Part shown: positions 1 through 64,000 of the stretch, piece after piece
How positions within the stretch are numbered: the stretch's first letter is position 1
How the letters are laid out: each line of letters starts with the position of its first letter
Assembly: GCA_964291655.2 (NCBI GenBank)
Contig: OZ219802.1
Span: forward strand, 384,001-448,000
Source: Chloroflexota bacterium
GTDB taxonomy: Bacteria > Chloroflexota > UBA11872 > VXOZ01
Direction: 5' to 3'
Length of the DNA stretch: 64,000 nucleotides
Made by a program: the position numbers and the translations under genes
The notes under the pieces: model-generated
Database searches by the model: none
What the model was told of the DNA's origin: nothing
The model's input: only the letters and a program-made list of their open reading frames with translations

Positions 1-162
1 GGCGGCTCGGAGGGTGTCTCTTGAAACGACATTGACAAAGGGAGGGAATTGCAAACACTAAAGGGGACGCCTACTATCGTTGCATAGCGACTCGTCAAGG
101 TCAAGGCTGCTACTCTTACTACGAACCTTGTTAGTCTGTCGTACGATTGCTAGAATCCAACC

Positions 163-1458
163 ATGGACCGCATCACCCTTGAGAACTTCCGCTGTTTCCG
201 AGAGAAGCAATCAGCGCGTTTGGCCCCGCTGACCCTTCTTGTTGGCAACAATAGTACGGGAAAGACATCTTTCTTGGCGCTAGTCCGCGCGTTATGGGAC
301 ACCGCCTTCTTGGACAGAGTACCGGACTTTCGAGAGGATCCATTCGACCTTGGTACGTTTCAAGACATCGCTCACAATCGCGGCGGTAGAGGTAGCCAAG
401 CAACATCTTTCGATGCAGGATTCAACTACAGAGAAAAACAAACTCCAATCAAGACAAAAAGAGGCATTTCATTTCACGTCTCATTTATTGAACGCAATTC
501 TGTCCCCTATCCGATCATGCACTCCATCACCGGGAACAATGTAGAGTTCCAAGCAGCCAAGCAGGAGGATGGGAGCTACCTCCTGCGTCTTGGCGCACCT
601 GATTCCAGTAGAGAGGTAGCTGTAGACCACGGAATATTCTTGCAAGATGAAATGTTCGTATTTCCTCTAAAGCATTTAATTTCAGAATTCGCTAGACGTG
701 ACAGAGGCGATGAGCTAAAGGAATTGACCGAAATCCTACATGAGTCATTGAGTTCAGTAATCGAAGGAAAACGACCTGTTGCGAGTGCACCGATCCGTTC
801 GCGCCCACGCCGTACGTACGATCCATCTCGCCCTACAAGGGATCCTGAAGGTGAATACGTGCCCACATTTCTAGCAAGCATCTCTGGCCGTAAAAAGAAA
901 GACTGGATAGTTCTTCGAGACGCGCTCGAAGAATTCGGGCGAGAATCAGGACTGTTTGATGAGATTGACATTAAGCTACTTGGCAAGACTGAAGGATCAC
1001 CATTCCAAGTTCAAGTTCGAAAGTTTGGCGGACGATTGAAAGGCGTCAAGCGCAATCTTATAGACGTTGGCTACGGCGTGAGCCAAGCGTTGCCGCTACT
1101 TACCGAGCTACTTCGTGAAGATGCGTCTTCCATGTACTTGATGCAACAACCAGAAGTTCACCTCCATCCCAGCGCCCAAGCCGCCCTCGGCAGCCTATTT
1201 TGCAAACTTGCCGGCTCGGAATTTCAACTCATTGTAGAGACTCACAGCAACTATATCCTTGACCGCGTCCGCATGGATGTTCGCGACAAGAAGACAGATC
1301 TCAAACCGGAAGACGTTTCGATCCTCTTCTTCGAAGCCGGCGAGCTTGACGTCACCATTCATTCACTGCGTCTGGACCAAGAAGGCAATGTCCTGGATGC
1401 GCCGCCGGGATACGGGCAGTTTTTCATGGATGAAACACGACGCTCTATCGGAATCTAA
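163..1458 (+). CDS. ABC-type (AAA_21/AAA_15, DUF3696-like) ATPase, defence-associated type
   Basis: N-terminal 'ITLENFRCF', Walker A GNNSTGKT, signature-like DVGYGVSQ, Walker B region YLMQQPEVHLHP, H-loop VETHS; no transmembrane partner. Confidence 0.85.
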   Translation: MDRITLENFRCFREKQSARLAPLTLLVGNNSTGKTSFLALVRALWDTAFLDRVPDFREDPFDLGTFQDIAHNRGGRGSQATSFDAGFNYREKQTPIKTKRGISFHVSFIERNSVPYPIMHSITGNNVEFQAAKQEDGSYLLRLGAPDSSREVAVDHGIFLQDEMFVFPLKHLISEFARRDRGDELKELTEILHESLSSVIEGKRPVASAPIRSRPRRTYDPSRPTRDPEGEYVPTFLASISGRKKKDWIVLRDALEEFGRESGLFDEIDIKLLGKTEGSPFQVQVRKFGGRLKGVKRNLIDVGYGVSQALPLLTELLREDASSMYLMQQPEVHLHPSAQAALGSLFCKLAGSEFQLIVETHSNYILDRVRMDVRDKKTDLKPEDVSILFFEAGELDVTIHSLRLDQEGNVLDAPPGYGQFFMDETRRSIGI

Positions 1459-1929
1459 ATGTGTACGATTATCGACGCTAACGTGAGAGACCAGGTCTTT
1501 GGTGACAGCCGACCGAAAGCGGGGGAATACCTTTTCGACCAGCTAAACAGTGATATGAAGAATCTGAAGCTTGTCGTAGGCGGCAAGCTCCTGCAGGAAC
1601 TTAGCCAGTCTACGGCATTTAATACTTGGCTTCAGACTGCACTTCAGTTTGGTAGGGCACAACGGGTTCCTGACGAAGAGGTGGAAATCGCGGCCAAAGA
1701 GTTGCAGCAAAAACAGATCTGCACATCCGACGATGAGCACGTGGTTGCTCTCGCGGAAGTAAGCGGAGCACGCTTACTGTTTACAAACGACAAGCCCCTG
1801 CAGAAAGACTTTGGCAATCGACAGATTCTTGGAGGCATCCAAGGGAAAGTCTACACGACTGTGAAGTACGAACACGTCACAAGTACGCATAAGGCACTTC
1901 TCAGACGTACCGACCTTTGTGGCACTTAG
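1459..1929 (+). CDS. PIN-domain protein (putative RNase toxin)
   Basis: IIDANV at the N-terminus, SDDEHVVALA and LFTNDKPL acidic motifs typical of PIN; ATG directly follows the ATPase TAA. Confidence 0.7.
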   Translation: MCTIIDANVRDQVFGDSRPKAGEYLFDQLNSDMKNLKLVVGGKLLQELSQSTAFNTWLQTALQFGRAQRVPDEEVEIAAKELQQKQICTSDDEHVVALAEVSGARLLFTNDKPLQKDFGNRQILGGIQGKVYTTVKYEHVTSTHKALLRRTDLCGT

Positions 1930-2000
1930 TGCCAAGCGATGAACAGGCGCTTGTTATCATCAAGACGAGAACAGTAAACATCTAGGGAAACAGCTTAACC

Positions 2001-2813
2001 GTGAAACGCATTCAGCAAAGAATCTACGAACTTCTGGAGGTCGCCCACCCTGACGACACCGCCAGCCGTTTCACCGACCTCTTTCTCTTTATATTGATTG
2101 CCCTCAACGTCATCGCGGTGATTGTGGAGACCGTTGATGACGTGAAGACTCAATACGCTACCGTCTTCCTGTACTTCGAGGTCTTCTCGGTCGCGGTGTT
2201 TACGGTGGAATATGTGTTGCGCCTATGGACGTGTGTCACGGACCGCAAGTATGCCCAACCAGTCTTAGGACGCCTCCGCTTTGCCGGTTCGTGGCATGCC
2301 GTAATCGATCTGTTGGCAGTTTTGCCGTTCTTTCTCCCGATGTTCCTGCCCATTGACTTACGAATCTTGCGTGCCCTGCGCTTCTTCCGCCTCCTGCGTT
2401 TCTTGAAGCTGAGCCGCTATTCCGAATCGATGCGCATTTTTGGCAAAGTCCTGCGCAGCGAACGTGCCGAATTGATGGTGGCGCTCTTCGTCGCAGGCGT
2501 GCTGCTCATCATCGGCTCCAGCTTCCTCTATCTTGTGGAACACGATGCGCAGCCGGACGTGTTTTCCAGCATTCCGGCAGCCATGTGGTGGGGCGTAGCA
2601 ACCCTCACGACCGTCGGCTATGGTGACGTGTACCCTGTGACCCCGATTGGCCGCTTTCTCGGCGCGATCGTGGCCATCATGGGTGTAGGCATGTTCGCCC
2701 TGCCAGCCGGTATCCTGGCATCCGGCTTCGCGCGAGAAATGGGGAAACGTCGTGCAGAGCCGGAAGTCTGCCCTCACTGTGGCGAACCCATCCACGAAGC
2801 TGAAACAGAATAG
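2001..2813 (+). CDS. Voltage-gated (6TM) potassium channel
   Basis: Selectivity filter TTVGYGD, S4-like LRILRALRFFRLLRFLK, six hydrophobic segments. Confidence 0.92.
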   Translation: MKRIQQRIYELLEVAHPDDTASRFTDLFLFILIALNVIAVIVETVDDVKTQYATVFLYFEVFSVAVFTVEYVLRLWTCVTDRKYAQPVLGRLRFAGSWHAVIDLLAVLPFFLPMFLPIDLRILRALRFFRLLRFLKLSRYSESMRIFGKVLRSERAELMVALFVAGVLLIIGSSFLYLVEHDAQPDVFSSIPAAMWWGVATLTTVGYGDVYPVTPIGRFLGAIVAIMGVGMFALPAGILASGFAREMGKRRAEPEVCPHCGEPIHEAETE

Positions 2814-2968
2814 AACGCTTGAGGATTTGCCCGACGTACTGTTGCTAGCATCAAGCGCGAAATTGGTACTAGACTTTCATAGATTTCCCACCGCCACACG
2901 GCGCAGGTGCTAACGCGTCCGTACGGGATTCAGGGCAAACGGATAGAGCTAGGCATCAATGCCAGTTT

Positions 2969-3499
2969 TCAGTCTTCTACGTATTCACCGCGTGCCACCA
3001 AGTACTCCCGCGCGTAGCCCAAGTATGTTTCCGCGTTGCTATAAATGCGTTCAATCTCCTGCTCGGTAACCTCGCGCAGCACTTTGCCCGGGACACCAAG
3101 AATCAGCGATCGCGGCGCGAACTCTTTCCCCTCCGCGAGCACTGCTCCCGCGCCGACGATGCTTTCCGGTCCCACAGTTGCACCGTTGAGCAGCAGCGCG
3201 CCCATGCCGACGATGCAGTGGTTGCCCACACTCGCTCCGTGAATGACGGCGGTGTGACCTGTCGTGACGTGCGACCCAACCGTAGATGGAAAGTTGTGGT
3301 CGGTGTGCACGACGCAATTCTCTTGAATGCTGGTGTGCGAGCCAATGACAATCGGCGCAAAGTCGCCGCGCAACACGGCTCCATACCACACGCTGGCATA
3401 GTCGTGGATCTCCACGTCGCCAATGACGTAGGCGTTCTCCGCAATGAACACGTTCTTGCCAACACGGGGCATCACACCCTTGTATGACAGCAGTGGCAC
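2969..3499 (-). CDS. Gamma-carbonic anhydrase family (YrdA/PaaY-like) hexapeptide-repeat protein
   Basis: VIGDV, VWYGAVLRGD, IQENCVVH, GHTAVIHG motifs. Confidence 0.92.
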   Translation of the reverse strand: MPLLSYKGVMPRVGKNVFIAENAYVIGDVEIHDYASVWYGAVLRGDFAPIVIGSHTSIQENCVVHTDHNFPSTVGSHVTTGHTAVIHGASVGNHCIVGMGALLLNGATVGPESIVGAGAVLAEGKEFAPRSLILGVPGKVLREVTEQEIERIYSNAETYLGYAREYLVARGEYVED

Positions 3500-4044
3500 T
3501 GTTCAATTCCTCTCTCGTATTCGCTTCAGATCTGGCTGTTACTCGAATGGACAATATCCTGGATCTTGTACGCCTTTGCAGCACATCGTCACTGCCCATC
3601 ATAGCATTCGCTCTCAAACGCACGAGAGAGTCTACTCGTTGGAGAGTGTGGTTAGATCCAAGTCCGAAGCCGGCATGCCACTTCCCACTGGCGATATTCT
3701 CTCCTATCCGGTACCGGGTAGGAGAAGAGGGGTGCCTCTCCTTGGAGAGAGGACCGAAGAGAGCGGCAGCCTGCACCGCACCAGCCCAATTTCACCTGAG
3801 TGTCAGAGATCCCCAGTGCTCGCTTCATACCCCGAAATGGAGGTCTCCTTCTGAAGAGGGACTGGGTGAGGGAATAACACTTGCCTACCGCGGAATGTCC
3901 GAGGGATTGGTAGCGAATGCGAGACCGCAGTTACAACATGACAAGGCTCTGTGGCAAGTCACGACATACGTGTACGAATACTAATGCCTATGCTATGGTG
4001 ATATAAATTGCACATGAGATAACTGAGACAAGGAGATTGAAATA

Positions 4045-5493
4045 ATGGCGGTTTCAACAGAACCGAAGCACTTCGGACTGCTCATTGACGGAGAGTGGAT
4101 CGAACGACGCGACGGCAAGGTGTTAGAGGTACGCAGCCCCAATGACGGTCAGGTATTTGCCACACTGCCGGAGGCGACGCAAGCGGATTTAGACGCGGCA
4201 ATCGAGGCGGCGCAACGCGCCTTCGACAAACAAGAGCTTTCAGCCTACCAGCGCTACGAAATTCTCTACAAAGCGTCTCAGCTTCTTACGGAGCGCGTCG
4301 AAGATATCGCCTTCCACATGAGCATGGAGGGCGGTAAGCCGATCAAAGAGGCGAGGATGGAGGTAGCGCGCGCAGCCAGCACGATTCTCGTTGCAGCCGA
4401 AGAGGCCAAGCGTATCCACGGCGAGCAGATTCCGGTGGAGGCTGCCGTGGGCTCGGAGAAGCGCCTGGCGTTCACGTTGCGCCAGCCCATCGGCGTAATC
4501 TGCTGCATCTCGCCCTTCAACTTTCCCGCCATTCTCGTTGCGCACAAGATCGCGCCGGCGATTGCTGCCGGCAATACCGTGGTACTCAAGCCCGCCAGCG
4601 CCACGCCGGTCACGGCGGCGAAGATTTGCCAGGCGTTCCTCGATGCCGGGCTGCCGGCGGGTCACCTCAACCTGGTGGTCGGTGGCGGCGCAACTGTCGG
4701 CGAATGGCTGATTCAGGACGAGCGCTTCGCCATGTATTCGTTCACCGGCTCACCGGAGGTCGGCAGACATCTGCGCAATAGCATCGGTCTCCGCCGCGCC
4801 ACGCTGGAATTGGGCGCCAACTCACCCGTGATCGTGGACAAGACTGCTGACGTGCAGGCAGCCGCGGAAGGTGTGGCCCAAGGCGGCTACATGAACGCCG
4901 GTCAGGTGTGCACATCCGCCCAGCGCATCCTGGTACATCGCGACGTCGAAGCGGAGTTCATCGCAGCATTGGTGCCGCACGTTGAGAAGATGCACGTTGG
5001 GCCATCCTTCGAAGACAGTACCGATGTTGGCCCCATGGTCACATTGAGCGCCGCCGAGCGCGTGGAAGCGTGGTTCAAGGAAGCGGCTGCAGACGGCGCG
5101 AACGTGCTCTGCGGCGGCGAGCGCGATGGGCAGTTCGTTACGCCTGCCGTGCTGAGTGGCGTGCGCTCTGATATGCGCATTTTCAAGGAAGAACTATTCG
5201 GTCCCGCGGTCACCGTGACAGTATTCGACGACATCGACGAGGCGATTGCCCTGGCGAACGAATCGCGCTACGGGCTGCAGGGCGGCATCTTCACCAATGA
5301 CCTGGAGACCGCCTGGAAAGCCGCCAAGCAGGTGCACATCGGCGCACTCATGATCAACGATACCTCACGCTACCGCGCCGACCAGATGCCGTTCGGCGGC
5401 GTGAAAGAAAGCGGCATGGGTCGCGAGGGTCCCAAATTCGTCATCGAAGAGATGACCGACCTGAAGCTGGTGGTCTTCAACCTGCAAGGATAG
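4045..5493 (+). CDS. NAD(P)-dependent aldehyde dehydrogenase
   Basis: SPFNFP, LKPA, FTGS, LELGAN, catalytic GQVC, EELFGP, PFGGVKESG. Confidence 0.95.
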   Translation: MAVSTEPKHFGLLIDGEWIERRDGKVLEVRSPNDGQVFATLPEATQADLDAAIEAAQRAFDKQELSAYQRYEILYKASQLLTERVEDIAFHMSMEGGKPIKEARMEVARAASTILVAAEEAKRIHGEQIPVEAAVGSEKRLAFTLRQPIGVICCISPFNFPAILVAHKIAPAIAAGNTVVLKPASATPVTAAKICQAFLDAGLPAGHLNLVVGGGATVGEWLIQDERFAMYSFTGSPEVGRHLRNSIGLRRATLELGANSPVIVDKTADVQAAAEGVAQGGYMNAGQVCTSAQRILVHRDVEAEFIAALVPHVEKMHVGPSFEDSTDVGPMVTLSAAERVEAWFKEAAADGANVLCGGERDGQFVTPAVLSGVRSDMRIFKEELFGPAVTVTVFDDIDEAIALANESRYGLQGGIFTNDLETAWKAAKQVHIGALMINDTSRYRADQMPFGGVKESGMGREGPKFVIEEMTDLKLVVFNLQG

Positions 5494-5576
5494 GCTGTGT
5501 GCCTGCGCACTCAGTGACAGCCAACGAACGAGCTTGGTTGACCTCGAGTGAGGCGATCCCGACGAGGCTGTCTTCA

Positions 5577-5683
5577 GTAGCGCGGGGGCTTGTCCCCCGC
5601 CTGCTTGGAGGCTGCTTCGTAGCATTAGAGTTAGACCCTTTCGGTCCGGATGCATAGCCGTAGCGCGGGGGCTTGTCCCCCGC
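5577..5683 (+). repeat. Two identical copies of a GTAG-type REP-like palindrome
   Basis: GTAGCGCGGGGGCTTGTCCCCCGC at 5577-5600 and 5660-5683 (GCGGGGG/CCCCCGC stem after a GTAG tetranucleotide). Confidence 0.8.
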
Positions 5684-5826
5684 CCCTTGGTATTGGCGAC
5701 CCTACGGATTCACTCACGTGATCGCACTTTGGTCGAAAGTGCTAAGGACCAAGCGTGATGCACAGAAGAGGCACTCTGAGATACTCCTACACACTCAGCC
5801 TAAGCGATACTAGGTAAGCAATCATC

Positions 5827-7452
5827 ATGCCCAAAGACCGCATGCTCAGCGTAGAAGAAGCGTTCGCGCGCATCGTCTCCCAGTTCTCCGTACTTGAAAC
5901 GGAGACAGTGCCCCTAATGGACACGCTCGGCCGCGTGCTGGCGGAGGACGTGGTGAGCGCCGAAGACGTTCCGGCTTTCGATAACTCGGCAATGGACGGC
6001 TACGCCGTGCGCTTTGCCGACACCAAGGCGGCGAGCGAGGCGCAGCCGGTACCCTTGCGCGTGGTTGGCGACCTGGCCGCCGGTTCAGTTCCTTCTAACC
6101 CACTGGGGGCTGGCGAGGCCGTGCGCATCATGACCGGCGCGCCGGTACCGCCGGGGAGCGACGCTGTGGTGCCGTTTGAGGATACCGACCGCACCGACTG
6201 GGCGAAATTCGGCACGCCCCCCGGCGCAAGCGGCGATCCTGCCACCGTCGGCATCCTGCTGGCGCCGGAGTACCAGGACAACGTGCGTTTTCGCGCGGAA
6301 GACATCAAAGCCGACGAGACCGTGCTCTTGCAAGGACAACGCCTGCGTCCTGCCGAAATTGGTGTGATGGCCTCTTTGGGAAAGTCACAGGTCGCAGTCT
6401 ACCGGCGGCCCGTGGTGGCCGTGATCCCCACCGGTGACGAGGTGATCGAGATTGACCAGCCTTTGCAGCCGGGGCAAGTGCGCAATAGCGCGGCCCACGC
6501 CTTGGAAGCGCTTGTCACTCGCTATGGCGGCATTCCTCGACGACTGCCCGTGGTCGGTGACACAGTTGAAGAGACCCGCGCGGCGCTGCTCTCCTGCCTC
6601 GATTGTGACCTGATCGTGACGATCGGCGGGGTCTCCATGGGCGACTATGACCTCGTGCGCAACGTGCTGGGCGCGGAAGGCGAAATAGATTTCTGGCGCA
6701 TCCGCATGCGCCCCGGCAAGCCGTTGGCTTTCGGACACATTGAGGGACCAGCACGTGCCGCTGATGCCAGCGCACGACCAGATAGAGTAGCGGACACCTC
6801 CGTCATTCCGGCGCAAGCCGGAATCCAGTCTTCGCCCTGCTCACCAGAAGACCCGGTCGCATCCGTCAAGCCCACGAGCGCAACCGAAGAGTATGCAGGT
6901 ACGTCCGACACTCCCGCGCAATCGGGAATACTTCCCTCTCCTGGGGGAGAGGGTCAGAGTGAGGGGGCATTTCCCGCGGAGGTTTCTGGTCCCATCACTC
7001 CCGCGAATGCCTCAGATTCCGTCATTCCCGCAATTGTCTCTGATTCTGTCATTCCCGCGAAAGCGGGAATCCATCTTACTTCCGATGCTCCCAGCCGCCG
7101 CGTCCCCGTGGTCGGCCTGCCCGGCAATCCGGTCTCGGCTTATGTCACCTTCGAGGAATTCGTCCGCCCGGCGCTGCTCGTCATGCAGGGCCACACACAC
7201 CTGCACAAGACCACCGTCACGGCCCGCTTCCTCGACAGCATGGAAAACCACGGCCGCCGCCAGTTCGTGCGCGTGATCGTCGAGCGCGACGACCACGGCT
7301 ACACCGCGCGTCTCACCGGCGAGCAGGGCTCGCAGCTTCTCACGTCCCTCGCCAAAGCCAACGGCCTCGCCATCATCTCCGAGCACACCACTTATGTCGA
7401 GCCCGGCAGCGACGTCACCGTGCAGATGCTCGACTGGCCGGAAGAGGCGTGA
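5827..7452 (+). CDS. moeA: Molybdopterin molybdotransferase MoeA with a ~116-aa repeat-derived insertion
   Basis: FDNSAMDGYA, RIMTGAP, TGDE, GGVSMGDYD, MRPGKPLAFG, GLPGNPVS, GSQLLTSLAKANG. Confidence 0.93.
   Translation: MPKDRMLSVEEAFARIVSQFSVLETETVPLMDTLGRVLAEDVVSAEDVPAFDNSAMDGYAVRFADTKAASEAQPVPLRVVGDLAAGSVPSNPLGAGEAVRIMTGAPVPPGSDAVVPFEDTDRTDWAKFGTPPGASGDPATVGILLAPEYQDNVRFRAEDIKADETVLLQGQRLRPAEIGVMASLGKSQVAVYRRPVVAVIPTGDEVIEIDQPLQPGQVRNSAAHALEALVTRYGGIPRRLPVVGDTVEETRAALLSCLDCDLIVTIGGVSMGDYDLVRNVLGAEGEIDFWRIRMRPGKPLAFGHIEGPARAADASARPDRVADTSVIPAQAGIQSSPCSPEDPVASVKPTSATEEYAGTSDTPAQSGILPSPGGEGQSEGAFPAEVSGPITPANASDSVIPAIVSDSVIPAKAGIHLTSDAPSRRVPVVGLPGNPVSAYVTFEEFVRPALLVMQGHTHLHKTTVTARFLDSMENHGRRQFVRVIVERDDHGYTARLTGEQGSQLLTSLAKANGLAIISEHTTYVEPGSDVTVQMLDWPEEA
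6748..7095 (+). repeat. Cluster of palindromic repeats inserted in frame in moeA
   Basis: GTCATTCCGGCGCAAGCCGGAATCCA (6802-6827), GTCATTCCCGCGAAAGCGGGAATCCA (7048-7073), partial GTCATTCCCGC (7021), CCCTCTCCTGGGGGAGAGGGTCAGAGTGAGGGG (6934-6966). Confidence 0.85.
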
Positions 7453-7594
7453 CAATGCAAGAGTGGGAGTGTTCCATCGCGCAATCGTACAAGTATCAAA
7501 ACTCTATGGAAGCTTTCTCCCCCGGCAATTGTCTCCAAGTCTGCCATTTGGTACACTTGGTTTAGGCTATTGAAGGCCTCCCGAAAGAAGGAGC

Positions 7595-7843
7595 ATGGCG
7601 TTGGCAGTTTTCGATACACACAAGGCCTATGAGGCGCTTACGGCGGGAGGATTCACGGATTCTCAGGCAAAGACATTACTGGATACCCTCGGTGATTCCA
7701 ACGAGGCGCTTGCCACCAAAACAGACATAGGCACGGTAAAGACCGACCTTCGCGAACTAGAATTGCGTATGAGATTGCATCTCTATGGCGTAGCCATCGT
7801 AGTCATTGGCGTCTTAGCCGCCTTGGAACTGCTGCCTCGGTAG
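7595..7843 (+). CDS. DUF1640/CCDC90-like small coiled-coil protein with C-terminal TM anchor
   Basis: FDTHKAYEALTAGGFTDSQA...LATKTD pattern, hydrophobic C-terminus, RBS AAGGAG; paralog at 50371-50592. Confidence 0.75.
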   Translation: MALAVFDTHKAYEALTAGGFTDSQAKTLLDTLGDSNEALATKTDIGTVKTDLRELELRMRLHLYGVAIVVIGVLAALELLPR

Positions 7844-8048
7844 ACTCACTCCAGCGAATTCGTCGAGATGCCTGTCACCTGCTAGCGATTGTCCCTTGTC
7901 CGCTGCTCTGCTACACTCTACCCAACAATGCGGGGCAATGTCATTTGATGCAGATTTGCACTCCACTTAGCGGTGTCGTTCTGGACAATGCCGATGATTG
8001 AACTTGAGTCACCGCTACTCTAGCCCGCGTCGCCAGAGGAAGCCACAC

Positions 8049-8210
8049 ATGTTGATCCAGTGGATGTCGACGCTCAGCACCGTGGACACCATGCTCTTCT
8101 TCATCTCGCTCGTCGTGATCTTCCTCATGCTCGCCATCCCCTTCGCCCTGCTCTTCTCCGTCGCCATCATCGACGAAATCCTCTCCAACCGCTTCAGCAG
8201 CCTGGATTAG
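8049..8210 (+). CDS. Small single-pass membrane protein (53 aa)
   Basis: ATG at 8049 after AGAGGA RBS; strong C-ending codon bias; one long hydrophobic stretch. Confidence 0.6.
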   Translation: MLIQWMSTLSTVDTMLFFISLVVIFLMLAIPFALLFSVAIIDEILSNRFSSLD

Positions 8211-8248
8211 CCCGTCGCTTGCCTCTTGGCTGCCTAGCTCCAATCCAT

Positions 8249-9994
8249 TTACGACGACTCTAAGGAGTCGTTTGCCTTCAAGAAGTCCTCGGGGGCTGTA
8301 AAGGCATTCAAGAAGAGGGGAGTACCGGCAAATGAAAGAGGAGAAACGGGGCCTATGGTCATGAACGAGTACTCCCGAGAGGCTAGGTCGAACGATGATT
8401 GCGGATCACGGAAGAGTTGATAGAGTTCTAGGGCTTTGCTGCGGCCACCAACTAGATCACGCAGAGCCTGAAATTCACTACCCATCGACAGACCAAAACC
8501 GAAGAAGTAGATACGCAATTGATCTGCAATTGCGCGGTCCAGACTTGACAGCGTAGGTGAAATGAACATCCAACCAACCCCATACTTTCGGGTTGTCCGC
8601 ACCGAGTCTATAAAGATTCTCCGGACTTGCTTGATAGTCTCATTGTCAAGACTTCCAGATGGGGCTAAACGATGTGCTTCATCCATTAAGACTAACGTAT
8701 TGAGACTCTTCTTATTGGCATAAGCGTGCTCAGCAGAGACACGAATTCCTTCCAAGAGCCGCCTAATAATGAGTGCCTGAATTGTCTCGTTCCAAAACAA
8801 ACTTTCACTACTCTGAGCTGCTAGGTCCACTATGATCAGAGGTTTGTCTTGGGGATTGAACAAGCTGCTCAGGATTGACCCCACCGATTGTGTTCCGGAT
8901 CGACTCTTGTCAAATAGGCGAGTAATTGGTTGCCAATACTCATAGAATTCATCGGGGTCAGCATCGACATACTGCGAATTAAAGCGATTTCGAGATTCAG
9001 CCCCAAGGTAGAACAGTTCCTGCACACTCTCTTGGCCAAGAATACCCCAAGCCTTTTCGAAAGACTCCCGTTTGTGCAGGTCTGTCAGTTTGACCCTCTT
9101 CTTCTGCAGATTGTCACTCAAGACACCGGCAGCTGCTTCTTGCTTCCCGCCTTTAGATACGCTGAGCCTATCAAAAAACGAGGACTCGCTAAGGACTTGG
9201 GCAAACAAGTCCCACCTATCAAGAACTAGATTCTGCACGCTTATGACCCTCGTCGTTTTCTTGATCCCAGCCAATACTTCCTTGACCGGAAGCTGAAAAC
9301 TCCCCATAGCTCCCGAACCCGAAACATCCTGCGAGAATTCACCTTTTGGGTCGATTACTAGAATGCCCATTCTCTTGTAACGGGCGTAAGCCAGCATGAT
9401 CATTCTTGCTAAGACTGACTTTCCCGAACCCGTCTTGCCGAAAATCCCAAGGTGATAGGCTTCTCCTGCTCCATCAGCACCGGTATCGAAGTGCTTGAAC
9501 CACAGCGGTAGCTTAGGCTTTGAGCCGTAGACATGACCCAAGTAAAAGATCTGTTCCTTGTATGGTTCGAGCAAGACTTCCAAGACCTGATCATCAACTA
9601 GATGTACGTACGTTCCTGTAGCCGGTACCGTCCCAAGACTGCTGGGGCGGTACTTTCCATTCTGGTCAGAAAAGACTGCGCTGACTCCCATCTCACCTTG
9701 GTGGGTATCCTGACGTTCGCTCACAGCATCGACCGTGCCTCGCTGGCGAATCAGGCTCCGCATTGTAGGGTCTTCATGCCAGATGTTTCGCAGTGCTATT
9801 TCAGTAATCTGTCCGAGCGCGTAATGGTCAGAGTTATCTTGTAGGTAACGAAACAAAGCCAGTTCGCCTATTAGCTTTTTGTTGACAGCACTAGCCAAAA
9901 TGTCAAGCGCAAGTTCCGATGTAGAAGACGGAGAACCAATGACGCCTATTCTCTCGGACTGATCAACCAACTTGCTCATTACTTGAATCGACAT
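8249..9994 (-). CDS. herA: HerA-family (DUF87, FtsK/HerA) ATPase/helicase
   Basis: N-terminal HAS-barrel-like region, Walker A HLGIFGKTGSGKS, IDPKGEF, Walker B LVLMDEAH, arginine finger RKYG. Confidence 0.88.
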   Translation of the reverse strand: MSIQVMSKLVDQSERIGVIGSPSSTSELALDILASAVNKKLIGELALFRYLQDNSDHYALGQITEIALRNIWHEDPTMRSLIRQRGTVDAVSERQDTHQGEMGVSAVFSDQNGKYRPSSLGTVPATGTYVHLVDDQVLEVLLEPYKEQIFYLGHVYGSKPKLPLWFKHFDTGADGAGEAYHLGIFGKTGSGKSVLARMIMLAYARYKRMGILVIDPKGEFSQDVSGSGAMGSFQLPVKEVLAGIKKTTRVISVQNLVLDRWDLFAQVLSESSFFDRLSVSKGGKQEAAAGVLSDNLQKKRVKLTDLHKRESFEKAWGILGQESVQELFYLGAESRNRFNSQYVDADPDEFYEYWQPITRLFDKSRSGTQSVGSILSSLFNPQDKPLIIVDLAAQSSESLFWNETIQALIIRRLLEGIRVSAEHAYANKKSLNTLVLMDEAHRLAPSGSLDNETIKQVRRIFIDSVRTTRKYGVGWMFISPTLSSLDRAIADQLRIYFFGFGLSMGSEFQALRDLVGGRSKALELYQLFRDPQSSFDLASREYSFMTIGPVSPLSFAGTPLFLNAFTAPEDFLKANDSLESS

Positions 9995-9996
9995 TG

Positions 9997-11157
9997 TTAC
10001 CTTCCTGCCTCTGTCCGATAGCTATGAAGGCCAACGAATACATCATCAATGTTGCCTTGGTAGTCTTCCGCAAGATACTGACTGGCAATTTGGCGAAATG
10101 CAGGAACAGCTTGGGGCAAGTGCTTGACCATTCTGTCCGCCAGATAAAGCGGGTATGGTTCCATAATGGCCGCAGTGCCGCACTGGTCCTTGATGCCCTG
10201 CAACGCTATGCTCAGCCGACCTTGATTACTGGCAATGGCTCGGCTCATCTCCAACCGCAAAGCTGGCATATAGGAGTGGGGACGATAGTAGAGAACATAG
10301 ATGTCGCCCAAGAGACTAGTGACTTGGTCGACCAGTTTGTTTATTTCATCTCGTTCAGCGTTTTCGACAATTCCATCGACCACTGAAGTGTCGATGTGCC
10401 ATGGCTGAGAAGGTTGCAATAGTTGAGTAGGTGACGTGTATTCGCCTGCTTCCAAGACAGAGCTAAGTAGTCCACGGTCATCATATGACTCGGGCCAGCC
10501 CAATTCACTACCTATTTCTCGACGAGTAGTGTACTTTGGCACCGCTACCCACTGACGGTCACTACGCTGGGCTGCTAACACAGTACAGTAAGCATCCAAG
10601 AAAAACCTGACTCTCCTGATTAAGTATTCTTCAACGGTCTTGAGGTTTGGATACTCTTTAGCTTTGTTGAATCCTTGATTGAAGTATATGGCTGGCGTGG
10701 TAAATGACCCATCCAAAAGTACAAGCTCGTGAGGGGCGTCTGCGGCCAAGTGCAATTCCATACCAATCATCCCTGCGCGCAAGACAGACCCAGTATCAGG
10801 ATTATGGGCTTCAGTCTCGACATGAACAAAGTGAGTGGGCTCGGGCCAGAACCGTTTCTCAGAAGGAGGAGTCAAACCTTCGACCGCTACCGCGCCCGCT
10901 ACGACCAAATCCGTGGCGAGCAGTCTTTCAACGGCATAAGACCCGTCTACACCACAAGTGGTGGGGCTTTGCACTCGTGGCAGGCTGGAGTCACGTCTTG
11001 CCTTGCCAGAGTCAATTAGCTGGTCGCGCCACTCTTGCTTTTTCTTGCGTAACTCCTCAAAGGACTCCAATAGTTCTTTCCCTATTCCCTTTGTTCGGTT
11101 AAGCACCTCGTCAACAAGCGACTTTGGCAATTCCCTAAAGCTAGACTGTTCGTCCAT
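9997..11157 (-). CDS. nurA: NurA-family nuclease
   Basis: TCGVDGS and LVLLDGS catalytic Asp motifs, AVPK, C-terminal PYPLYLADRMVK; start moved to ATG 11157 after GGAGAAG RBS. Confidence 0.85.
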   Translation of the reverse strand: MDEQSSFRELPKSLVDEVLNRTKGIGKELLESFEELRKKKQEWRDQLIDSGKARRDSSLPRVQSPTTCGVDGSYAVERLLATDLVVAGAVAVEGLTPPSEKRFWPEPTHFVHVETEAHNPDTGSVLRAGMIGMELHLAADAPHELVLLDGSFTTPAIYFNQGFNKAKEYPNLKTVEEYLIRRVRFFLDAYCTVLAAQRSDRQWVAVPKYTTRREIGSELGWPESYDDRGLLSSVLEAGEYTSPTQLLQPSQPWHIDTSVVDGIVENAERDEINKLVDQVTSLLGDIYVLYYRPHSYMPALRLEMSRAIASNQGRLSIALQGIKDQCGTAAIMEPYPLYLADRMVKHLPQAVPAFRQIASQYLAEDYQGNIDDVFVGLHSYRTEAGR

Positions 11158-12319
11158 TGCCTTCTCCGTTTGACCATAGCTGCAACTCTTGAGGGCTCCA
11201 GTCAATGTGCCGTTTCTCACGTTGACTACGTGGCATCAGCCATCTTTCACGATACCAACCGAAGAGTTCGCTTACAGGTTGATCATAGTAGTCCAGCTTC
11301 GAAGCACCACCACTTAGGAATTGGCGAGCATTCTCCGCTAACGGAGAAACGAATATCTCTCGATTGATTCCATGATTCCGCCATTCCTGCGGCAACCCCA
11401 ATGCAATGAGCACTTTTTGAAGGACTTCCCTTCTGTTCCTGAAACCATTTCCCCACGCTTGATGCTTAGCAGTAGCCCTTGAGTTTATTCTAGCAAATTC
11501 CACCATAGACTCGTAAATCCCGTTGGAGATGTGGAATTCACCAAACCCACGAGTGAACCCTACCGACCTAAACACCAATCGATCATTGAATCTCAATCGA
11601 TTGTAGAGCGACGACCTACCCAAGGCAGAGGTAGTGGTAACCAGAGCAATCTGCCCGGTTAGCTCTCTTTGCTGAATTAAGGATGCCCTTCCTTCATATT
11701 TGACCCTAAATGCCTCTCGTACTTCATTGCTTGCGGCCAGCAAAGCAATGAGCTTGCCTCCTAGCAAGAATGAATATGGGGGAACCGCTCCCAACACGTA
11801 AGCATCTACAACATGGTGAAGCCTCTCAATTCGACCCTCCTTTTCCCAACCGATCCACTGGTCCCGGTTCTTTAGGCTAAAGACAGGATCCCCCAAGCCG
11901 AAAAGGCCCATCAGCTTGTCCGAGTATTGATCCACTACGAGAAATCTCAATCTTCGCCCATATCCCGAAGACACCGGGATGCTCCAGTGCAGACTTGCAT
12001 ATCGGAATAACAGTTCGTCATTCGTATTCGGATGGACTTCGACCAGCTTGGGGTTGATTTCATCAATATCAATGTCTCTCCCAGAAGCAAAACGTTGTAA
12101 TAGTGAGGGTTCGTGCTTGAGAAGTCCTTTCCTGCGCTGACTCAGTCTATGGTGAACCGCTTCAGAATGCAGGGATCTTATCGTGTCCTTGTCCAAGTCA
12201 TTGGGCAAGTAGAACTGGTTGTCCCGCAGCACAAAACCTTGCTTCTCAAGGGACGCCAGAATGCGTGCTTTGAGGAGTTCTGGATCATTCTTCTCAGTGG
12301 TGTCAGGGTTAGTCGACAA
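11141..12319 (-). CDS. DruA-like (DUF4338) protein
   Basis: WSIPVSSGYGRRLRFLVVD..DKLMGLFGLGDPVF..RDQWIGW, VLGAVPPYSFLLGGKLIA, TTTSALGRSSLYNRL, GFTRGFGEFH match the Druantia DruA pattern as I recall it. Confidence 0.8.
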   Translation of the reverse strand: MSTNPDTTEKNDPELLKARILASLEKQGFVLRDNQFYLPNDLDKDTIRSLHSEAVHHRLSQRRKGLLKHEPSLLQRFASGRDIDIDEINPKLVEVHPNTNDELLFRYASLHWSIPVSSGYGRRLRFLVVDQYSDKLMGLFGLGDPVFSLKNRDQWIGWEKEGRIERLHHVVDAYVLGAVPPYSFLLGGKLIALLAASNEVREAFRVKYEGRASLIQQRELTGQIALVTTTSALGRSSLYNRLRFNDRLVFRSVGFTRGFGEFHISNGIYESMVEFARINSRATAKHQAWGNGFRNRREVLQKVLIALGLPQEWRNHGINREIFVSPLAENARQFLSGGASKLDYYDQPVSELFGWYRERWLMPRSQREKRHIDWSPQELQLWSNGEGNGRTV

Positions 12320-12516
12320 TTGCTAGTCTCGTTCTGCAGTCAGTTTTTCCTGGACCATACCCATTATATGGCAAGATATGGGAATGCATCTGGAGGTAGC
12401 AGCAGCCTTGTCGATTACTTTGGCCGATTCTTGCCCAGCTTGCGAGACACATAGCCGAGCGACGCCAACAGAAGAAACCGTCAGCGTCGCTCCGTGAATT
12501 AGCTGCCTAAACTACC

Positions 12517-14373
12517 CTATTGATCCAACCGGTACAGATACCGAATATCCCACAGCCCATATAGTGTTGGCGTCGTATTCCCGAACTCGTTGCGGGTGGC
12601 GGTGAGGCGTTCGGACTGGGTAGTGTAGATGATGGGGAGGTTTTCGGCGATGATTTCTTGGGCGTAGTGGTAGAGTTCCACGCGCATATCGTGGTCGAGT
12701 TCCTGGCTGGCCTGGATGTAGAGGTGATCGACCAAAGCCTCCCACTCGGTGGCGGGCTCCGGCTGGTTGGGGTACCAGAGGTGGAAGGCCTCGCTGCTAT
12801 GCCAGAAGCTGATACCGCTGTAGGGGTCCGAGCCGCCGGAGAAGCCGACCACCATGGCCTCCCACTCGTAGGAAGTAATCAAACGGTCGACGAGATCGCC
12901 AAACTCGATTGACTCATACTCCGCCTTGACGCCGATCTCCTTCATCCCGTCCGCGATGTGCTGCGTGACGGCCCCGCGCACGGAGTTGTCGCCGTTCGTC
13001 ACCAGCGTAAACTCAATGGTGTTGCCGTCTTTATCCTCGCGAATGCCGTCGCCGTTGGTATCCAGCCAGCCGAGGCTATCCAGGATAGCGTTGGCCTGGG
13101 CGATGTCGTAGGGATACCGGCGCACGTCCGGATTATGAAAATCGCCGGCCGCCGGGCTGATGGAGGCCCACTGCGGGTAGCCGAGCCCGTGCAGGATGTC
13201 CCTGACGATAGCGTCCTTATCGATGCTGTGAGCGACGGCCTGGCGGAACTGCGTATTCTGGAACCAGGCCAGTTTCTCCGGCGGCACGTAGGGCGCGCCG
13301 GTCTCCGCGTTCGCGCCGGGGTTCAGGTTGAAGCCGAGGAACGTGGTGCCGAACGCCGGGCCACGGCGGTGAATGGTAAAGTTGCCCTCCGCTTCCAGCG
13401 TTTTCAGGTCTGCGTACTCCTCGCCCAAGACGCCGTGGACGTCCGTCTCACCGGCTTTGAACAGGGCAAGCTCGGTCTCTAAGTCGTCCACGATGTGATA
13501 GACGATCGTATCCAAGTACGGCAGCGCATTGCCTTGTGCGTCCTGGAGCCAGTAATTGGGATTGTGCCGCAGCACCACGCGTTCATCGACGTCGTAGCGC
13601 TCGATGGTGAACGGGCCGGTGCCGATGACTTCACGCGGGTCTGTCTCGATATCCCACAGGGAAGCGAACGTGCCGTCGTTCACGTGGGGTTCCAGGATGT
13701 GCTTCGGATAGATTGCCGTACCCATGGAGCGCAGGAACGGCGCAAAGGAGACCGGCAGCACGCACTCGATGGTGTACTCATCTAGCGCGCGCACGGTCAT
13801 GCGGCCTTCCGTCCACTCGCCGCTCTCTGCATCTATGTAACGGAAGGTGAAGGCGGCGCGCGTCGTAGTGGGAATGTCGTCGTTGTAGATGATGCGATTG
13901 AAGGTGAAGTCCACATCCTGGGCGGTGAACGGCTCGCCGTCGTGCCAGGTCACGTCTTTGCGCAGGTAGAAAATCCAGGTCATGCCGTCCTCGGAGCGCT
14001 CCCACGACTCAGCCAAAGCCGGTTCCACCTCATTGGTCAACCACGATGTCTCGGTGAGACCTTCGAAGAGATAACCGAGGTACCCGGATGACGAAGAATC
14101 ATTGGCAAGCGCCAGATTAAAGGTCAGCGGTTCGCCAATTGTAGAGTAGGTAATCTGCCCGCCATGCGTGCCGATGGTGTACGCAAACCCCTCGGCACTT
14201 TCCTTGAGTTCGGCGACGATTGTCTCATAATCGTGATCGGCAATAGTTTCGACTTGATCGGGCTGCTCGGTAGGCTGAACCGTGGTGTAGACGCCGCATG
14301 AAGATACGATCAGCACCGCGACGAGCGCCAAAAAGGCGAGCACGAAGCTTCGTGGCCGCAGCCTTGCTCGCAC
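12517..14373 (-). CDS. Peptide/oligopeptide ABC transporter substrate-binding lipoprotein (family 5)
   Basis: Lipobox IVSSC, PALAESWE, LRKDVTWHDGEPFTAQDV, GTGPF, RQAVAHSID; start probably GTG 14373 rather than 14505. Confidence 0.9.
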   Translation of the reverse strand: MRARLRPRSFVLAFLALVAVLIVSSCGVYTTVQPTEQPDQVETIADHDYETIVAELKESAEGFAYTIGTHGGQITYSTIGEPLTFNLALANDSSSSGYLGYLFEGLTETSWLTNEVEPALAESWERSEDGMTWIFYLRKDVTWHDGEPFTAQDVDFTFNRIIYNDDIPTTTRAAFTFRYIDAESGEWTEGRMTVRALDEYTIECVLPVSFAPFLRSMGTAIYPKHILEPHVNDGTFASLWDIETDPREVIGTGPFTIERYDVDERVVLRHNPNYWLQDAQGNALPYLDTIVYHIVDDLETELALFKAGETDVHGVLGEEYADLKTLEAEGNFTIHRRGPAFGTTFLGFNLNPGANAETGAPYVPPEKLAWFQNTQFRQAVAHSIDKDAIVRDILHGLGYPQWASISPAAGDFHNPDVRRYPYDIAQANAILDSLGWLDTNGDGIREDKDGNTIEFTLVTNGDNSVRGAVTQHIADGMKEIGVKAEYESIEFGDLVDRLITSYEWEAMVVGFSGGSDPYSGISFWHSSEAFHLWYPNQPEPATEWEALVDHLYIQASQELDHDMRVELYHYAQEIIAENLPIIYTTQSERLTATRNEFGNTTPTLYGLWDIRYLYRLDQ

Positions 14374-14760
14374 AATTCCGCCTGTCTGCGACGCTGGAAT
14401 GCCGTGCCTGCATTGCACCGCCCTGGTTGCAGGAATCCGAAAGAATCGCATACTTCTTCCTCCTTGGAAGAGTCTCAAGAAGTCGCCTGTGAATTCTTGA
14501 AACAAGACTTACTTGGCCCTAGTCGTTATGAGGCCACATTCAGCCGCCTCGTAGCCTCTCTCTCACATTTATTTCAACTGTAGCACTTTGGCTGCGGCGC
14601 TAGTGTAGATTCGCTTACAGCTTCTCCGGGTTGTTGGCGCTCCGTGAAAATCAGGCAACCGACGCAAAGCAAATCCCTTGAAAAACTACGCGACGGTACG
14701 TGCCATCACGCGCATTCCCCTTCCCAGCGGGCCACTCTTCCCATGGCTGGAGGGCGGTGC

Positions 14761-15552
14761 TCACTTGACCAGTCGCCGGTGCAATAGCGTGGTGGCGATG
14801 GGGAATAGCGCGGCGGTCAGAGCGAATACATAGAGTAGGGCAAATAGATGCGAAATCCCCAACTCCCCGGTCACGAATCCCCGCGCCAAGTGCACAGAGG
14901 AGGTGAGGGGCGCAGCCCACGCTATCGGCTCTACCCAATCCGGCATGACGGCAATCGGGAAGAACGCGCCGCTGAAGAAGTAAAGAGGACTTGCTACTAC
15001 AGTGAAGGTCAGCGACAGAATGTGCACGTTCGGAGAGAGCGCGGCGAATATGAGACCCAGCGCCCCAAACTGCATGCCAACCAGCGCCGCTGCCAGCAGG
15101 ACGCCCACGCCGGACACGTTGTCAATCCACCCAAACAGTGCCGCCACCGTCCCTATGCACACAGCGGTGAGGACCGTCCTGGTCATGGACCAGGCTATGT
15201 CGCCCATAGCGATCTCCCGCGTGCTCACCGGTGCGGTCAGCGTTGTTTCATACACACCCTTCTGAATGCGCATGAACCCTCCCCAAGAGCACTCGAAAAT
15301 AGCATGGAACATGGCAGAGCCAATGATGACTCCGGGAGTAACGAACTTTGCGTACGGTACCCCATCGACACTATCCACCAACGTGCCAACACCGATGCCA
15401 ATGGCCATGAGGATGACGAATGGCTCTACGAAATACCACGATAAAGATGTAAGCAAGTTGCGCCTGAGCACCAGGGCGTGCCGGTACCAAATCCCGGTAA
15501 TGCTGCGCAGCCTGACGCCGGCGAGGTATGTGTTGGGTGCGGCAACGTTCAC
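14761..15552 (-). CDS. ABC-2 type exporter permease (NodJ-like)
   Basis: Six TM segments, Y..FVTPG, FFSGAFFP..MP.W; 4-bp overlap with the ATPase gene. Confidence 0.88.
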   Translation of the reverse strand: MNVAAPNTYLAGVRLRSITGIWYRHALVLRRNLLTSLSWYFVEPFVILMAIGIGVGTLVDSVDGVPYAKFVTPGVIIGSAMFHAIFECSWGGFMRIQKGVYETTLTAPVSTREIAMGDIAWSMTRTVLTAVCIGTVAALFGWIDNVSGVGVLLAAALVGMQFGALGLIFAALSPNVHILSLTFTVVASPLYFFSGAFFPIAVMPDWVEPIAWAAPLTSSVHLARGFVTGELGISHLFALLYVFALTAALFPIATTLLHRRLVK

Positions 15553-16478
15553 TCGTCCGTCAGCTTCCTGCCCGCCATGGCCAAGAAAACGTCCTCGAGA
15601 TTCGAAGACCGGTAGGAGACGCGTACGCCTTCCAAGCCGGAGAGATCGGGACGCTCACCGTTACGGGATGTGACAGTGATTATCGCACCGGCTTCCCGAT
15701 AGTCGAATCCGGCGCTTTCGATCCAGCCCACAACGTCTTGCCGTACGCCATTAGACACCCGTACCTGCGCCACCTCCGGCCCCGCGTGCTTGTTTACGAC
15801 TTCGTCCGGCGCGCCCTCAGCGAGGATCTTGCCGTGGTGCATGATGGCGAGCCGGTCGCACAAGGCCGTGGCTTCATCCATGTAATGCGTGGACATGAGA
15901 ATAGTCACGCCTGCCTGCTTCATGGTATCCAGTTCTTGCCAGACGCGATTGCGGCCTTGCGGGTCGAGTCCGGTTGTGGGCTCGTCGAGCACGATTACTT
16001 GCGGGTTCGTCATGAATGCCCTGGCAATCGCGAGACGCCGCTTCATGCCACCCGAAAGATAGTCGATTTCCCCATCCGCCTTGTCGGTCAAGTCGAAGAA
16101 CATCAGCACGGCGTCCGCTCGCTTTTCAGCTTCCTTGCGTGAAAGCCCAGCGATGAAGCCATACGTAATGAGGTTACTCTTGGCATCAAGATCAGTATCG
16201 AGACCGTCCTCCTGGGTAACGACACCGAGGATGTTGCGGACTTCTCTCGCCTGCCGGGACACGTCGATGCCTGCAACGGTCAGTTCCCCTGCAGTCAAAG
16301 GAGATAATCCGCTTACCATGCGCATGGTAGTGGTCTTGCCCGCGCCGTTCGGACCGAGCAGGCCGTAGGTCTCGCCGCGGCTAACCTCGAAAGAGACTCC
16401 GTCCACTGCGACGGTTTCGCCAAACCGTTTGGAAATGTCGGTTGCGCGAATGACAATTCGGTTGCTCGAGCCGCTCAC
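15549..16478 (-). CDS. ABC exporter ATP-binding protein (NodI/DrrA-like)
   Basis: GPNGAGKTT, LSGGMKRRL, LDEPTTGLD, STHYMDEA. Confidence 0.93.
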   Translation of the reverse strand: MSGSSNRIVIRATDISKRFGETVAVDGVSFEVSRGETYGLLGPNGAGKTTTMRMVSGLSPLTAGELTVAGIDVSRQAREVRNILGVVTQEDGLDTDLDAKSNLITYGFIAGLSRKEAEKRADAVLMFFDLTDKADGEIDYLSGGMKRRLAIARAFMTNPQVIVLDEPTTGLDPQGRNRVWQELDTMKQAGVTILMSTHYMDEATALCDRLAIMHHGKILAEGAPDEVVNKHAGPEVAQVRVSNGVRQDVVGWIESAGFDYREAGAIITVTSRNGERPDLSGLEGVRVSYRSSNLEDVFLAMAGRKLTDE

Positions 16479-16591
16479 CCCTACTCCTTTGTTCCGACTT
16501 CAAACAGACAGACAGCCCTAGACCGCAGCAGACAGTCCGCATGATACTGAGGAGCCGATCTCTTCAGGTCGGCGAAATTCGACGATAGGAT

Positions 16592-16667
16592 TGGCACGCC
16601 TGGAGGGATTCGAACCCCCGACCCTCGGTTCCGAAGACCGATGCTCTGTCCACTGAGCTACAGGCGC
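16592..16667 (-). tRNA. tRNA-Arg (anticodon TCG)
   Basis: Reverse complement GCGCCTGTAGCTCAGTGGACAGAGCATCGGTCTTCGGAACCGAGGGTCGGGGGTTCGAATCCCTCCAGGCGTGCCA: 76 nt cloverleaf, GTTCGAATC T-loop, encoded CCA. Confidence 0.95.
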
Positions 16668-16899
16668 ATGGCGTTCTCTTACCAGTATAACAGGGGTACG
16701 GGAGGAGTCTCGGAGTCAAATAAGACTGGAAAGGCCGGCAGCAGACTACCAATACTGAACAGCAAGACTAGGCTTCAGCCATGTCTCTCGCTGTTGGTTT
16801 CCCGCAGGGACTCTAGATTCCGCAAACGTCGTTCAACGCTGCGCTCGAAATAACAACCCAACGGCTTGGTTGCTGGAGCAGGGCGTCCCACTTTCACTG

Positions 16900-18186
16900 T
16901 TAGGGGCTAACGACAGTGCCATCGTCGCGGCGCAGGGGCGCCCAACCACCGCCATATGGCATTTCCGGCAAGGGGAAACGCGCCGCCAACTCTTCGTCGA
17001 GCTCAACGCCGAGGCCAGGTCGTTCGCTCGACCACATTGCCCCGTTGCGAATCTCAGGCGTACCGGGAAACACGTCCTGTGCAGCCTGGTTGAACACGTG
17101 CTGCTCCTGAATGCCAAAGTTGTGGCAGGCAAAATCTAGATGCATGTTGGCTGCATGTCCCACAGGAGAAACATCTGCCGGGCCGTGCCATGCCGTGCGC
17201 ACGCCGTAGAATTCACAAAAAGCCGCCAGCTTGCGGGCCACCGAAATGCCGCCAATGTCGGAGATGTGGACCCTGATAAAGTCGATAAGCCGTTCTTGAA
17301 TCAGGGGCACATACTCGGCCTGATTGACAAAGAGTTCGCCCATGGCAATTGGGGTCGTGGTCTGCTGGCGCATGATGCGAAAGTAGCCGTTATCCTCCGG
17401 CGCCAGCGGGTCCTCCAGGAAGAATAGATTGAAGGGTTCTAGCGCCTTCGCCAGGCCAAGCGCCTGCACCGGCGGAATGCGCTCGTGCACGTCGTGGAGC
17501 AGTTCCACACTATCACCTAATTGGTCGCGCAGGTGCTCAAAGAGACGGGGCACCTTCCGCACGTACGGCGTTGGCTCCCAAGCACCCTCTAGAGCTCCAT
17601 GATCCACTCCGAGCACTTCGTCATCGGGTGTGCCGGCATGCCCATCTTGGCTGCCCGGTTCGCCTTGGGCCGAGCGCTGCCAACCGGTGGCGTTGCTGCC
17701 GGCGCTGTATCTCGCCAATCCCGGCTCCGACGTTGAACATTTCACATAGCGGTACCCCTGTTCCATAAGCCCGCGCACGGACTCTTCCACCGCGTGCACA
17801 TCGTCGCCGCCGGCGGCGGCATAGAGCGGGACATAGTCCCGGCATTTGCCGCCAAAGAGCTGGTACAGGGGCACGTTTGCGCACTTGCCCTTTATGTCCC
17901 ACAGCGCCGCATCCACTCCCGCCAGGGCGTTATTCAGCACCGGTCCGCTGCGCCAGTAGGAACTCACGTAGGCCGACTGCCAGATGTCCTCGATGGCGGA
18001 CGGGTCCTTGCCGACCAGGAAGGGGCGCAAGTAGTCGTTGACAGCAGTTACAACGGTCAGTGGGCGTTGCCTGAACGTGGCACAGCCCAAGCCGTGGAGA
18101 CCGGGCGTGCTCGTCTCGACTTTGACGACGACAAGCGCAAGGCCTGCCGGCGCGGTACAGATAGCGCGTACGTCTGTGATGCGCAT
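16900..18186 (-). CDS. Enolase-superfamily sugar-acid dehydratase (RspA/mannonate dehydratase-like)
   Basis: GLGCATF, YWRSGPV, ALWDIKGK, LLHDVHER, FFLEDP, MGELF, AWHGP, FGIQE. Confidence 0.9.
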   Translation of the reverse strand: MRITDVRAICTAPAGLALVVVKVETSTPGLHGLGCATFRQRPLTVVTAVNDYLRPFLVGKDPSAIEDIWQSAYVSSYWRSGPVLNNALAGVDAALWDIKGKCANVPLYQLFGGKCRDYVPLYAAAGGDDVHAVEESVRGLMEQGYRYVKCSTSEPGLARYSAGSNATGWQRSAQGEPGSQDGHAGTPDDEVLGVDHGALEGAWEPTPYVRKVPRLFEHLRDQLGDSVELLHDVHERIPPVQALGLAKALEPFNLFFLEDPLAPEDNGYFRIMRQQTTTPIAMGELFVNQAEYVPLIQERLIDFIRVHISDIGGISVARKLAAFCEFYGVRTAWHGPADVSPVGHAANMHLDFACHNFGIQEQHVFNQAAQDVFPGTPEIRNGAMWSSERPGLGVELDEELAARFPLPEMPYGGGWAPLRRDDGTVVSP

Positions 18187-18255
18187 GAGTGAAACTCCTC
18201 AAGAGGGCGCGTCCCGAGTCTATGCCACGGTAAGCGGCCGTCGCTTGCCGCCACG

Positions 18256-19281
18256 TCAGGCATTCGGTGCAATTTGGGAGATACAGAGTATCCTGTCAAA
18301 CCCTGCCAGATCCTGGTAAACGTCTGCGCGAGCGTCCGGTAGGTGTTTTGCTGCCAGCGCGGTCAAGCGCTCTGCCATATCGAATCCTATTTCAAAGAGC
18401 GCGTGACCACCGGGCAGGAGATAGGTTGAAAGTTCAGGAAATAAGGCCCGATAGGCATCTAGGCCGTCCTCGCCGCCGGCAAGTGCAATGGTAGGCTCAT
18501 AGTCCCGCACGTCGCGGTCTAGGCCCGCTACCTCTTCTCGTGGGATGTAGGGCGGGTTGCAGATGATGACGTGGACAGATTCAGGCAATGCCTGTAGGTA
18601 ACTTCCCTGCAGCAAGACGAGCCTGTCCGAAACCCCGTGAGCAACTCCATTCCGCCGCGCCGATACCAGCGCTTCGGCAGAAATGTCTGTGGCGTAAACA
18701 GTGGCTCGCGGCAGCGCCTTGGCGATACTCACGGCAATCGCGCCGCTGCCCGTGCCAATGTCGGCGATGAGCGGGTGAGATATACCGTGGCAATACGGCG
18801 GACTGAGCAAATGGTAACTGTTGCTGCTATCGCAGTCGAACAGATCAAGCGCCTTCTCAACCAGCAGTTCCGTTTCCGGTCGAGGTATAAGGACGCGCCG
18901 GTCTACGGCGAAGTCCAGTCCCATAAACTCTTTCCTGCCAACGATATAGGCGACGGGTTCACCTTGCTGACGGCGCTGTACATGGCCGTGAAACGACGCC
19001 ACCTGCGCGGGCGAAAGCGATTGGACGTTTCCTCCGGCCAAGGCTACTTCAGTGCAGTCCAACACATGCCTAAGAAGCAAGCGCGCATCCCGGGCGTGGG
19101 AGTCAATGCCACGCCCTTTGAGCTGTTGTGAGGCCCAGTGGAGTACGTCCTGCAGGCAAGATGATTGGTGACCACTGCTCGCCGTCGCGACAGCGTTCAC
19201 ACTTGGGGAGCATGCCCGCGAAGAAGCAACGGCTGCTTCATTCCCGGATGTGGGAGCTCCTGTTGCTGAAGATACGAGCAC
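18256..19281 (-). CDS. prmC: Release factor glutamine methyltransferase PrmC/HemK (start uncertain)
   Basis: GEPVAYIVG, VLIPRPETE, DIGTGSGAI, NPPY, ALAGGEDGL; follows prfA. Confidence 0.92.
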   Translation of the reverse strand: MLVSSATGAPTSGNEAAVASSRACSPSVNAVATASSGHQSSCLQDVLHWASQQLKGRGIDSHARDARLLLRHVLDCTEVALAGGNVQSLSPAQVASFHGHVQRRQQGEPVAYIVGRKEFMGLDFAVDRRVLIPRPETELLVEKALDLFDCDSSNSYHLLSPPYCHGISHPLIADIGTGSGAIAVSIAKALPRATVYATDISAEALVSARRNGVAHGVSDRLVLLQGSYLQALPESVHVIICNPPYIPREEVAGLDRDVRDYEPTIALAGGEDGLDAYRALFPELSTYLLPGGHALFEIGFDMAERLTALAAKHLPDARADVYQDLAGFDRILCISQIAPNA

Positions 19282-19298
19282 AGTGGCGCTCCAATGGC

Positions 19299-20369
19299 TT
19301 AGCTCTTCGAGCCGGCGGCAGCCAATCGCTCTGACTCGTACGTGGTTGTGAGAGCGTCCACGATGCCTTCTACGTTGCCGTCCATCAACTGGTCCAGGTT
19401 ATAGACGGTAAGGTTGATGCGATGATCGGTCACGCGGTTCTGTGGAAAGTTGTAGGTGCGGATCTTCTCGCTCCGCTCTCCCGTACCCACCAAGCTCCGA
19501 CGCATGGCCGACTCTTCCTCCCGCTGCTTGCGCTGCTCCAATTCAAGCAGGCGCGCCCGCAAGACTGCCAACGCACGCATCCGGTTCTGCTGCTGCGATC
19601 GTTCATCTTGGCATGTCACCACCAGACCGGTTGGGAGATGGGTAATGCGCACGGCTGAGTCGGTAGTGTTCACGCTCTGGCCGCCGTGACCGCTCGCGCG
19701 ATAGACGTCAATTGAGAGATCGTCCGGGCTGATGCTGACGTCGATATCCTGCGCTTCGGGCAATACGGCGACCGTGGCAGTGGAGGTATGGATGCGGCCG
19801 CTCGTCTCAGTCACGGGAACGCGCTGCACACGGTGCACACCGCCTTCAAATTTGAGCCGGCTATAGGCGCCTTGCCCTTTCACGAGAAAGATGATCTCTT
19901 TGAAACCGCCAATGCCCGTCGGACTGGATGACAAGAACTCCGTCTTCCAGCCCTGCTTTTCCGCAAAGAGGTTATACAGGCGAAAGAGGTCGGCAGCAAA
20001 GAGTCCCGCTTCATCGCCACCCGTGCCGGCGCGTATCTCCATGATGACATTGCGGTCGTCGTTTGGATCTTTCGGCACCAAGGCAGCCCGGGTACGCTCC
20101 ATGAGCGACTCTTTTTCCGTCTCAAGTTGCTGTATTTCGAGCCGCGCCATCTCTAGGAGCTCGTCGTCATCCTCTTCAGCCAACAACTCTTCAGCACCGC
20201 TGATTTCTCTATCCACCCGCCGGAGGTTGTTATAGAGGACAACTACCTTTTCCAAAGAGGCCTGTTCCTTGGCGAATGCAGTGATTTGAGGAATGTTGTT
20301 GCTATGCTCGACCATGAGCAGATTGAGTTCCTGGTAGCGCGCTTCAATTTCAGCCAGTTTTTCTAACAT
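19299..20369 (-). CDS. prfA: Peptide chain release factor 1
   Basis: [23 protein letters not shown] (PxT motif), [17 protein letters not shown]. Confidence 0.97.
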
Positions 20370-20385
20370 CGTTCATTACAATTCC

Positions 20386-21318
20386 TCACGCACTACTCGC
20401 TGCAGGCAAAGATTCATTTCGCGCCCGCTCATCTGCCGCCATTACAGCCTGCAAGGCGGCAATGGCAACGGCAACTTGATCGCCATCCGGCTCACGTGTT
20501 GTCAGAGACTGCATGAGCAGACCGGGCCACACGAGCACGCGCACAAGTAGCTGCTGAAAGTGAGCTGCCGAAAAGCGCAGCCATTCGTAAGAGACACCGA
20601 TGAGTACCGGGACCAGCAGAATACGGGAGAGCACCCGCAACCACAGTGGCGGATGCCCCAAGGACGCAAACAAGATCACACTCAATGCTACCACTACCAG
20701 TAGAAGGGCCGTGCCGCAGCGTGGATGGGCAGTGGAGCAGGTCTGCACGGATTCAGGCTTCAACTCAATGCCCTGTTCCTGCGCGTGGACTGCTTTGTGC
20801 TCGGCACCGTGGTACGCAAATACCCGCGCGATCTTCGGCGCACTTCCAATGAGCCATAGATAGCCAATGAACGTGAGAAGCCGTATCAGCCCCTCGATGA
20901 GATTGGTTCCTACGGCACTTCCAATCAAATCGTGCATAAAGCCGGCGACAATCATCGGCATGACGAAGAAGAGACTAATTCCTATCGCCAAGGAATTGAG
21001 CATAGGCACGCGCACTGAGGCGGCGGAAGGTAAACGCTCCGGTTCGTCCTCATCACGCTCGTCGGCCTCTGCCACCTGAGCAGAAAACGAAAGCGCCCGG
21101 GTGCCCAACGCCAAAGCATCCCACAGTAGGGCCATGCCTCGCACAAACGGAATCTTGCTTGTCCTTCCTCCGTAAAGTCGCTGGGGAAGGGCCTCGGCGC
21201 ACGTCACGATGTGCCCCTCAGGATGCCGAACGGCCACCGCCACGTGGCGATGACCGCGCATCATCACACCTTCCAAAACCGCTTGTCCGCCATAAAGGGA
21301 CCGTGCCATGCTTCCCAA
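20386..21318 (-). CDS. DUF1385 (YqhQ-like) membrane protein
   Basis: YGGQAVLEGVMMRG, YHGAEHK, HPRCGT, TTREP; conserved position between rpmE and prfA. Confidence 0.9.
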   Translation of the reverse strand: MGSMARSLYGGQAVLEGVMMRGHRHVAVAVRHPEGHIVTCAEALPQRLYGGRTSKIPFVRGMALLWDALALGTRALSFSAQVAEADERDEDEPERLPSAASVRVPMLNSLAIGISLFFVMPMIVAGFMHDLIGSAVGTNLIEGLIRLLTFIGYLWLIGSAPKIARVFAYHGAEHKAVHAQEQGIELKPESVQTCSTAHPRCGTALLLVVVALSVILFASLGHPPLWLRVLSRILLVPVLIGVSYEWLRFSAAHFQQLLVRVLVWPGLLMQSLTTREPDGDQVAVAIAALQAVMAADERARNESLPAASSA

Positions 21319-21486
21319 ACCGGGTGGCGCTCATCCATCCAGCGCTACAACCAACCTCACTTGGCAGTTACTCCCGCCTTGAGTACACCCATCTCACCTT
21401 CTGCAAGGTCAAGACGATTAACAACACTTTGCAACGTCAGCACAGGAGCGAGACTTTGGATTGTGCGTGCAGGGAAACGGCCAACG

Positions 21487-21705
21487 CTACTTCTGTAGCC
21501 GCTTCGAACGTCTCATCCTCTGCATGAAGCGGTCAACTTGACCCTCTGTATCTACCAGTTTCTGCTGGCCGGTGTAAAAGGGGTGACACTTCGAACAGAG
21601 GTCGACGCGCAGCGACTCCGCAGTTGATCCGGTTGTAAACGTGTTGCCGCAACTGCAAACGATTGATGCTTGCTCGTGATAGGTTGGATGAATATCAGCT
21701 TTCAT
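21487..21705 (-). CDS. rpmE: 50S ribosomal protein L31 (Zn-binding type)
   Basis: [31 protein letters not shown]; ATG 21705 after GAGGAAGAG. Confidence 0.96.
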
Positions 21706-21739
21706 TTTCTCTTCCTCTTCAACAGCTTGTTCTCTCAAT

Positions 21740-21787
21740 ATAGGAAGCGAATTCTCTCGCCATGCACTTGAATCGCGTGCTTCCTAT
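21740..21787 (-). promoter_or_regulatory. Structured 5' leader of rpmE (candidate ribosomal leader)
   Basis: ATAGGAA/TTCCTAT stem enclosing GCAC/GTGC and GCGA/TCGC hairpins; TATACT -10 candidate at 21832-21837 (minus strand). Confidence 0.45.
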
Positions 21788-21977
21788 TCCCTGGTCAAGG
21801 GCAGGCAGCGGCGAGGATCATATGTGCTAACAGTATACCCCATGCTTGTCATATGGTACAGTAAATGCGCCGTTCACCAGCCCGTGTTTCGCGCCAGGGA
21901 CAGCGGGAGTAGACACAGCGAGACCCACTATCCGCGGGCTACTTCCACCCTCGAGAGTTCGCACTGTCAGGCAGGTT

Positions 21978-22928
21978 ATGATGCCGCAATTGGAAGTGAA
22001 CATTGCGCCGCGCCACCCGACAGGACTCATACTCAAGAATCCCGTGATTACGGCCTCCGGCACGTTTGGCTACGGCACGGAATACGCGCCCATCTACGAC
22101 GTGAACCGCCTCGGCGCCATTTCTGCTAAAGCTGTCACGCTAAAGCCGCGTAGCGGCAATTCTATGCCCCGTATCGTAGAGGTGCCGGGCGGCATGCTGA
22201 ATGCCATCGGCTTGCAGAATATCGGCGTTGAGGCATTGATCCGCGAAAAGGCGCCGCTCTGGGAGAAATGGGATGTGCCGGTAATTGCCAATGTGGCGGG
22301 AGCCTCATTGGAAGAGTACGTTACCATCGCCGAAATGTTGGACGGCGTGCCGGGAATCGCCGCACTCGAACTCAATATATCGTGCCCGAACGTTGCCCAC
22401 GGTCTCGACTTCGGCACCGAGCCGGCCATGGCCGGCGCGCTTACGCAAGCCGTCAGCGAGCGCTCTTCCCTGCCCTTGATCGTCAAACTAACGCCGAATA
22501 TTACGGACATACGGCCGGTTGCCGCCGCCGTAGCCGATGCCGGAGCGCATGCTTTGGCAATCATGAATACCGTAACCGGACTTGCCATTGACGTAGAGCA
22601 GAAGCGTCCCGCGCTGGCTACGACAACCGGTGGTCTATCCGGCCCGGCGGTGCGCAGCATTGCACTCTGCCTCGTCTACGCCGTCGCGCCTCTGGTAGAC
22701 ATACCAATCATTGGAATTGGCGGTATCGGTACCACCGATGATGCCCTCATGTTCCTCATGGCGGGAGCGACAGCCGTTCAGGTAGGCACGGCAAACTTCT
22801 ATAACCATCGTGCGCCCTTGGATATCATTGCAGGACTTAGAGACTACGGCGCGAGAGAAGGGTTGGCGAGCATACAGGACATCATTGGAGCGGCGCTACC
22901 TCAGCGCGCCGGGATTCCGGCTACCTAA
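21978..22928 (+). CDS. pyrD: Dihydroorotate dehydrogenase (class 1)
   Basis: NPVITASGTFGYG, LNAIGLQN, ELNISCPN, KLTPN, GGLSGPA, VQVGTA; start ATG 21978/21981. Confidence 0.94.
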   Translation: MMPQLEVNIAPRHPTGLILKNPVITASGTFGYGTEYAPIYDVNRLGAISAKAVTLKPRSGNSMPRIVEVPGGMLNAIGLQNIGVEALIREKAPLWEKWDVPVIANVAGASLEEYVTIAEMLDGVPGIAALELNISCPNVAHGLDFGTEPAMAGALTQAVSERSSLPLIVKLTPNITDIRPVAAAVADAGAHALAIMNTVTGLAIDVEQKRPALATTTGGLSGPAVRSIALCLVYAVAPLVDIPIIGIGGIGTTDDALMFLMAGATAVQVGTANFYNHRAPLDIIAGLRDYGAREGLASIQDIIGAALPQRAGIPAT

Positions 22929-22949
22929 GATGCCCTGTGCGGCCGGCCG

Positions 22950-23741
22950 CTACATGATGGAGCGAACGAGCCCGCCGTCTACCTGAAGAGTAGCCCCAGT
23001 TATGTAGCTTGCCCGCGGGGAAGCCAGAAAGACCGCCAGATCCGCCAGCTCCACCGGTTTACCCAGACGACTCAGGGGAATCTTGGCCTCATACTCTTGC
23101 ATGATGCTTTCTTCGGACTGGCCGGTCGCCTTCACCTGGGCGGCCACATTGTCCTTGATCCGGTCTGTATAGATGCTGCCGGGGCAGATGTTGTTTACAA
23201 GAATGCCGTCAGCCGCCAGTTCATTCGCTAGAGACTTGGCTAAGCCAATGACGGCAGGACGAATTGAATTTGAAAGCAAAAGATTTTCCAGGGGTTGTTT
23301 TACCGAGGTTGAGGTGACATTGATGATCCTCCCACCATCGGTTTTTCGCATATGAGGCAGCACTGCCCGTACAAAGCGTACGACGCTCATGAATGTAAGA
23401 TTGAATGCGTTTTCCCAGTCCTCGTCTTCGAAGTCTGCAAATGTACCCACCGGCGGACCGCCGGCATTATTCACCAGAATGTCGATCTTGCCCTGCCGCT
23501 GCACGATAGTATTAACGAAATTCTCAATTGCATCGGGTTTCATGACGTCTACGGGAACGGCCAGCACCTCAAATTCGGCTACGGCTTGAATTTCCTGGGC
23601 CGCCTGCGAAAGGTTGTCCGGACTGCGTGAACAGATTGCAACCCGCGCCCCTTCCTTGGCCAAGCCCAGGGCGATTGCCTTGCCAAGACCCTTGCTTCCC
23701 GCGGACACGATAGCTGTTTTGCCGCTTAACTCAAGATCCAT
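22950..23741 (-). CDS. SDR family oxidoreductase (3-oxoacyl-ACP reductase-like)
   Basis: SAGSKGLG, ILVNNAGGP, VNNICPG, LQVDGG; atypical SNSIR in place of YxxxK. Confidence 0.9.
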   Translation of the reverse strand: MDLELSGKTAIVSAGSKGLGKAIALGLAKEGARVAICSRSPDNLSQAAQEIQAVAEFEVLAVPVDVMKPDAIENFVNTIVQRQGKIDILVNNAGGPPVGTFADFEDEDWENAFNLTFMSVVRFVRAVLPHMRKTDGGRIINVTSTSVKQPLENLLLSNSIRPAVIGLAKSLANELAADGILVNNICPGSIYTDRIKDNVAAQVKATGQSEESIMQEYEAKIPLSRLGKPVELADLAVFLASPRASYITGATLQVDGGLVRSIM

Positions 23742-23957
23742 GTGCCGTCTCCTTAATCTATGGCTGCAAGTGAGCACATGAGGCCACGCGCTCGTTAAGA
23801 CCTTTCAATACAATTTACTCTGAAGGGAACGATCTGCAAGTCCATCTCGACGATGAGATGATCGCCGCCTTTCTCATGTGCCTTCTCGCCGACTTTTCGT
23901 CACACTGACCCTTCGTCAATCCAAGTCGAGAACTGCCGGAGCGAGCTTGACAGGGCG

Positions 23958-25145
23958 CTAAACTGCGGTTTCCACGTGTTCAGCAAAGGGAATACGCAAG
24001 GTTTGGTCCTCCAGCCGTGCCGTGCCTGGAGAGAGCCGGGCAAGGACCGTTGGAAGCACAATGTTGCGGCGATACACGCCTATGCGCACTGTGAGTTCAT
24101 CTCCCCTCTTCACCACGTCAATGTTCCCTTTCTGACCAAAGGGTAAATCAATGTCCAAGACATAGCCCCCGTCTTCCCGCTGTACGGTATGGCTTTGTCC
24201 GTCATAATAGAGCTTCAGCGGGTCATCTTCCGCAAAGAGCACGGATGCCGTCTGCTTCAACATCTCAAGTCCCACGGCCTCTTGAGCAAAGAGGGGCACC
24301 CGCCGTGTCGGCAGCGGTGAGAAAGCCTCATGGATGAACTGCAAGTGCTTCTTCTGGGCCTCATGCCACGCCGTGAAGTAGGAATCCTGCACGCTATCCG
24401 GCAGCACCCGGTTGCAGATGACGAGGTCAGTGCCGTAGCCGTAAAGAGTCAGGTAGGTAAGCGTCCGCTGCGCCTCGCGGATTACCATACGCTCCGGATT
24501 CAATACCAAGCGCACCGAAGCACGTTGCCGGTCGGCCAAGAGGTCGCGCAGCCTTCCCAACTGCCGCACCAGGTCTTCAGCCTGATTGAAGACCTCACTG
24601 CCTGGCGTGGGGACCCCCAAAACCGATTCAAGGACTGGATTCACTACCCGTGCCACACGCCTTTTGAGGGGCAGAATGCGCTCCAGCCACCAGCGGGCAT
24701 CCTCCGGAAAAGCCAGCAGTCGCAGTGTCTCAGCGGTAGGCGCGCAGTCAACCACCACGGCGTCGAACTCATTTGACTCATGGTGCATATTCACCCAGAG
24801 CAGGCTCGACAACTCCTCCATGCCGGGCAGAATTGCCATTTCCTCGGCGAGCGTCTCATCTATGCCGCGCCATGCCAAGAGTGCGCTCAGCCATGCCTGT
24901 ACCGTGCCCCAGTGTTTGCGCAAGTTGTAGTAGACATCAGTCTCCTGCGCCCATAGATTTGGTGCAATATTCTTGGGTTCCGGCCCCAGCTCGATGTCGA
25001 GAGAATCACCCAGGCTGTGCGCAGAATCCGTGCTGAGGACAACCGTGCGGTAGCCGAGCTCTGCGCACCGCAACGCGGTGGCGGCAGCACACGTGGTTTT
25101 GCCTACCCCTCCTTTGCCGGTATAGAGTAAGACGCGCTCTGCCAC
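23958..25145 (-). CDS. ArsA/GET3 family ATPase with HSP20-like C-terminal domain
   Basis: GKGGVGKTT, STDSAHSL, DCAPTAETLRLL; C-terminal 'ELTVRIG..RRNIVLP' region. Confidence 0.88.
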   Translation of the reverse strand: MAERVLLYTGKGGVGKTTCAAATALRCAELGYRTVVLSTDSAHSLGDSLDIELGPEPKNIAPNLWAQETDVYYNLRKHWGTVQAWLSALLAWRGIDETLAEEMAILPGMEELSSLLWVNMHHESNEFDAVVVDCAPTAETLRLLAFPEDARWWLERILPLKRRVARVVNPVLESVLGVPTPGSEVFNQAEDLVRQLGRLRDLLADRQRASVRLVLNPERMVIREAQRTLTYLTLYGYGTDLVICNRVLPDSVQDSYFTAWHEAQKKHLQFIHEAFSPLPTRRVPLFAQEAVGLEMLKQTASVLFAEDDPLKLYYDGQSHTVQREDGGYVLDIDLPFGQKGNIDVVKRGDELTVRIGVYRRNIVLPTVLARLSPGTARLEDQTLRIPFAEHVETAV

Positions 25146-25423
25146 CTCTGGCTCCTCGAATAGTCTTTAATCTTCATATGCATTTGCCTCACTCCATGGT
25201 AGCACCTTTAAATTAGTGCCATGTAAATACTTGCCGTGTAAGTGCGTATTGACTTTTGTTCTTAGGGGCGTCACGACCATTTGCTCGACTGAGAAGTTGA
25301 GTAGACTATTCACCCTCTTCAAACGGTAGTGTAACTCGAGAGACCACACGGCATTTGGTGATTTGGACGAGGCCACGCCGTCGTCCCGTATCGCGTATGG
25401 GACAGGCTCCGGCACTCCCTCTC

Positions 25424-25953
25424 GGAGACCTTTGCATAATCCCACTTTCAAGCAGGGGCACTCCCTCTCCTGGGGGATGTACAGACCGGGGACATAGGTA
25501 ACAGTTGTTCGGGGACATGGGTTACACATTTTACTGATTGACACCTACGAGAGCATTGGGTTGGTCCGGGTTTGATAAGAGACTGGCGACACAGTGCACT
25601 CACTTTCAGCCTGTCAGCTTGTGCCAGAGAAACAAACTGTGTGCATAAGGATATTGAGCGGATCTAACTTTCAAGGCAAGGACATCGCATACTACGAAAA
25701 TCCCCTCGTTCTATGGTGTAACCTATGTGCCCGAACATGTGTAACCCATGTACCCGGTCTATACAGGGGAGAGGGTTGGGGTGAGGGGGTCCTTATGCTT
25801 CTATTGCCCTTTACTTTAGGCAGTGTCAAGACGTATCAGGGCAGAATCGGTGTGCATATGGAGAGATTTCAGGAGATTCACCCTCACCCTAGCCCTCTCC
25901 CGTCGAGGGAGAGGGGACATCCGCGCTGTGGCGAGGGTTATGCAAAGGTCTCC
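25424..25953. mobile_element. Non-autonomous IS5-like MITE (outer element)
   Basis: Perfect 16-bp terminal inverted repeats GGAGACCTTTGCATAA (25424-25439) / TTATGCAAAGGTCTCC (25938-25953), flanked by TCTC direct repeats (CTCTCG if the IR is taken as 15 bp); no transposase. Confidence 0.75.
25478..25765. mobile_element. Non-autonomous IS481-like MITE (inner element, 288 bp)
   Basis: TGT...ACA ends, 50-bp imperfect IRs (42/50 identical by hand; 25478-25527 and 25716-25765) with internal tandem subrepeats, 5-bp target duplication GGGGA (25473-25477, 25766-25770). Confidence 0.8.
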
Positions 25954-26019
25954 TCTCGGTGGCAAAACGACTCAGCGCCACTAACAAGGGATGTGCGAAT
26001 GTCTCCCAGGAAAGACAAG

Positions 26020-26053
26020 AAGGAGATTGAGTGCCGTTACACTCAATCTCCTT
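26020..26053 (-). terminator. Strong hairpin, probable terminator of the Gfo/Idh/MocA gene
   Basis: AAGGAGATTGAGTG-ccgtta-CACTCAATCTCCTT, 14-bp stem. Confidence 0.6.
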
Positions 26054-26162
26054 TCAGCGAATCGCGCCATAGCTTCTCGGTGACGCTAGACCATGCGGCA
26101 GTTCCCTTAGTAATCCAGCCGGAAGCGGCAGAAGGAACAGGGACGATCTTAGCCCCAGCAGT

Positions 26163-27074
26163 CTATGATGCTGTTTCCAGCCTTGTTGCCGCGCCGCCAT
26201 TCTGACTGGACCGATACGCAGCTTCGATGAACGAAATTATCTCAATGGTCTCTTCGATTGCCAGCGGCGGAGTGCCGCTTTCGAGCATTTTCATGATCTC
26301 CCGCAAGAGATTCCGGTAGTTGTTGCTGGCGTCGATACTGGTGGTAACGGTCTGCTTCTCAGAATATACCGTCAACCCATAGCCTGCGCTCCCACTCCGG
26401 ATTGCACGCACAGTACCCAAGCGGCCGCCATCCCAACGCCCCGTCACATGATCCGCGCCGTCGGTGCGAGCGGCCCACACCTCTTGGCAACCGGGTCCCA
26501 TCAGAGAATAGAGCACCTCAACGCCGTGAATGCCGTAATTGAGCAGTCCCGGATTTGCGTAGTGTTCGGAGCCCGGACTATGCACAAATGCCCCCACCGC
26601 GCCGCCCTCATCTGCCAGCGATGCTTGGACTTCCATCACTGTCTCCGTATAACGAAGTGAGGAGGCGGAAAAGATGGGCACACCGTGCTGTGACGCCAAA
26701 TCGGCAATGGCGCGCGCCTGCGCCGTGGTAGCAGCATAGGGCTTGTCGATGAAGAGCGGCAGGCCGGCCTCCAGGAAGGGCTTGGCATGTCCAAGATGAA
26801 CGCCGCCCTCATTTGATTCGATAAACACAGCGTCAACGGCACCGATCATTTCATTTGGACTATCAACAATCTGCACGCCCATTTCTCTGAGCTCTTCCGT
26901 GTATCCAGGGACTCGCTCAGGCGAAACCCGCGACTCTCCCGGGTACCCCATGACGACGTTTCCGCCGTCCACCCATTGATCCTCATCAATGTCAATGTGG
27001 TTGAGCCGCTTCGTGAACTGCACCACGTGGGACGTATCGAAATCCACAATGCCGATCTTACGCATGTTCTCCAC
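26163..27074 (-). CDS. Gfo/Idh/MocA family oxidoreductase
   Basis: KIGIVDFDTSH, DAVFIES, PLFIDKP, FSASSLRY, YGIHGVE. Confidence 0.88.
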   Translation of the reverse strand: MENMRKIGIVDFDTSHVVQFTKRLNHIDIDEDQWVDGGNVVMGYPGESRVSPERVPGYTEELREMGVQIVDSPNEMIGAVDAVFIESNEGGVHLGHAKPFLEAGLPLFIDKPYAATTAQARAIADLASQHGVPIFSASSLRYTETVMEVQASLADEGGAVGAFVHSPGSEHYANPGLLNYGIHGVEVLYSLMGPGCQEVWAARTDGADHVTGRWDGGRLGTVRAIRSGSAGYGLTVYSEKQTVTTSIDASNNYRNLLREIMKMLESGTPPLAIEETIEIISFIEAAYRSSQNGGAATRLETAS

Positions 27075-27394
27075 TTACCTCTCCAATGCAAACAAAACGA
27101 ACATCTTACACAAGCCACGAACTCTTCGAGCCCAGTTAACTCGATAAGCGATTCAAAGTCCGGGAGTTGTGCATCGTGTCAAGTATAGCCGAAGTACGAT
27201 GCGCCTTCTAGCAACAGCGCGAATCAGGAGCGCTAGTTGCTTTCATAGCGTAGGGAGCGACCTTGGCAATACAATACCGAGCAGCCGGGACTTGCGTTCA
27301 CTATGCTACTATGCACCTGACAAGATGACTGCAAGAACCTCAATTACCTGCGTGGAAACGCCGACCCTTGTATCTGAGTAGCGGGGAAGATCCA

Positions 27395-28237
27395 ATGAAT
27401 CGAAACGACTTGCGCCAACAGTTTGACGACCAGGGCTATGTGAAGCTCAAGGGCTTTCTCGATTCCAGTGTCGTAGCCCAAGCACGCACTGCCATGGAAG
27501 CGTTAGTAGAACAGCGAGCCCAGCAGCTTGTGGCAGCCGGCAAAATCGCCAGTCCGATGCACGCAGAGCCATTTGAAACACGCTTCTTTCGACTCTACGA
27601 AGAACACCTGGACGACGCCCCGAAGTCGTTTCGCAGAGAGTTGCACCTATCAGGGCTTTTCGAACTCTTCTTCAACCCGGCCCTGCTCGATGTCGTAGAA
27701 GTCCTCATTGGGCCGGAAGTTCGCCTCTATCCAAACTACACCGCCCGCCCCAAATTCCCCGATTGGAAAGGGACTGAAGTCCTCTGGCACCAGGACGGCG
27801 GCTACACGGAGCAAGTCGCAGAGGATGTTGAGAGCGTGGAGTTGCAGCGGATGGTGAATGTCTGGACGCCGCTGGTTCCCGCCCGCGCGGCAAACGGCTG
27901 TATGCAGTTTGTGCCGGGCACCCATAAGCTTGGCGCCGTGCCCCACGAGAGCCGCGAATACTACTTGGAAATCGCGCGTGAATCCCTGGACCCCTACGTG
28001 GAATCGGCTGTGGACGTCGAACTCGATCCCGGGGACGTTGTGCTCTTTCAGAACCTCCTCTTCCACCGGGGCCAGCCGAACCTTAGCAAAGAAATCCGTT
28101 GGAGTTTCGACTGGCGCTATCAAGATGCGCGGCAGCCTACCCTGCGTAAAGAAGAAGGCCATATCGCCCGCAGTAGCAGCAATCCAGACTGTGCGGTCAA
28201 GAGCGCAGATGAGTGGGCAAGTCTGACGTTTCGCTAG
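27395..28237 (+). CDS. Phytanoyl-CoA dioxygenase (PhyH) family Fe/2OG enzyme
   Basis: WHQD, VWTPL, NGCMQFVPGTH, PGDVVLF..LLFHRG..N...RWS.DWRY. Confidence 0.9.
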   Translation: MNRNDLRQQFDDQGYVKLKGFLDSSVVAQARTAMEALVEQRAQQLVAAGKIASPMHAEPFETRFFRLYEEHLDDAPKSFRRELHLSGLFELFFNPALLDVVEVLIGPEVRLYPNYTARPKFPDWKGTEVLWHQDGGYTEQVAEDVESVELQRMVNVWTPLVPARAANGCMQFVPGTHKLGAVPHESREYYLEIARESLDPYVESAVDVELDPGDVVLFQNLLFHRGQPNLSKEIRWSFDWRYQDARQPTLRKEEGHIARSSSNPDCAVKSADEWASLTFR

Positions 28238-28379
28238 GGGAGTGTCTGCAAAGCCACGAAAGCCGATCGTGCTGAGCCCGGCGAAGCATGAACGGCCCTT
28301 CGACTGGCTCAGAGCCTGCCTCGTTCTCGATACGAGGGCGAAGGTTTCCATTGGAGGAAACGCCTTTGCACACGCCCTA
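28236..28379. repeat. Composite palindromic repeat / degenerate MITE
   Basis: Imperfect ends GGGAGTGTCTGCAAAG / CTTTGCACACGCCC around GTGCTGAGCCCGGCGAAGCA..CTTCGACTGGCTCAG and a CCTCGT-tctcgat-ACGAGG hairpin. Confidence 0.55.
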
Positions 28380-28414
28380 TAGGGAATGTTTCTTCGCATT
28401 CGCAAGGAAGGATC

Positions 28415-29185
28415 GTGATGCAACTTACGAACAGAGTGGCGATTGTCACAGGGTCCGGACGCGGAATTGGGCGGGCCACAGCTGAGCGCTTGGCGGAAGC
28501 TGGCGCGCGGGTTGTGGTGGCCGATCTCAATGATGAGAGCGCGGCGGCAGTCGCCAGTGTAATTGATGCTGCGGGCGGGACGGCTCTTGGTGTACAGATA
28601 GACGTCTCCAGCGAAGCAAGCGCCGAGAAACTTGCCCAAGCAGCCCTTGAAAGCTATGGCCGCATTGACGTACTGGTCAACAATGCCGGCATCGGTCTCT
28701 ACACGCCGCTGGTAGAGACGACTTTGGAGCAATGGAACCACGTACTCGCGGTGAACTTGACGGGAATCTTCCTCTGCAGCAAGTATTGTGTTCCCGCCAT
28801 GATGGAGAATGGCGGCGGTAGTATCGTGAACATTGCGTCCGCTCGTGCCATCGCCACCACGGCGCGCACCACGGCGTACACCGCCACCAAAGGTGCGGTT
28901 GTGGCGCTTACAAAAGCGATGGCAACTGAGTTTGGCGATGAGAAGATCCGAGTCAATTGTGTGCTGCCCGGCGCGATAGACACTGACATGATGCGGGAGA
29001 ACCTGGCGGAAGACGGCCTCACTTTTGAAGAGGGTACCGCCCAATCCATGCAGAAGACCCCGTTACGGCGTGTGGGTAAGGGGCGCGACATTGCCAATAC
29101 CGTGACGTTCCTGGCCTCGGACGACGCCTCATACATTACCGGCGCCGGCTTTGTCGTAGATGGTGGCCGCACGGTACACATTTAA
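28415..29185 (+). CDS. Classical SDR oxidoreductase
   Basis: TGSGRGIG, LVNNAG, YTATK, VNCVLPG, VVDGG. Confidence 0.93.
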   Translation: MMQLTNRVAIVTGSGRGIGRATAERLAEAGARVVVADLNDESAAAVASVIDAAGGTALGVQIDVSSEASAEKLAQAALESYGRIDVLVNNAGIGLYTPLVETTLEQWNHVLAVNLTGIFLCSKYCVPAMMENGGGSIVNIASARAIATTARTTAYTATKGAVVALTKAMATEFGDEKIRVNCVLPGAIDTDMMRENLAEDGLTFEEGTAQSMQKTPLRRVGKGRDIANTVTFLASDDASYITGAGFVVDGGRTVHI

Positions 29186-29456
29186 CCCGCAGGCCCTGCA
29201 GACTCCTTGATCATTTAAGGCGTGCGCGGTTGCCGCCGCCGGAGAATTTCACGGCCTCGTGGCGTGCCGCTGCTGAGACGTACTCTCATCGGACAGCCAG
29301 GACCCAAGCATGGTAGCATGCGCCCTCGCGCTGGCGGCGCTGCCTGCCGTAGTAGTGCCTGAATGCCCAATGGTATAATGAATGAGGATCTCAGCCGACT
29401 TCTACCTCGCAAGGATGTACCGGCTAGGCGGCTGACGATGCAGGAAGAGAGAACCG

Positions 29457-29672
29457 ATGGAAACTATGATCAACTTTCCCCAGTGCCAGAAATGTCATAC
29501 GGGCGTACTGGTGCCGTTTTCCGACTTCGGCGGACAAGGGGCATCTGTGATGTTCAAAGCCTGGGTATGCACAAATCCGGACTGTTTCTTCAATTTGAAA
29601 ATTCGCAATGGGGATGTCTACGTAAACGAACGAGTCACCGATGCTGAGCGGGAGCCGCGCCCCGTTCGCTAG
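29457..29672 (+). CDS. Small zinc-ribbon protein
   Basis: CQKC ... WVCTNPDC; TATAAT upstream at 29374-29379; purine-rich RBS. Confidence 0.65.
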   Translation: METMINFPQCQKCHTGVLVPFSDFGGQGASVMFKAWVCTNPDCFFNLKIRNGDVYVNERVTDAEREPRPVR

Positions 29673-29758
29673 TGTTGTCCGTTGCTCTCATCGGATAGCG
29701 CACCTGGCATACGGCGCAGATACGGGCACCCTCGGCATTGCGTTCCTGGACAGTTGCT

Positions 29759-30592
29759 ATGGCAAGGATTCTCCTGCGTGAGCAGTACACGTGCTACAAC
29801 CACCCGCATCGCAAGACCACCGATCGGTGCGATCGCTGTGGCACCGTGTTTTGCAATGAGTGCTTGACAGCACGGGGCAAGCGAGAACTTTGCAATCATT
29901 GCGCTACTGAGGTCGATGCCATCCAGGCGCGCCGCCAACGTCCGCTGCGCCAGAAGCTCATGGACTTTGCGCCCAGCCGGGCCTCTGTCGTGGTTACGCT
30001 CTCGTTCCTCCTCTTGATTGTGGTAGTTGGCGCTTTCTTCGGCAGACAGCTTGCCTCCGTAACGCTGGAACCGGAAGAAGCCGCGCGAGTGGCACGCGCC
30101 TTCCGCGGTACGCTGCAGACGACAGAGGGGCTCAACCTCGTTGAGACGATCGTTGGGGGAGAGGTTGTAGCCGCCACCAGCGAACGGGAAACAGACGATC
30201 ACGTCGCGAAGCGCCTCGTCGATGGGTGGGCAGATTCGAGAGTGCCGGACTGGCGCTCTGAGACTGCAAGCCTGCCCCAGGAACTCGTCTTCGCCATCGA
30301 GCGGCAAGTCCTTGCCGGCGGTCAGGCATTCTCCAATACAGTAACGCTTCAAACCAGCGAACAGAGCCCTCCCGATACGTGGGTGCGGGAATTCCGCGTA
30401 TTTGTAAGCACTGAATCAGCAGAGGGGCCTTGGGAAGAGGTTGGCACCTTCACCCTGGCAGATAGCCCTCTCCTGCAGCGATTTACATACGAGACACGGC
30501 CCACTTGGTATATAAAGCTCGTGATCCTCAGTAACCATGGAAGTACCGATTATATCTCACTGGCGGAGGTCGGGGTCTATCTCACACAGTGA
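29759..30592 (+). CDS. B-box-like Zn finger + TM + discoidin (F5/8 type C)-like membrane protein
   Basis: CYNHP..CDRCG..FCNEC..LCNHC, one TM segment, then LVDG..W.S..PQELVF..VREFRVFVS..YIKLVILSNHG..ISLAEV. Confidence 0.7.
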   Translation: MARILLREQYTCYNHPHRKTTDRCDRCGTVFCNECLTARGKRELCNHCATEVDAIQARRQRPLRQKLMDFAPSRASVVVTLSFLLLIVVVGAFFGRQLASVTLEPEEAARVARAFRGTLQTTEGLNLVETIVGGEVVAATSERETDDHVAKRLVDGWADSRVPDWRSETASLPQELVFAIERQVLAGGQAFSNTVTLQTSEQSPPDTWVREFRVFVSTESAEGPWEEVGTFTLADSPLLQRFTYETRPTWYIKLVILSNHGSTDYISLAEVGVYLTQ

Positions 30593-30718
30593 AGTCTTCG
30601 TACAAGCCTCATCGATCCCGCTGAGCGTACCGAGCGTACCTCGGGCATGTTGAAATCTGCGCAGACAGTAGAGAACCCCTCAGCATTCGATTGCAAAATC
30701 TAGAGAGAAAGCAACTCT

Positions 30719-31660
30719 GTGAAGCAATTCAAGCAGCTTCTTGGTGGGACATCGCTCGAAGAAAGTGTTGCAAAGAGTCGCGGTGGCGCCTTTTCGGCGC
30801 TGCGGGATCTCTTTAGACCCGGCGTACGGCTTGATGAAGACTTCTGGGAAGAACTGGAAGATACGCTCATCATGGCTGATGTCGGACCCTACCTGGCAGG
30901 GGAGCTCGTCGAGAGCGCGCGCGAGACGATTGCGCAGACTCAATTGGACTCGGCAGCGGAGGCCCACGGCCTCATCGAGGAGCTTCTCGTCGCACACCTT
31001 GGCCCCGATTCTGCACAAGTCATTTCCGGCCAACCGCTCACCGTGATATTGATGGTTGGCGTGAATGGCTCCGGCAAAACCACGATGACGGCGAAACTTG
31101 CCTATTGGTTGAAAGAGCAGGGCCACACGTGCATGTTGGCGGCGGCGGACACGTTTCGCGCCGCTGCCATCGATCAACTCCGTGTGTGGGCAGAGCGTAT
31201 AGATGTGCCTGTCATTGCGCAGCAACCGGGTTCGGACCCAGGCGCCGTCGTATTCGACGCCATCGACTCTGCCACTTCGCGCAATGTTTCCCATCTCATC
31301 GTGGATACCGCAGGCCGTCTCCACACAAAGGCCAACCTCATGGACGAACTGCGCAAGGTACAGCGCATTGCTACAAACCGCGTTGGCGCTGCCGCAGTTG
31401 AGACTTTGCTCGTCATCGACGCGATAACGGGTCAGAACGTGCTCAATCAGGCGAAGATCTTTTGTGAATCCGTCCAAGTCACTGGAGTTGTCCTTACCAA
31501 GCTAGATAGTACGGCGCGGGGCGGGAGCGTGTTCGGCATCGCTCGCGAGTTGCAGCTACCTATCAAATTGGTCGGCACAGGCGAGCAATTGAACGACATG
31601 GATGCTTTTGACAGCCAGCGCTTCGTGCGTGCCTTGCTGAGCGAGTCTGTGCCCACATAG
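30719..31660 (+). CDS. ftsY: SRP receptor FtsY
   Basis: GVNGSGKTT, ADTFRAAA, DTAGRLH, TKLDSTARGG. Confidence 0.96.
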   Translation: MKQFKQLLGGTSLEESVAKSRGGAFSALRDLFRPGVRLDEDFWEELEDTLIMADVGPYLAGELVESARETIAQTQLDSAAEAHGLIEELLVAHLGPDSAQVISGQPLTVILMVGVNGSGKTTMTAKLAYWLKEQGHTCMLAAADTFRAAAIDQLRVWAERIDVPVIAQQPGSDPGAVVFDAIDSATSRNVSHLIVDTAGRLHTKANLMDELRKVQRIATNRVGAAAVETLLVIDAITGQNVLNQAKIFCESVQVTGVVLTKLDSTARGGSVFGIARELQLPIKLVGTGEQLNDMDAFDSQRFVRALLSESVPT

Positions 31661-31728
31661 ACTCATCTACGCGTTGATAGACGAGCAGTCCATTGCTGGC
31701 GGAGTTGGTGGAAAGGAACGGAACCAAC

Positions 31729-32484
31729 GTGAAAGGCGTAATCCTGGTCGGAGGAAGCGGCAGTCGCCTCGACCCACTGACTCGCGTTACGAACAAGCAT
31801 CTATTGCCAGTTTATGACAAGCCGATGGTGTTCTATCCCATTCAGGCGCTCGTGAACGCCGGCATAACCGACATAATGCTCGTCACCGGCGGCAGCAACG
31901 CCGGCGACTTCCTGCGCTTGCTTGGCAACGGCAGTGATTTCGGTCTCAAGCGCCTTCACTATACGTACCAAGACCGCCCCGCAGGCATCGCCCACGCATT
32001 GGGACTGACCCGTGACTTCGCGGAAGGTGACTCTCTGCTGCTCATGTTGGGGGATAACATCATCGAAGGAAACCTGCTCGCGGCCCGCCGCAACTTTGAG
32101 GCGCAAGATCGGGGCGCGCGTGTCATGCTGACCCGAGTGGAAAATCCCTCAAGCTACGGCGTGGTGGAGATCGAGGATGGCGCGTGCGACGAAGTCGGCC
32201 GCATCAAAAGCATTACGGAAAAGCCTGCCGATCCAAAATCGAACCTCGTGCAGACTGGGATATATTTCTATGACGAGCATGTGTTCGACGTCGTCTCCAG
32301 CCTCCGGCCGTCGGGGCGCGGCGAACTAGAGATAACCGACGTCAACACCCACTATCTCCAGGAAGGCAACCTGGAGTACGATATCCTTGAGGGCTTTTGG
32401 GCGGATTGCGGAGAGTCTTTCGAGACGTACCTAGAGTCTCAAACCCTCGTGGCCACGCATGGTGCGAATAAGTTGAAAATGTAA
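31729..32484 (+). CDS. Sugar-1-phosphate nucleotidyltransferase (glucose-1-phosphate thymidylyltransferase-like)
   Basis: GVILVGGSGSRLDPLT..NKHLLPVYDKPM, LGDNI, EKP, RGELEITDVN; start GTG 31729. Confidence 0.9.
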   Translation: MKGVILVGGSGSRLDPLTRVTNKHLLPVYDKPMVFYPIQALVNAGITDIMLVTGGSNAGDFLRLLGNGSDFGLKRLHYTYQDRPAGIAHALGLTRDFAEGDSLLLMLGDNIIEGNLLAARRNFEAQDRGARVMLTRVENPSSYGVVEIEDGACDEVGRIKSITEKPADPKSNLVQTGIYFYDEHVFDVVSSLRPSGRGELEITDVNTHYLQEGNLEYDILEGFWADCGESFETYLESQTLVATHGANKLKM

Positions 32485-32499
32485 TGGAACACATAGGTC

Positions 32500-33831
32500 A
32501 TGTTTGAAACGCTTTCCGATCGCCTACAGGGCGTATTCCATAAGCTGCGGGGACGCGGCAAGCTAAGCGAGGCCGACGTGGACGCGGCCCTGCGGGAAGT
32601 CCGGTTGGCGCTCCTGGAAGCAGACGTGAATTTCAGGGTCGTGCGTGGCTTTCTCAAGTCGCTGCGCGAGCGGGCGGTAGGCGCCGAGGTGAGGGAGAGT
32701 CTGACGCCGGGTCAGCAGGTTATCAAGATCGTACACGAGGAACTCATCAGCCTGCTCGGCGAACCCGCTCCGCTCACCCTCTTGGGCTCTCCCCCGCACG
32801 TCATCATGCTCGTAGGCTTACAAGGCTCAGGCAAGACCACTGCCGCGGGCAAGCTTGCCCTCGCGCTGCGCAAGCAGGGACAGCAATGCCTGCTGGTTGC
32901 GGCAGATATCTACCGTCCCGCCGCAATTGAACAGCTCGAGACCATTGGCCGACAGGTAGACGTGCCTGTGCATTCCATGGGTACTTCCCAGCCACCGGCG
33001 AAAATTGCCAAGACAGCCATTGAGAGAGCGCGCAATGAGCGCCTGGGGACGGTGATCGTCGATACGGCGGGGCGTCTTCAAATTGACGCGGATATGATGG
33101 CTGAGATTCACGAAATCGCAGAAGCTGTCGAGCCGCAAGAAGTGTTGCTGGTTGCCGATGCCATGACCGGCCAAGAAGCCGTCAATGTTGCGCAGGCCTT
33201 CCACGAGCAGGTGACGCTCACGGGCCTGATCCTCACCAAGACCGACGGAGACGCCCGCGGTGGCGCAGCGCTCTCGGTACGCAGCGTGACCGGAATTCCT
33301 ATCAGGTTCCTGGGAAGCGGTGAGAAGATCGAGCCGCTCGACCCCTTCTATCCGGACCGCTTGGCCTCGCGCATTCTCGGTATGGGTGACGTGCTCAGCC
33401 TCATCGAACGAGCAGAAGAGACCATCGACGCGGAGCAAGCCGCCGAGCTGGAGAAGAAGATACGCACCGCCAGCTTTACCCTAGATGACTTTGTCGATCA
33501 GTTGCAGCAGATCAAGAAGATGGGCTCATTGGGCCAAGTCCTTGAGATGGTGCCCGGCATGAATCAATTCATGCGCAATCCCGCGATGGCTGCGGCCTTG
33601 GACGAACGGCAATTTGCGCGCGTAGAGGCGATCATATACTCGATGACGTTGGCTGAGCGCCACAATCCAGCCATCATCGACGGTTCGCGGCGGCGGCGGA
33701 TTGCGGCCGGCAGCGGAACGACGCCTGCAGAAGTCAACCAGCTCCTCGGCAATTTCCGTCAAATGCAATCTATGATGAAGTCGCTGGCTTCCGGCAAGAT
33801 TCCCCGCAATCTCATGCGCTTCTTTGGCTAA
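32500..33831 (+). CDS. ffh: Signal recognition particle protein Ffh
   Basis: ALLEADVN, GLQGSGKTT, DTAGRLQ, DGDARGG, ILGMGD, RRRRIAAGSG. Confidence 0.97.
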   Translation: MFETLSDRLQGVFHKLRGRGKLSEADVDAALREVRLALLEADVNFRVVRGFLKSLRERAVGAEVRESLTPGQQVIKIVHEELISLLGEPAPLTLLGSPPHVIMLVGLQGSGKTTAAGKLALALRKQGQQCLLVAADIYRPAAIEQLETIGRQVDVPVHSMGTSQPPAKIAKTAIERARNERLGTVIVDTAGRLQIDADMMAEIHEIAEAVEPQEVLLVADAMTGQEAVNVAQAFHEQVTLTGLILTKTDGDARGGAALSVRSVTGIPIRFLGSGEKIEPLDPFYPDRLASRILGMGDVLSLIERAEETIDAEQAAELEKKIRTASFTLDDFVDQLQQIKKMGSLGQVLEMVPGMNQFMRNPAMAAALDERQFARVEAIIYSMTLAERHNPAIIDGSRRRRIAAGSGTTPAEVNQLLGNFRQMQSMMKSLASGKIPRNLMRFFG

Positions 33832-34103
33832 CCCCGGCACCATGTTGATTGCTTGGCTTGGGGAAGGGCCAAATCCCACCGCAACTCACGAGCCGGCGCA
33901 AGTGCCACACTGCTGACACCCGCAGCAGGTGCCGCAATTGCACAGCCCGCTTAACCCTGGATGGAACTCGTTGCGTGCCACGGCTTGCTCCCGGGGATTG
34001 CGGTAGCTAGTTCCTCGCTAGCCACGTCACACCCTTGAGCCCATTCGTTCGAATGGTGAAACACTCTGTCTCTTACCAACGTTGCATCTGGGCATAGTGA
34101 GCC

Positions 34104-35486
34104 CTATTCGCCACTGCGGCCGCGGCCATTAGTGGGGGCGAACTGAAAGACTAGCCAGCCGAGAATGGTGGCCAACAATGACCCAACTAAGATGCTCATC
34201 TTAGCCGACTCCAGCAATTCCGTTCCGCCAAGGGCCAAGTTTGCGATAAAGAGCGACATCGTGAAGCCGATACCTGCTAAGCACCCGGCGCCAAGTACGT
34301 GGAACCAGTTTACGCGACTGGGAAGGGCGGCGAGACCGAGACGCACCGCGACTACGGAAAAGAGCACAATTCCAAGCGGCTTGCCGACGAGCAGCCCCAG
34401 GGCCACACCACGCGCCAGCGGTTCCTCTACAAAACCGGTAAGATCGGCGTCAATTGCAACGCCAGCATTGGCCAGTGCAAACAACGGCATGATGCCAAAG
34501 ACCGTCCAGGGATGGAGCGTGTTTTCGAAACGCTGTAGTGGCGACTGCGCCCCCAAGGCCGTCCGCTCTATAGAACGCATCAGGGATACTTGCTCTTCAT
34601 TCGCCAACACACTCTCACCTTCAGCAGATGCCTGGGCAAATTCGTCAATGTAGACGCGGCTCAGGTTGGTGAATTCAGCGCTATCGATACGCCGACGGAC
34701 CGGAATCGTAAACGCCGCAATTACCCCCGCCACCGTCGGGTGCACTCCCGATAAGATGAAGGCCGGCCACAGACCGCAGGCGGCCAAGAGGATATACACG
34801 AGCGTGCTGCGAATCCCCAAGCGATTGGCAGCGATAAGCAATACCACAAAAACCGCGGCGATTCCCAACGCCAAGAGCGAAATGCCGCTCGTATAGAAGA
34901 TGGCAATGACTAGCACCGCCCCAATGTCATCCACTATCGCCAGAGCCGTAAGAAAGACCTTGATGGGCGTGGGCACTCGGCTGCCAAGGACCGCCATCAC
35001 GCCCAGCGTAAACGCGATGTCGGTTGCCATGGGGATGCCCCAACCGCGTTGCCCCGGCTCGCCCCAGTTAAACCACAGAAAGATGGCAGCGGGAACGAGC
35101 ATGCCACCGATCGCCGCCATGATGGGGAGCATGGCACGCCTTGGTGAAGCGAGTTCTCCGGCAATTACCTCACGCTTGATTTCTAAGCCGACCACAAAGA
35201 AGAAAATTACCATCAAGCCATCGTTGATCCAGTATTCGAGCGGCTTGTCGAATACGAAGTCGCCAATTCTCACGGCAAAGTGGAGGTGCCAGAGGTCATA
35301 GTACGAAGAGCCAAAAGGAGAATTGGCCCACACAATTGCCACGATTACGCAGGCCAGCAGGACTATCCCACTGGATGCCTGCGCATGGGCAAATTCCTGG
35401 AAGAGACCAAGGACTCGAAACCGTCCATGCCCTGGGGAGGATGGGCGAGCACCGTGTTGATCCGTGTCTGAAATATCGTTTTTCAC
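34104..35486 (-). CDS. nhaA: Na+/H+ antiporter NhaA
   Basis: WINDGLM, GLEIKRE, GWGIPMATDIAF, ALAIVDD, GIGFTMSLFI. Confidence 0.96.
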   Translation of the reverse strand: MKNDISDTDQHGARPSSPGHGRFRVLGLFQEFAHAQASSGIVLLACVIVAIVWANSPFGSSYYDLWHLHFAVRIGDFVFDKPLEYWINDGLMVIFFFVVGLEIKREVIAGELASPRRAMLPIMAAIGGMLVPAAIFLWFNWGEPGQRGWGIPMATDIAFTLGVMAVLGSRVPTPIKVFLTALAIVDDIGAVLVIAIFYTSGISLLALGIAAVFVVLLIAANRLGIRSTLVYILLAACGLWPAFILSGVHPTVAGVIAAFTIPVRRRIDSAEFTNLSRVYIDEFAQASAEGESVLANEEQVSLMRSIERTALGAQSPLQRFENTLHPWTVFGIMPLFALANAGVAIDADLTGFVEEPLARGVALGLLVGKPLGIVLFSVVAVRLGLAALPSRVNWFHVLGAGCLAGIGFTMSLFIANLALGGTELLESAKMSILVGSLLATILGWLVFQFAPTNGRGRSGE

Positions 35487-35777
35487 TGCTGAGTCCTCAG
35501 CATGTCGTAAATTGTCTCCTGATTAGGGTGCAGCACCTGGCCGGGGGCTTCCGCGGGGCGTTATTAATACTATAGCGCACCGCATCATAGCAGTCTCGGC
35601 ACACGAGAGTGTGACAGTCCGGCACGAGGATTCTGCAATGTGCATGCGGATTCCCGGACCGATTGAGAGCCTCTGCGTAGAACGATGTATTGCCTGGAAC
35701 ACACGTATTCTGTCACGCACATAACAGGGGTTCAACACTTTGCAGCAGCCGGCTGCATAGTCCTGCCTGCGACATGG

Positions 35778-37298
35778 TTAATTGTTGAGCTTGGGACGAT
35801 ACTGCAGGGCTTCAGCGAGGTGTTGGACGGCTATGATATCGGCCTCATCCATGTCCGCAATCGTGCGGGCGAGCTTCAGCACGCGATGGAAGCTGCGCGC
35901 CGTCAATTGCATGCGGTCCATCGCCGTCCGCATCAGATTCTGAGCATCCGACTGCAGTGTACAGAACTCCCGCACGTGTCGAGGGCCTATTTCTCCGTTT
36001 GTCTTGAAGGGAAGCGCAGCAAAGCGCTCCTGCTGGACTTGCCGGGCACGCACCACACGCTCCCGCACACTTGCTGATGGCTCGCCTTGGCGATCTTCGG
36101 TCAGTTTTTCGTATTCAACGCGCGGCACTTCAACGTATATGTCAATGCGGTCCAGCAGTGGACCGGACAACTTCCTTTGGTAGCGCGTGACGATGGCGGG
36201 ATTGCACGTACAATTGCGAACCGGATCACCATACCAACCGCACGGGCAAGGATTCATCGCGCCAATGAGCAAGAACTGCGCCGGAAACGTCAGCGAGCCC
36301 GAAGCGCGCGAAATCGTAACTGCGCCAGACTCAAGCGGCTGCCGGAGCATATCAAGGAGATTTGTCGGAAATTCAGGTATTTCGTCGAGAAACAAGACGC
36401 CGCGATGCGCCTGGCTAATCTCACCCGGGCGCGGAAAGCGGCCGCCGCCTACGAGCCCCGCGTGAGAGACGGTATGGTGGGGAGAACGAAACGGGCGCTT
36501 CAATACCAAAGGCTCGTCCGCCTGCAAGAGCCCACAGACACTATAGATCTTGCTCACCTCTATTGCTTCATCCAGCGAGAGCGGCGGCAGAATTGAAGAC
36601 ACGGCCTGGGCCAGGAGGGACTTGCCGGTACCCGGTGGACCCGAAAACAACACGTTGTGACCGCCGCTGCATGCCACTTCTAGCGCCCGCTTGGCGTGCT
36701 CCTGGCCTTTTACGTCGGCCAGATCAACATCGTAGGCTATGGTATCGTTTTCGGCGGCATTCGGCGGGCGGGCTCTGGCGAGGGATTCCATGTCACTGAG
36801 GTGCAAGACCAGTTGCCTCAAGTGCATTGCGGGGTAGACTGCCAAACCTGATATGATTGCCGCCTCCGCGCCGTTTGACACGGGCACGTAAACGGAGCGT
36901 ATACCCCAGCGGAGTGCATTGGACACGAGCGGCAGAATTCCGTTCGTAGGCCGTAGCGCCCCTTCAAGCGCCAACTCGCCGAGAAAGAGCGATTCTTCCA
37001 GCCCTTCCGCCGCCAACTGACCGCTGGCGACGAGAATGCCGATGGCAATCGGTACGTCGAGGCTCGTACCTTCCTTCGCCACGTCAGCAGGCGCAAGATT
37101 GACGGTAACCCGCTTCTGGGGAAAGACAAAGCCCGCGTCTCGAATTGCCGCGCGCACACGCTCACGGGCTTCCTGCACCGCCGTATCCGGTAAGCCGACG
37201 ATGACGAATGAGGGCAGCCCGTCGGCAAGATCAACTTCTACCTCAACCTGGGCGCTATCCAGCCCGACCAGCGTGGCAGCCATAATCTTGGCCAGCAT
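35778..37298 (-). CDS. comM: YifB/ComM Mg-chelatase-like AAA+ ATPase
   Basis: VGLPDTAVQEARERV, VNLAPAD, GPPGTGKS, PFRSPHHT, GVLFLDE, MNPCPCG, SGPLLDRID. Confidence 0.93.
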   Translation of the reverse strand: MLAKIMAATLVGLDSAQVEVEVDLADGLPSFVIVGLPDTAVQEARERVRAAIRDAGFVFPQKRVTVNLAPADVAKEGTSLDVPIAIGILVASGQLAAEGLEESLFLGELALEGALRPTNGILPLVSNALRWGIRSVYVPVSNGAEAAIISGLAVYPAMHLRQLVLHLSDMESLARARPPNAAENDTIAYDVDLADVKGQEHAKRALEVACSGGHNVLFSGPPGTGKSLLAQAVSSILPPLSLDEAIEVSKIYSVCGLLQADEPLVLKRPFRSPHHTVSHAGLVGGGRFPRPGEISQAHRGVLFLDEIPEFPTNLLDMLRQPLESGAVTISRASGSLTFPAQFLLIGAMNPCPCGWYGDPVRNCTCNPAIVTRYQRKLSGPLLDRIDIYVEVPRVEYEKLTEDRQGEPSASVRERVVRARQVQQERFAALPFKTNGEIGPRHVREFCTLQSDAQNLMRTAMDRMQLTARSFHRVLKLARTIADMDEADIIAVQHLAEALQYRPKLNN

Positions 37299-37583
37299 AC
37301 CGAATCCTAGTGTCCAGCTAAATCGGTCTTACACATGCATCACAGAAGGTACGGAGACTTGTACACGTAAGAAAGGAATGCAGCAAATGGCTGCGTCGGC
37401 GCTCTCTGCCGCATATCGCCGATGTCAATGGTGCATAGTCCCTTCGCGGGCCGCGCCTGTCCAACGAGAAGCGAATTCGCCCCCAAACGGCGGAAGCCGC
37501 CGTCTCCGGCACACATCAAACATTTATTTCGCCGAAGGAATGTTACGCGCTTTCGGCCTGCAGCCGAAGCCAACGTGTCACAG

Positions 37584-39182
37584 TCAGCGAAGCGGATCGA
37601 AAAACGTCAGATCGGCGCCGAAATTATCCATCGCCGCCACCGCGTCTCCTTCAAGAGCCGTCCGGATGTTGCGCGTGCGGTGAGCGAGCGTAATTTCAGT
37701 CCGTGCCGCCGGGTACTCCAATGAAACCGGTTTACCCGGATCAGGTTGGGCAATGTACAGGTGATCTCCCAATACCCGGTAGTCTGCGGTTCCACTGACC
37801 TGCAAGGCAGACCTGTCGGCCCACCGCGGCAATCTGATCCAAAGTGGCGCCGCGTGCCTGGTCGTCACGCTCACTCGGCCTGACGATTCGCCCGCCTGCA
37901 CACGCGCGTCCGGCGTGTCCTGGTCCAACAACAGGTTCACCCGTACGCCATCGGGCCCTGTCACGACGCCCTCCCTGAGCACTTCGCAGAGGGTCCCGAC
38001 TACTCCGCCGACTATATCCATATTGAAGCTGATCCGTTCGAGACCAAGCGGGTGGTGGCCGTACGGCGCTGGAAACCCAAACGCTCCCCGATGCCGTTCT
38101 CTCACACTTCTCAGACCATCTTCGCCTGCCGGATTGGCAGGTTCGGGAATGAAATCTGCATCGCGAAGTTGGGACGGCAACAGGTGCCCGCGTAGAATCC
38201 TTTCGGCGTCTTGGAAGCGCCCGGGATATCCGTGCCGGCCGAGTATCAGGTCTGTTTCGACGATATCGCCGGTGTTGTTGCCCTCGCCCTTGTCGGCCGG
38301 GCTGTCGTCGGCGCTGCTCTCGATCACCCAGCCCAGTTCGTCGCGGATCGCCCACAGCCCGTTGTCGGCAAAGGCCCGTACTCGCTCCAGGAGTGCGGCG
38401 TCGCCGGTCAGGTCCCCAAGCTGCGCCAGCGAGGACATGACACAGGTCGTCGAGTGCGTGTGCACCCCGAACTTCTCACGGTCATACGACCCGTCCGGCA
38501 AGAAGAACTCAGACGTGGCCTTCTCGGCCAGGAGAGACGCCAATTCAAGCGCTTTGCCCGAGCCGGTGGCCCTGAAGTACTTAACCAGCGGGCCGATGGC
38601 GCGGGCGACTCCCGTAATGAATGTATTCTGCCGGGTCCACCGAATGCCGTGGGCCGCCGTAATCCTCTCGCGGTCCCAGCCGTCCACCGGGTCCCACGCA
38701 TCGAGTATGAACTCAATGCTGGATTCGGCCACTTCCCTCGCCGTGTCTGAATTTCGAAACTTGACGAGGGCGTAAAGTGCATGCATTCCCTCACGCACGT
38801 TGTGATCGTTGAAGTTCTCGATTGGTCCGTCCACGCGGTCGCGGTTCATGGGCAAAGGCACGGGGCCGGAGTAAGAGAAGAAGGCCGCTGCGGCGTGTTT
38901 TTCGACCGCCTCCTCCGAGATCGAGACTCCAGCCGCGTCTTCGGCATTCAACAGGGCGTTCAGGTGCCTGCCCGGCACATGCGACTCAGAGTGGACGTTG
39001 CTGAAGCTGAGCCGGGGGTTGGGAAGGACCTCTGAACTGAAGAACGGGATGTCGTTGTCGTCGGCGTTGAACACGCTCGACATCGTCCGGCAACCAAGTT
39101 TGATCGCCGACTTTATGTCGGTGGTGTTGACGTTGGATACCTTCACGTTGGCGCTCCCGTGGTCCGCTCGAAAATGGACCAT
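37584..39182 (-). CDS. Hypothetical protein, GH127/beta-L-arabinofuranosidase-like
   Basis: HTHS motif, GEGNNTGD, ERILRGHLLPSQ, C-terminal LWIRLPRWA beta-sandwich pattern; long GC3-rich ORF; start uncertain. Confidence 0.55.
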   Translation of the reverse strand: MVHFRADHGSANVKVSNVNTTDIKSAIKLGCRTMSSVFNADDNDIPFFSSEVLPNPRLSFSNVHSESHVPGRHLNALLNAEDAAGVSISEEAVEKHAAAAFFSYSGPVPLPMNRDRVDGPIENFNDHNVREGMHALYALVKFRNSDTAREVAESSIEFILDAWDPVDGWDRERITAAHGIRWTRQNTFITGVARAIGPLVKYFRATGSGKALELASLLAEKATSEFFLPDGSYDREKFGVHTHSTTCVMSSLAQLGDLTGDAALLERVRAFADNGLWAIRDELGWVIESSADDSPADKGEGNNTGDIVETDLILGRHGYPGRFQDAERILRGHLLPSQLRDADFIPEPANPAGEDGLRSVRERHRGAFGFPAPYGHHPLGLERISFNMDIVGGVVGTLCEVLREGVVTGPDGVRVNLLLDQDTPDARVQAGESSGRVSVTTRHAAPLWIRLPRWADRSALQVSGTADYRVLGDHLYIAQPDPGKPVSLEYPAARTEITLAHRTRNIRTALEGDAVAAMDNFGADLTFFDPLR

Positions 39183-39439
39183 CCAGGTTGATTTACACTT
39201 TGCATCATGGACGCTAGATCATTCCGGAGTGCGGCTCATCCGCCCGATAGCACCTGCGTGCAGTGCCCCGGGCAGGCTGCTGAAGCCCGGCAAAGAACGG
39301 GACTCACGCAATTCGAACCCGTGCATGCCGTGCTCGCCATGTTCGCACGGCTGATTGAACGCCGGTAGGGCCGGCCCCTCACTCTTAGCAATTTCTGCCC
39401 GTGCGTTTCCAGGCTGCACTATCAAGCCCCATACCCAGC

Positions 39440-39554
39440 CAGCGGGCACGCCACCAACCGCCGTAATCGGCAGGCCGTCAGCACAATCAACTCCTACCTC
39501 TGCATGGGCGCTATCCAGCCCTCCAAGCGTGGCAGCCATAATCATGGCCGGCAT
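39440..39554 (-). pseudogene. Degenerate duplicate of the comM/yifB 5' end
   Basis: MPAMIMAATLGGLDSAHAEVGVDCADGLP versus MLAKIMAATLVGLDSAQVEVEVDLADGLP; shared DNA tracts TGGGCGCTATCCAGCC and AGCGTGGCAGCCATAATC. Confidence 0.75.
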
Positions 39555-39823
39555 CTCCACCTCCACCGCGAAGCACAGCTTGCAGCCCTTGCCTATACGG
39601 GGACTATAGACCCGGCGCAAAATGCAAGCAAAGCCGTAACTATTCGGTACTAAAGGAGTACCGGCACAAACATGCCACAACTGCTGGCAGTTTAGCAATG
39701 CGTGGGGTAGCCTGGCAGCCACATTCGTAATTGTCTTGTCGGTCTGGTAGCATTACAGTAGCATACGAAAGAATATCTTTCGCGCCCACGTACGGCGGGT
39801 GCGGGTTAAATGTGTCCTGCCAT

Positions 39824-39876
39824 TTGCGCATTGCACATTGCACTCTGTATACTCCCATTCAATACGTAGTGTATTG
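39824..39876 (+). promoter_or_regulatory. Candidate sigma70 promoter with downstream palindromic operator
   Basis: TTGCGC-18-TATACT followed by CAATAC-N5-GTATTG (39860-39876). Confidence 0.4.
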
Positions 39877-39964
39877 GTATTGGGGTGTCCAAATCGAGGT
39901 CAAGTGGACTAAGAACTCATTACGCAATCAACTATAAGATTGACTGGTTCAGGAAGGAGAATCG

Positions 39965-41950
39965 ATGAGTAATTCCGGATCAACAGTGATGGAAAAGCAA
40001 GCATGGGAGGTGGCAGGCCAACGTCTCGGTGGTACAGTTGCGTCACTGGCCGTTTCACCGAGCTTTAGCGAGAACAACCTAGTGCTCGCCGGAACCATGG
40101 CGGGAGTGTTTTGCTCCGAAGATAAGGGCAAGACCTGGAAGATTTCCAATGAAGGCATTACGAGCCCCTATATCCAGGCGCTTGCATTTGCACCCAACGT
40201 TGCGAACCATGAGGTAGCGTTTGCCGGTGCTTTGGAAGGTGGCGTCTATCGCTCTGACAATGGCGGCAAGACCTGGCAGCAGCTTGACTTTTGGCAAGGA
40301 GCGGCCTCAGTCACGTGCCTGGCGGTGTCACCGAGCTTTTCCGATGATGGAGTGATGCTCGCCGGCACCCAGGAAGATGGCGTCTTCAAGTCAACCAACC
40401 GCGGCCGTACGTGGAATTCGGCCAACTTCGGCATTATGGAACTCAGTATTCAAGCCATTGCCATCTCGCCGGACTTTGAAGAGGATCAGACCGCATTCTT
40501 AGCTGGTGGCGACGGCCTCTATCGAACGCTTGACGAAGGCCGTGCTTGGCGGCTGGTAGACAGAGGGCTGGATAGCATGGCCATCCAGGCAATTGCCGTT
40601 TCGCCAGATTTTGCAGAGGACCGAACGGTGCTTGTCGGCACGGAAGATATGGGTGTCTTCAAGTCTACCGACGGCGGCACGAACTGGCAGGAAGCGAACA
40701 GCGGCCTGGACAGTGTCTCGATCAACGCGCTCTGCCTCTCGCCGGAGTTTGCCAGTGACAGCCTGGCATACGCGGGTACGGCAGAAGGATCGGTTTACCG
40801 TTCGTCCGACGGCGGCAGTACCTGGGAAAGCGTTATCGATCAAGATTCGTCGGTACTCTGCTTGCTGACAACCGGAACCGGCGAGGATGACATTGTCTTG
40901 GCAGGTGTGCACCGGGAAGGCGCTCTGCGCGCCAATGGCGGCGCTACTGATTGGGAACCGGCCGTAGAAGGCCTTGCCGCACGCTCGCTTCTTGGCACGG
41001 CACTTTCTCCAAATTGCCATCAGGACGGTACGCTCTTTGCGACTAGTCTCGAAGACGGAGTCCTGCGTTCTGCCGATGAAGGGTTGACGTGGGAAGCAGC
41101 CGGTGCAGGCCTCGAAGAGATGCAAGTCGCATCACTCTTAATCTCGCCGGACTATGCAAACGACTCCACCGTCTTTGCGGCAACTCATCAGGGCGTTGCA
41201 ATTACCGCAGATGGCGGCAGGAGCTGGCAGGCCAGTAACGAGGGCATCGATGAAGAGACGTTAGACCTCCGCGTCTTGGCAGTTTCTCACACGTACGCGG
41301 AAGATCGTTTGGTCGCGGCCGGGGGGCCGGGCGGCGCACTGTACTTTAGCCGTGACGCCGGTCAGTCCTGGGAACGGTCCGAAGAGACGTTCGGCGAGGA
41401 AGACGTGATCGGTATAGCGCTTTCCCCGAATTTCGCCGATGACAACACGCTCTTGCTCGGCACTTTCCGTGCTTCTCAAGGCGATTACGCCAGTACCATT
41501 ACCGTATGGCGCTCTGCTGACGGCGGTGAGATTTGGAAACGAATCCTCGTCCATGCCACGGGAGCACAGTGGATCAGTTTCGCCATGCCGCCAAACTATT
41601 CCGGCTCGGAAGAGGACTATAGCAACTTCTTCATTGCCACGGCGACTCGATTCTTCCGCCCGATGTGGCGCGGCAAGAATCTCTGGGTAGGTGATGCCAT
41701 TGGCGAAGCGACAGCGGCCGTGGTCTGCCTGGCTATCTCGCCCGAATACGAAAGCGATACCACCATCTACGCCGGTACCAGCCGGGGCGTGTACAAGTCC
41801 TCAGACGAAGGGCTGACATGGCAGAACATCAACGAAGGGCTGGACAACAAGGCGATTGTCTCTCTGCTGGTCTCACCAAACTATGCTGAAGATCACGCGG
41901 TATGGGCCGTGTCGCTTGGCGGCACTGTGTGGCGATACGTCGATGCGTAG
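39965..41950 (+). CDS. BNR/Asp-box repeat double beta-propeller protein (Vps10/Ycf48-like)
   Basis: Many S-x-D-x-G-x-T/S-W repeats alternating with 'LAVSPxF..D..V.AGT'; no signal peptide. Confidence 0.85.
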   Translation: MSNSGSTVMEKQAWEVAGQRLGGTVASLAVSPSFSENNLVLAGTMAGVFCSEDKGKTWKISNEGITSPYIQALAFAPNVANHEVAFAGALEGGVYRSDNGGKTWQQLDFWQGAASVTCLAVSPSFSDDGVMLAGTQEDGVFKSTNRGRTWNSANFGIMELSIQAIAISPDFEEDQTAFLAGGDGLYRTLDEGRAWRLVDRGLDSMAIQAIAVSPDFAEDRTVLVGTEDMGVFKSTDGGTNWQEANSGLDSVSINALCLSPEFASDSLAYAGTAEGSVYRSSDGGSTWESVIDQDSSVLCLLTTGTGEDDIVLAGVHREGALRANGGATDWEPAVEGLAARSLLGTALSPNCHQDGTLFATSLEDGVLRSADEGLTWEAAGAGLEEMQVASLLISPDYANDSTVFAATHQGVAITADGGRSWQASNEGIDEETLDLRVLAVSHTYAEDRLVAAGGPGGALYFSRDAGQSWERSEETFGEEDVIGIALSPNFADDNTLLLGTFRASQGDYASTITVWRSADGGEIWKRILVHATGAQWISFAMPPNYSGSEEDYSNFFIATATRFFRPMWRGKNLWVGDAIGEATAAVVCLAISPEYESDTTIYAGTSRGVYKSSDEGLTWQNINEGLDNKAIVSLLVSPNYAEDHAVWAVSLGGTVWRYVDA

Positions 41951-42003
41951 CTGGTTGCTGCCGATTACAGCCCTGCTTTAAACCTTGACCCCGGCAAACT
42001 AAA

Positions 42004-42042
42004 GAGCTACGTGCCGCTTTGTCGGCACGTAGCTCAGTGTTT
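42004..42042 (+). terminator. Intrinsic terminator
   Basis: GAGCTACGTGCCG-ctttgt-CGGCACGTAGCTC 13-bp stem, then AGTGTTT. Confidence 0.7.
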
Positions 42043-42089
42043 AAGCGCCGCAGAATCGCATCTGCTTACGGCTTTCAAGGGGCCTGGAA

Positions 42090-43241
42090 ATGAATGGCTT
42101 CACTCACGCGCAAGTACATGTATTCCGGCTCAAACGTCACCATCTTGAGAGTCCTGCTCAGCCGGGAAAAATTCAAGATGTCGTAAGTGATACGTGTGGC
42201 ATCCAAGCGCAGGTAATGTCTGCGGCACAGTTGGCGTTACGGGTCAGGAGTCTCGGCCTATCCGTGGCTGCGATCGAGCGCGCACTCTGGCAGGACCGAG
42301 ACCTGGTAAAGGTGTGGTGTATGCGCGGCACGCTGCACCTGCTGCCTGCACACGAACTTCCCGTCTACGTAGCAGCACTCAAGCCCTATCGTCTCACGCA
42401 AGAACAACGCTGGATGGCGCGGTACGGCGTAGACGCTGCAGCCATTCAGGCAATGACAGAGGCCATCCTCGCGGCCCTTGGCGAGATCCCTCTAACTCGC
42501 CGCCAACTCTCTCTGAGACTGACGGCTGAACTTCACAAGCATGCTCCGCAGGTGATGGAGTTGGTCGAGCACGGTTGGGGCGGACTAGGGAAATATGTTT
42601 GCCTGCAGGGCGACTTGTGCCTCGGCCCCAATCAAGGTCAGGAAGCAACATTTGTACGGCGAGACATGTGGTTAGACAATTGGGAAGACGTGCCTGGAGA
42701 GGAGGCTGAAGTCCTGCTCTTGAAGCGCTACTTACAGGCTTACGGGCCGGCCACCGTGCAAGACTTTTCCTTCTGGGCGGGCATGTCGGTGAAAGATGCC
42801 AGCCGGATTTGGCGCAGACTGCAGAGCGAGATGCAGGATGTGACCGTTGAAGAGAAGCCTGCTACCGTCCTCAAGAGCGACCTCCCAACTCTTCAGGAGA
42901 CGAAGTCCGTTGCAGAAGCTGTGCATCTTCTGCCTCACTTCGACGTCTACCTGCTCGCCCACCGCAGCAAGACGCATCTCGTTGCGGAAAGTCATTACAA
43001 GCGCGTGTATCGCGCTGCGGGTTGGATATCCCCGGTAGTGCTAGTCAACGGGCGTGTCGCCGGCGTGTGGTCGCAGGCGCGCCGGGGCGGGGTGCTGCAG
43101 GTTACTATCGAGCTCTTCGGCAAGCTCACCAGATACCAGTACGCCGCGATAGAGAAACGCGCCGTTGACGTGGCCAGTTTCTTCGACTCTCGCCTGGAGC
43201 TTGCGTACACTAGCACTGCGGAAGCGATTCCTGCAAACTAG
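42090..43241 (+). CDS. AlkZ/YcaQ (HTH_42) winged-helix DNA glycosylase family
   Basis: GIQAQ (QxQ), WCMRGTLHL, RYLQAYGPAT.QDF.FWAG, LLPHFDVYLL, VLVNGRVAGVW. Confidence 0.87.
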   Translation: MNGFTHAQVHVFRLKRHHLESPAQPGKIQDVVSDTCGIQAQVMSAAQLALRVRSLGLSVAAIERALWQDRDLVKVWCMRGTLHLLPAHELPVYVAALKPYRLTQEQRWMARYGVDAAAIQAMTEAILAALGEIPLTRRQLSLRLTAELHKHAPQVMELVEHGWGGLGKYVCLQGDLCLGPNQGQEATFVRRDMWLDNWEDVPGEEAEVLLLKRYLQAYGPATVQDFSFWAGMSVKDASRIWRRLQSEMQDVTVEEKPATVLKSDLPTLQETKSVAEAVHLLPHFDVYLLAHRSKTHLVAESHYKRVYRAAGWISPVVLVNGRVAGVWSQARRGGVLQVTIELFGKLTRYQYAAIEKRAVDVASFFDSRLELAYTSTAEAIPAN

Positions 43242-43301
43242 GAACAAGATTGGATATGCAGCAAGTCGAATGAGAAAAACCACAGACCCGAGGAGTGTAT
43301 C

Positions 43302-44639
43302 ATGGCAAACCCGGTTCAGTTGGGAACGGCGAGCATCAACATCACCCCTTCCGTAGGCACCTGGATGGGCGGCTACAGCGCCCGCGACCACGGCGCGACG
43401 GACATACACGACGACCTCTATGCCAAGATCTTAGTTTTCTCCGATGGTGAGACAAAGGCCGCCATCGTCACCTGCGATCTCGTCGGCATTACCGAAGAGA
43501 GCACTGCCGCAGTGCGCAGCCTGGTCGAGGAGCAAACGGACATCCCCGGCAGCCACGTGATGATAACCTGCTCCCACACGCACTCCGGGCCGACAACGCG
43601 GGAGTGGCGCTACGATGCCCCATTCAACAATTCCTACATGCGCGAGCTCGAGCGCAAGCTGGCGGGAGGCGTGCAGGTAGCGAACCAACACCTGCAGCCT
43701 GCTGTCGGCGGTCTGGGTGCGGGCTCATTCCCGCTGGCCGTAAACCGCCGCCTCACCACGGACGGCGTAACCGAAATGCGCGCCAATCCGGATGGGGTGG
43801 TGGACCACACCGTTGCGGTGCTCCGCTTCGACAAGGCAGACGGCACGCCATTGGCCACAGCCTTCCACTATGCCTGCCACTCAACGAGCATGGGCGCATC
43901 GAATTACGCGTTTAGCGCCGACTATTCCGGCGGTGCAAAGGCCTTTGTCGAAAAGACTTACGGAGGCGGCCACACTACGGCGTTCTTGCTGGGCTGCTGC
44001 GGCAACACGCGGCCCAACTTCACCAGCGACGGCAGCCGCTTCCGCTCCGCCACCTTCGACGAGTTGGAAAGCGTCTGGCGGGGCCTTGGCGCTGAAGTCG
44101 TGAGCGTGCGGGAGTCGATCGATTGCGCGCCGCTGGATGGCGTCGCCGTGGCGCAGCGTCTGGTGACAGTGCCTCTGCGAGAAGTTCCTGATGTCTCCTT
44201 TTACAAGGAGGCGCTTGAAACGGAAACCTGGCCTGATACACAGGAACGCATTAACCGCGACTCGCTCAAGTGGGTACGAAACCGCGTTTCAGATTACGAA
44301 ACCGACAACTTGCTCCTTGAACCCAAAGCGGAAATCCAGGTTATCCGCGTCGGCAACCTCATCTTCGCCAGCTTCCCCGGCGAGGTATTCCTCGAATACG
44401 GTCTGGCGGTGCAAGAGCGCGTAAAGTCCGAATTGGGTCTGGAGGCCCTGCACGTCGAACTCGCCAACGGCATGATAGGCTACGTGCCCACGGCAGACGC
44501 AATCCCGCACGGCGGTTACGAAGTCATGGCCTATCGCCACGGCGCGCAATCACCGGCGGGCTACTCCGGCGACGCCGAAACTCTCTTTGTGGACACCGCC
44601 GTGGAACTCGCTCGCCAGACCACAGGGGCGAATGCATAG
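43302..44639 (+). CDS. Neutral/alkaline ceramidase N-terminal-domain family hydrolase
   Basis: ITP, MGGY, IHDDLYAK, SHTHSGP, NRR, YACHST, SADY, FPGEVF, GYVPT, GGYE. Confidence 0.82.
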   Translation: MANPVQLGTASINITPSVGTWMGGYSARDHGATDIHDDLYAKILVFSDGETKAAIVTCDLVGITEESTAAVRSLVEEQTDIPGSHVMITCSHTHSGPTTREWRYDAPFNNSYMRELERKLAGGVQVANQHLQPAVGGLGAGSFPLAVNRRLTTDGVTEMRANPDGVVDHTVAVLRFDKADGTPLATAFHYACHSTSMGASNYAFSADYSGGAKAFVEKTYGGGHTTAFLLGCCGNTRPNFTSDGSRFRSATFDELESVWRGLGAEVVSVRESIDCAPLDGVAVAQRLVTVPLREVPDVSFYKEALETETWPDTQERINRDSLKWVRNRVSDYETDNLLLEPKAEIQVIRVGNLIFASFPGEVFLEYGLAVQERVKSELGLEALHVELANGMIGYVPTADAIPHGGYEVMAYRHGAQSPAGYSGDAETLFVDTAVELARQTTGANA

Positions 44640-44708
44640 CATGGGAATCCCACCCCACGTTGCCTGGAGGCAGTAAGTCTGAAGGACATTCGGTTCGATC
44701 AAACTATC

Positions 44709-45359
44709 GTGGTGCCTGAAGGTGGTCTGGCCACCGAGCATGACGATCTTTTACCGGCGGGCATGGCCGACAGGGTTGACTGTATTCTCATACCCGAATG
44801 GGTCCTGCAAGACCGTGTTGCAGGCCTGGCGCAACAGATCCACGATGGTTGCGCCAATTGCCGCGAGCTTGTCTTGCTCGTGGCATTAAAGGGCGCGTTC
44901 GTGTTTGCCGCGGATCTCGGCCGCGCAATCTCACGGCTCGGTGGCTTGGAGTTCCGCTATGAGTTCATTCGCACCAGCGTCTACGGCAATACCATCAAGC
45001 AAGAGAACGAAGAGGCGCGTGAGGTGAGCGTAGCAAGGCTGCCCGCAGACCTGGCGGGCAAAGACGTGCTGCTGGTTGAAGACCTGATTGACCAAGGCTT
45101 TACGCTGACCGCCCTCAAGCAACGCGTCCTCGAGGCAGGTGTCCGCTCAGTACGCACGTGCGTTCTCCTTTCCAAGCGCATCGAACTGCCTTCGACATTT
45201 GTGGAGCGCAATCGCTCCGCCTTGACCCTCGATTACGTCGGCTTTGAGGTCCCTGACCGCTGGGTTGCCGGCTACGGCACCGACGCGAGCGAGGACTTTC
45301 GCATGCTGCCGTACATCGTCACCGTGCGCGAGCAGCTCTATGCGACAAGCGACGAGTGA
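44709..45359 (+). CDS. hpt: Hypoxanthine(-guanine) phosphoribosyltransferase
   Basis: LKGAFVFAADL, PRPP-binding VLLVEDLIDQGFTL, YVGFEVPDRWVAGYG.D. Confidence 0.85.
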   Translation: MVPEGGLATEHDDLLPAGMADRVDCILIPEWVLQDRVAGLAQQIHDGCANCRELVLLVALKGAFVFAADLGRAISRLGGLEFRYEFIRTSVYGNTIKQENEEAREVSVARLPADLAGKDVLLVEDLIDQGFTLTALKQRVLEAGVRSVRTCVLLSKRIELPSTFVERNRSALTLDYVGFEVPDRWVAGYGTDASEDFRMLPYIVTVREQLYATSDE

Positions 45360-47134
45360 TGAGCGTCGATCTGGTATTGCGGGGCGGCACCATCGTCGAC
45401 GTCGTAGCAAAGCGCTGCTACGCTGGCGATGTTCTCATCAAAGATGGTTTGATCCATAGCATCGCGCGCACGCCCGCCTCGGTTGAGGCAACCGAGACGC
45501 GCGACATTGCAGGGCAATACGTCATTCCGGGATTCATCGACCCGCACCTGCACATCGAAAGCAGCCTCCTCAGTCCGCTCGAATTCGCACAGGCCGCCGT
45601 GCAGCGTGGCACCACGGCCGTCTTTGTGGACCCGCACGAGATTGCCAACGTGGCCGGCAACGACGGCATCGCCCTCTTCCTGCGACATGCCGAAGTCGCT
45701 CCCCTCGACATCTTCATCGGTGTCCCCTCGTGCGTGCCGGCCACGGCTTTCGAGGACACCGGAGCAGCGCTCACTCTCGCCGACATTGAGGAGCTCTTGC
45801 CGCATCCCCGCGTCTACGGGCTTGCCGAGATGATGAATTTTCCCGGCATCATCCATAACCTGGGAGACGCCCGCGCCAAAGTGGAGAGTGCCTTCGACCT
45901 GGGCAAAGTCGTTGACGGCCATGCGCCGGGCGTAACGGGACGCGATCTTGCGCTTTATGTCACCAACGGCAAAGACGACGGCACGGTCAGGATTATGTCG
46001 GACCACGAGTCTCGCACAGGGACGGAGGCCCTGGAGAAGCGCCGGGCAGGCATGACCGTCGCCATGCGCTATGGCAGCGCCACGAAGGACCTGGATCAAA
46101 TCCTGCCCTTCCTGGCGGAGCAAGCGGAAAGTCTGGATGGATTCATGCTCTGCAGCGACGATCTCGATGCGGAGGAGCTGCACACTCACGGTCATGTTGA
46201 CCGGATCGTGCGCCGGGCGCGCGACATCCTGGTACGACATGCGGGTTTGAACACTGAGCAAGCCACAATCCAGGCGATCAGGATGGCGACCTTACACCCG
46301 GCGCGCTACTTCTCTCGCTTCTTTCGCCACCACGGCTATTCTGAAATGGGAGCAATCATCCCCGGCAGAGTTGCCAATCTCGCTATTCTAAACTCTTTGG
46401 ATTGCCTTGAGAGCTCGACCGTAATCCATCGCGGCGAGGTCGTCGTCGCCGGCGGTGAGGTAGCGCGACGCGAGCACCCCGGCGATTACGGGCAACTCCT
46501 GCAATCGGTAAGAGTCGAAAGGCCGGTAGCAGCATCCGATTTCGCCGTACCCTTTAGCGGACAGGGAACAGAGGCAACCGTGCGCGTCATTGGCGCTGAA
46601 GACGGCAGCCTAGCGACGAAACTCAAAGTCCTTCGTCTGCCGGCAGGCAACGGGGAAATTCAGGCCGACCCTGTGCAGGATGTTGTGAAGATTGCCGTGA
46701 TCGAGCGCCATCACAACACCGGCCTGCACGCCGTAGGTTTCGTCAGCGGCCTTGGCATGCAACGTGGGGCTGTTGCTTCCACCGTGGGGCACGACAGCCA
46801 CAATCTCATAGTGGCCGGCGTAGACGAGACCGCCATGGCGGCAGCAGCCAACCACTTGGTAGCAATCGGGGGAGGCATGGCGGTAGCGTTGGGAAATGAG
46901 TTGACCTCGCTACAACTAGAGATCTGTGGCCTTATGTCAACAGCGACGATAGACTCGGTCGTGCCGCAATACCGCTTACTTCTGGCAGCCGCCAAGCAGA
47001 CCGGCACAACGAGCAAGAACGTCTTTCACTTGCTCTCGTTTCTTGCCTTGCCCGTCATCCCACAACTAAAGATTACGAATCGCGGCTTGGTGGATGTGGA
47101 TGCCTTTGCGCCGGTACCACTCCTCGTAAAGTAG
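45356..47134 (+). CDS. ade: Adenine deaminase
   Basis: PGFIDPHLHIESS, DPHEIANV, LAEMMNFPG, DGHAPG, CSDD, STVGHDSHN, LALPVIP. Confidence 0.93.
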   Translation: MMSVDLVLRGGTIVDVVAKRCYAGDVLIKDGLIHSIARTPASVEATETRDIAGQYVIPGFIDPHLHIESSLLSPLEFAQAAVQRGTTAVFVDPHEIANVAGNDGIALFLRHAEVAPLDIFIGVPSCVPATAFEDTGAALTLADIEELLPHPRVYGLAEMMNFPGIIHNLGDARAKVESAFDLGKVVDGHAPGVTGRDLALYVTNGKDDGTVRIMSDHESRTGTEALEKRRAGMTVAMRYGSATKDLDQILPFLAEQAESLDGFMLCSDDLDAEELHTHGHVDRIVRRARDILVRHAGLNTEQATIQAIRMATLHPARYFSRFFRHHGYSEMGAIIPGRVANLAILNSLDCLESSTVIHRGEVVVAGGEVARREHPGDYGQLLQSVRVERPVAASDFAVPFSGQGTEATVRVIGAEDGSLATKLKVLRLPAGNGEIQADPVQDVVKIAVIERHHNTGLHAVGFVSGLGMQRGAVASTVGHDSHNLIVAGVDETAMAAAANHLVAIGGGMAVALGNELTSLQLEICGLMSTATIDSVVPQYRLLLAAAKQTGTTSKNVFHLLSFLALPVIPQLKITNRGLVDVDAFAPVPLLVK

Positions 47135-47226
47135 TCAGGTCGCCGCGGTCACTCTCGACGGGAATCTAGCTTGCCGCGCGCTCTGTACCAATCCGAACGG
47201 CATCCGGCTCGCAAACCGGGTACAGG

Positions 47227-48150
47227 TCACTTTGCAACGGCCCCCTGCTCTGCGCAGGACAGTATACGAGTGCGGGCGGGAGACTTGTGGGACTCGGCAG
47301 CGGCGAGCATAGCAGCGGCAATACCATCGGGATTGCAGAAGGTCAGCGCCAGAATCGACGATCCGGCGCCGGAAAGGGCGCTGCCGCACGCCCCCGCCGC
47401 GAGGGCCGCATCCATGATCGGTTCCATGGCGGGAAATATGGTAGCGCGATGGGGTTGATGCAGACGGTCGTTCATGCCCACACGGATCAATGCTCCGTCA
47501 GCTTGCGTGATCCCCGTAAGCAAGAGGGCTGCATGTCCGATGTTGTAGACCGCGTCGCTAAGAGGCACCTCTTTGGGAACCACTCCGCGGGCGAGTTCCG
47601 TAGGCAAGTGCTGATCGGGAATACAGACTACCGCGTGGAGGTTTGCCGGCACAGGGACTCGCGCGTAGGTCGGCAATTCATCGCCGTCTGCTGCACAAAC
47701 AATGAGGCCCCCAAACAAAGCGGCGGCCACGTTGTCGGGGTGGCCCTCTATATTACATGCAAGTTGCAGCAACTTTTCAGATGAGAGCGCGTTTTCGAGA
47801 ATGTAATTGGCCGCCACCAGTCCACCCACCGTCGCACTGGCGCTGCTGCCCAGCCCTCGAAAGAGCGGTATGCTGTTTTGCATGTGCAGACTGATTGGGG
47901 GGAATGTATCCCCAACTAATTCAAATGCACGGGCAAATGCCTGCGTGAAGAGATTGTCTTCATCGCCTGCAAGTTCTGCCGTCCCTTCACCCTCGATTGT
48001 GACATTGGGGCCATGCTCTGCCGGGCCTACGGTGAACTCATTGTAAAGCGTAAGTGCCATGCCAAACGCATCGAAGCCTGGTCCCAGATTTGCGGTAGTG
48101 GCCGGCACCCGCACACCGAACACCGGAAAACTAGCTGCCATTGAGAGCAC
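47227..48150 (-). CDS. thrB: Homoserine kinase
   Basis: VPATTANLGPGFD, IPLFRGLGSS, EGHPDN, DRLHQP, LSGAGSS. Confidence 0.95.
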   Translation of the reverse strand: MLSMAASFPVFGVRVPATTANLGPGFDAFGMALTLYNEFTVGPAEHGPNVTIEGEGTAELAGDEDNLFTQAFARAFELVGDTFPPISLHMQNSIPLFRGLGSSASATVGGLVAANYILENALSSEKLLQLACNIEGHPDNVAAALFGGLIVCAADGDELPTYARVPVPANLHAVVCIPDQHLPTELARGVVPKEVPLSDAVYNIGHAALLLTGITQADGALIRVGMNDRLHQPHRATIFPAMEPIMDAALAAGACGSALSGAGSSILALTFCNPDGIAAAMLAAAESHKSPARTRILSCAEQGAVAK

Positions 48151-48320
48151 TCTCGACGAAGGGAACGTGGGGAGAAAAACCTGCCTATGGCGGCTTTAGT
48201 GTACCATTAAGCTGGCGTTCGCCGAGAGGCCCGATATGGTTTGGCCCTCAGCGATCTCATGGCCGTTCTCGATAGCGATAGATGTGCAAAACATCGCAGT
48301 GAGTTTCAAGGAATAGCGCA

Positions 48321-49298
48321 ATGCTCAAGTGGTTGAAACGCGGCTTTATCTTAGGAGTTACCGCCGTGACTGCCTATGTGGCCTATACGCGCTTTCGGCC
48401 ACGACCTATTCCTGTGGAGTCACTCCGCACCGACGGTAAGTTCATAACTGTAGAGGGCTTGCGGATTCACTACCGTATGGCCGGTGCGGGCCCGCCATTG
48501 ATTCTCATCCACGGCATCGGCGCAAGTCTCTTTGCCTGGCGTCTTGTCTTTGATCAGTTCGCTGAGAATCACACAGTGTATGCGCTTGATCTGAAGGGTC
48601 ACGGTCTCTCCGATAAGCCTAACTCCGGCGACTACTCACCTTTCGGCATGGCCGACCTGGTGGCACGCTTCATGGATGCATTAGATGTAGAATCCGCCAA
48701 GATCATAGGCTTATCCATGGGCGGCGCGGTGGGGACCGCATTGGCAATCAGGCATCCCCTGCGTGTCCAGCAATTGGTGCTCATCAGTGCGGCAGGTTAC
48801 CCGCTCAACTACCACGTCATGCCACTGATTGTTCGGTTCGCCAGTACATCCCTTGGGAGCGCATTTGTAGCATTCGTGTTGCGCCAGCGAAAATCCATCG
48901 AGTGGTATTTGCGCAGTTGTTTCTACGATCCTGACGGCATCTGTACACCCGAAATGATAGATGGCTACTTCCTGCCGCTCCTGACGCCGGGATTGGGCGG
49001 CGTGGTGCCACAACTGGCACGTGACTTTGGGCAGACCAGCCTCGCCCATCGCCTCAAAGAGGTAGCCGCCCCGACCCTTATCATCTGGGGACAGTATGAT
49101 GCCGTGATCCCTATGCATTGGGGTTACCGCTTTCAGCAGGACATAGCCAACGCTCAATTGGTTGTCTTCCCTAAGTGCGGACACTGTCCTCACGAGGAAT
49201 ATCCCCAGCAATTCCTGGAGGTGGTGAATGGCTTCTTCCAGGGGGGAATCGTTGACTCCAGCTCTCAGCCAGAGGGAACTCTCCCGGCGAACCCGTAG
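48321..49298 (+). CDS. Alpha/beta hydrolase
   Basis: LIHG, DLKGHG.S, nucleophile GLSMGG, WGQYD, GHCPHEE; N-terminal membrane anchor. Confidence 0.9.
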   Translation: MLKWLKRGFILGVTAVTAYVAYTRFRPRPIPVESLRTDGKFITVEGLRIHYRMAGAGPPLILIHGIGASLFAWRLVFDQFAENHTVYALDLKGHGLSDKPNSGDYSPFGMADLVARFMDALDVESAKIIGLSMGGAVGTALAIRHPLRVQQLVLISAAGYPLNYHVMPLIVRFASTSLGSAFVAFVLRQRKSIEWYLRSCFYDPDGICTPEMIDGYFLPLLTPGLGGVVPQLARDFGQTSLAHRLKEVAAPTLIIWGQYDAVIPMHWGYRFQQDIANAQLVVFPKCGHCPHEEYPQQFLEVVNGFFQGGIVDSSSQPEGTLPANP

Positions 49299-49319
49299 TT
49301 CGCTATGAATCGGGAGAGA

Positions 49320-50297
49320 TCAGGATACAATTGCGGCGCACGTGGGAGACGGAAGACCGTTTCCTACCGGATTCCAGGCGAGGTCAGCAAATTCCGCGTG
49401 ATAGACCGCGTCATCTAGCACAACCGCAAAGACGTCCTGCGCGTCGCAGATGATATGTTCGCACATGCGGTCGAGAGGGAATGTGAGGTTTTGCTCGGCG
49501 TCCTGCCAGGTGTCGCCGCCATCGTGCGTCACCATCATGCGTCCGAGACGCCCGACGCGGCGGGACGGCCCAACCACGACAGTTGCGGGATCGTCCGCCT
49601 TTATGCACACGCCGCGAGTGTAGTCATCGATGAGGTGTTGCCAAGACTGTCCGCGGTCAACGGAACGGAACACGCCGCCCCCCGTGGCCGCTACGATAGT
49701 TTCCGGTTTGGCGGGATGTATGTCGATACTGTGGACGTCCGGGTGTAAGCCGTTTGCAGGAAACTCCCATTGACCGATCTTCTCCGAGATTCCCCACGTC
49801 GCGCCGTCATTGCGGCTGTCGGCTAAGCCACCGACCTCGATTGCAGCCCATACGGCCGGATCAGCGCCCTCCAGCATGATAATCTTCCGCACCGCGCCAG
49901 CGCGGGGCGAATAGGGCAGAAACCACTCGGCACACCCGGGAAGCGCCGTAAATCCACTCTCTTCCGCCCACGTCGCGCCGCCGTCGCGGCTGCAAGAAAC
50001 TCGAGCCGGTTCTGTGCCGACACGCACGACGTGCGGGTCGTGGGGATGGTAAGAAACCGAGCGGATGTAGGGACTGCCCTCCCAGGCCGCGATAGGTTCC
50101 CAGTTTTCTCCCCCATCGGCGGTTGAAAAGAGACCGGCGCCATGAGTGCCCGCGATGGCGTGCTGTCCGTCTGGATGGGCGGCTACCGCTTCGATTTCAT
50201 TGTCGCCGAGACCGGACGTCCGCCGAACCCAATCGTCACCTTCCCGTGTAAGCCGAAAGATGCCCTGCTCTGTACCGACATAGATTTGCTCCGCCAT
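49320..50297 (-). CDS. BNR/Asp-box repeat beta-propeller protein
   Basis: STADGGENW, SRDGGATW, SVDRGQSW, THDGGDTW, HPDVH motifs; start ATG 50297. Confidence 0.8.
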   Translation of the reverse strand: MAEQIYVGTEQGIFRLTREGDDWVRRTSGLGDNEIEAVAAHPDGQHAIAGTHGAGLFSTADGGENWEPIAAWEGSPYIRSVSYHPHDPHVVRVGTEPARVSCSRDGGATWAEESGFTALPGCAEWFLPYSPRAGAVRKIIMLEGADPAVWAAIEVGGLADSRNDGATWGISEKIGQWEFPANGLHPDVHSIDIHPAKPETIVAATGGGVFRSVDRGQSWQHLIDDYTRGVCIKADDPATVVVGPSRRVGRLGRMMVTHDGGDTWQDAEQNLTFPLDRMCEHIICDAQDVFAVVLDDAVYHAEFADLAWNPVGNGLPSPTCAAIVS

Positions 50298-50370
50298 GGC
50301 ATGCACCTCATGCATTTTCAGCAGTAATCTCGTCACTTAACTGGCAAGAACTCTCGGCACTCCGTTGCAC

Positions 50371-50592
50371 CTATTGCGTGAAGACATTCAGCACTGCCAA
50401 GATTGCAGTGCCTGCCGCCACAAGCCCCTCCAGGCGAATGGTCAGACGCTGTTCCAAGTCTCTGAGATTAGACTTGGTGGCCAGTGACTCTCCAGTTTCG
50501 CCCAAGGTATCCAGAATGGCCTCTGCCTTCTCCCTATCGAATCCAGCCGAGGTCAGCCTTTCGAACGCTCTGCGCGAGTCAAAGACTGCCAT
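50371..50592 (-). CDS. DUF1640/CCDC90-like small protein
   Basis: AVFDSRRAFERLTSAGF..AEAILDTLG...LATK.NLRDLE; paralog of 7595-7843. Confidence 0.72.
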   Translation of the reverse strand: MAVFDSRRAFERLTSAGFDREKAEAILDTLGETGESLATKSNLRDLEQRLTIRLEGLVAAGTAILAVLNVFTQ

Positions 50593-50613
50593 CGGTCACG
50601 TCCACGCGGCCGG

Positions 50614-51726
50614 TTATGTCGCGACGGCCCGCTCTGCCTGCTTCTGGGCCACAATCTCATCGACTTCCTCGATGAGCAGATCGAAGAGTTCATCTTCCCT
50701 GCAGCTTCGCACCGGCTTGCCCTTGCGGAAGAGGGCGCCCTTGCCGCGCCCGCCGGCGATGCCGACGTCGGCGTCCCGCGCCTCGCCGGGTCCATTCACC
50801 ACGCAGCCCATCACCGCGACTTTGACCGGTTCCTTGACGCTTTGCAGGAAGCTCTCGACGCGCTCCGCCAGCTCGATGAGTTCGATCTCGCAGCGACCGC
50901 AGGTTGGGCAAGCGATAAGCGTAGGGCCGTGCTCGCGGAGTCCCAGCGACTTGAGAATCTCATAGCCGGCAAAGACTTCCTCGGTAGACTCCGCCGCCAA
51001 CGAAACGCGCAACGTATCGCCGATGCCCTGATAGAGCAGGACGCCAAGTCCTACGGCGCTTTTCACCATGCCGGCCTTTAGCGTGCCGGCCTCAGTGATG
51101 CCCAGGTGGAGCGGGTATTCAACACGGTCGGCGATGAGTTGGTATGCGAGGATCGTGGTCGGTACGTCCGAGGCCTTAAGAGAAATCTTGATGTCGGTAA
51201 AGTCCATGTCTTCCAGGATCTTAACGTGATCGAGGGCGGACTCCACCATCGCCGCCGCCGTCTTTTCGACCTTCTCATCGCCTTCGAGCATCATCAATTC
51301 TGGGATGAGCCGCGATTCCAAAGAGCCGACATTGACGCCGATCCGCATCGGCACCTGGCGGTCCTTGGCTTCTTTCACCACCATGCGGGTCTTCTCTCGG
51401 CTGCCGATATTACCGGGATTCAGGCGCAGACCATCCACGCCCGCTTCCAAGGCTCGCAGCGCCAGGCGGTAATCGAAGTGAATGTCGGCAATAACCGGAA
51501 TCGGGGAACGTTTGCGAATCTCCGGCAGCGCGTCGGCGTCTTCCTTGTGGGGCACAGCCACGCGCACGATCTCGCACCCGGCCTCGGCCAGACCGAGAAT
51601 TTCCGCCACGCTTGCCTCCACGTCCCGCGTAAAGGCGGTGGTCATGGATTGCACGCGAATCGGCGCGCCGCCGCCAATCGTGACATCGCCGATCTTCAGC
51701 TGTTTGGATACACGTCGAGGGATCAT
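50614..51726 (-). CDS. ispG: 4-hydroxy-3-methylbut-2-en-1-yl diphosphate synthase
   Basis: VQSMT, ADIHF, RLNPGNIG, RIGVN.GSL, PLHLGITEAG, GIGDTLRVSL, CPTCGR, VMGCVVNGPGE. Confidence 0.96.
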   Translation of the reverse strand: MIPRRVSKQLKIGDVTIGGGAPIRVQSMTTAFTRDVEASVAEILGLAEAGCEIVRVAVPHKEDADALPEIRKRSPIPVIADIHFDYRLALRALEAGVDGLRLNPGNIGSREKTRMVVKEAKDRQVPMRIGVNVGSLESRLIPELMMLEGDEKVEKTAAAMVESALDHVKILEDMDFTDIKISLKASDVPTTILAYQLIADRVEYPLHLGITEAGTLKAGMVKSAVGLGVLLYQGIGDTLRVSLAAESTEEVFAGYEILKSLGLREHGPTLIACPTCGRCEIELIELAERVESFLQSVKEPVKVAVMGCVVNGPGEARDADVGIAGGRGKGALFRKGKPVRSCREDELFDLLIEEVDEIVAQKQAERAVAT

Positions 51727-52012
51727 GGGGTGTTGTAACCACCTTGATTCACGGCACGAGTACTCCATTAAGTTTGACGCATCTCACGGCGCGGCGCAAG
51801 CACAATTTCCTGCAACTTCAGCCTGCCAAAGGGGCGCAGCCCATTTCAGAACGGAGCAATTCGTGAGCTAGTACCGGATATCTGCCTCACAGGCGTTTGT
51901 GCTGGGGTAAACTGGCATGCCGGCGCCTCTCGCCTCTATTGCCAGACTCTTGATTCTGACAAGCACCTCCGCCACCGCAGGGTGGCCGCATTCAATCCTA
52001 ACAAACTGTTCC

Positions 52013-53524
52013 CTACCAGACGTCCGGATCGCGGACGACGACTGTGCCGACCATCTTGTCGTGCCAGGTCTGGCCGTTCTTGTCCCAGAAGGCGGACAAG
52101 AACCCCCACGTCAGGGGCAGGAGGCTGACGAATTTGCCGACCACCTCACGCCGCAGCATGGTCTTGAAACCGGGGTATCTATGCTGCGACAGTTGTACCA
52201 CCTCCAAACCGAACAACGACTTTCCTGGCGTGGTGCCGCGAACCAAGAAAGAGACAAAGAATATGCCGTAGACGATCGGCATGAAGAGATATTGCCAGAA
52301 TATGGTGAGAAAGTTGTAGCCATCCGCTGGATTGAAGCCAGTCAGTCCGAACAGCAGTATAAGACCCACCGGCACGGCGAAGTCCAACGACGCCGCAAGA
52401 AACCGTGGGAAAAAGTGGGCGCGGTGGCCGAGGTCTTCATTCTGAACAAACGTCTTGCACTCTGTACAGAACAAGCGCCCGTCGTAAACCGGAGTACGGC
52501 AGCGAGGACAGCGCAACCCGCCGACCTCCATGTCTTCGAGTACCAAGTCCTCCTCGGCTTCTGTGACGGCGAGGTCTTCCACCTCAACCGCCGTCAACCC
52601 CCGAATGCGCATGGCGCTTTCTTGCACACGCCTCATCTGGTCTGGGTGCCGGAAGTAGCCCTTCACCTGCGCCACCATTCTCTCTGAATCCACACCCGCC
52701 GACATGAAGGTGGCTCCCGTGAGGTCCGAGTCTTCGCCCTGCAGCAGTTCCATCAGTCCGATGTTCCGCCGGAACCAGACTTGCTGGCCCACGCGGCGGT
52801 CAAGTACGCGTACCATGAGCGGACGCCAGTACGTTTGGAAGAGAAAACCGGCCTGGACCCACACGGGCGTTAGCACGACGGAGGCTGAGAGACCGGCAAT
52901 GAGCGGCGGCGAAAAGGCAGCAGTGATTGCACTAATCGCCAACACATTGCCGCCCATGATCGCCAGAAAGGTATGAGGTTCGACATCTAGTGTGAATATC
53001 GACGTGAAGTAGAGGCGCATGCGCTTCTCGTGCTGCAGTGCGTCCCGTTGGACCGCAGCCACCACAGTCCCCAGAATTCCTCCCGCGATCACGACAACCC
53101 AAAGACGTCCGATGAGGACCGGGATGCCAAGCGCCATACTGAGCAAGAGTCCGCCGGCGTTAGTCAGCACGGAAGCGCCCGTGGTATCTGCCGTCAGCGA
53201 CGTCACGGCAAAAGCCAGCACAAGCATCACGGCAATGAAAATTCCAACGACCCTCGCCGACAGCAACTCTGGAATGAAGTAGCTCGTGATGCCAAGAAAC
53301 GCAATAAAGATTACAAGCCCCACGGCGGCAATGAGAATGCCAAAGTAGAAGGGACGCAAGAGCTCCCAGAGGCTGGCGAGCACCACGGCCAAGCCAATAA
53401 AGGCGCTTATTATGCCTATACCCCCGACAAATCCTGCAATCAGAGTCGAGCGGATGTCTGCCACCATAATGAGGACATCGTCCTCAGTGGCTGCTACAAG
53501 CTCCCGCCTATTGAAATCACGCAT
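52013..53524 (-). CDS. Multi-pass membrane protein with zinc ribbon and C-terminal RDD domain
   Basis: About 8 N-terminal TM segments, CPRC..CTEC, RFLAASLD, GTTPGK..FGLEVV, QTWHDKMVGTVVV; ATG 53524 after GGAGG. Confidence 0.75.
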   Translation of the reverse strand: MRDFNRRELVAATEDDVLIMVADIRSTLIAGFVGGIGIISAFIGLAVVLASLWELLRPFYFGILIAAVGLVIFIAFLGITSYFIPELLSARVVGIFIAVMLVLAFAVTSLTADTTGASVLTNAGGLLLSMALGIPVLIGRLWVVVIAGGILGTVVAAVQRDALQHEKRMRLYFTSIFTLDVEPHTFLAIMGGNVLAISAITAAFSPPLIAGLSASVVLTPVWVQAGFLFQTYWRPLMVRVLDRRVGQQVWFRRNIGLMELLQGEDSDLTGATFMSAGVDSERMVAQVKGYFRHPDQMRRVQESAMRIRGLTAVEVEDLAVTEAEEDLVLEDMEVGGLRCPRCRTPVYDGRLFCTECKTFVQNEDLGHRAHFFPRFLAASLDFAVPVGLILLFGLTGFNPADGYNFLTIFWQYLFMPIVYGIFFVSFLVRGTTPGKSLFGLEVVQLSQHRYPGFKTMLRREVVGKFVSLLPLTWGFLSAFWDKNGQTWHDKMVGTVVVRDPDVW

Positions 53525-53632
53525 ATCACGCGACCTCCACACAGTTAACGCACTGCATCCCTACTGTGCCTATGCTACCCCATTTCCACCGGAGTCGCTA
53601 AGTTTCGCACTCGGAATTAGGAATGAACAAGA

Positions 53633-55012
53633 TCATTCCTTCAAGTAAGATTCCAGCCAGTCTTGCCCGTGCTGCGCGGCTTGTTCCACGCTAATCTCAC
53701 CACGCGCCAGCGGCAGCGTCAGCCGCTCAAATAGCCGAATCGTCATCACGAGGCTGGTCGCCAACGGTGATGCCCGGGCGGTATCGACCAGATGAAACAC
53801 GAGTTCCCTGTCCTGGGGAGGCAGCATGAGTTCCAAGTATTCAGTAGAGGGTTTCTCAATGTGCTGCTGTCCCGCAATGACGGGCGGCATGAGGAGGTGC
53901 TCGCCAAGGTGAAGCGCAAACGGCTGCAACACCTCGTAGGAAAGGGCAGGGTCGCCCGCGACAGTAGGGATTGCCACTGCCTGCGAGACCGCGAGCGGCG
54001 TCACGTCCCGCGGCCCGGCCGGCAGCGGGGCTTGTTGGCCCGGCAGCATGTTGCTGGGAGGTAGATATGTCCAGAAGAGCATGCCGGATAACAAAGTGGT
54101 GAAGTCCGCATCAAAGTGGTCCGCGGTCACGGTTGAGCCATGCGGCATGATGCCGTGCACGCGCCCCAATTCATCCCAGAACTGAAGGCCGCGTAGCGCC
54201 GCGGACTCCGTCAAGCGCACTGCGCCGGTATCAAGGTTTATCACGTCTTCGTCCAGCTCCTGCAACAGGAACGGCAACCAACCTGAAAACAATTTCGCCG
54301 GATTGAACCCCCACGCATCCACAATCCCGTCACTATCTGTATCCTTTGTAAACTGCTGGGCAGCAGCGATGAATTGCTCACGGCTCCAGCCCTTGTCCGG
54401 CAGGGGAATGCCGGCACTGGAGAAGTGCTTCGGGACGTACCGCGCCACGCCGGCATCCAGCGCAACCGGCAGCGCCATGGTCTGGCTTTGATAGCGCACC
54501 AACTCAAGCGCAGCGGGGAGAAACTTCCCTAACGGTTCGGTGCGATCTTGCTGCAGGTACCGGTCGAGCGGCTGAACCAGGCCGCTCCCATATACCCAGG
54601 GAAAGTCAAAGAAAGTGTTGACCATGACCAGGTCCGGTGGTATGCCGGCAGACTCTTGTTCGCTCAGGAACGCCCTCAATGTGACCTGCGCGCGTTCGAT
54701 GAGTGCCAGCGGCTCGGGCGACCACGGAATGCCAATCTTGACGCGTTGTAGCCGGACATCCTCAGGAGCGCCCGGGACCCCGCCCTCATTCCAGCGCTCG
54801 ATGGCATCGCCGACGGTATTGCCGTGCCGGTCCAGCACAGCGGCAACCTTCAGCGTTACGGGCTCGCGGGCAACTTGCGGCACTGAGGCTTGCGGCGCCT
54901 CCGGCTCGGCGCGCGGCTGCTCCGCGTCGTCCTCATCGTCGCCACCGCACGCAGCCACGAGGAGCACCTGCGCACCAAGCAAAGCACTGCCGAGTATCTC
55001 ACGTCTCTTCAC
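53633..55012 (-). CDS. Extracellular solute-binding lipoprotein (family 1, sugar-type), Tat-like signal
   Basis: KRREILG, VAAC lipobox, PPDLV, PLDRYL, MALPV, GWS.EQF..AAQ. Confidence 0.8.
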   Translation of the reverse strand: MKRREILGSALLGAQVLLVAACGGDDEDDAEQPRAEPEAPQASVPQVAREPVTLKVAAVLDRHGNTVGDAIERWNEGGVPGAPEDVRLQRVKIGIPWSPEPLALIERAQVTLRAFLSEQESAGIPPDLVMVNTFFDFPWVYGSGLVQPLDRYLQQDRTEPLGKFLPAALELVRYQSQTMALPVALDAGVARYVPKHFSSAGIPLPDKGWSREQFIAAAQQFTKDTDSDGIVDAWGFNPAKLFSGWLPFLLQELDEDVINLDTGAVRLTESAALRGLQFWDELGRVHGIMPHGSTVTADHFDADFTTLLSGMLFWTYLPPSNMLPGQQAPLPAGPRDVTPLAVSQAVAIPTVAGDPALSYEVLQPFALHLGEHLLMPPVIAGQQHIEKPSTEYLELMLPPQDRELVFHLVDTARASPLATSLVMTIRLFERLTLPLARGEISVEQAAQHGQDWLESYLKE

Positions 55013-55189
55013 GAGAGGCTCCCCCCATAACTCAATTTGAAGCCGCAGACAACCGGCAGAATCACTGGAGCTTCAATGGCATAGTTTGACCGCTTACGAC
55101 TTGGATATGGCGCTTTCACATTGAGGCAATCACCTCCTACCCCTGTACTCTTTCCCAAGTGAATTAGCGCCAATTGGCAGCACCCTCAT

Positions 55190-56626
55190 CTACTCGTTCA
55201 CATAGGCTTGCAGCCAGTTCTGTGCCTCTTGCGCGGCTTGCTCTACCGCCATCTCACCGCGCGCCAGCGGCAGTGTTAGCTTCTCGAACAGTTGAAACTG
55301 CATCATAGTACTACTGGCCAGTGGCGATGGGCGGGCAGTTTGCAGTGCGTGGAACGCAAGCTGCCGGTCATGTTCCGGCAGCATGAGATTGATGTAGCCG
55401 GACTGTGGTTTCTCAATATACTCTTGTCCGGAAATAACAGGCGGGAGTAAGAAGCGCTCCCCGAGGTAGCTTGCCAGTGGGACCAGCGCCGCGTACGACT
55501 GGGCGGCATCGCGGGCGCTAGCGGGTATAGCCAAGGAAGCGCCCAAATACAATGGCGTAACGTCGCGCGGTCCGGTGGGAAGTGGAGCTTGTTTTCCCGT
55601 AGAGATGCTGGCGGGGGACGCAAAGTAATAGAAGAATGTGCTGGGATGCCGATTCCAAAATTGAAAACTGTAGAGATCCGCTGTCACATCGGCGCCATGG
55701 GGCATAATGCCATGCACTCTCCCCAAGTCATCCCAGAACTGCAGGCCGCGCAGGGCCGCTGGATCCGTGAGGCGCACTTCGCCGGTATTCAGGTCTACGA
55801 CGTCCCTATCCGTCTCCTGCATGACGAACGGCAGCCAGTTCACAAAGTTGTCTATAGGACGAAAACCCCAGGAATCGACTTTGCCGTCGTTGTCGGTGTC
55901 TTGCGTGAGTCGCTGTGCAGCGGCAATGAAGCCCTCACGAGTCCAGCCGTTCTCGGGCACAGGCAAGTCCGCATCTGCGAAGTGCCTGGGGTTGTACCGC
56001 GCGACGCCGGCGCCCAAGGAAACGGGCAATGCCATCATCTGGCCTCTAAAGCGCACCAAATCCAAGGCCGGCGGCAAGAACTTCGCTAAGGGATCGTTGC
56101 CGTCTTGCTGCAAAAGGCGATCAAGCGGCTGGATGATGCCGCTGCGGAAGGCCCAGGGGAAATCGAAGAGGCGATTGACCATGAGCACATCCAACGGCGT
56201 GCCGGCAGACTCCCGCTCGGCCAAGAATGCTTGAACGCGCTCTTGTATATGCTCGAGACTCTCCAGCGGCCCCTGCCGGGAGGAAATCTGAATCGTGAGG
56301 CGCTCTAGCAGGATTTCCTCAGACGCGCCGGGAAACTCGCCCCTGTTCCACTCATCAACGGCTTTACCAACCACAGAGCCGAATTCAACCAACATTGAGG
56401 CTAGCGTTAGCGTCGTCGTTTCTCGCGCCGGCTTGGGCACGGAAGCCTGCGGGGCCTCCGGTGCGGTCCGCGGCTGCTGGGCGTCGTCCTCATCATCATC
56501 GCCGCCGCAGGCAGCCAGGGCGACCGCCTGAGCGCCAAGAAGAGCGTAGCCAAGCCAAGTTCGCCTCGTGACTTTCCTGGCAAGAGTCGGCAGAAATGGC
56601 AGACTCCGAAGTCTCGTCGCAGTCAT
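55190..56626 (-). CDS. Extracellular solute-binding lipoprotein, tandem paralog
   Basis: TRRTWLG, LAAC lipobox; collinear similarity with 53633-55012; ATG 56626 after AGGAGG. Confidence 0.8.
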   Translation of the reverse strand: MTATRLRSLPFLPTLARKVTRRTWLGYALLGAQAVALAACGGDDDEDDAQQPRTAPEAPQASVPKPARETTTLTLASMLVEFGSVVGKAVDEWNRGEFPGASEEILLERLTIQISSRQGPLESLEHIQERVQAFLAERESAGTPLDVLMVNRLFDFPWAFRSGIIQPLDRLLQQDGNDPLAKFLPPALDLVRFRGQMMALPVSLGAGVARYNPRHFADADLPVPENGWTREGFIAAAQRLTQDTDNDGKVDSWGFRPIDNFVNWLPFVMQETDRDVVDLNTGEVRLTDPAALRGLQFWDDLGRVHGIMPHGADVTADLYSFQFWNRHPSTFFYYFASPASISTGKQAPLPTGPRDVTPLYLGASLAIPASARDAAQSYAALVPLASYLGERFLLPPVISGQEYIEKPQSGYINLMLPEHDRQLAFHALQTARPSPLASSTMMQFQLFEKLTLPLARGEMAVEQAAQEAQNWLQAYVNE

Positions 56627-56897
56627 GCGGGACCTCCTGAATTGCACACATTTCTCCGTGATTGGAGAAACCCCCATATTCGAGTATGTACCGCTATGTG
56701 GATGCAGTCAAGAGGATTCAGGAAGCGGTGCAAGACACTAGATTCCCTGCAGCAAGCGAAGACGGCGATTCAGAGTACCTCGCAGATGGTGCTCCAAACC
56801 TGCCTTTGTGTACAGAGAATTACTGCCAAGAAGGCGTCTCTGTCCGCCAGAATTTTGCAGGACTTTCCTAGGCGAATGCAGGTAGGTTAGTGGATTT

Positions 56898-56923
56898 GTG
56901 CTTCGACAGGCTCAGCACGAACG
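56898..56923 (+). repeat. CTTCGACAGGCTCAG-type palindromic repeat
   Basis: GTGCTTCGACAGGCTCAGCACGAACG, same family as 28269-28312. Confidence 0.6.
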
Positions 56924-56971
56924 CTTCGCAAAGCTAAGGGAATCCTGTCTTGCGAGATTGGGAAAGCGCCT

Positions 56972-58393
56972 TCAGGAGCGTGGCAAGGTGAATGTAAAGC
57001 GGCTACCTTCACCCAGAGTGCTCTCAGCCCGGATTGTGCCGCCGTGGGCCTCGACCAACTGCTTCGCGATGGTTAGTCCGAGGCCGGCGCCGCCGGTGCT
57101 GCGGGTACGTGAAGGATCGACACGATACAGCCTATCAAAGACGTAAGGCAGGTCTTCATTGGGGATGCCCTCGCCGCTATCGGCGACCGTCACCGATAGC
57201 TTCTCAGGATGCTGTTCAATAGAGACGCCAATCGATCCGCCCTCAGGCGTGTGCGTCACCGCATTCTGCAGCAGATTGTTCATGACCTGCTCAATACGCG
57301 TGCGATCGATATTGACGAGGCGACCTGCCGCCGCCTCGTCAGGCCTAGAGTCACCTGTCAATTCAATGCCCCTACTCTGTGCCTGCTGTCGAAAACTCTC
57401 CACCGTCCGTGTAATCACCTCGGCAAGAATCGCTTGCTCAAGATCTAGCTTAAAGTCAGCGGATTCGGTCTCTGCCAGCACACGGAGGTCCTCCACCAGC
57501 TTCGAGAGGTACATCGTTTGCTGGTGTATGTGCGCAATTGTGGCCTCGTCCGCATCTAAAATGCCATCGCGAACCGCCTCGACATAGCCCCGGATGTTCG
57601 TAAGTGGTGTGCGCAGTTCATGCGCCACATCGGCAACCATATTGCGGCGCTGCCGTTCGGCGTTTTCAAGTCCCTCGGCCATGGCATTGAATGTGCTCGT
57701 CAGTTCGCCAATTTCATCGCGCCCGGAGACAGTTACCCGTTGTGTAAGATCGCCTTTTCCCAGCTCTTGCGCCGCGGACGTCAGCCTGCGCACCGAACGG
57801 AGCATCCTCCGCGACAGCAATGACACCAGCAGAATTCCACCCAAGCCCGCACCAAGTCCCGACCACAGGAGCGAACGAAACGTCGTATCGGCAAATTGCC
57901 GCAGAGAGGGTTCCGTGATTTCCGCCAAAGTCTCGTCTGCGGCAGCCACCCTTCCCGGACCTCGAGACCGTCTGAACGTGGGGCGTGAAGCTACCGGGCC
58001 GACATGCACGGAACCAACGTCTACGTTATCCACGACTACGGGCACGGCGGTGTAGTTCTTATTCTCAAGGGAGCGTCTGCCATTGCTCGCTTGCTTTGGA
58101 GCATAGAGAACTTCGTCGTCCTCGTTGAGAATGCGGATGTCGCGGCCTGTCAGGTAACTCGCGCGTTCAACAATGGCTCCAACGCCCGTCCAACTGCCTC
58201 TAAGCTCATAGAATTCTGTGAACGCTTCATGAATTCTGGCTAGGTCGGCCTCATTGGTAGCGGCCCGCAAGTCCTCAACTTCCCTTTCCGCCGCAAGTCC
58301 GCTGATGAGCCCAACCGCCGCAAGCGCCAACATGAGTACGAAGGCGAACGCGACGATGAGGCGAAACTGGAGGCTGAAGAACCACCTAGTCAT
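56972..58393 (-). CDS. Sensor histidine kinase (BaeS-like)
   Basis: Two TM segments, HAMP, H-box [10 protein letters not shown]-box NLLQNA, DSGEGI, F.RLYRVD.SR, GAGLGL. Confidence 0.94.
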
Positions 58394-59072
58394 TGCTAAA
58401 TCTATAGCCCACGCCGTACACGGTCTGGATGTGATCGGGGCCGCTCAGTGGCCTGATCTTCCGCCTGATGTTGGCAATGTGTGCGTCTACTGTCCGGTCA
58501 AAGCCCTGAAAGTCAAAACCAAGCACGCGATCTATGATCTGTTCGCGCGAAAACGTCCGCTCCGGTTCCTTGATAAGCATGACGAGGATCCCGAACTCGG
58601 TTGGCGTCAGGTCTGCTTTTTGGTCATCCGCGTAGACTTTCCGACGATGCAAGTCAACAGTAACACCGCTGTGCGCAACCTCCGCCGGGCCGCCCTCCAG
58701 TTCATCTTTGACGCTACGGCGGAGCACCGCCCGAATGCGCGCTGCCAGTTCTCGGGGACTAAACGGCTTGGTCACGTAGTCATCGGCGCCCAAGTCCAGT
58801 CCCTTCAAGCGGTCTTCCTCCTCGACGCGGGCCGTCACCATGACAATCGGCACCATAGACTCCTGCCGCAACGCCCGGCACACCTCGATTCCGTTAAGTT
58901 TTGGGAGCATGAGATCCAAAACCACCAGGTCCGGCTGGGCACTCCTGGCGAGCTGCAAGCCTTTGATGCCGTCGTGCGCATACAGTACCTTGTGCCCATC
59001 ACGCTGCAGATAGAGGCTGACCAGCTTTACGGTATCCGGATCATCTTCAACTATGAGTACTGTACTCGCCAT
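58386..59072 (-). CDS. OmpR-family response regulator
   Basis: [40 protein letters not shown]. Confidence 0.95.
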
Positions 59073-59312
59073 GTGAGACTTTCTCCGTATCTAAATGGAC
59101 TTTGCGGACCGCGCCTCTTCTCCTGCAGCCAATTCGGTCCTGACAAGAGCGAAAGGCGAGCCGGACCATGTTGGTCTTTCTCCACCCGCACGACATTCGG
59201 CTTTTGTTCTTCTCATTCCCCGTGGGATACACTCCTGCAATCCGGTGCTAGAGAGCGGTAAAGTCTTGGCACGGTCTTTGATTTGCTATCTCCTTTTAAG
59301 CATAACAACAAC

Positions 59313-59334
59313 TGTGAAGGAATTATGAAGGTTC
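59313..59334 (-). promoter_or_regulatory. Putative OmpR-type tandem box upstream of the response regulator
   Basis: Minus strand GAACCTTCATAATTCCTTCACA (11-bp period), 8 nt before TATGCT. Confidence 0.55.
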
Positions 59335-59457
59335 TACGGCAGCGAGCAACTCCTGGCAAGCGCCGGATCGGCAAGCCTGCCAGGAGTTGCTCATGGTGGT
59401 ACGTGTTCCAATGCACCGTACGATGCGAGGCGGGTGACGGTGCTTCAGTCCGCCACT

Positions 59458-60201
59458 CTAGTTGTCGTCCGAAGAATCTGTGGGAGTAGACGTGGGGGTA
59501 GCTGGGCCAGGCGTAAGCGTGGGCATTGCCGGTGTCAGTTCATTCTTATCCTGATGATATCCTCTGAAGTTAAAGAGCCCATTTTGGAAGGATGACCCGT
59601 TTCCCCGCTGCCAGCCATGGTTTCCGCCGCGATCGAATCGACCGCGCTTTTGGATAACATTAAGTTGGCCGGCGTACCGCTCGCGAATCTCGTCTGCCTG
59701 CTCTTGGGTGATACGGCCGCTGCCGACAAGCGTGTCAAGATACTGGGTCAAACTCTCCTCGGTCATGCCGGTCATCATGCCCATCTGCCCTTTTGAGGAG
59801 AAATGGCCGCGACCACTAGACGTGCCACGCCGATCCCATTCACCTCTCTTGCCGCCAACTGAGTCGCCGGCAAGCCAGAAGGAGTCCGGCCGAGCCGCGT
59901 ACCAATCGCGGAGTTCCTCAGCCTGATCCTCAGTGATCTGGCCGCTCTCCACCAGAGCATCGAGCCGCTGCCCGACCATCTCCTCGAATCGTTCGTCGCG
60001 CATCTCCTGCCGCGCCTGATCGAAGGCGTCTTGGACGCGCTGTTCATCCAACCCAAGAATGTCGGCGACTCGGGTAATCAACCCGCGTACGGATTGGTCT
60101 TCCCCGTTGCCACTCTCCTGTGCCAATGCGGTGCCGCCGCCAACACCCACTGCCAGTGCAAGTAACGCACATAGACCAATGAGCCAATGTCTTTTTCGCA
60201 T
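59458..60201 (-). CDS. Secreted helical protein with duplicated 'LVESGQITEDQAEELR' motif
   Basis: Signal peptide ending ALA-Q; repeats LDALVESGQITEDQAEELR / LDTLVGSGRITQEQADEIR; RBS GGGAGGT. Confidence 0.75.
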   Translation of the reverse strand: MRKRHWLIGLCALLALAVGVGGGTALAQESGNGEDQSVRGLITRVADILGLDEQRVQDAFDQARQEMRDERFEEMVGQRLDALVESGQITEDQAEELRDWYAARPDSFWLAGDSVGGKRGEWDRRGTSSGRGHFSSKGQMGMMTGMTEESLTQYLDTLVGSGRITQEQADEIRERYAGQLNVIQKRGRFDRGGNHGWQRGNGSSFQNGLFNFRGYHQDKNELTPAMPTLTPGPATPTSTPTDSSDDN

Positions 60202-60372
60202 ACTTTACCTCCCGTGATTAGAATTGCTCTGTCCGCCTCTCATTCGATCGTACTGAGGGATTGTCAAGGAATTTCGAACGCAAGCTCGCGGCAACCCATT
60301 GAGTGCCGCTATTCCCACTCTCGACTACCCAAAAACTTCATCCTTGGGGGATAGATTGACCCCAGACCGCCG

Positions 60373-60394
60373 GAACCTTCATAGTTAATTCACA
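60373..60394 (+). promoter_or_regulatory. Putative OmpR-type tandem box upstream of the DUF2231 gene
   Basis: GAACCTTCATAGTTAATTCACA, near-identical to the box at 59313-59334. Confidence 0.55.
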
Positions 60395-60568
60395 ATTTGC
60401 GAGCATCATAGCGGAGCATTGTAGAGGCGAATGCAGGGCTCATAGCGTCCTAATGGCTAATGCGGGGGTCACGTGCGGCCTGATTGCCACACTCTTCAAT
60501 CGCCCACAAAAAACAACCCGCACCGCAATTTCCTCGACAATTTACGTCGTGCGATAGGGAGGCACACT

Positions 60569-61033
60569 TTGGAACTGTTTGCCAACACCATCCAAGACCT
60601 GCATGCAATTGCCGTTCATTTCCCGATTGGGCTCCTCGTAGTCAGCGCTGGATTGAGCGCGTTCCTCTTCACTAGAACCAGTCCTTCATTGCAGCACGCT
60701 ACGTGGTTTATGCTGTGGCTGGGGACAATTGGCGCTGTAGTCTCGACGATTACCGGACTGATCTCACACTTTCCATACGAAGAGCTGGAAGTACACAGCG
60801 TCATTGACGTCCATCTACGCTGGAGCTTTGGGGCTACTGCCCTCTTCATTGCCGTGACAATGTGGCGAGGGATCTCCCGCTGGCGCAAGCGCGACGTGGG
60901 AGCGAATCCCCTTTACCTCGTCTTTGTTTTGCTTGGCATCGCAGCCTTGACGGTTTCGGGAATGACCGGTGGCGACCTGGTCTACGAGTACGGCATCAAC
61001 GTGCGGGGCATAAACCCATTGCTCGAGCAATAA
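60569..61033 (+). CDS. DUF2231 family membrane protein
   Basis: LHAIAVHFPIGLL, four TM segments, GMTGGDLVY; TTG 60569 after GGGAGG. Confidence 0.8.
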   Translation: MELFANTIQDLHAIAVHFPIGLLVVSAGLSAFLFTRTSPSLQHATWFMLWLGTIGAVVSTITGLISHFPYEELEVHSVIDVHLRWSFGATALFIAVTMWRGISRWRKRDVGANPLYLVFVLLGIAALTVSGMTGGDLVYEYGINVRGINPLLEQ

Positions 61034-61095
61034 TTCGAGCATCCTCCTGGCGAGAGAGTCTCACCTCACTTCAAGTTCTTTCTCAAGCTCAATAG

Positions 61096-61126
61096 AAAAA
61101 CGCCCTTCCTCGGCGAGGAAGGTCGT
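61096..61126 (-). terminator. Probable terminator between convergent DUF2231 and RND genes
   Basis: ACG.CCTTCCTC/GAGGAAGG.CGT stem with an A5 tract (U tract on the minus strand). Confidence 0.55.
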
Positions 61127-61230
61127 CTCACATGTCGGTTTGTCACGTCCGGCAGCGCCGTGAACCGCAATGCTACAGTCTCATCACGGCAACGAAAAGA
61201 CTTCAGTCGTCCCAGCCAATGCTCGCCCGG

Positions 61231-64000
61231 TCACGAAACGCCCTCTGGTTGTGAAAACTCATCGGGCACTGCGACGCGCTCGATCGCAGGCCGCCGACGC
61301 GGCTCGCGACGGAACAGGCCGGGAATGCTCTGGTTGGCCAGGGTATAGACGACTGGCACCACGAGCAGGGTCAGGAACGTCGAGCTCACCAAGCCGCCGA
61401 TCACCACGGTTGCGAGTTCAGCGCCCAAGATTCCGCCCGAGTCTTCTGAAAAGGCGGCCAAGGGAACCAAAGCAAAACTCGTGGTGATGGCCGTCATCAA
61501 GATAGGCCGCAACCGAATGCGCCCACCGTGCATGAGGGCTTCGTAGACGGTGAAGCCACGCTCCCGCAGTTGCTCGACAAACGACACGAGCACCACTGCG
61601 TTGGTAACGACAATACCGATCAGCAGCAGAATGCCCATCATCCCCGGTAGGCCGAGTGAGCGTCCGGTGATTGCCAGCGCTGCCAAAGCGCCAATCAAGG
61701 CGAGCGGCAAGCTGGTGACAATCACGAACGGATTTCGCAGCGAACCGAGGCTGGCAACCATGACCAAGTACACCATGATGATACCGATCGCCATGGCAAG
61801 GAAGATATCCTCAAAGCCTTCCGCGATTTGCGCAAAGACTCCGGCATTCGTAACAGTCACGCCGGGAGGCAGATCGAGGGCATCGATCTTCTCCTGGATC
61901 AGGAGCCCTACAGCTTGGGTGTCGTCTGCGGTTATGTCACCGCTGATTCCCGCCGAACGCAAACGGTCGGTGCGATTAATTGCAACTGGACCTTCTACCA
62001 CCTGAACCGTTGCAATGTCACTCAGGGGAGCAATCCCCCCTGGACCGGCAATCATGAGTGAACTAATCGTCTGGACGCTGTTGATGGTACCCGCCGGCCC
62101 ACTCAGGATTACGTCAATCGGTCCGTCGCCCACGTCAATCTGGGTGACAGTCTGACCTACAAGAATCTGGTTGATTTGGAAGGCGACCGTCTGGGTGCTC
62201 AAGCCGAGCGCCGCCGCCCGTGCAGGGTCAACGTTGACGACCACCTCCTCCCGGGCCTCGCTCACGTCGCTCGTGACATCCTCAAGGCCGTCGATGGTTG
62301 CCAACTCGCTCGCGAGCAGCAGCGCGATAGACGCAATCTCGTCATAGTCATTCCCTGTGATACTGATTTCCAAGCCGGCGGCAGGAGGTCCGCCGCCGAC
62401 ATCGACGATCGTAATCCTGCGGTCTGCCGTGGTGGGCAGCCTTTGCCTCAGAATGTCAACGATGTTTTCCGGTACATCCTCCTTTAGTTGGACGAATGTG
62501 GAAGCTTGATTGAATCCGGTCGTGAAACTTTGCGCGGAGGCGCCGGCAGCGGCGCCGGCAGTCGTGCTATAGATATCCGAAAACTCGCTAATTTGCTCCT
62601 CTAGAGCGATGACCTCGGCCAGGGTTTCTTCAGCGCGCGTGCCCGGCGGCAATTCCATGTTGATGGTAACGAACTCGGTCCCACCAGATGAGAAGAGGTT
62701 TATGGGAATGAAGCGCAGCAGCCCCAGGCTGCCCCCGGCAATGACGATGGCCGCCAGCAGAGTAAGCGTCTTGTGACTCAGCGACCAGCGCAGCATGGGC
62801 ACATAAATGCGCTGCATCCAGTTATTCGTCTCCGGTATCTCATCTTCTTCGCCGGCGCCCTCGGGCAAGTCGCCGGGCCGCAGCAAGTACGCTCCCAGCA
62901 CGGGCACGGCAGTCAAGGCCACCAAGAGCGATGCGATCAAGGCAAAGCTGACCGCCAACGCAAAGGGGAAGAAGAACGCCCCTACGAGACCCTGAATAAA
63001 GGCCAGCGGCGCAAATATCACAATTGTCGCCAGCGTGGAGGCCGTAATGGCGGGGCCAACTTCCACCGTTGCGTCTAGGGCGGCGCGCCAGCGCTCCCTA
63101 CCGCCCTCGATATTCCGGTAGACATTCTCCAGCACCACGATGCTGTCGTCCACCACACGTCCCACGGATATGGCTAATCCCCCCAACGTCATGAAGTTCA
63201 GCGTCAAGCCCTGCCAGTCCATGAGCAGAACGCCGGCAAAGATGCTGAGAGGGATCGAAAGAACTATCACCAAAGTCGGGCGTAGGGTCCGAAAGACGCC
63301 CCGAAAGGCATTTGGGCGCAGGGTAAGGAAGAAGGCAAAGACGACGATCGTTGCAAGGGTCAGACCCAATACCGCTTCCCGCTCCAATGTATCAATCTGC
63401 GCTTGGATTTGGGGGCCGTCGTTGTAGACGATGATCACTTCCACATCCGGCGGCAGAATGTCCAATGCCGTCAGAGCCTCTTCCACGGCAGTTGTGACGT
63501 CTACCGTGTTGGCGTCCGGCTCTTTGAATACGGAAATATCAATGCTGGGCTTGCCATTCGTTCGCGAGATACTGCGCGCAGTGCTCGCGCCGAGCTGCAC
63601 GTCAGCGACATCAGCCAACCGCAACGGCTGCGGCGGGGCGCCAGTCTGTGATGGTGGCCCGACGAGCGTACGTGGAATCACCAACTGCCGGAGCTCGTCC
63701 AACGTCCCGAATCGGTTGGTTGTCTTCACCGGCAGAACCTGGCCGTTGCGCGTTATCGCCCCACCGGGAAACGTGATGTTGTTCTCACGCAGCGCCTGCG
63801 AGACCTGAAACAGCGAAATACGCTCCTCCAAGAGACGATCAGGATCTACCGTGATGAGAACCTGTTGCTGCACGTCTCCGGTGACCTCAACGATCGCAAT
63901 GCCGTCGATACCGGAGATCTTGGGGAGGACACTGGTCTCGAGTATTTCCTGTAACTCTACAATTTCCCTCTCGCCAGTGACGCTAATGCGCATAGAAGGA
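61231..64000 (-). CDS. RND efflux permease (AcrB/SwrC-like), 5' end beyond the window
   Basis: SIPLS, LNFMTLGGLAISVGRVVDDSIVVLENV, GIVVTNAVVL, RLRPILMT, VIGGL. Confidence 0.93.
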   Translation of the reverse strand, partial: PSMRISVTGEREIVELQEILETSVLPKISGIDGIAIVEVTGDVQQQVLITVDPDRLLEERISLFQVSQALRENNITFPGGAITRNGQVLPVKTTNRFGTLDELRQLVIPRTLVGPPSQTGAPPQPLRLADVADVQLGASTARSISRTNGKPSIDISVFKEPDANTVDVTTAVEEALTALDILPPDVEVIIVYNDGPQIQAQIDTLEREAVLGLTLATIVVFAFFLTLRPNAFRGVFRTLRPTLVIVLSIPLSIFAGVLLMDWQGLTLNFMTLGGLAISVGRVVDDSIVVLENVYRNIEGGRERWRAALDATVEVGPAITASTLATIVIFAPLAFIQGLVGAFFFPFALAVSFALIASLLVALTAVPVLGAYLLRPGDLPEGAGEEDEIPETNNWMQRIYVPMLRWSLSHKTLTLLAAIVIAGGSLGLLRFIPINLFSSGGTEFVTINMELPPGTRAEETLAEVIALEEQISEFSDIYSTTAGAAAGASAQSFTTGFNQASTFVQLKEDVPENIVDILRQRLPTTADRRITIVDVGGGPPAAGLEISITGNDYDEIASIALLLASELATIDGLEDVTSDVSEAREEVVVNVDPARAAALGLSTQTVAFQINQILVGQTVTQIDVGDGPIDVILSGPAGTINSVQTISSLMIAGPGGIAPLSDIATVQVVEGPVAINRTDRLRSAGISGDITADDTQAVGLLIQEKIDALDLPPGVTVTNAGVFAQIAEGFEDIFLAMAIGIIMVYLVMVASLGSLRNPFVIVTSLPLALIGALAALAITGRSLGLPGMMGILLLIGIVVTNAVVLVSFVEQLRERGFTVYEALMHGGRIRLRPILMTAITTSFALVPLAAFSEDSGGILGAELATVVIGGLVSSTFLTLLVVPVVYTLANQSIPGLFRREPRRRPAIERVAVPDEFSQPEGVS

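Follow-up and report, generated by a model that had tools for sequence, protein, structure and literature searches.

We describe a compact three-gene cassette, encoding a DruA-family protein, a NurA-type nuclease and a HerA-type ATPase, that probably constitutes a bacterial immune system still lacking a name. It lies in a 64,000-nucleotide stretch of Chloroflexota DNA (the window) that had previously received a first-pass annotation made from the letters alone. To our knowledge, DruA, a defining component of type I Druantia, has no assigned function. We are moderately confident that the trio is a mobile defence cassette in which NurA and HerA act as an ATP-driven nuclease effector, and in which DruA is a fast-evolving acyltransferase accessory also present in type I Druantia.

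The three genes are tightly coupled on the minus strand of a 4.3-kb low-GC insert (Table 1). An overlap of 17 bp links the end of druA to the nurA ATG, and 2 bp separate the nurA stop from the herA ATG; the ORF coordinates agree with the co-oriented, coupled arrangement read in the first-pass annotation. For nurA, the longest ORF begins at a GTG at 11220. The GC content is 49.4% in the insert (8211-12515) versus 60.6% in the left flank and 59.0% in the right flank. This bears out the earlier description of a compositionally foreign block, and the hand counts of 28/60 (11641-11700) and 40/60 (7201-7260) given with it were exact on recounting. No terminal inverted or direct repeats were found at the insert, and DNA similarity to distant loci stops within coding sequence. 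The leader fills the gap from the druA start to the end of the adjoining solute-binding-protein gene; it presumably holds the druA promoter, although a sigma-70 consensus scan of the leader gave no site.

Table 1 Features of the cassette locus, in window coordinates.
Feature	Coordinates	Strand	Description
druA	11141..12319	-	392 aa; DUF4338/DruA; predicted helical N-terminal part, then GNAT-fold core ~85-347
nurA	9997..11157	-	386 aa from ATG; divergent NurA-type nuclease (predicted)
herA	8249..9994	-	581 aa; HerA/FtsK-type P-loop ATPase
Non-coding leader upstream of druA	12320..12515	-	196 bp; within insert
Low-GC insert limits	8211..12515	n/a	Set against congener G001, with an empty site

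A match to the cassette was found in 3 of the 16 congeneric species searched and in none of 24 genomes from the other genera of the class. In one congener (G001) the site is empty, with the flanking sequences (up to window position 8210 and from 12516) approximately 140 bp apart. The same site holds a methylase-HNH fusion and a large protein in two congeners (G003 and G004), a weak TIR-effector match together with PDC-S11 (E 2.8e-112) in another (G007) and an Mrr_cat-like protein in a fourth (G015). The insertion site is a hotspot of defence genes in the chromosome; the defence-island context that the first-pass annotation had said to look for is present as restriction/defence genes in congeners. 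The cassette itself is accessory and mobile, given its patchy spread, its low GC and the empty site.

The trio recurs in distant genomes. We found 222 relatives among species-representative genomes and kept the best 80 for locus comparison; among these best 80 NurA loci, 77 have a DruA-family gene and 78 have HerA. By tblastn, DruA was found in 75 of the 80, co-oriented with NurA and upstream of it in 74 and after HerA in the one exception (L033), and two further loci (L043 and L053) carry a divergent PF14236 gene upstream. No fourth gene family common to the best 80 loci was found. These loci are labelled with 15 bacterial phyla and one archaeal MAG. Most carriers of the trio belong to uncultured or thermophilic lineages, with Chloroflexota foremost, and this may explain why defence screens focused on cultured bacteria did not pick it up. 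A NurA search gave 2264 homologues at E <= 0.001, a count of NurA proteins with gene context seen for a minority. In one genome (G008) the DruA, NurA and HerA are 53%, 26% and 36% identical to the window's proteins and adjoin an Eco57I-type methylase, and in another (G192) the gene order is NurA-HerA-DruA. The linkage of DruA to NurA-HerA thus outlasts both divergence and gene reordering; the three genes are conserved together across many phyla, as the first-pass annotation had proposed to check in unrelated taxa, and among the best 80 loci the counter-case of homologues that are unlinked to druA elsewhere was not borne out. One genus has a DruA-less NurA-HerA of the cassette type in 9 of 9 genomes, between conserved core genes. 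The pair can therefore persist alone, and in that genus it may have been domesticated.

Among 86 immediate neighbours scanned, defence or mobile genes account for approximately 14 and the others are housekeeping-like (an uncontrolled count). On IMG/VR contigs the trio stands directly after a type III R-M pair. A plasmid collection held no close relative of the cassette, with one weak match, and a phage collection held no close relative. Generic traits of defence systems are present in the form of patchy distribution and defence neighbours (the hotspot, the Eco57I-type methylase and type III R-M), again as an uncontrolled observation.

All three Pfam families named in the first-pass annotation (PF14236, PF09376 and PF01935) were matched. 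DruA matches PF14236 at E 1.1e-113 and the PADLOC DruA1 model PDLC00002 at E 3.4e-118 (393 bits), and is the only DruA in the source genome (97.55% complete). For its AlphaFold2 model (pLDDT 87.7, pTM 0.87), all 50 of the listed VIA matches are GNAT-superfamily folds, with Z 7.5-8.8 over model residues ~85-347; the best Foldseek matches are also all GNAT folds, at E values of only ~1e-3, and include NAT10 and TmcA. Protein N-acetyltransferases form the majority of the top fold matches. Phage Mu Mom ranks third among the listed matches (Z 8.6) with the longest alignment (172 residues) and TacT3 scores Z 7.8, but Mom is level with ordinary protein or small-molecule GNATs and tRNA-acetylating toxins, all of these lying within 1 Z unit. 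The model therefore supports the earlier guess of a GNAT/Mom-like fold, with Mom as one of several tied top matches. Two stretches, G-G-K following the central strand and T-T-T-S..Y-N-R, show little or no variation in 41 sequences and may form the cofactor (acyl-CoA) loop. DruA is the lowest-identity member of the trio in 59 of 65 loci, with a median identity of 39% versus 58% and 62% for the other two proteins. It is fused to DUF4096, a DNA-binding-type domain, in three loci and to HsdM_N in one, and a search for DruA-NurA and DruA-HerA fusions found none.

NurA matches PF09376 with modest support (E 8.6e-7, 29.1 bits against a cut-off of 21) and HerA matches PF01935, the HerA central domain (E 7.3e-12). 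The catalytic motifs that had been described as intact were located at VDGS 70 and LDGS 148 in NurA and at GKTGSGKS 186, MDEAH 437 and RKYG 469 in HerA, and their key residues are invariant among relatives: D71, G72, D149 and G150 of the DG[ST] motifs in 36 NurA sequences, and G186, T188, G189, G191, K192, D438, E439, R469, K470 and G472, covering Walker A, Walker B and the RK.G motif, in 27 HerA sequences. The NurA model, which is of low confidence in parts, resembles S. solfataricus NurA (2ygk_B; Z 13.4 over 248 residues) and the NurA chain 9x1l_G (Z 10.4). It also matches one chain from the TdpAB complex (Z 8.2). That complex (PDB 8wet) reportedly belongs to TdpABC, a phosphorothioate-based system ascribed to An et al., Nat Chem Biol 2025. 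The profile derived from our HerA alignment matches solved HerA-type chains, with TdpA (E 6.7e-9) level with other HerAs. Among PADLOC models, HerA has weak generic HerA matches (<=48.6 bits) and a weak mad8 match, and NurA has no match.

The same genome carries a repair-type pair elsewhere. As had been noted, there is no mre11/rad50 near the cassette, and another contig holds a cluster of Metallophos (Mre11-like), SMC_N (Rad50-like), NurA (97 bits) ... HerA (119 bits). The cassette NurA has no significant similarity to this repair-type NurA (E 0.05) and the two HerAs are 23% identical, which separates the cassette proteins from the repair type, a distinction that the first-pass annotation had proposed to test. 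Judged by these comparisons, the cassette NurA-HerA is a divergent paralogue of the genome's repair-type pair and not a housekeeping one. Also as noted there, no druB/C/D/E lies nearby: beside druA are nurA and the solute-binding-protein gene, with no DruB-D-like genes. A split Druantia is not borne out, given that PF09369, the DruE hallmark (DUF1998/MZB), had no match in the 97.55%-complete genome, in a search that matched 8 of 14 genomes as a control. DruE-linked DruA is present in other genomes of the phylum, and in an unrooted DruA tree the six DruE-linked DruAs group in a clade of their own (SH-aLRT 97), separate from those linked to NurA-HerA. NurA-HerA may have replaced DruE, as the first-pass annotation proposed, or DruE may have replaced NurA-HerA.

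We read the trio as a self-contained anti-invader cassette, acting on phage or plasmid, that moves between hosts by horizontal transfer. By analogy with the archaeal HerA-NurA end-resection complex, and going by the protein families, HerA would form a ring ATPase and feed DNA into the NurA nuclease, and together they would break down DNA with ends or other points of entry, for example, injected or replicating phage DNA. DruA, a predicted acyl-CoA-dependent GNAT-fold transferase and an accessory module also present in type I Druantia, probably sets specificity, because it is the fastest-diverging part of the trio. It could do so through an acyl-type mark on nucleic acid, or through modification of a protein of the host complex or the invader. 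The persistence of NurA-HerA without DruA in all nine genomes of one genus argues against DruA as an indispensable self-marking enzyme. For defence we counted trio conservation, divergence from the repair pair, patchiness, the hotspot, the folds, DruA divergence and the DruA fusions. Counted against it were the housekeeping-like majority among the 86 neighbours (uncontrolled), the DruA-less pair in one genus, the lack of close relatives in the plasmid and phage collections, a conservation of NurA and HerA across phyla that is unusually good for defence genes, the absence of DruA-NurA or DruA-HerA fusions and the modest NurA Pfam support (29 bits).

Two alternatives concern what DruA does. Under a restriction-modification-like logic, DruA would mark host DNA with an acyl-type (Mom-like) group, and DNA lacking the mark would be degraded by NurA-HerA. 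This would mirror TdpC and TdpAB, as far as the accessible accounts of that system go, in which one modification gene accompanies a HerA/NurA-like pair; the structural and profile matches to TdpAB, the rank and alignment length of Mom and the fusions to HsdM_N and DUF4096 point the same way. The available text of comparative work also classes DUF4338 as a GNAT and discusses whether GNAT/TGT could be a DNA-marking module (PMC10853773, PMC12839542). However, Mom is tied with ordinary GNATs and tRNA-acetylating toxins, and the pair persists without DruA in one genus, and we consider this logic rather unlikely. A wider version, in which DruA is a nucleic-acid acyltransferase writing a new acyl-type DNA mark that is read by DruE in type I Druantia and by NurA-HerA here, is doubtful. 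Alternatively, DruA could be a protein acetyltransferase, a sensor or switch whose acetylation of NurA, HerA or a phage protein would permit or hold back the nuclease, which would require no self-mark, since it would enter at DNA ends only. The predominance of protein N-acetyltransferases among the top fold matches, an evolutionary rate as expected of sensors, the pairing of DruA with two unrelated effectors (DruE and NurA-HerA) and the existence of NurA-HerA without DruA are consistent with this, but the DruA fusions are to DNA-related and not protein-binding domains; we regard it, too, as rather unlikely.

The other alternatives dispense with defence. The trio could be a second, specialised DNA-repair/recombination module, that is, an alternative end-resection machine under acetyltransferase control, given that archaea and Deinococcus use NurA-HerA as a genuine resection machine (according to PDB entry titles), that most neighbours are housekeeping and that the pair is fixed in one genus. 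This is improbable in view of the canonical Mre11-Rad50-linked pair already in the same genome, and of the patchy distribution, foreign GC, transfer between phyla and defence-cargo hotspot. It is more improbable still that the genes are a mobile element's own machinery for DNA processing or pumping during transfer, or else purely an addiction module. Conjugation also employs HerA/FtsK ATPases, HerA has weak VirB4, TraG and CedD matches, several carrier contigs are only 3-5 kb and a serine recombinase, T4 coupling protein or transposase adjoins a few loci, but the related loci and their neighbours show no conserved integrase, transposase or relaxase accompanying the trio, and the insert has neither terminal repeats nor DNA similarity to distant loci reaching beyond coding sequence.

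Whichever way DruA works, the trio wires it to a simpler, biochemically tractable two-protein effector, and hence offers a three-gene system in which its role is directly testable. Should the acyl-mark reading be true, the trio would represent restriction-modification-like immunity of a new class, and DruA would have its first function. If the cassette is a defence system, NurA joins the list of HerA-driven immune effectors.

The trio is not described by any PADLOC system, NCBIfam model or searchable paper, in line with the first-pass view that no named system has this composition. Type I Druantia (DruABCDE) has DruA in common with it, at ~40% identity over 93% of the length for the DruA of plasmid-borne DruABCDE-like loci, but it has DruE and DruB-D, whereas the cassette has neither DruE nor adjoining DruB-D-like genes. 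Mom, NAT10/TmcA and the TacT toxins, which are nucleic-acid-directed GNATs, have the GNAT fold in common with DruA, as fold-level ties at 5-16% identity. Sir2-HerA, DUF4297-HerA (Gao_Her), the HerA/FtsK ‘capture’ systems and BRC likewise combine a HerA-type ATPase with an effector, and BRC loci also carry a GNAT according to the available part of PMC12839542; these HerA-anchored systems use Sir2, DUF4297, PglZ or TGT, which the cassette lacks, its partner being NurA. Repair-type NurA-HerA of archaea and Deinococcus agrees with the cassette pair in both folds and in its catalytic and ATPase motifs, but the cassette pair is unlinked to mre11-rad50, patchy, of foreign GC and mobile. TdpABC, which appears in a table of the accessible part of PMC13223576, is likewise a set of three genes for a modification-type enzyme, a HerA-like ATPase and a NurA-like protein, as far as the available descriptions show. 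According to the accessible text of PMC12914056, its tdpC is the one gene for phosphorothioate (PT) synthesis, whereas the third gene of the cassette encodes a predicted GNAT-fold DruA that matches only PF14236 (TdpC being compared by description). In structure the cassette NurA resembles archaeal NurA (Z 13.4) more than it does the TdpAB chain (Z 8.2), and the cassette HerA is no closer to TdpA (E 6.7e-9) than to other solved HerAs. If the cassette does serve in defence then, together with TdpAB, an archaeal-type end-resection machine would have been recruited for defence more than once.

The three genes of the cassette lie head to tail on one strand and are as tightly coupled as the first-pass annotation claimed, with a 17-bp overlap between the druA stop and the nurA start and the herA ATG 2 bp past the nurA stop. 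The families proposed for them, PF14236 (DUF4338), PF09376 and PF01935, were all matched in the window proteins, the catalytic motifs are at the positions claimed, and alignments of 36 NurA and 27 HerA relatives show no variation at the key residues of these motifs. The hand counts of GC content were exact, and the insert has 49.4% GC compared with approximately 60% on either side. As predicted, no complete PADLOC system was found: DruA1 was matched at E 3.4e-118, no model matched NurA, and the HerA/mad8 matches were weak and generic (<=48.6 bits). NCBIfam gave no DruA or NurA model and only sub-threshold ATPase matches for HerA, sequence-level PDB searches with DruA and NurA gave no match, and a consensus promoter scan of the druA leader (12320-12515) returned no site.

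Coordinates and Pfam matches of the cassette genes in the window
Gene	Position	Strand	Length	Pfam match
druA	11141-12319	-	392 aa	PF14236, E 1.1e-113
nurA	9997-11157	-	386 aa (counted from ATG)	PF09376, E 8.6e-7, 29.1 bits (cut-off 21)
herA	8249-9994	-	581 aa	PF01935, E 7.3e-12

Of the 222 loci that an alignment of NurA relatives recovered from a collection of species-representative genomes, the 80 best were analysed. With the window proteins as tblastn queries, DruA was present in 75 of the best 80 loci and HerA in 78. In 74 of the 75 positive loci DruA precedes NurA in the same orientation, and in the remaining one (L033) it comes after HerA. Of the five loci negative for DruA, two (L043 and L053) carry a divergent PF14236 gene at an upstream position, one (L047) stops 175 bp before NurA, a Mutator-family transposase interrupts another (L057), and at the last (L071) no DruA-type gene was seen; HerA is absent from one contig end (L060) and one degenerate locus (L062). 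Bacteria under 15 phylum labels and a single Thermoproteota MAG are represented among the best 80 loci, 49 of which come from Chloroflexota. Cultured carriers include Thermanaerothrix daxensis GNS-1 (L032), Chloroflexus sp. MS-G (L025) and Caldanaerobacter subterraneus DSM 13054 (L079). The three-gene order that the first-pass annotation proposed to look for in unrelated taxa is therefore conserved, given that DruA precedes NurA in 74 of these 80 loci across many phyla. Clustering of all flanking ORFs in the same 80 loci returned no shared family besides the three of the trio. Approximately 14 of 86 immediate neighbours are defence or mobile genes and most of the rest are housekeeping genes, in a count made without a control.

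Within the phylum of the window, DruA was found in 28 of 401 sampled genomes and adjoins this NurA type in 16 of the 28, with the surroundings read in 19. One DruA-bearing genome (G192) has a divergent trio in the order NurA-HerA-DruA, and in two others (G248 and G392) DruA adjoins a DruE1-type helicase. Both of the latter loci are Druantia-like: the first (L112 205-11949) combines DruA and DruE1 with 777-aa and 811-aa proteins unmatched by PADLOC DruB-D, and in the second (L113 14-7735) a 546-aa DruA adjoins a PD-(D/E)XK nuclease and DruE1. Genome G008 carries a deeply divergent trio (identity of 53%, 26% and 36% for DruA, NurA and HerA) with an adjoining Eco57I-type methylase. Among congeneric species the DruA-linked type was matched in 3 of the 16 searched, and it was matched in none of 24 genomes of other genera in the class.

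The trio is also found on four IMG/VR contigs, and on two of these, catalogued as viral (L121 90-8979 and L122 40-8957), it lies directly downstream of a type III restriction-modification pair consisting of an N6_N4 methylase and a ResIII helicase of approximately 1050-1085 aa; in L121 the res gene and druA overlap by 4 bp. For NurA, a curated plasmid collection gave one weak match and no close one, and a curated phage collection gave none.

A NurA-HerA pair could belong to a DNA repair machine and a lone DruA to a Druantia system split across the genome, and both readings were weighed against the rest of the genome. The genome's other contig (C1, L089 1617-11218) holds a canonical repair cluster with Metallophos (Mre11-like) and SMC_N (Rad50-like) genes, in which NurA (97 bits) is followed by two genes and then HerA (119 bits); the two intervening genes, an ORF of 198 aa followed by one for an HpcH/HpaI aldolase, are both unrelated. 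BLASTP similarity between the DruA-linked NurA and the repair-cluster NurA is not significant (E 0.05), and the two HerA proteins share 23% identity. A search for the remaining parts of a split Druantia, the alternative that the first-pass annotation had raised against itself, revealed no PF09369 domain in the genome and a single DruA. By these sequence comparisons, the trio is neither the canonical repair machine nor a split Druantia.

The limits of the insertion site were defined by DNA comparison of the window with five congeneric genomes without the cassette. The left conserved flank extends to window position 8210, where a small conserved plus-strand ORF ends, and conservation resumes on the right at 12516 with the stop of a gene for a family-5 solute-binding protein. 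In one congener (G001) the site is empty, with the flanks approximately 140 bp apart, and in the remaining four the same gap is occupied by other cargo: in G003 and G004 (loci among L105-L108), a fusion of N6_N4 methylase and HNH accompanied by either a TPR protein of 826 aa or a protein of 1258 aa without a family match, a protein of 324 aa that weakly matches a TIR effector, paired with a PDC-S11/DUF4268 protein (E 2.8e-112) in G007, and an Mrr_cat-like protein in G015. Given that this alternative cargo consists of restriction and defence genes, the trio sits in a variable site with such occupants. The cassette ends have neither inverted nor direct terminal repeats, and DNA similarity to distant copies ends within coding sequence, which together rule out a transposon and indicate that the cassette moves as cargo. 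The 8-base word GCTGCCTA, spotted by eye near both insert ends, was rejected as a target duplication because it is missing from the empty site.

Several other features of the window were recorded. A 70-aa hydrophobic ORF (7998-8210, plus strand) is conserved in congeners and ends exactly at the left border of the insert; the longer ORF antisense to it (7941-8243) is unlikely to be a real gene. A 26-base palindromic REP-like element is present twice (6802-6827 and 7048-7073, plus strand), in frame within the moeA ORF (5827-7452), and dozens of near-identical copies occur across congeneric genomes. The MoCF_biosynth match in moeA stretches over 253 residues for a 144-position profile, and hence the protein carries an insert. 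At 163-1929 (plus strand, GC 49-50%), a 431-aa AAA_15/AAA_21 ATPase, for which the best PADLOC match is NsnB of Menshen (E 1.5e-45), followed by PDC-M55A and AriA, directly precedes a 156-aa ORF without a family match, and the two may form another small defence pair.

DruA is the least conserved member of the trio in 59 of the 65 loci in which all three proteins are well aligned, with a median identity to the window of 39%, compared with 58% for NurA and 62% for HerA. In a quick, unrooted maximum-likelihood tree of 49 DruAs, the small sample of six DruE-linked sequences (four plasmid-borne and two from Chloroflexota) forms one clade (SH-aLRT 97), whose neighbours in the tree are two large clades of NurA-HerA-linked DruAs plus two long branches, and one change of partner suffices on this unrooted topology. 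Locus L005 joins a DruA of the other clade (36% identity) to window-like NurA and HerA (79% and 78%), which suggests module exchange. Fusions of DruA were seen with an N-terminal DUF4096 (IS5-type) domain in three Poribacteria loci (L006, L009 and L016; ORFs of 643-682 aa) and with HsdM_N in a Gemmatales MAG (L040 311-1957). Precomputed Pfam annotation places no NurA or HerA domain in any of 22 longer DruA-containing proteins, and the only one compared directly (P0122, 1119 aa) is similar to neither and is an apparent tandem DruA.

NurA-HerA of the window's type also occurs without DruA, in all nine genomes of genus g116 (for example, L109 4171-7100 and L110 5603-8520), at 42% (NurA) and 57% (HerA) identity to the window; one of the nine copies, in G339, is a pseudogene riddled with stop codons. 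The pair can thus persist alone, which weakens models of DruA as an essential self-mark, one of the two roles put forward in the first-pass annotation. It is flanked by conserved genes for a UDPGT-type glycosyltransferase and a P-type ATPase. The glycosyltransferase, encoded upstream of the pair, was considered as a replacement for DruA, but its between-species identity of 89-96% exceeds that of NurA (63-92%), which marks it as a conserved flank and not a module partner.

The predicted structure of DruA (pLDDT 87.7, pTM 0.87) agrees with the GNAT fold that had been guessed, given that the model matches only GNAT-superfamily folds in Foldseek (best E ~1e-3) and VIA-align. All 50 VIA-align matches listed are of this superfamily (Z 7.5-8.8, residues ~85-347), and among them phage Mu Mom ranks third (Z 8.6) and aligns over the greatest length (172 residues), although its score ties with those of ordinary acetyltransferases and TacT-type toxins. 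PMC10853773 likewise states that DUF4338 is a GNAT. The NurA model (pLDDT 76.5, two low-confidence stretches) best matches Sulfolobus solfataricus NurA (Z 13.4). Next come the HerA-NurA complex of T. kodakarensis (Z 10.4), one TdpAB chain (Z 8.2) and HerA-NurA of D. radiodurans (Z 7.9), and after these unrelated structures (Z <=5.4). The HerA profile matches solved HerA-type chains, including TdpA (E 6.7e-9).

We read the trio as a widespread, unnamed form of HerA-anchored defence, with NurA as the proposed effector and DruA as an acyltransferase that would set specificity. A defence function is moderately probable, and nucleic acid and protein are about equally likely as the DruA substrate. 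Four observations count against the reading: the mostly housekeeping neighbours, the DruA-less pair of genus g116, the lack of any DruA fusion to NurA or HerA among the longer proteins screened, and the lack of close relatives in the curated plasmid and phage collections. The literature searched, which did not extend to the supplementary gene-neighbourhood lists of PMC10853773, PMC12839542 and the PADLOC publications, where such a trio could appear, yielded nothing joining DruA, DUF4338 or Druantia with NurA. Type I Druantia has DruA in common with the trio, which lacks the defining DruE. Sir2-HerA, DUF4297-HerA and the HerA/FtsK 'capture' systems (PMC12839542) share HerA, but the effector of the trio differs. 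The nearest described architecture is TdpABC, which, according to passages that cite it and PDB entry titles, likewise joins one modification gene to a HerA/NurA-like pair.
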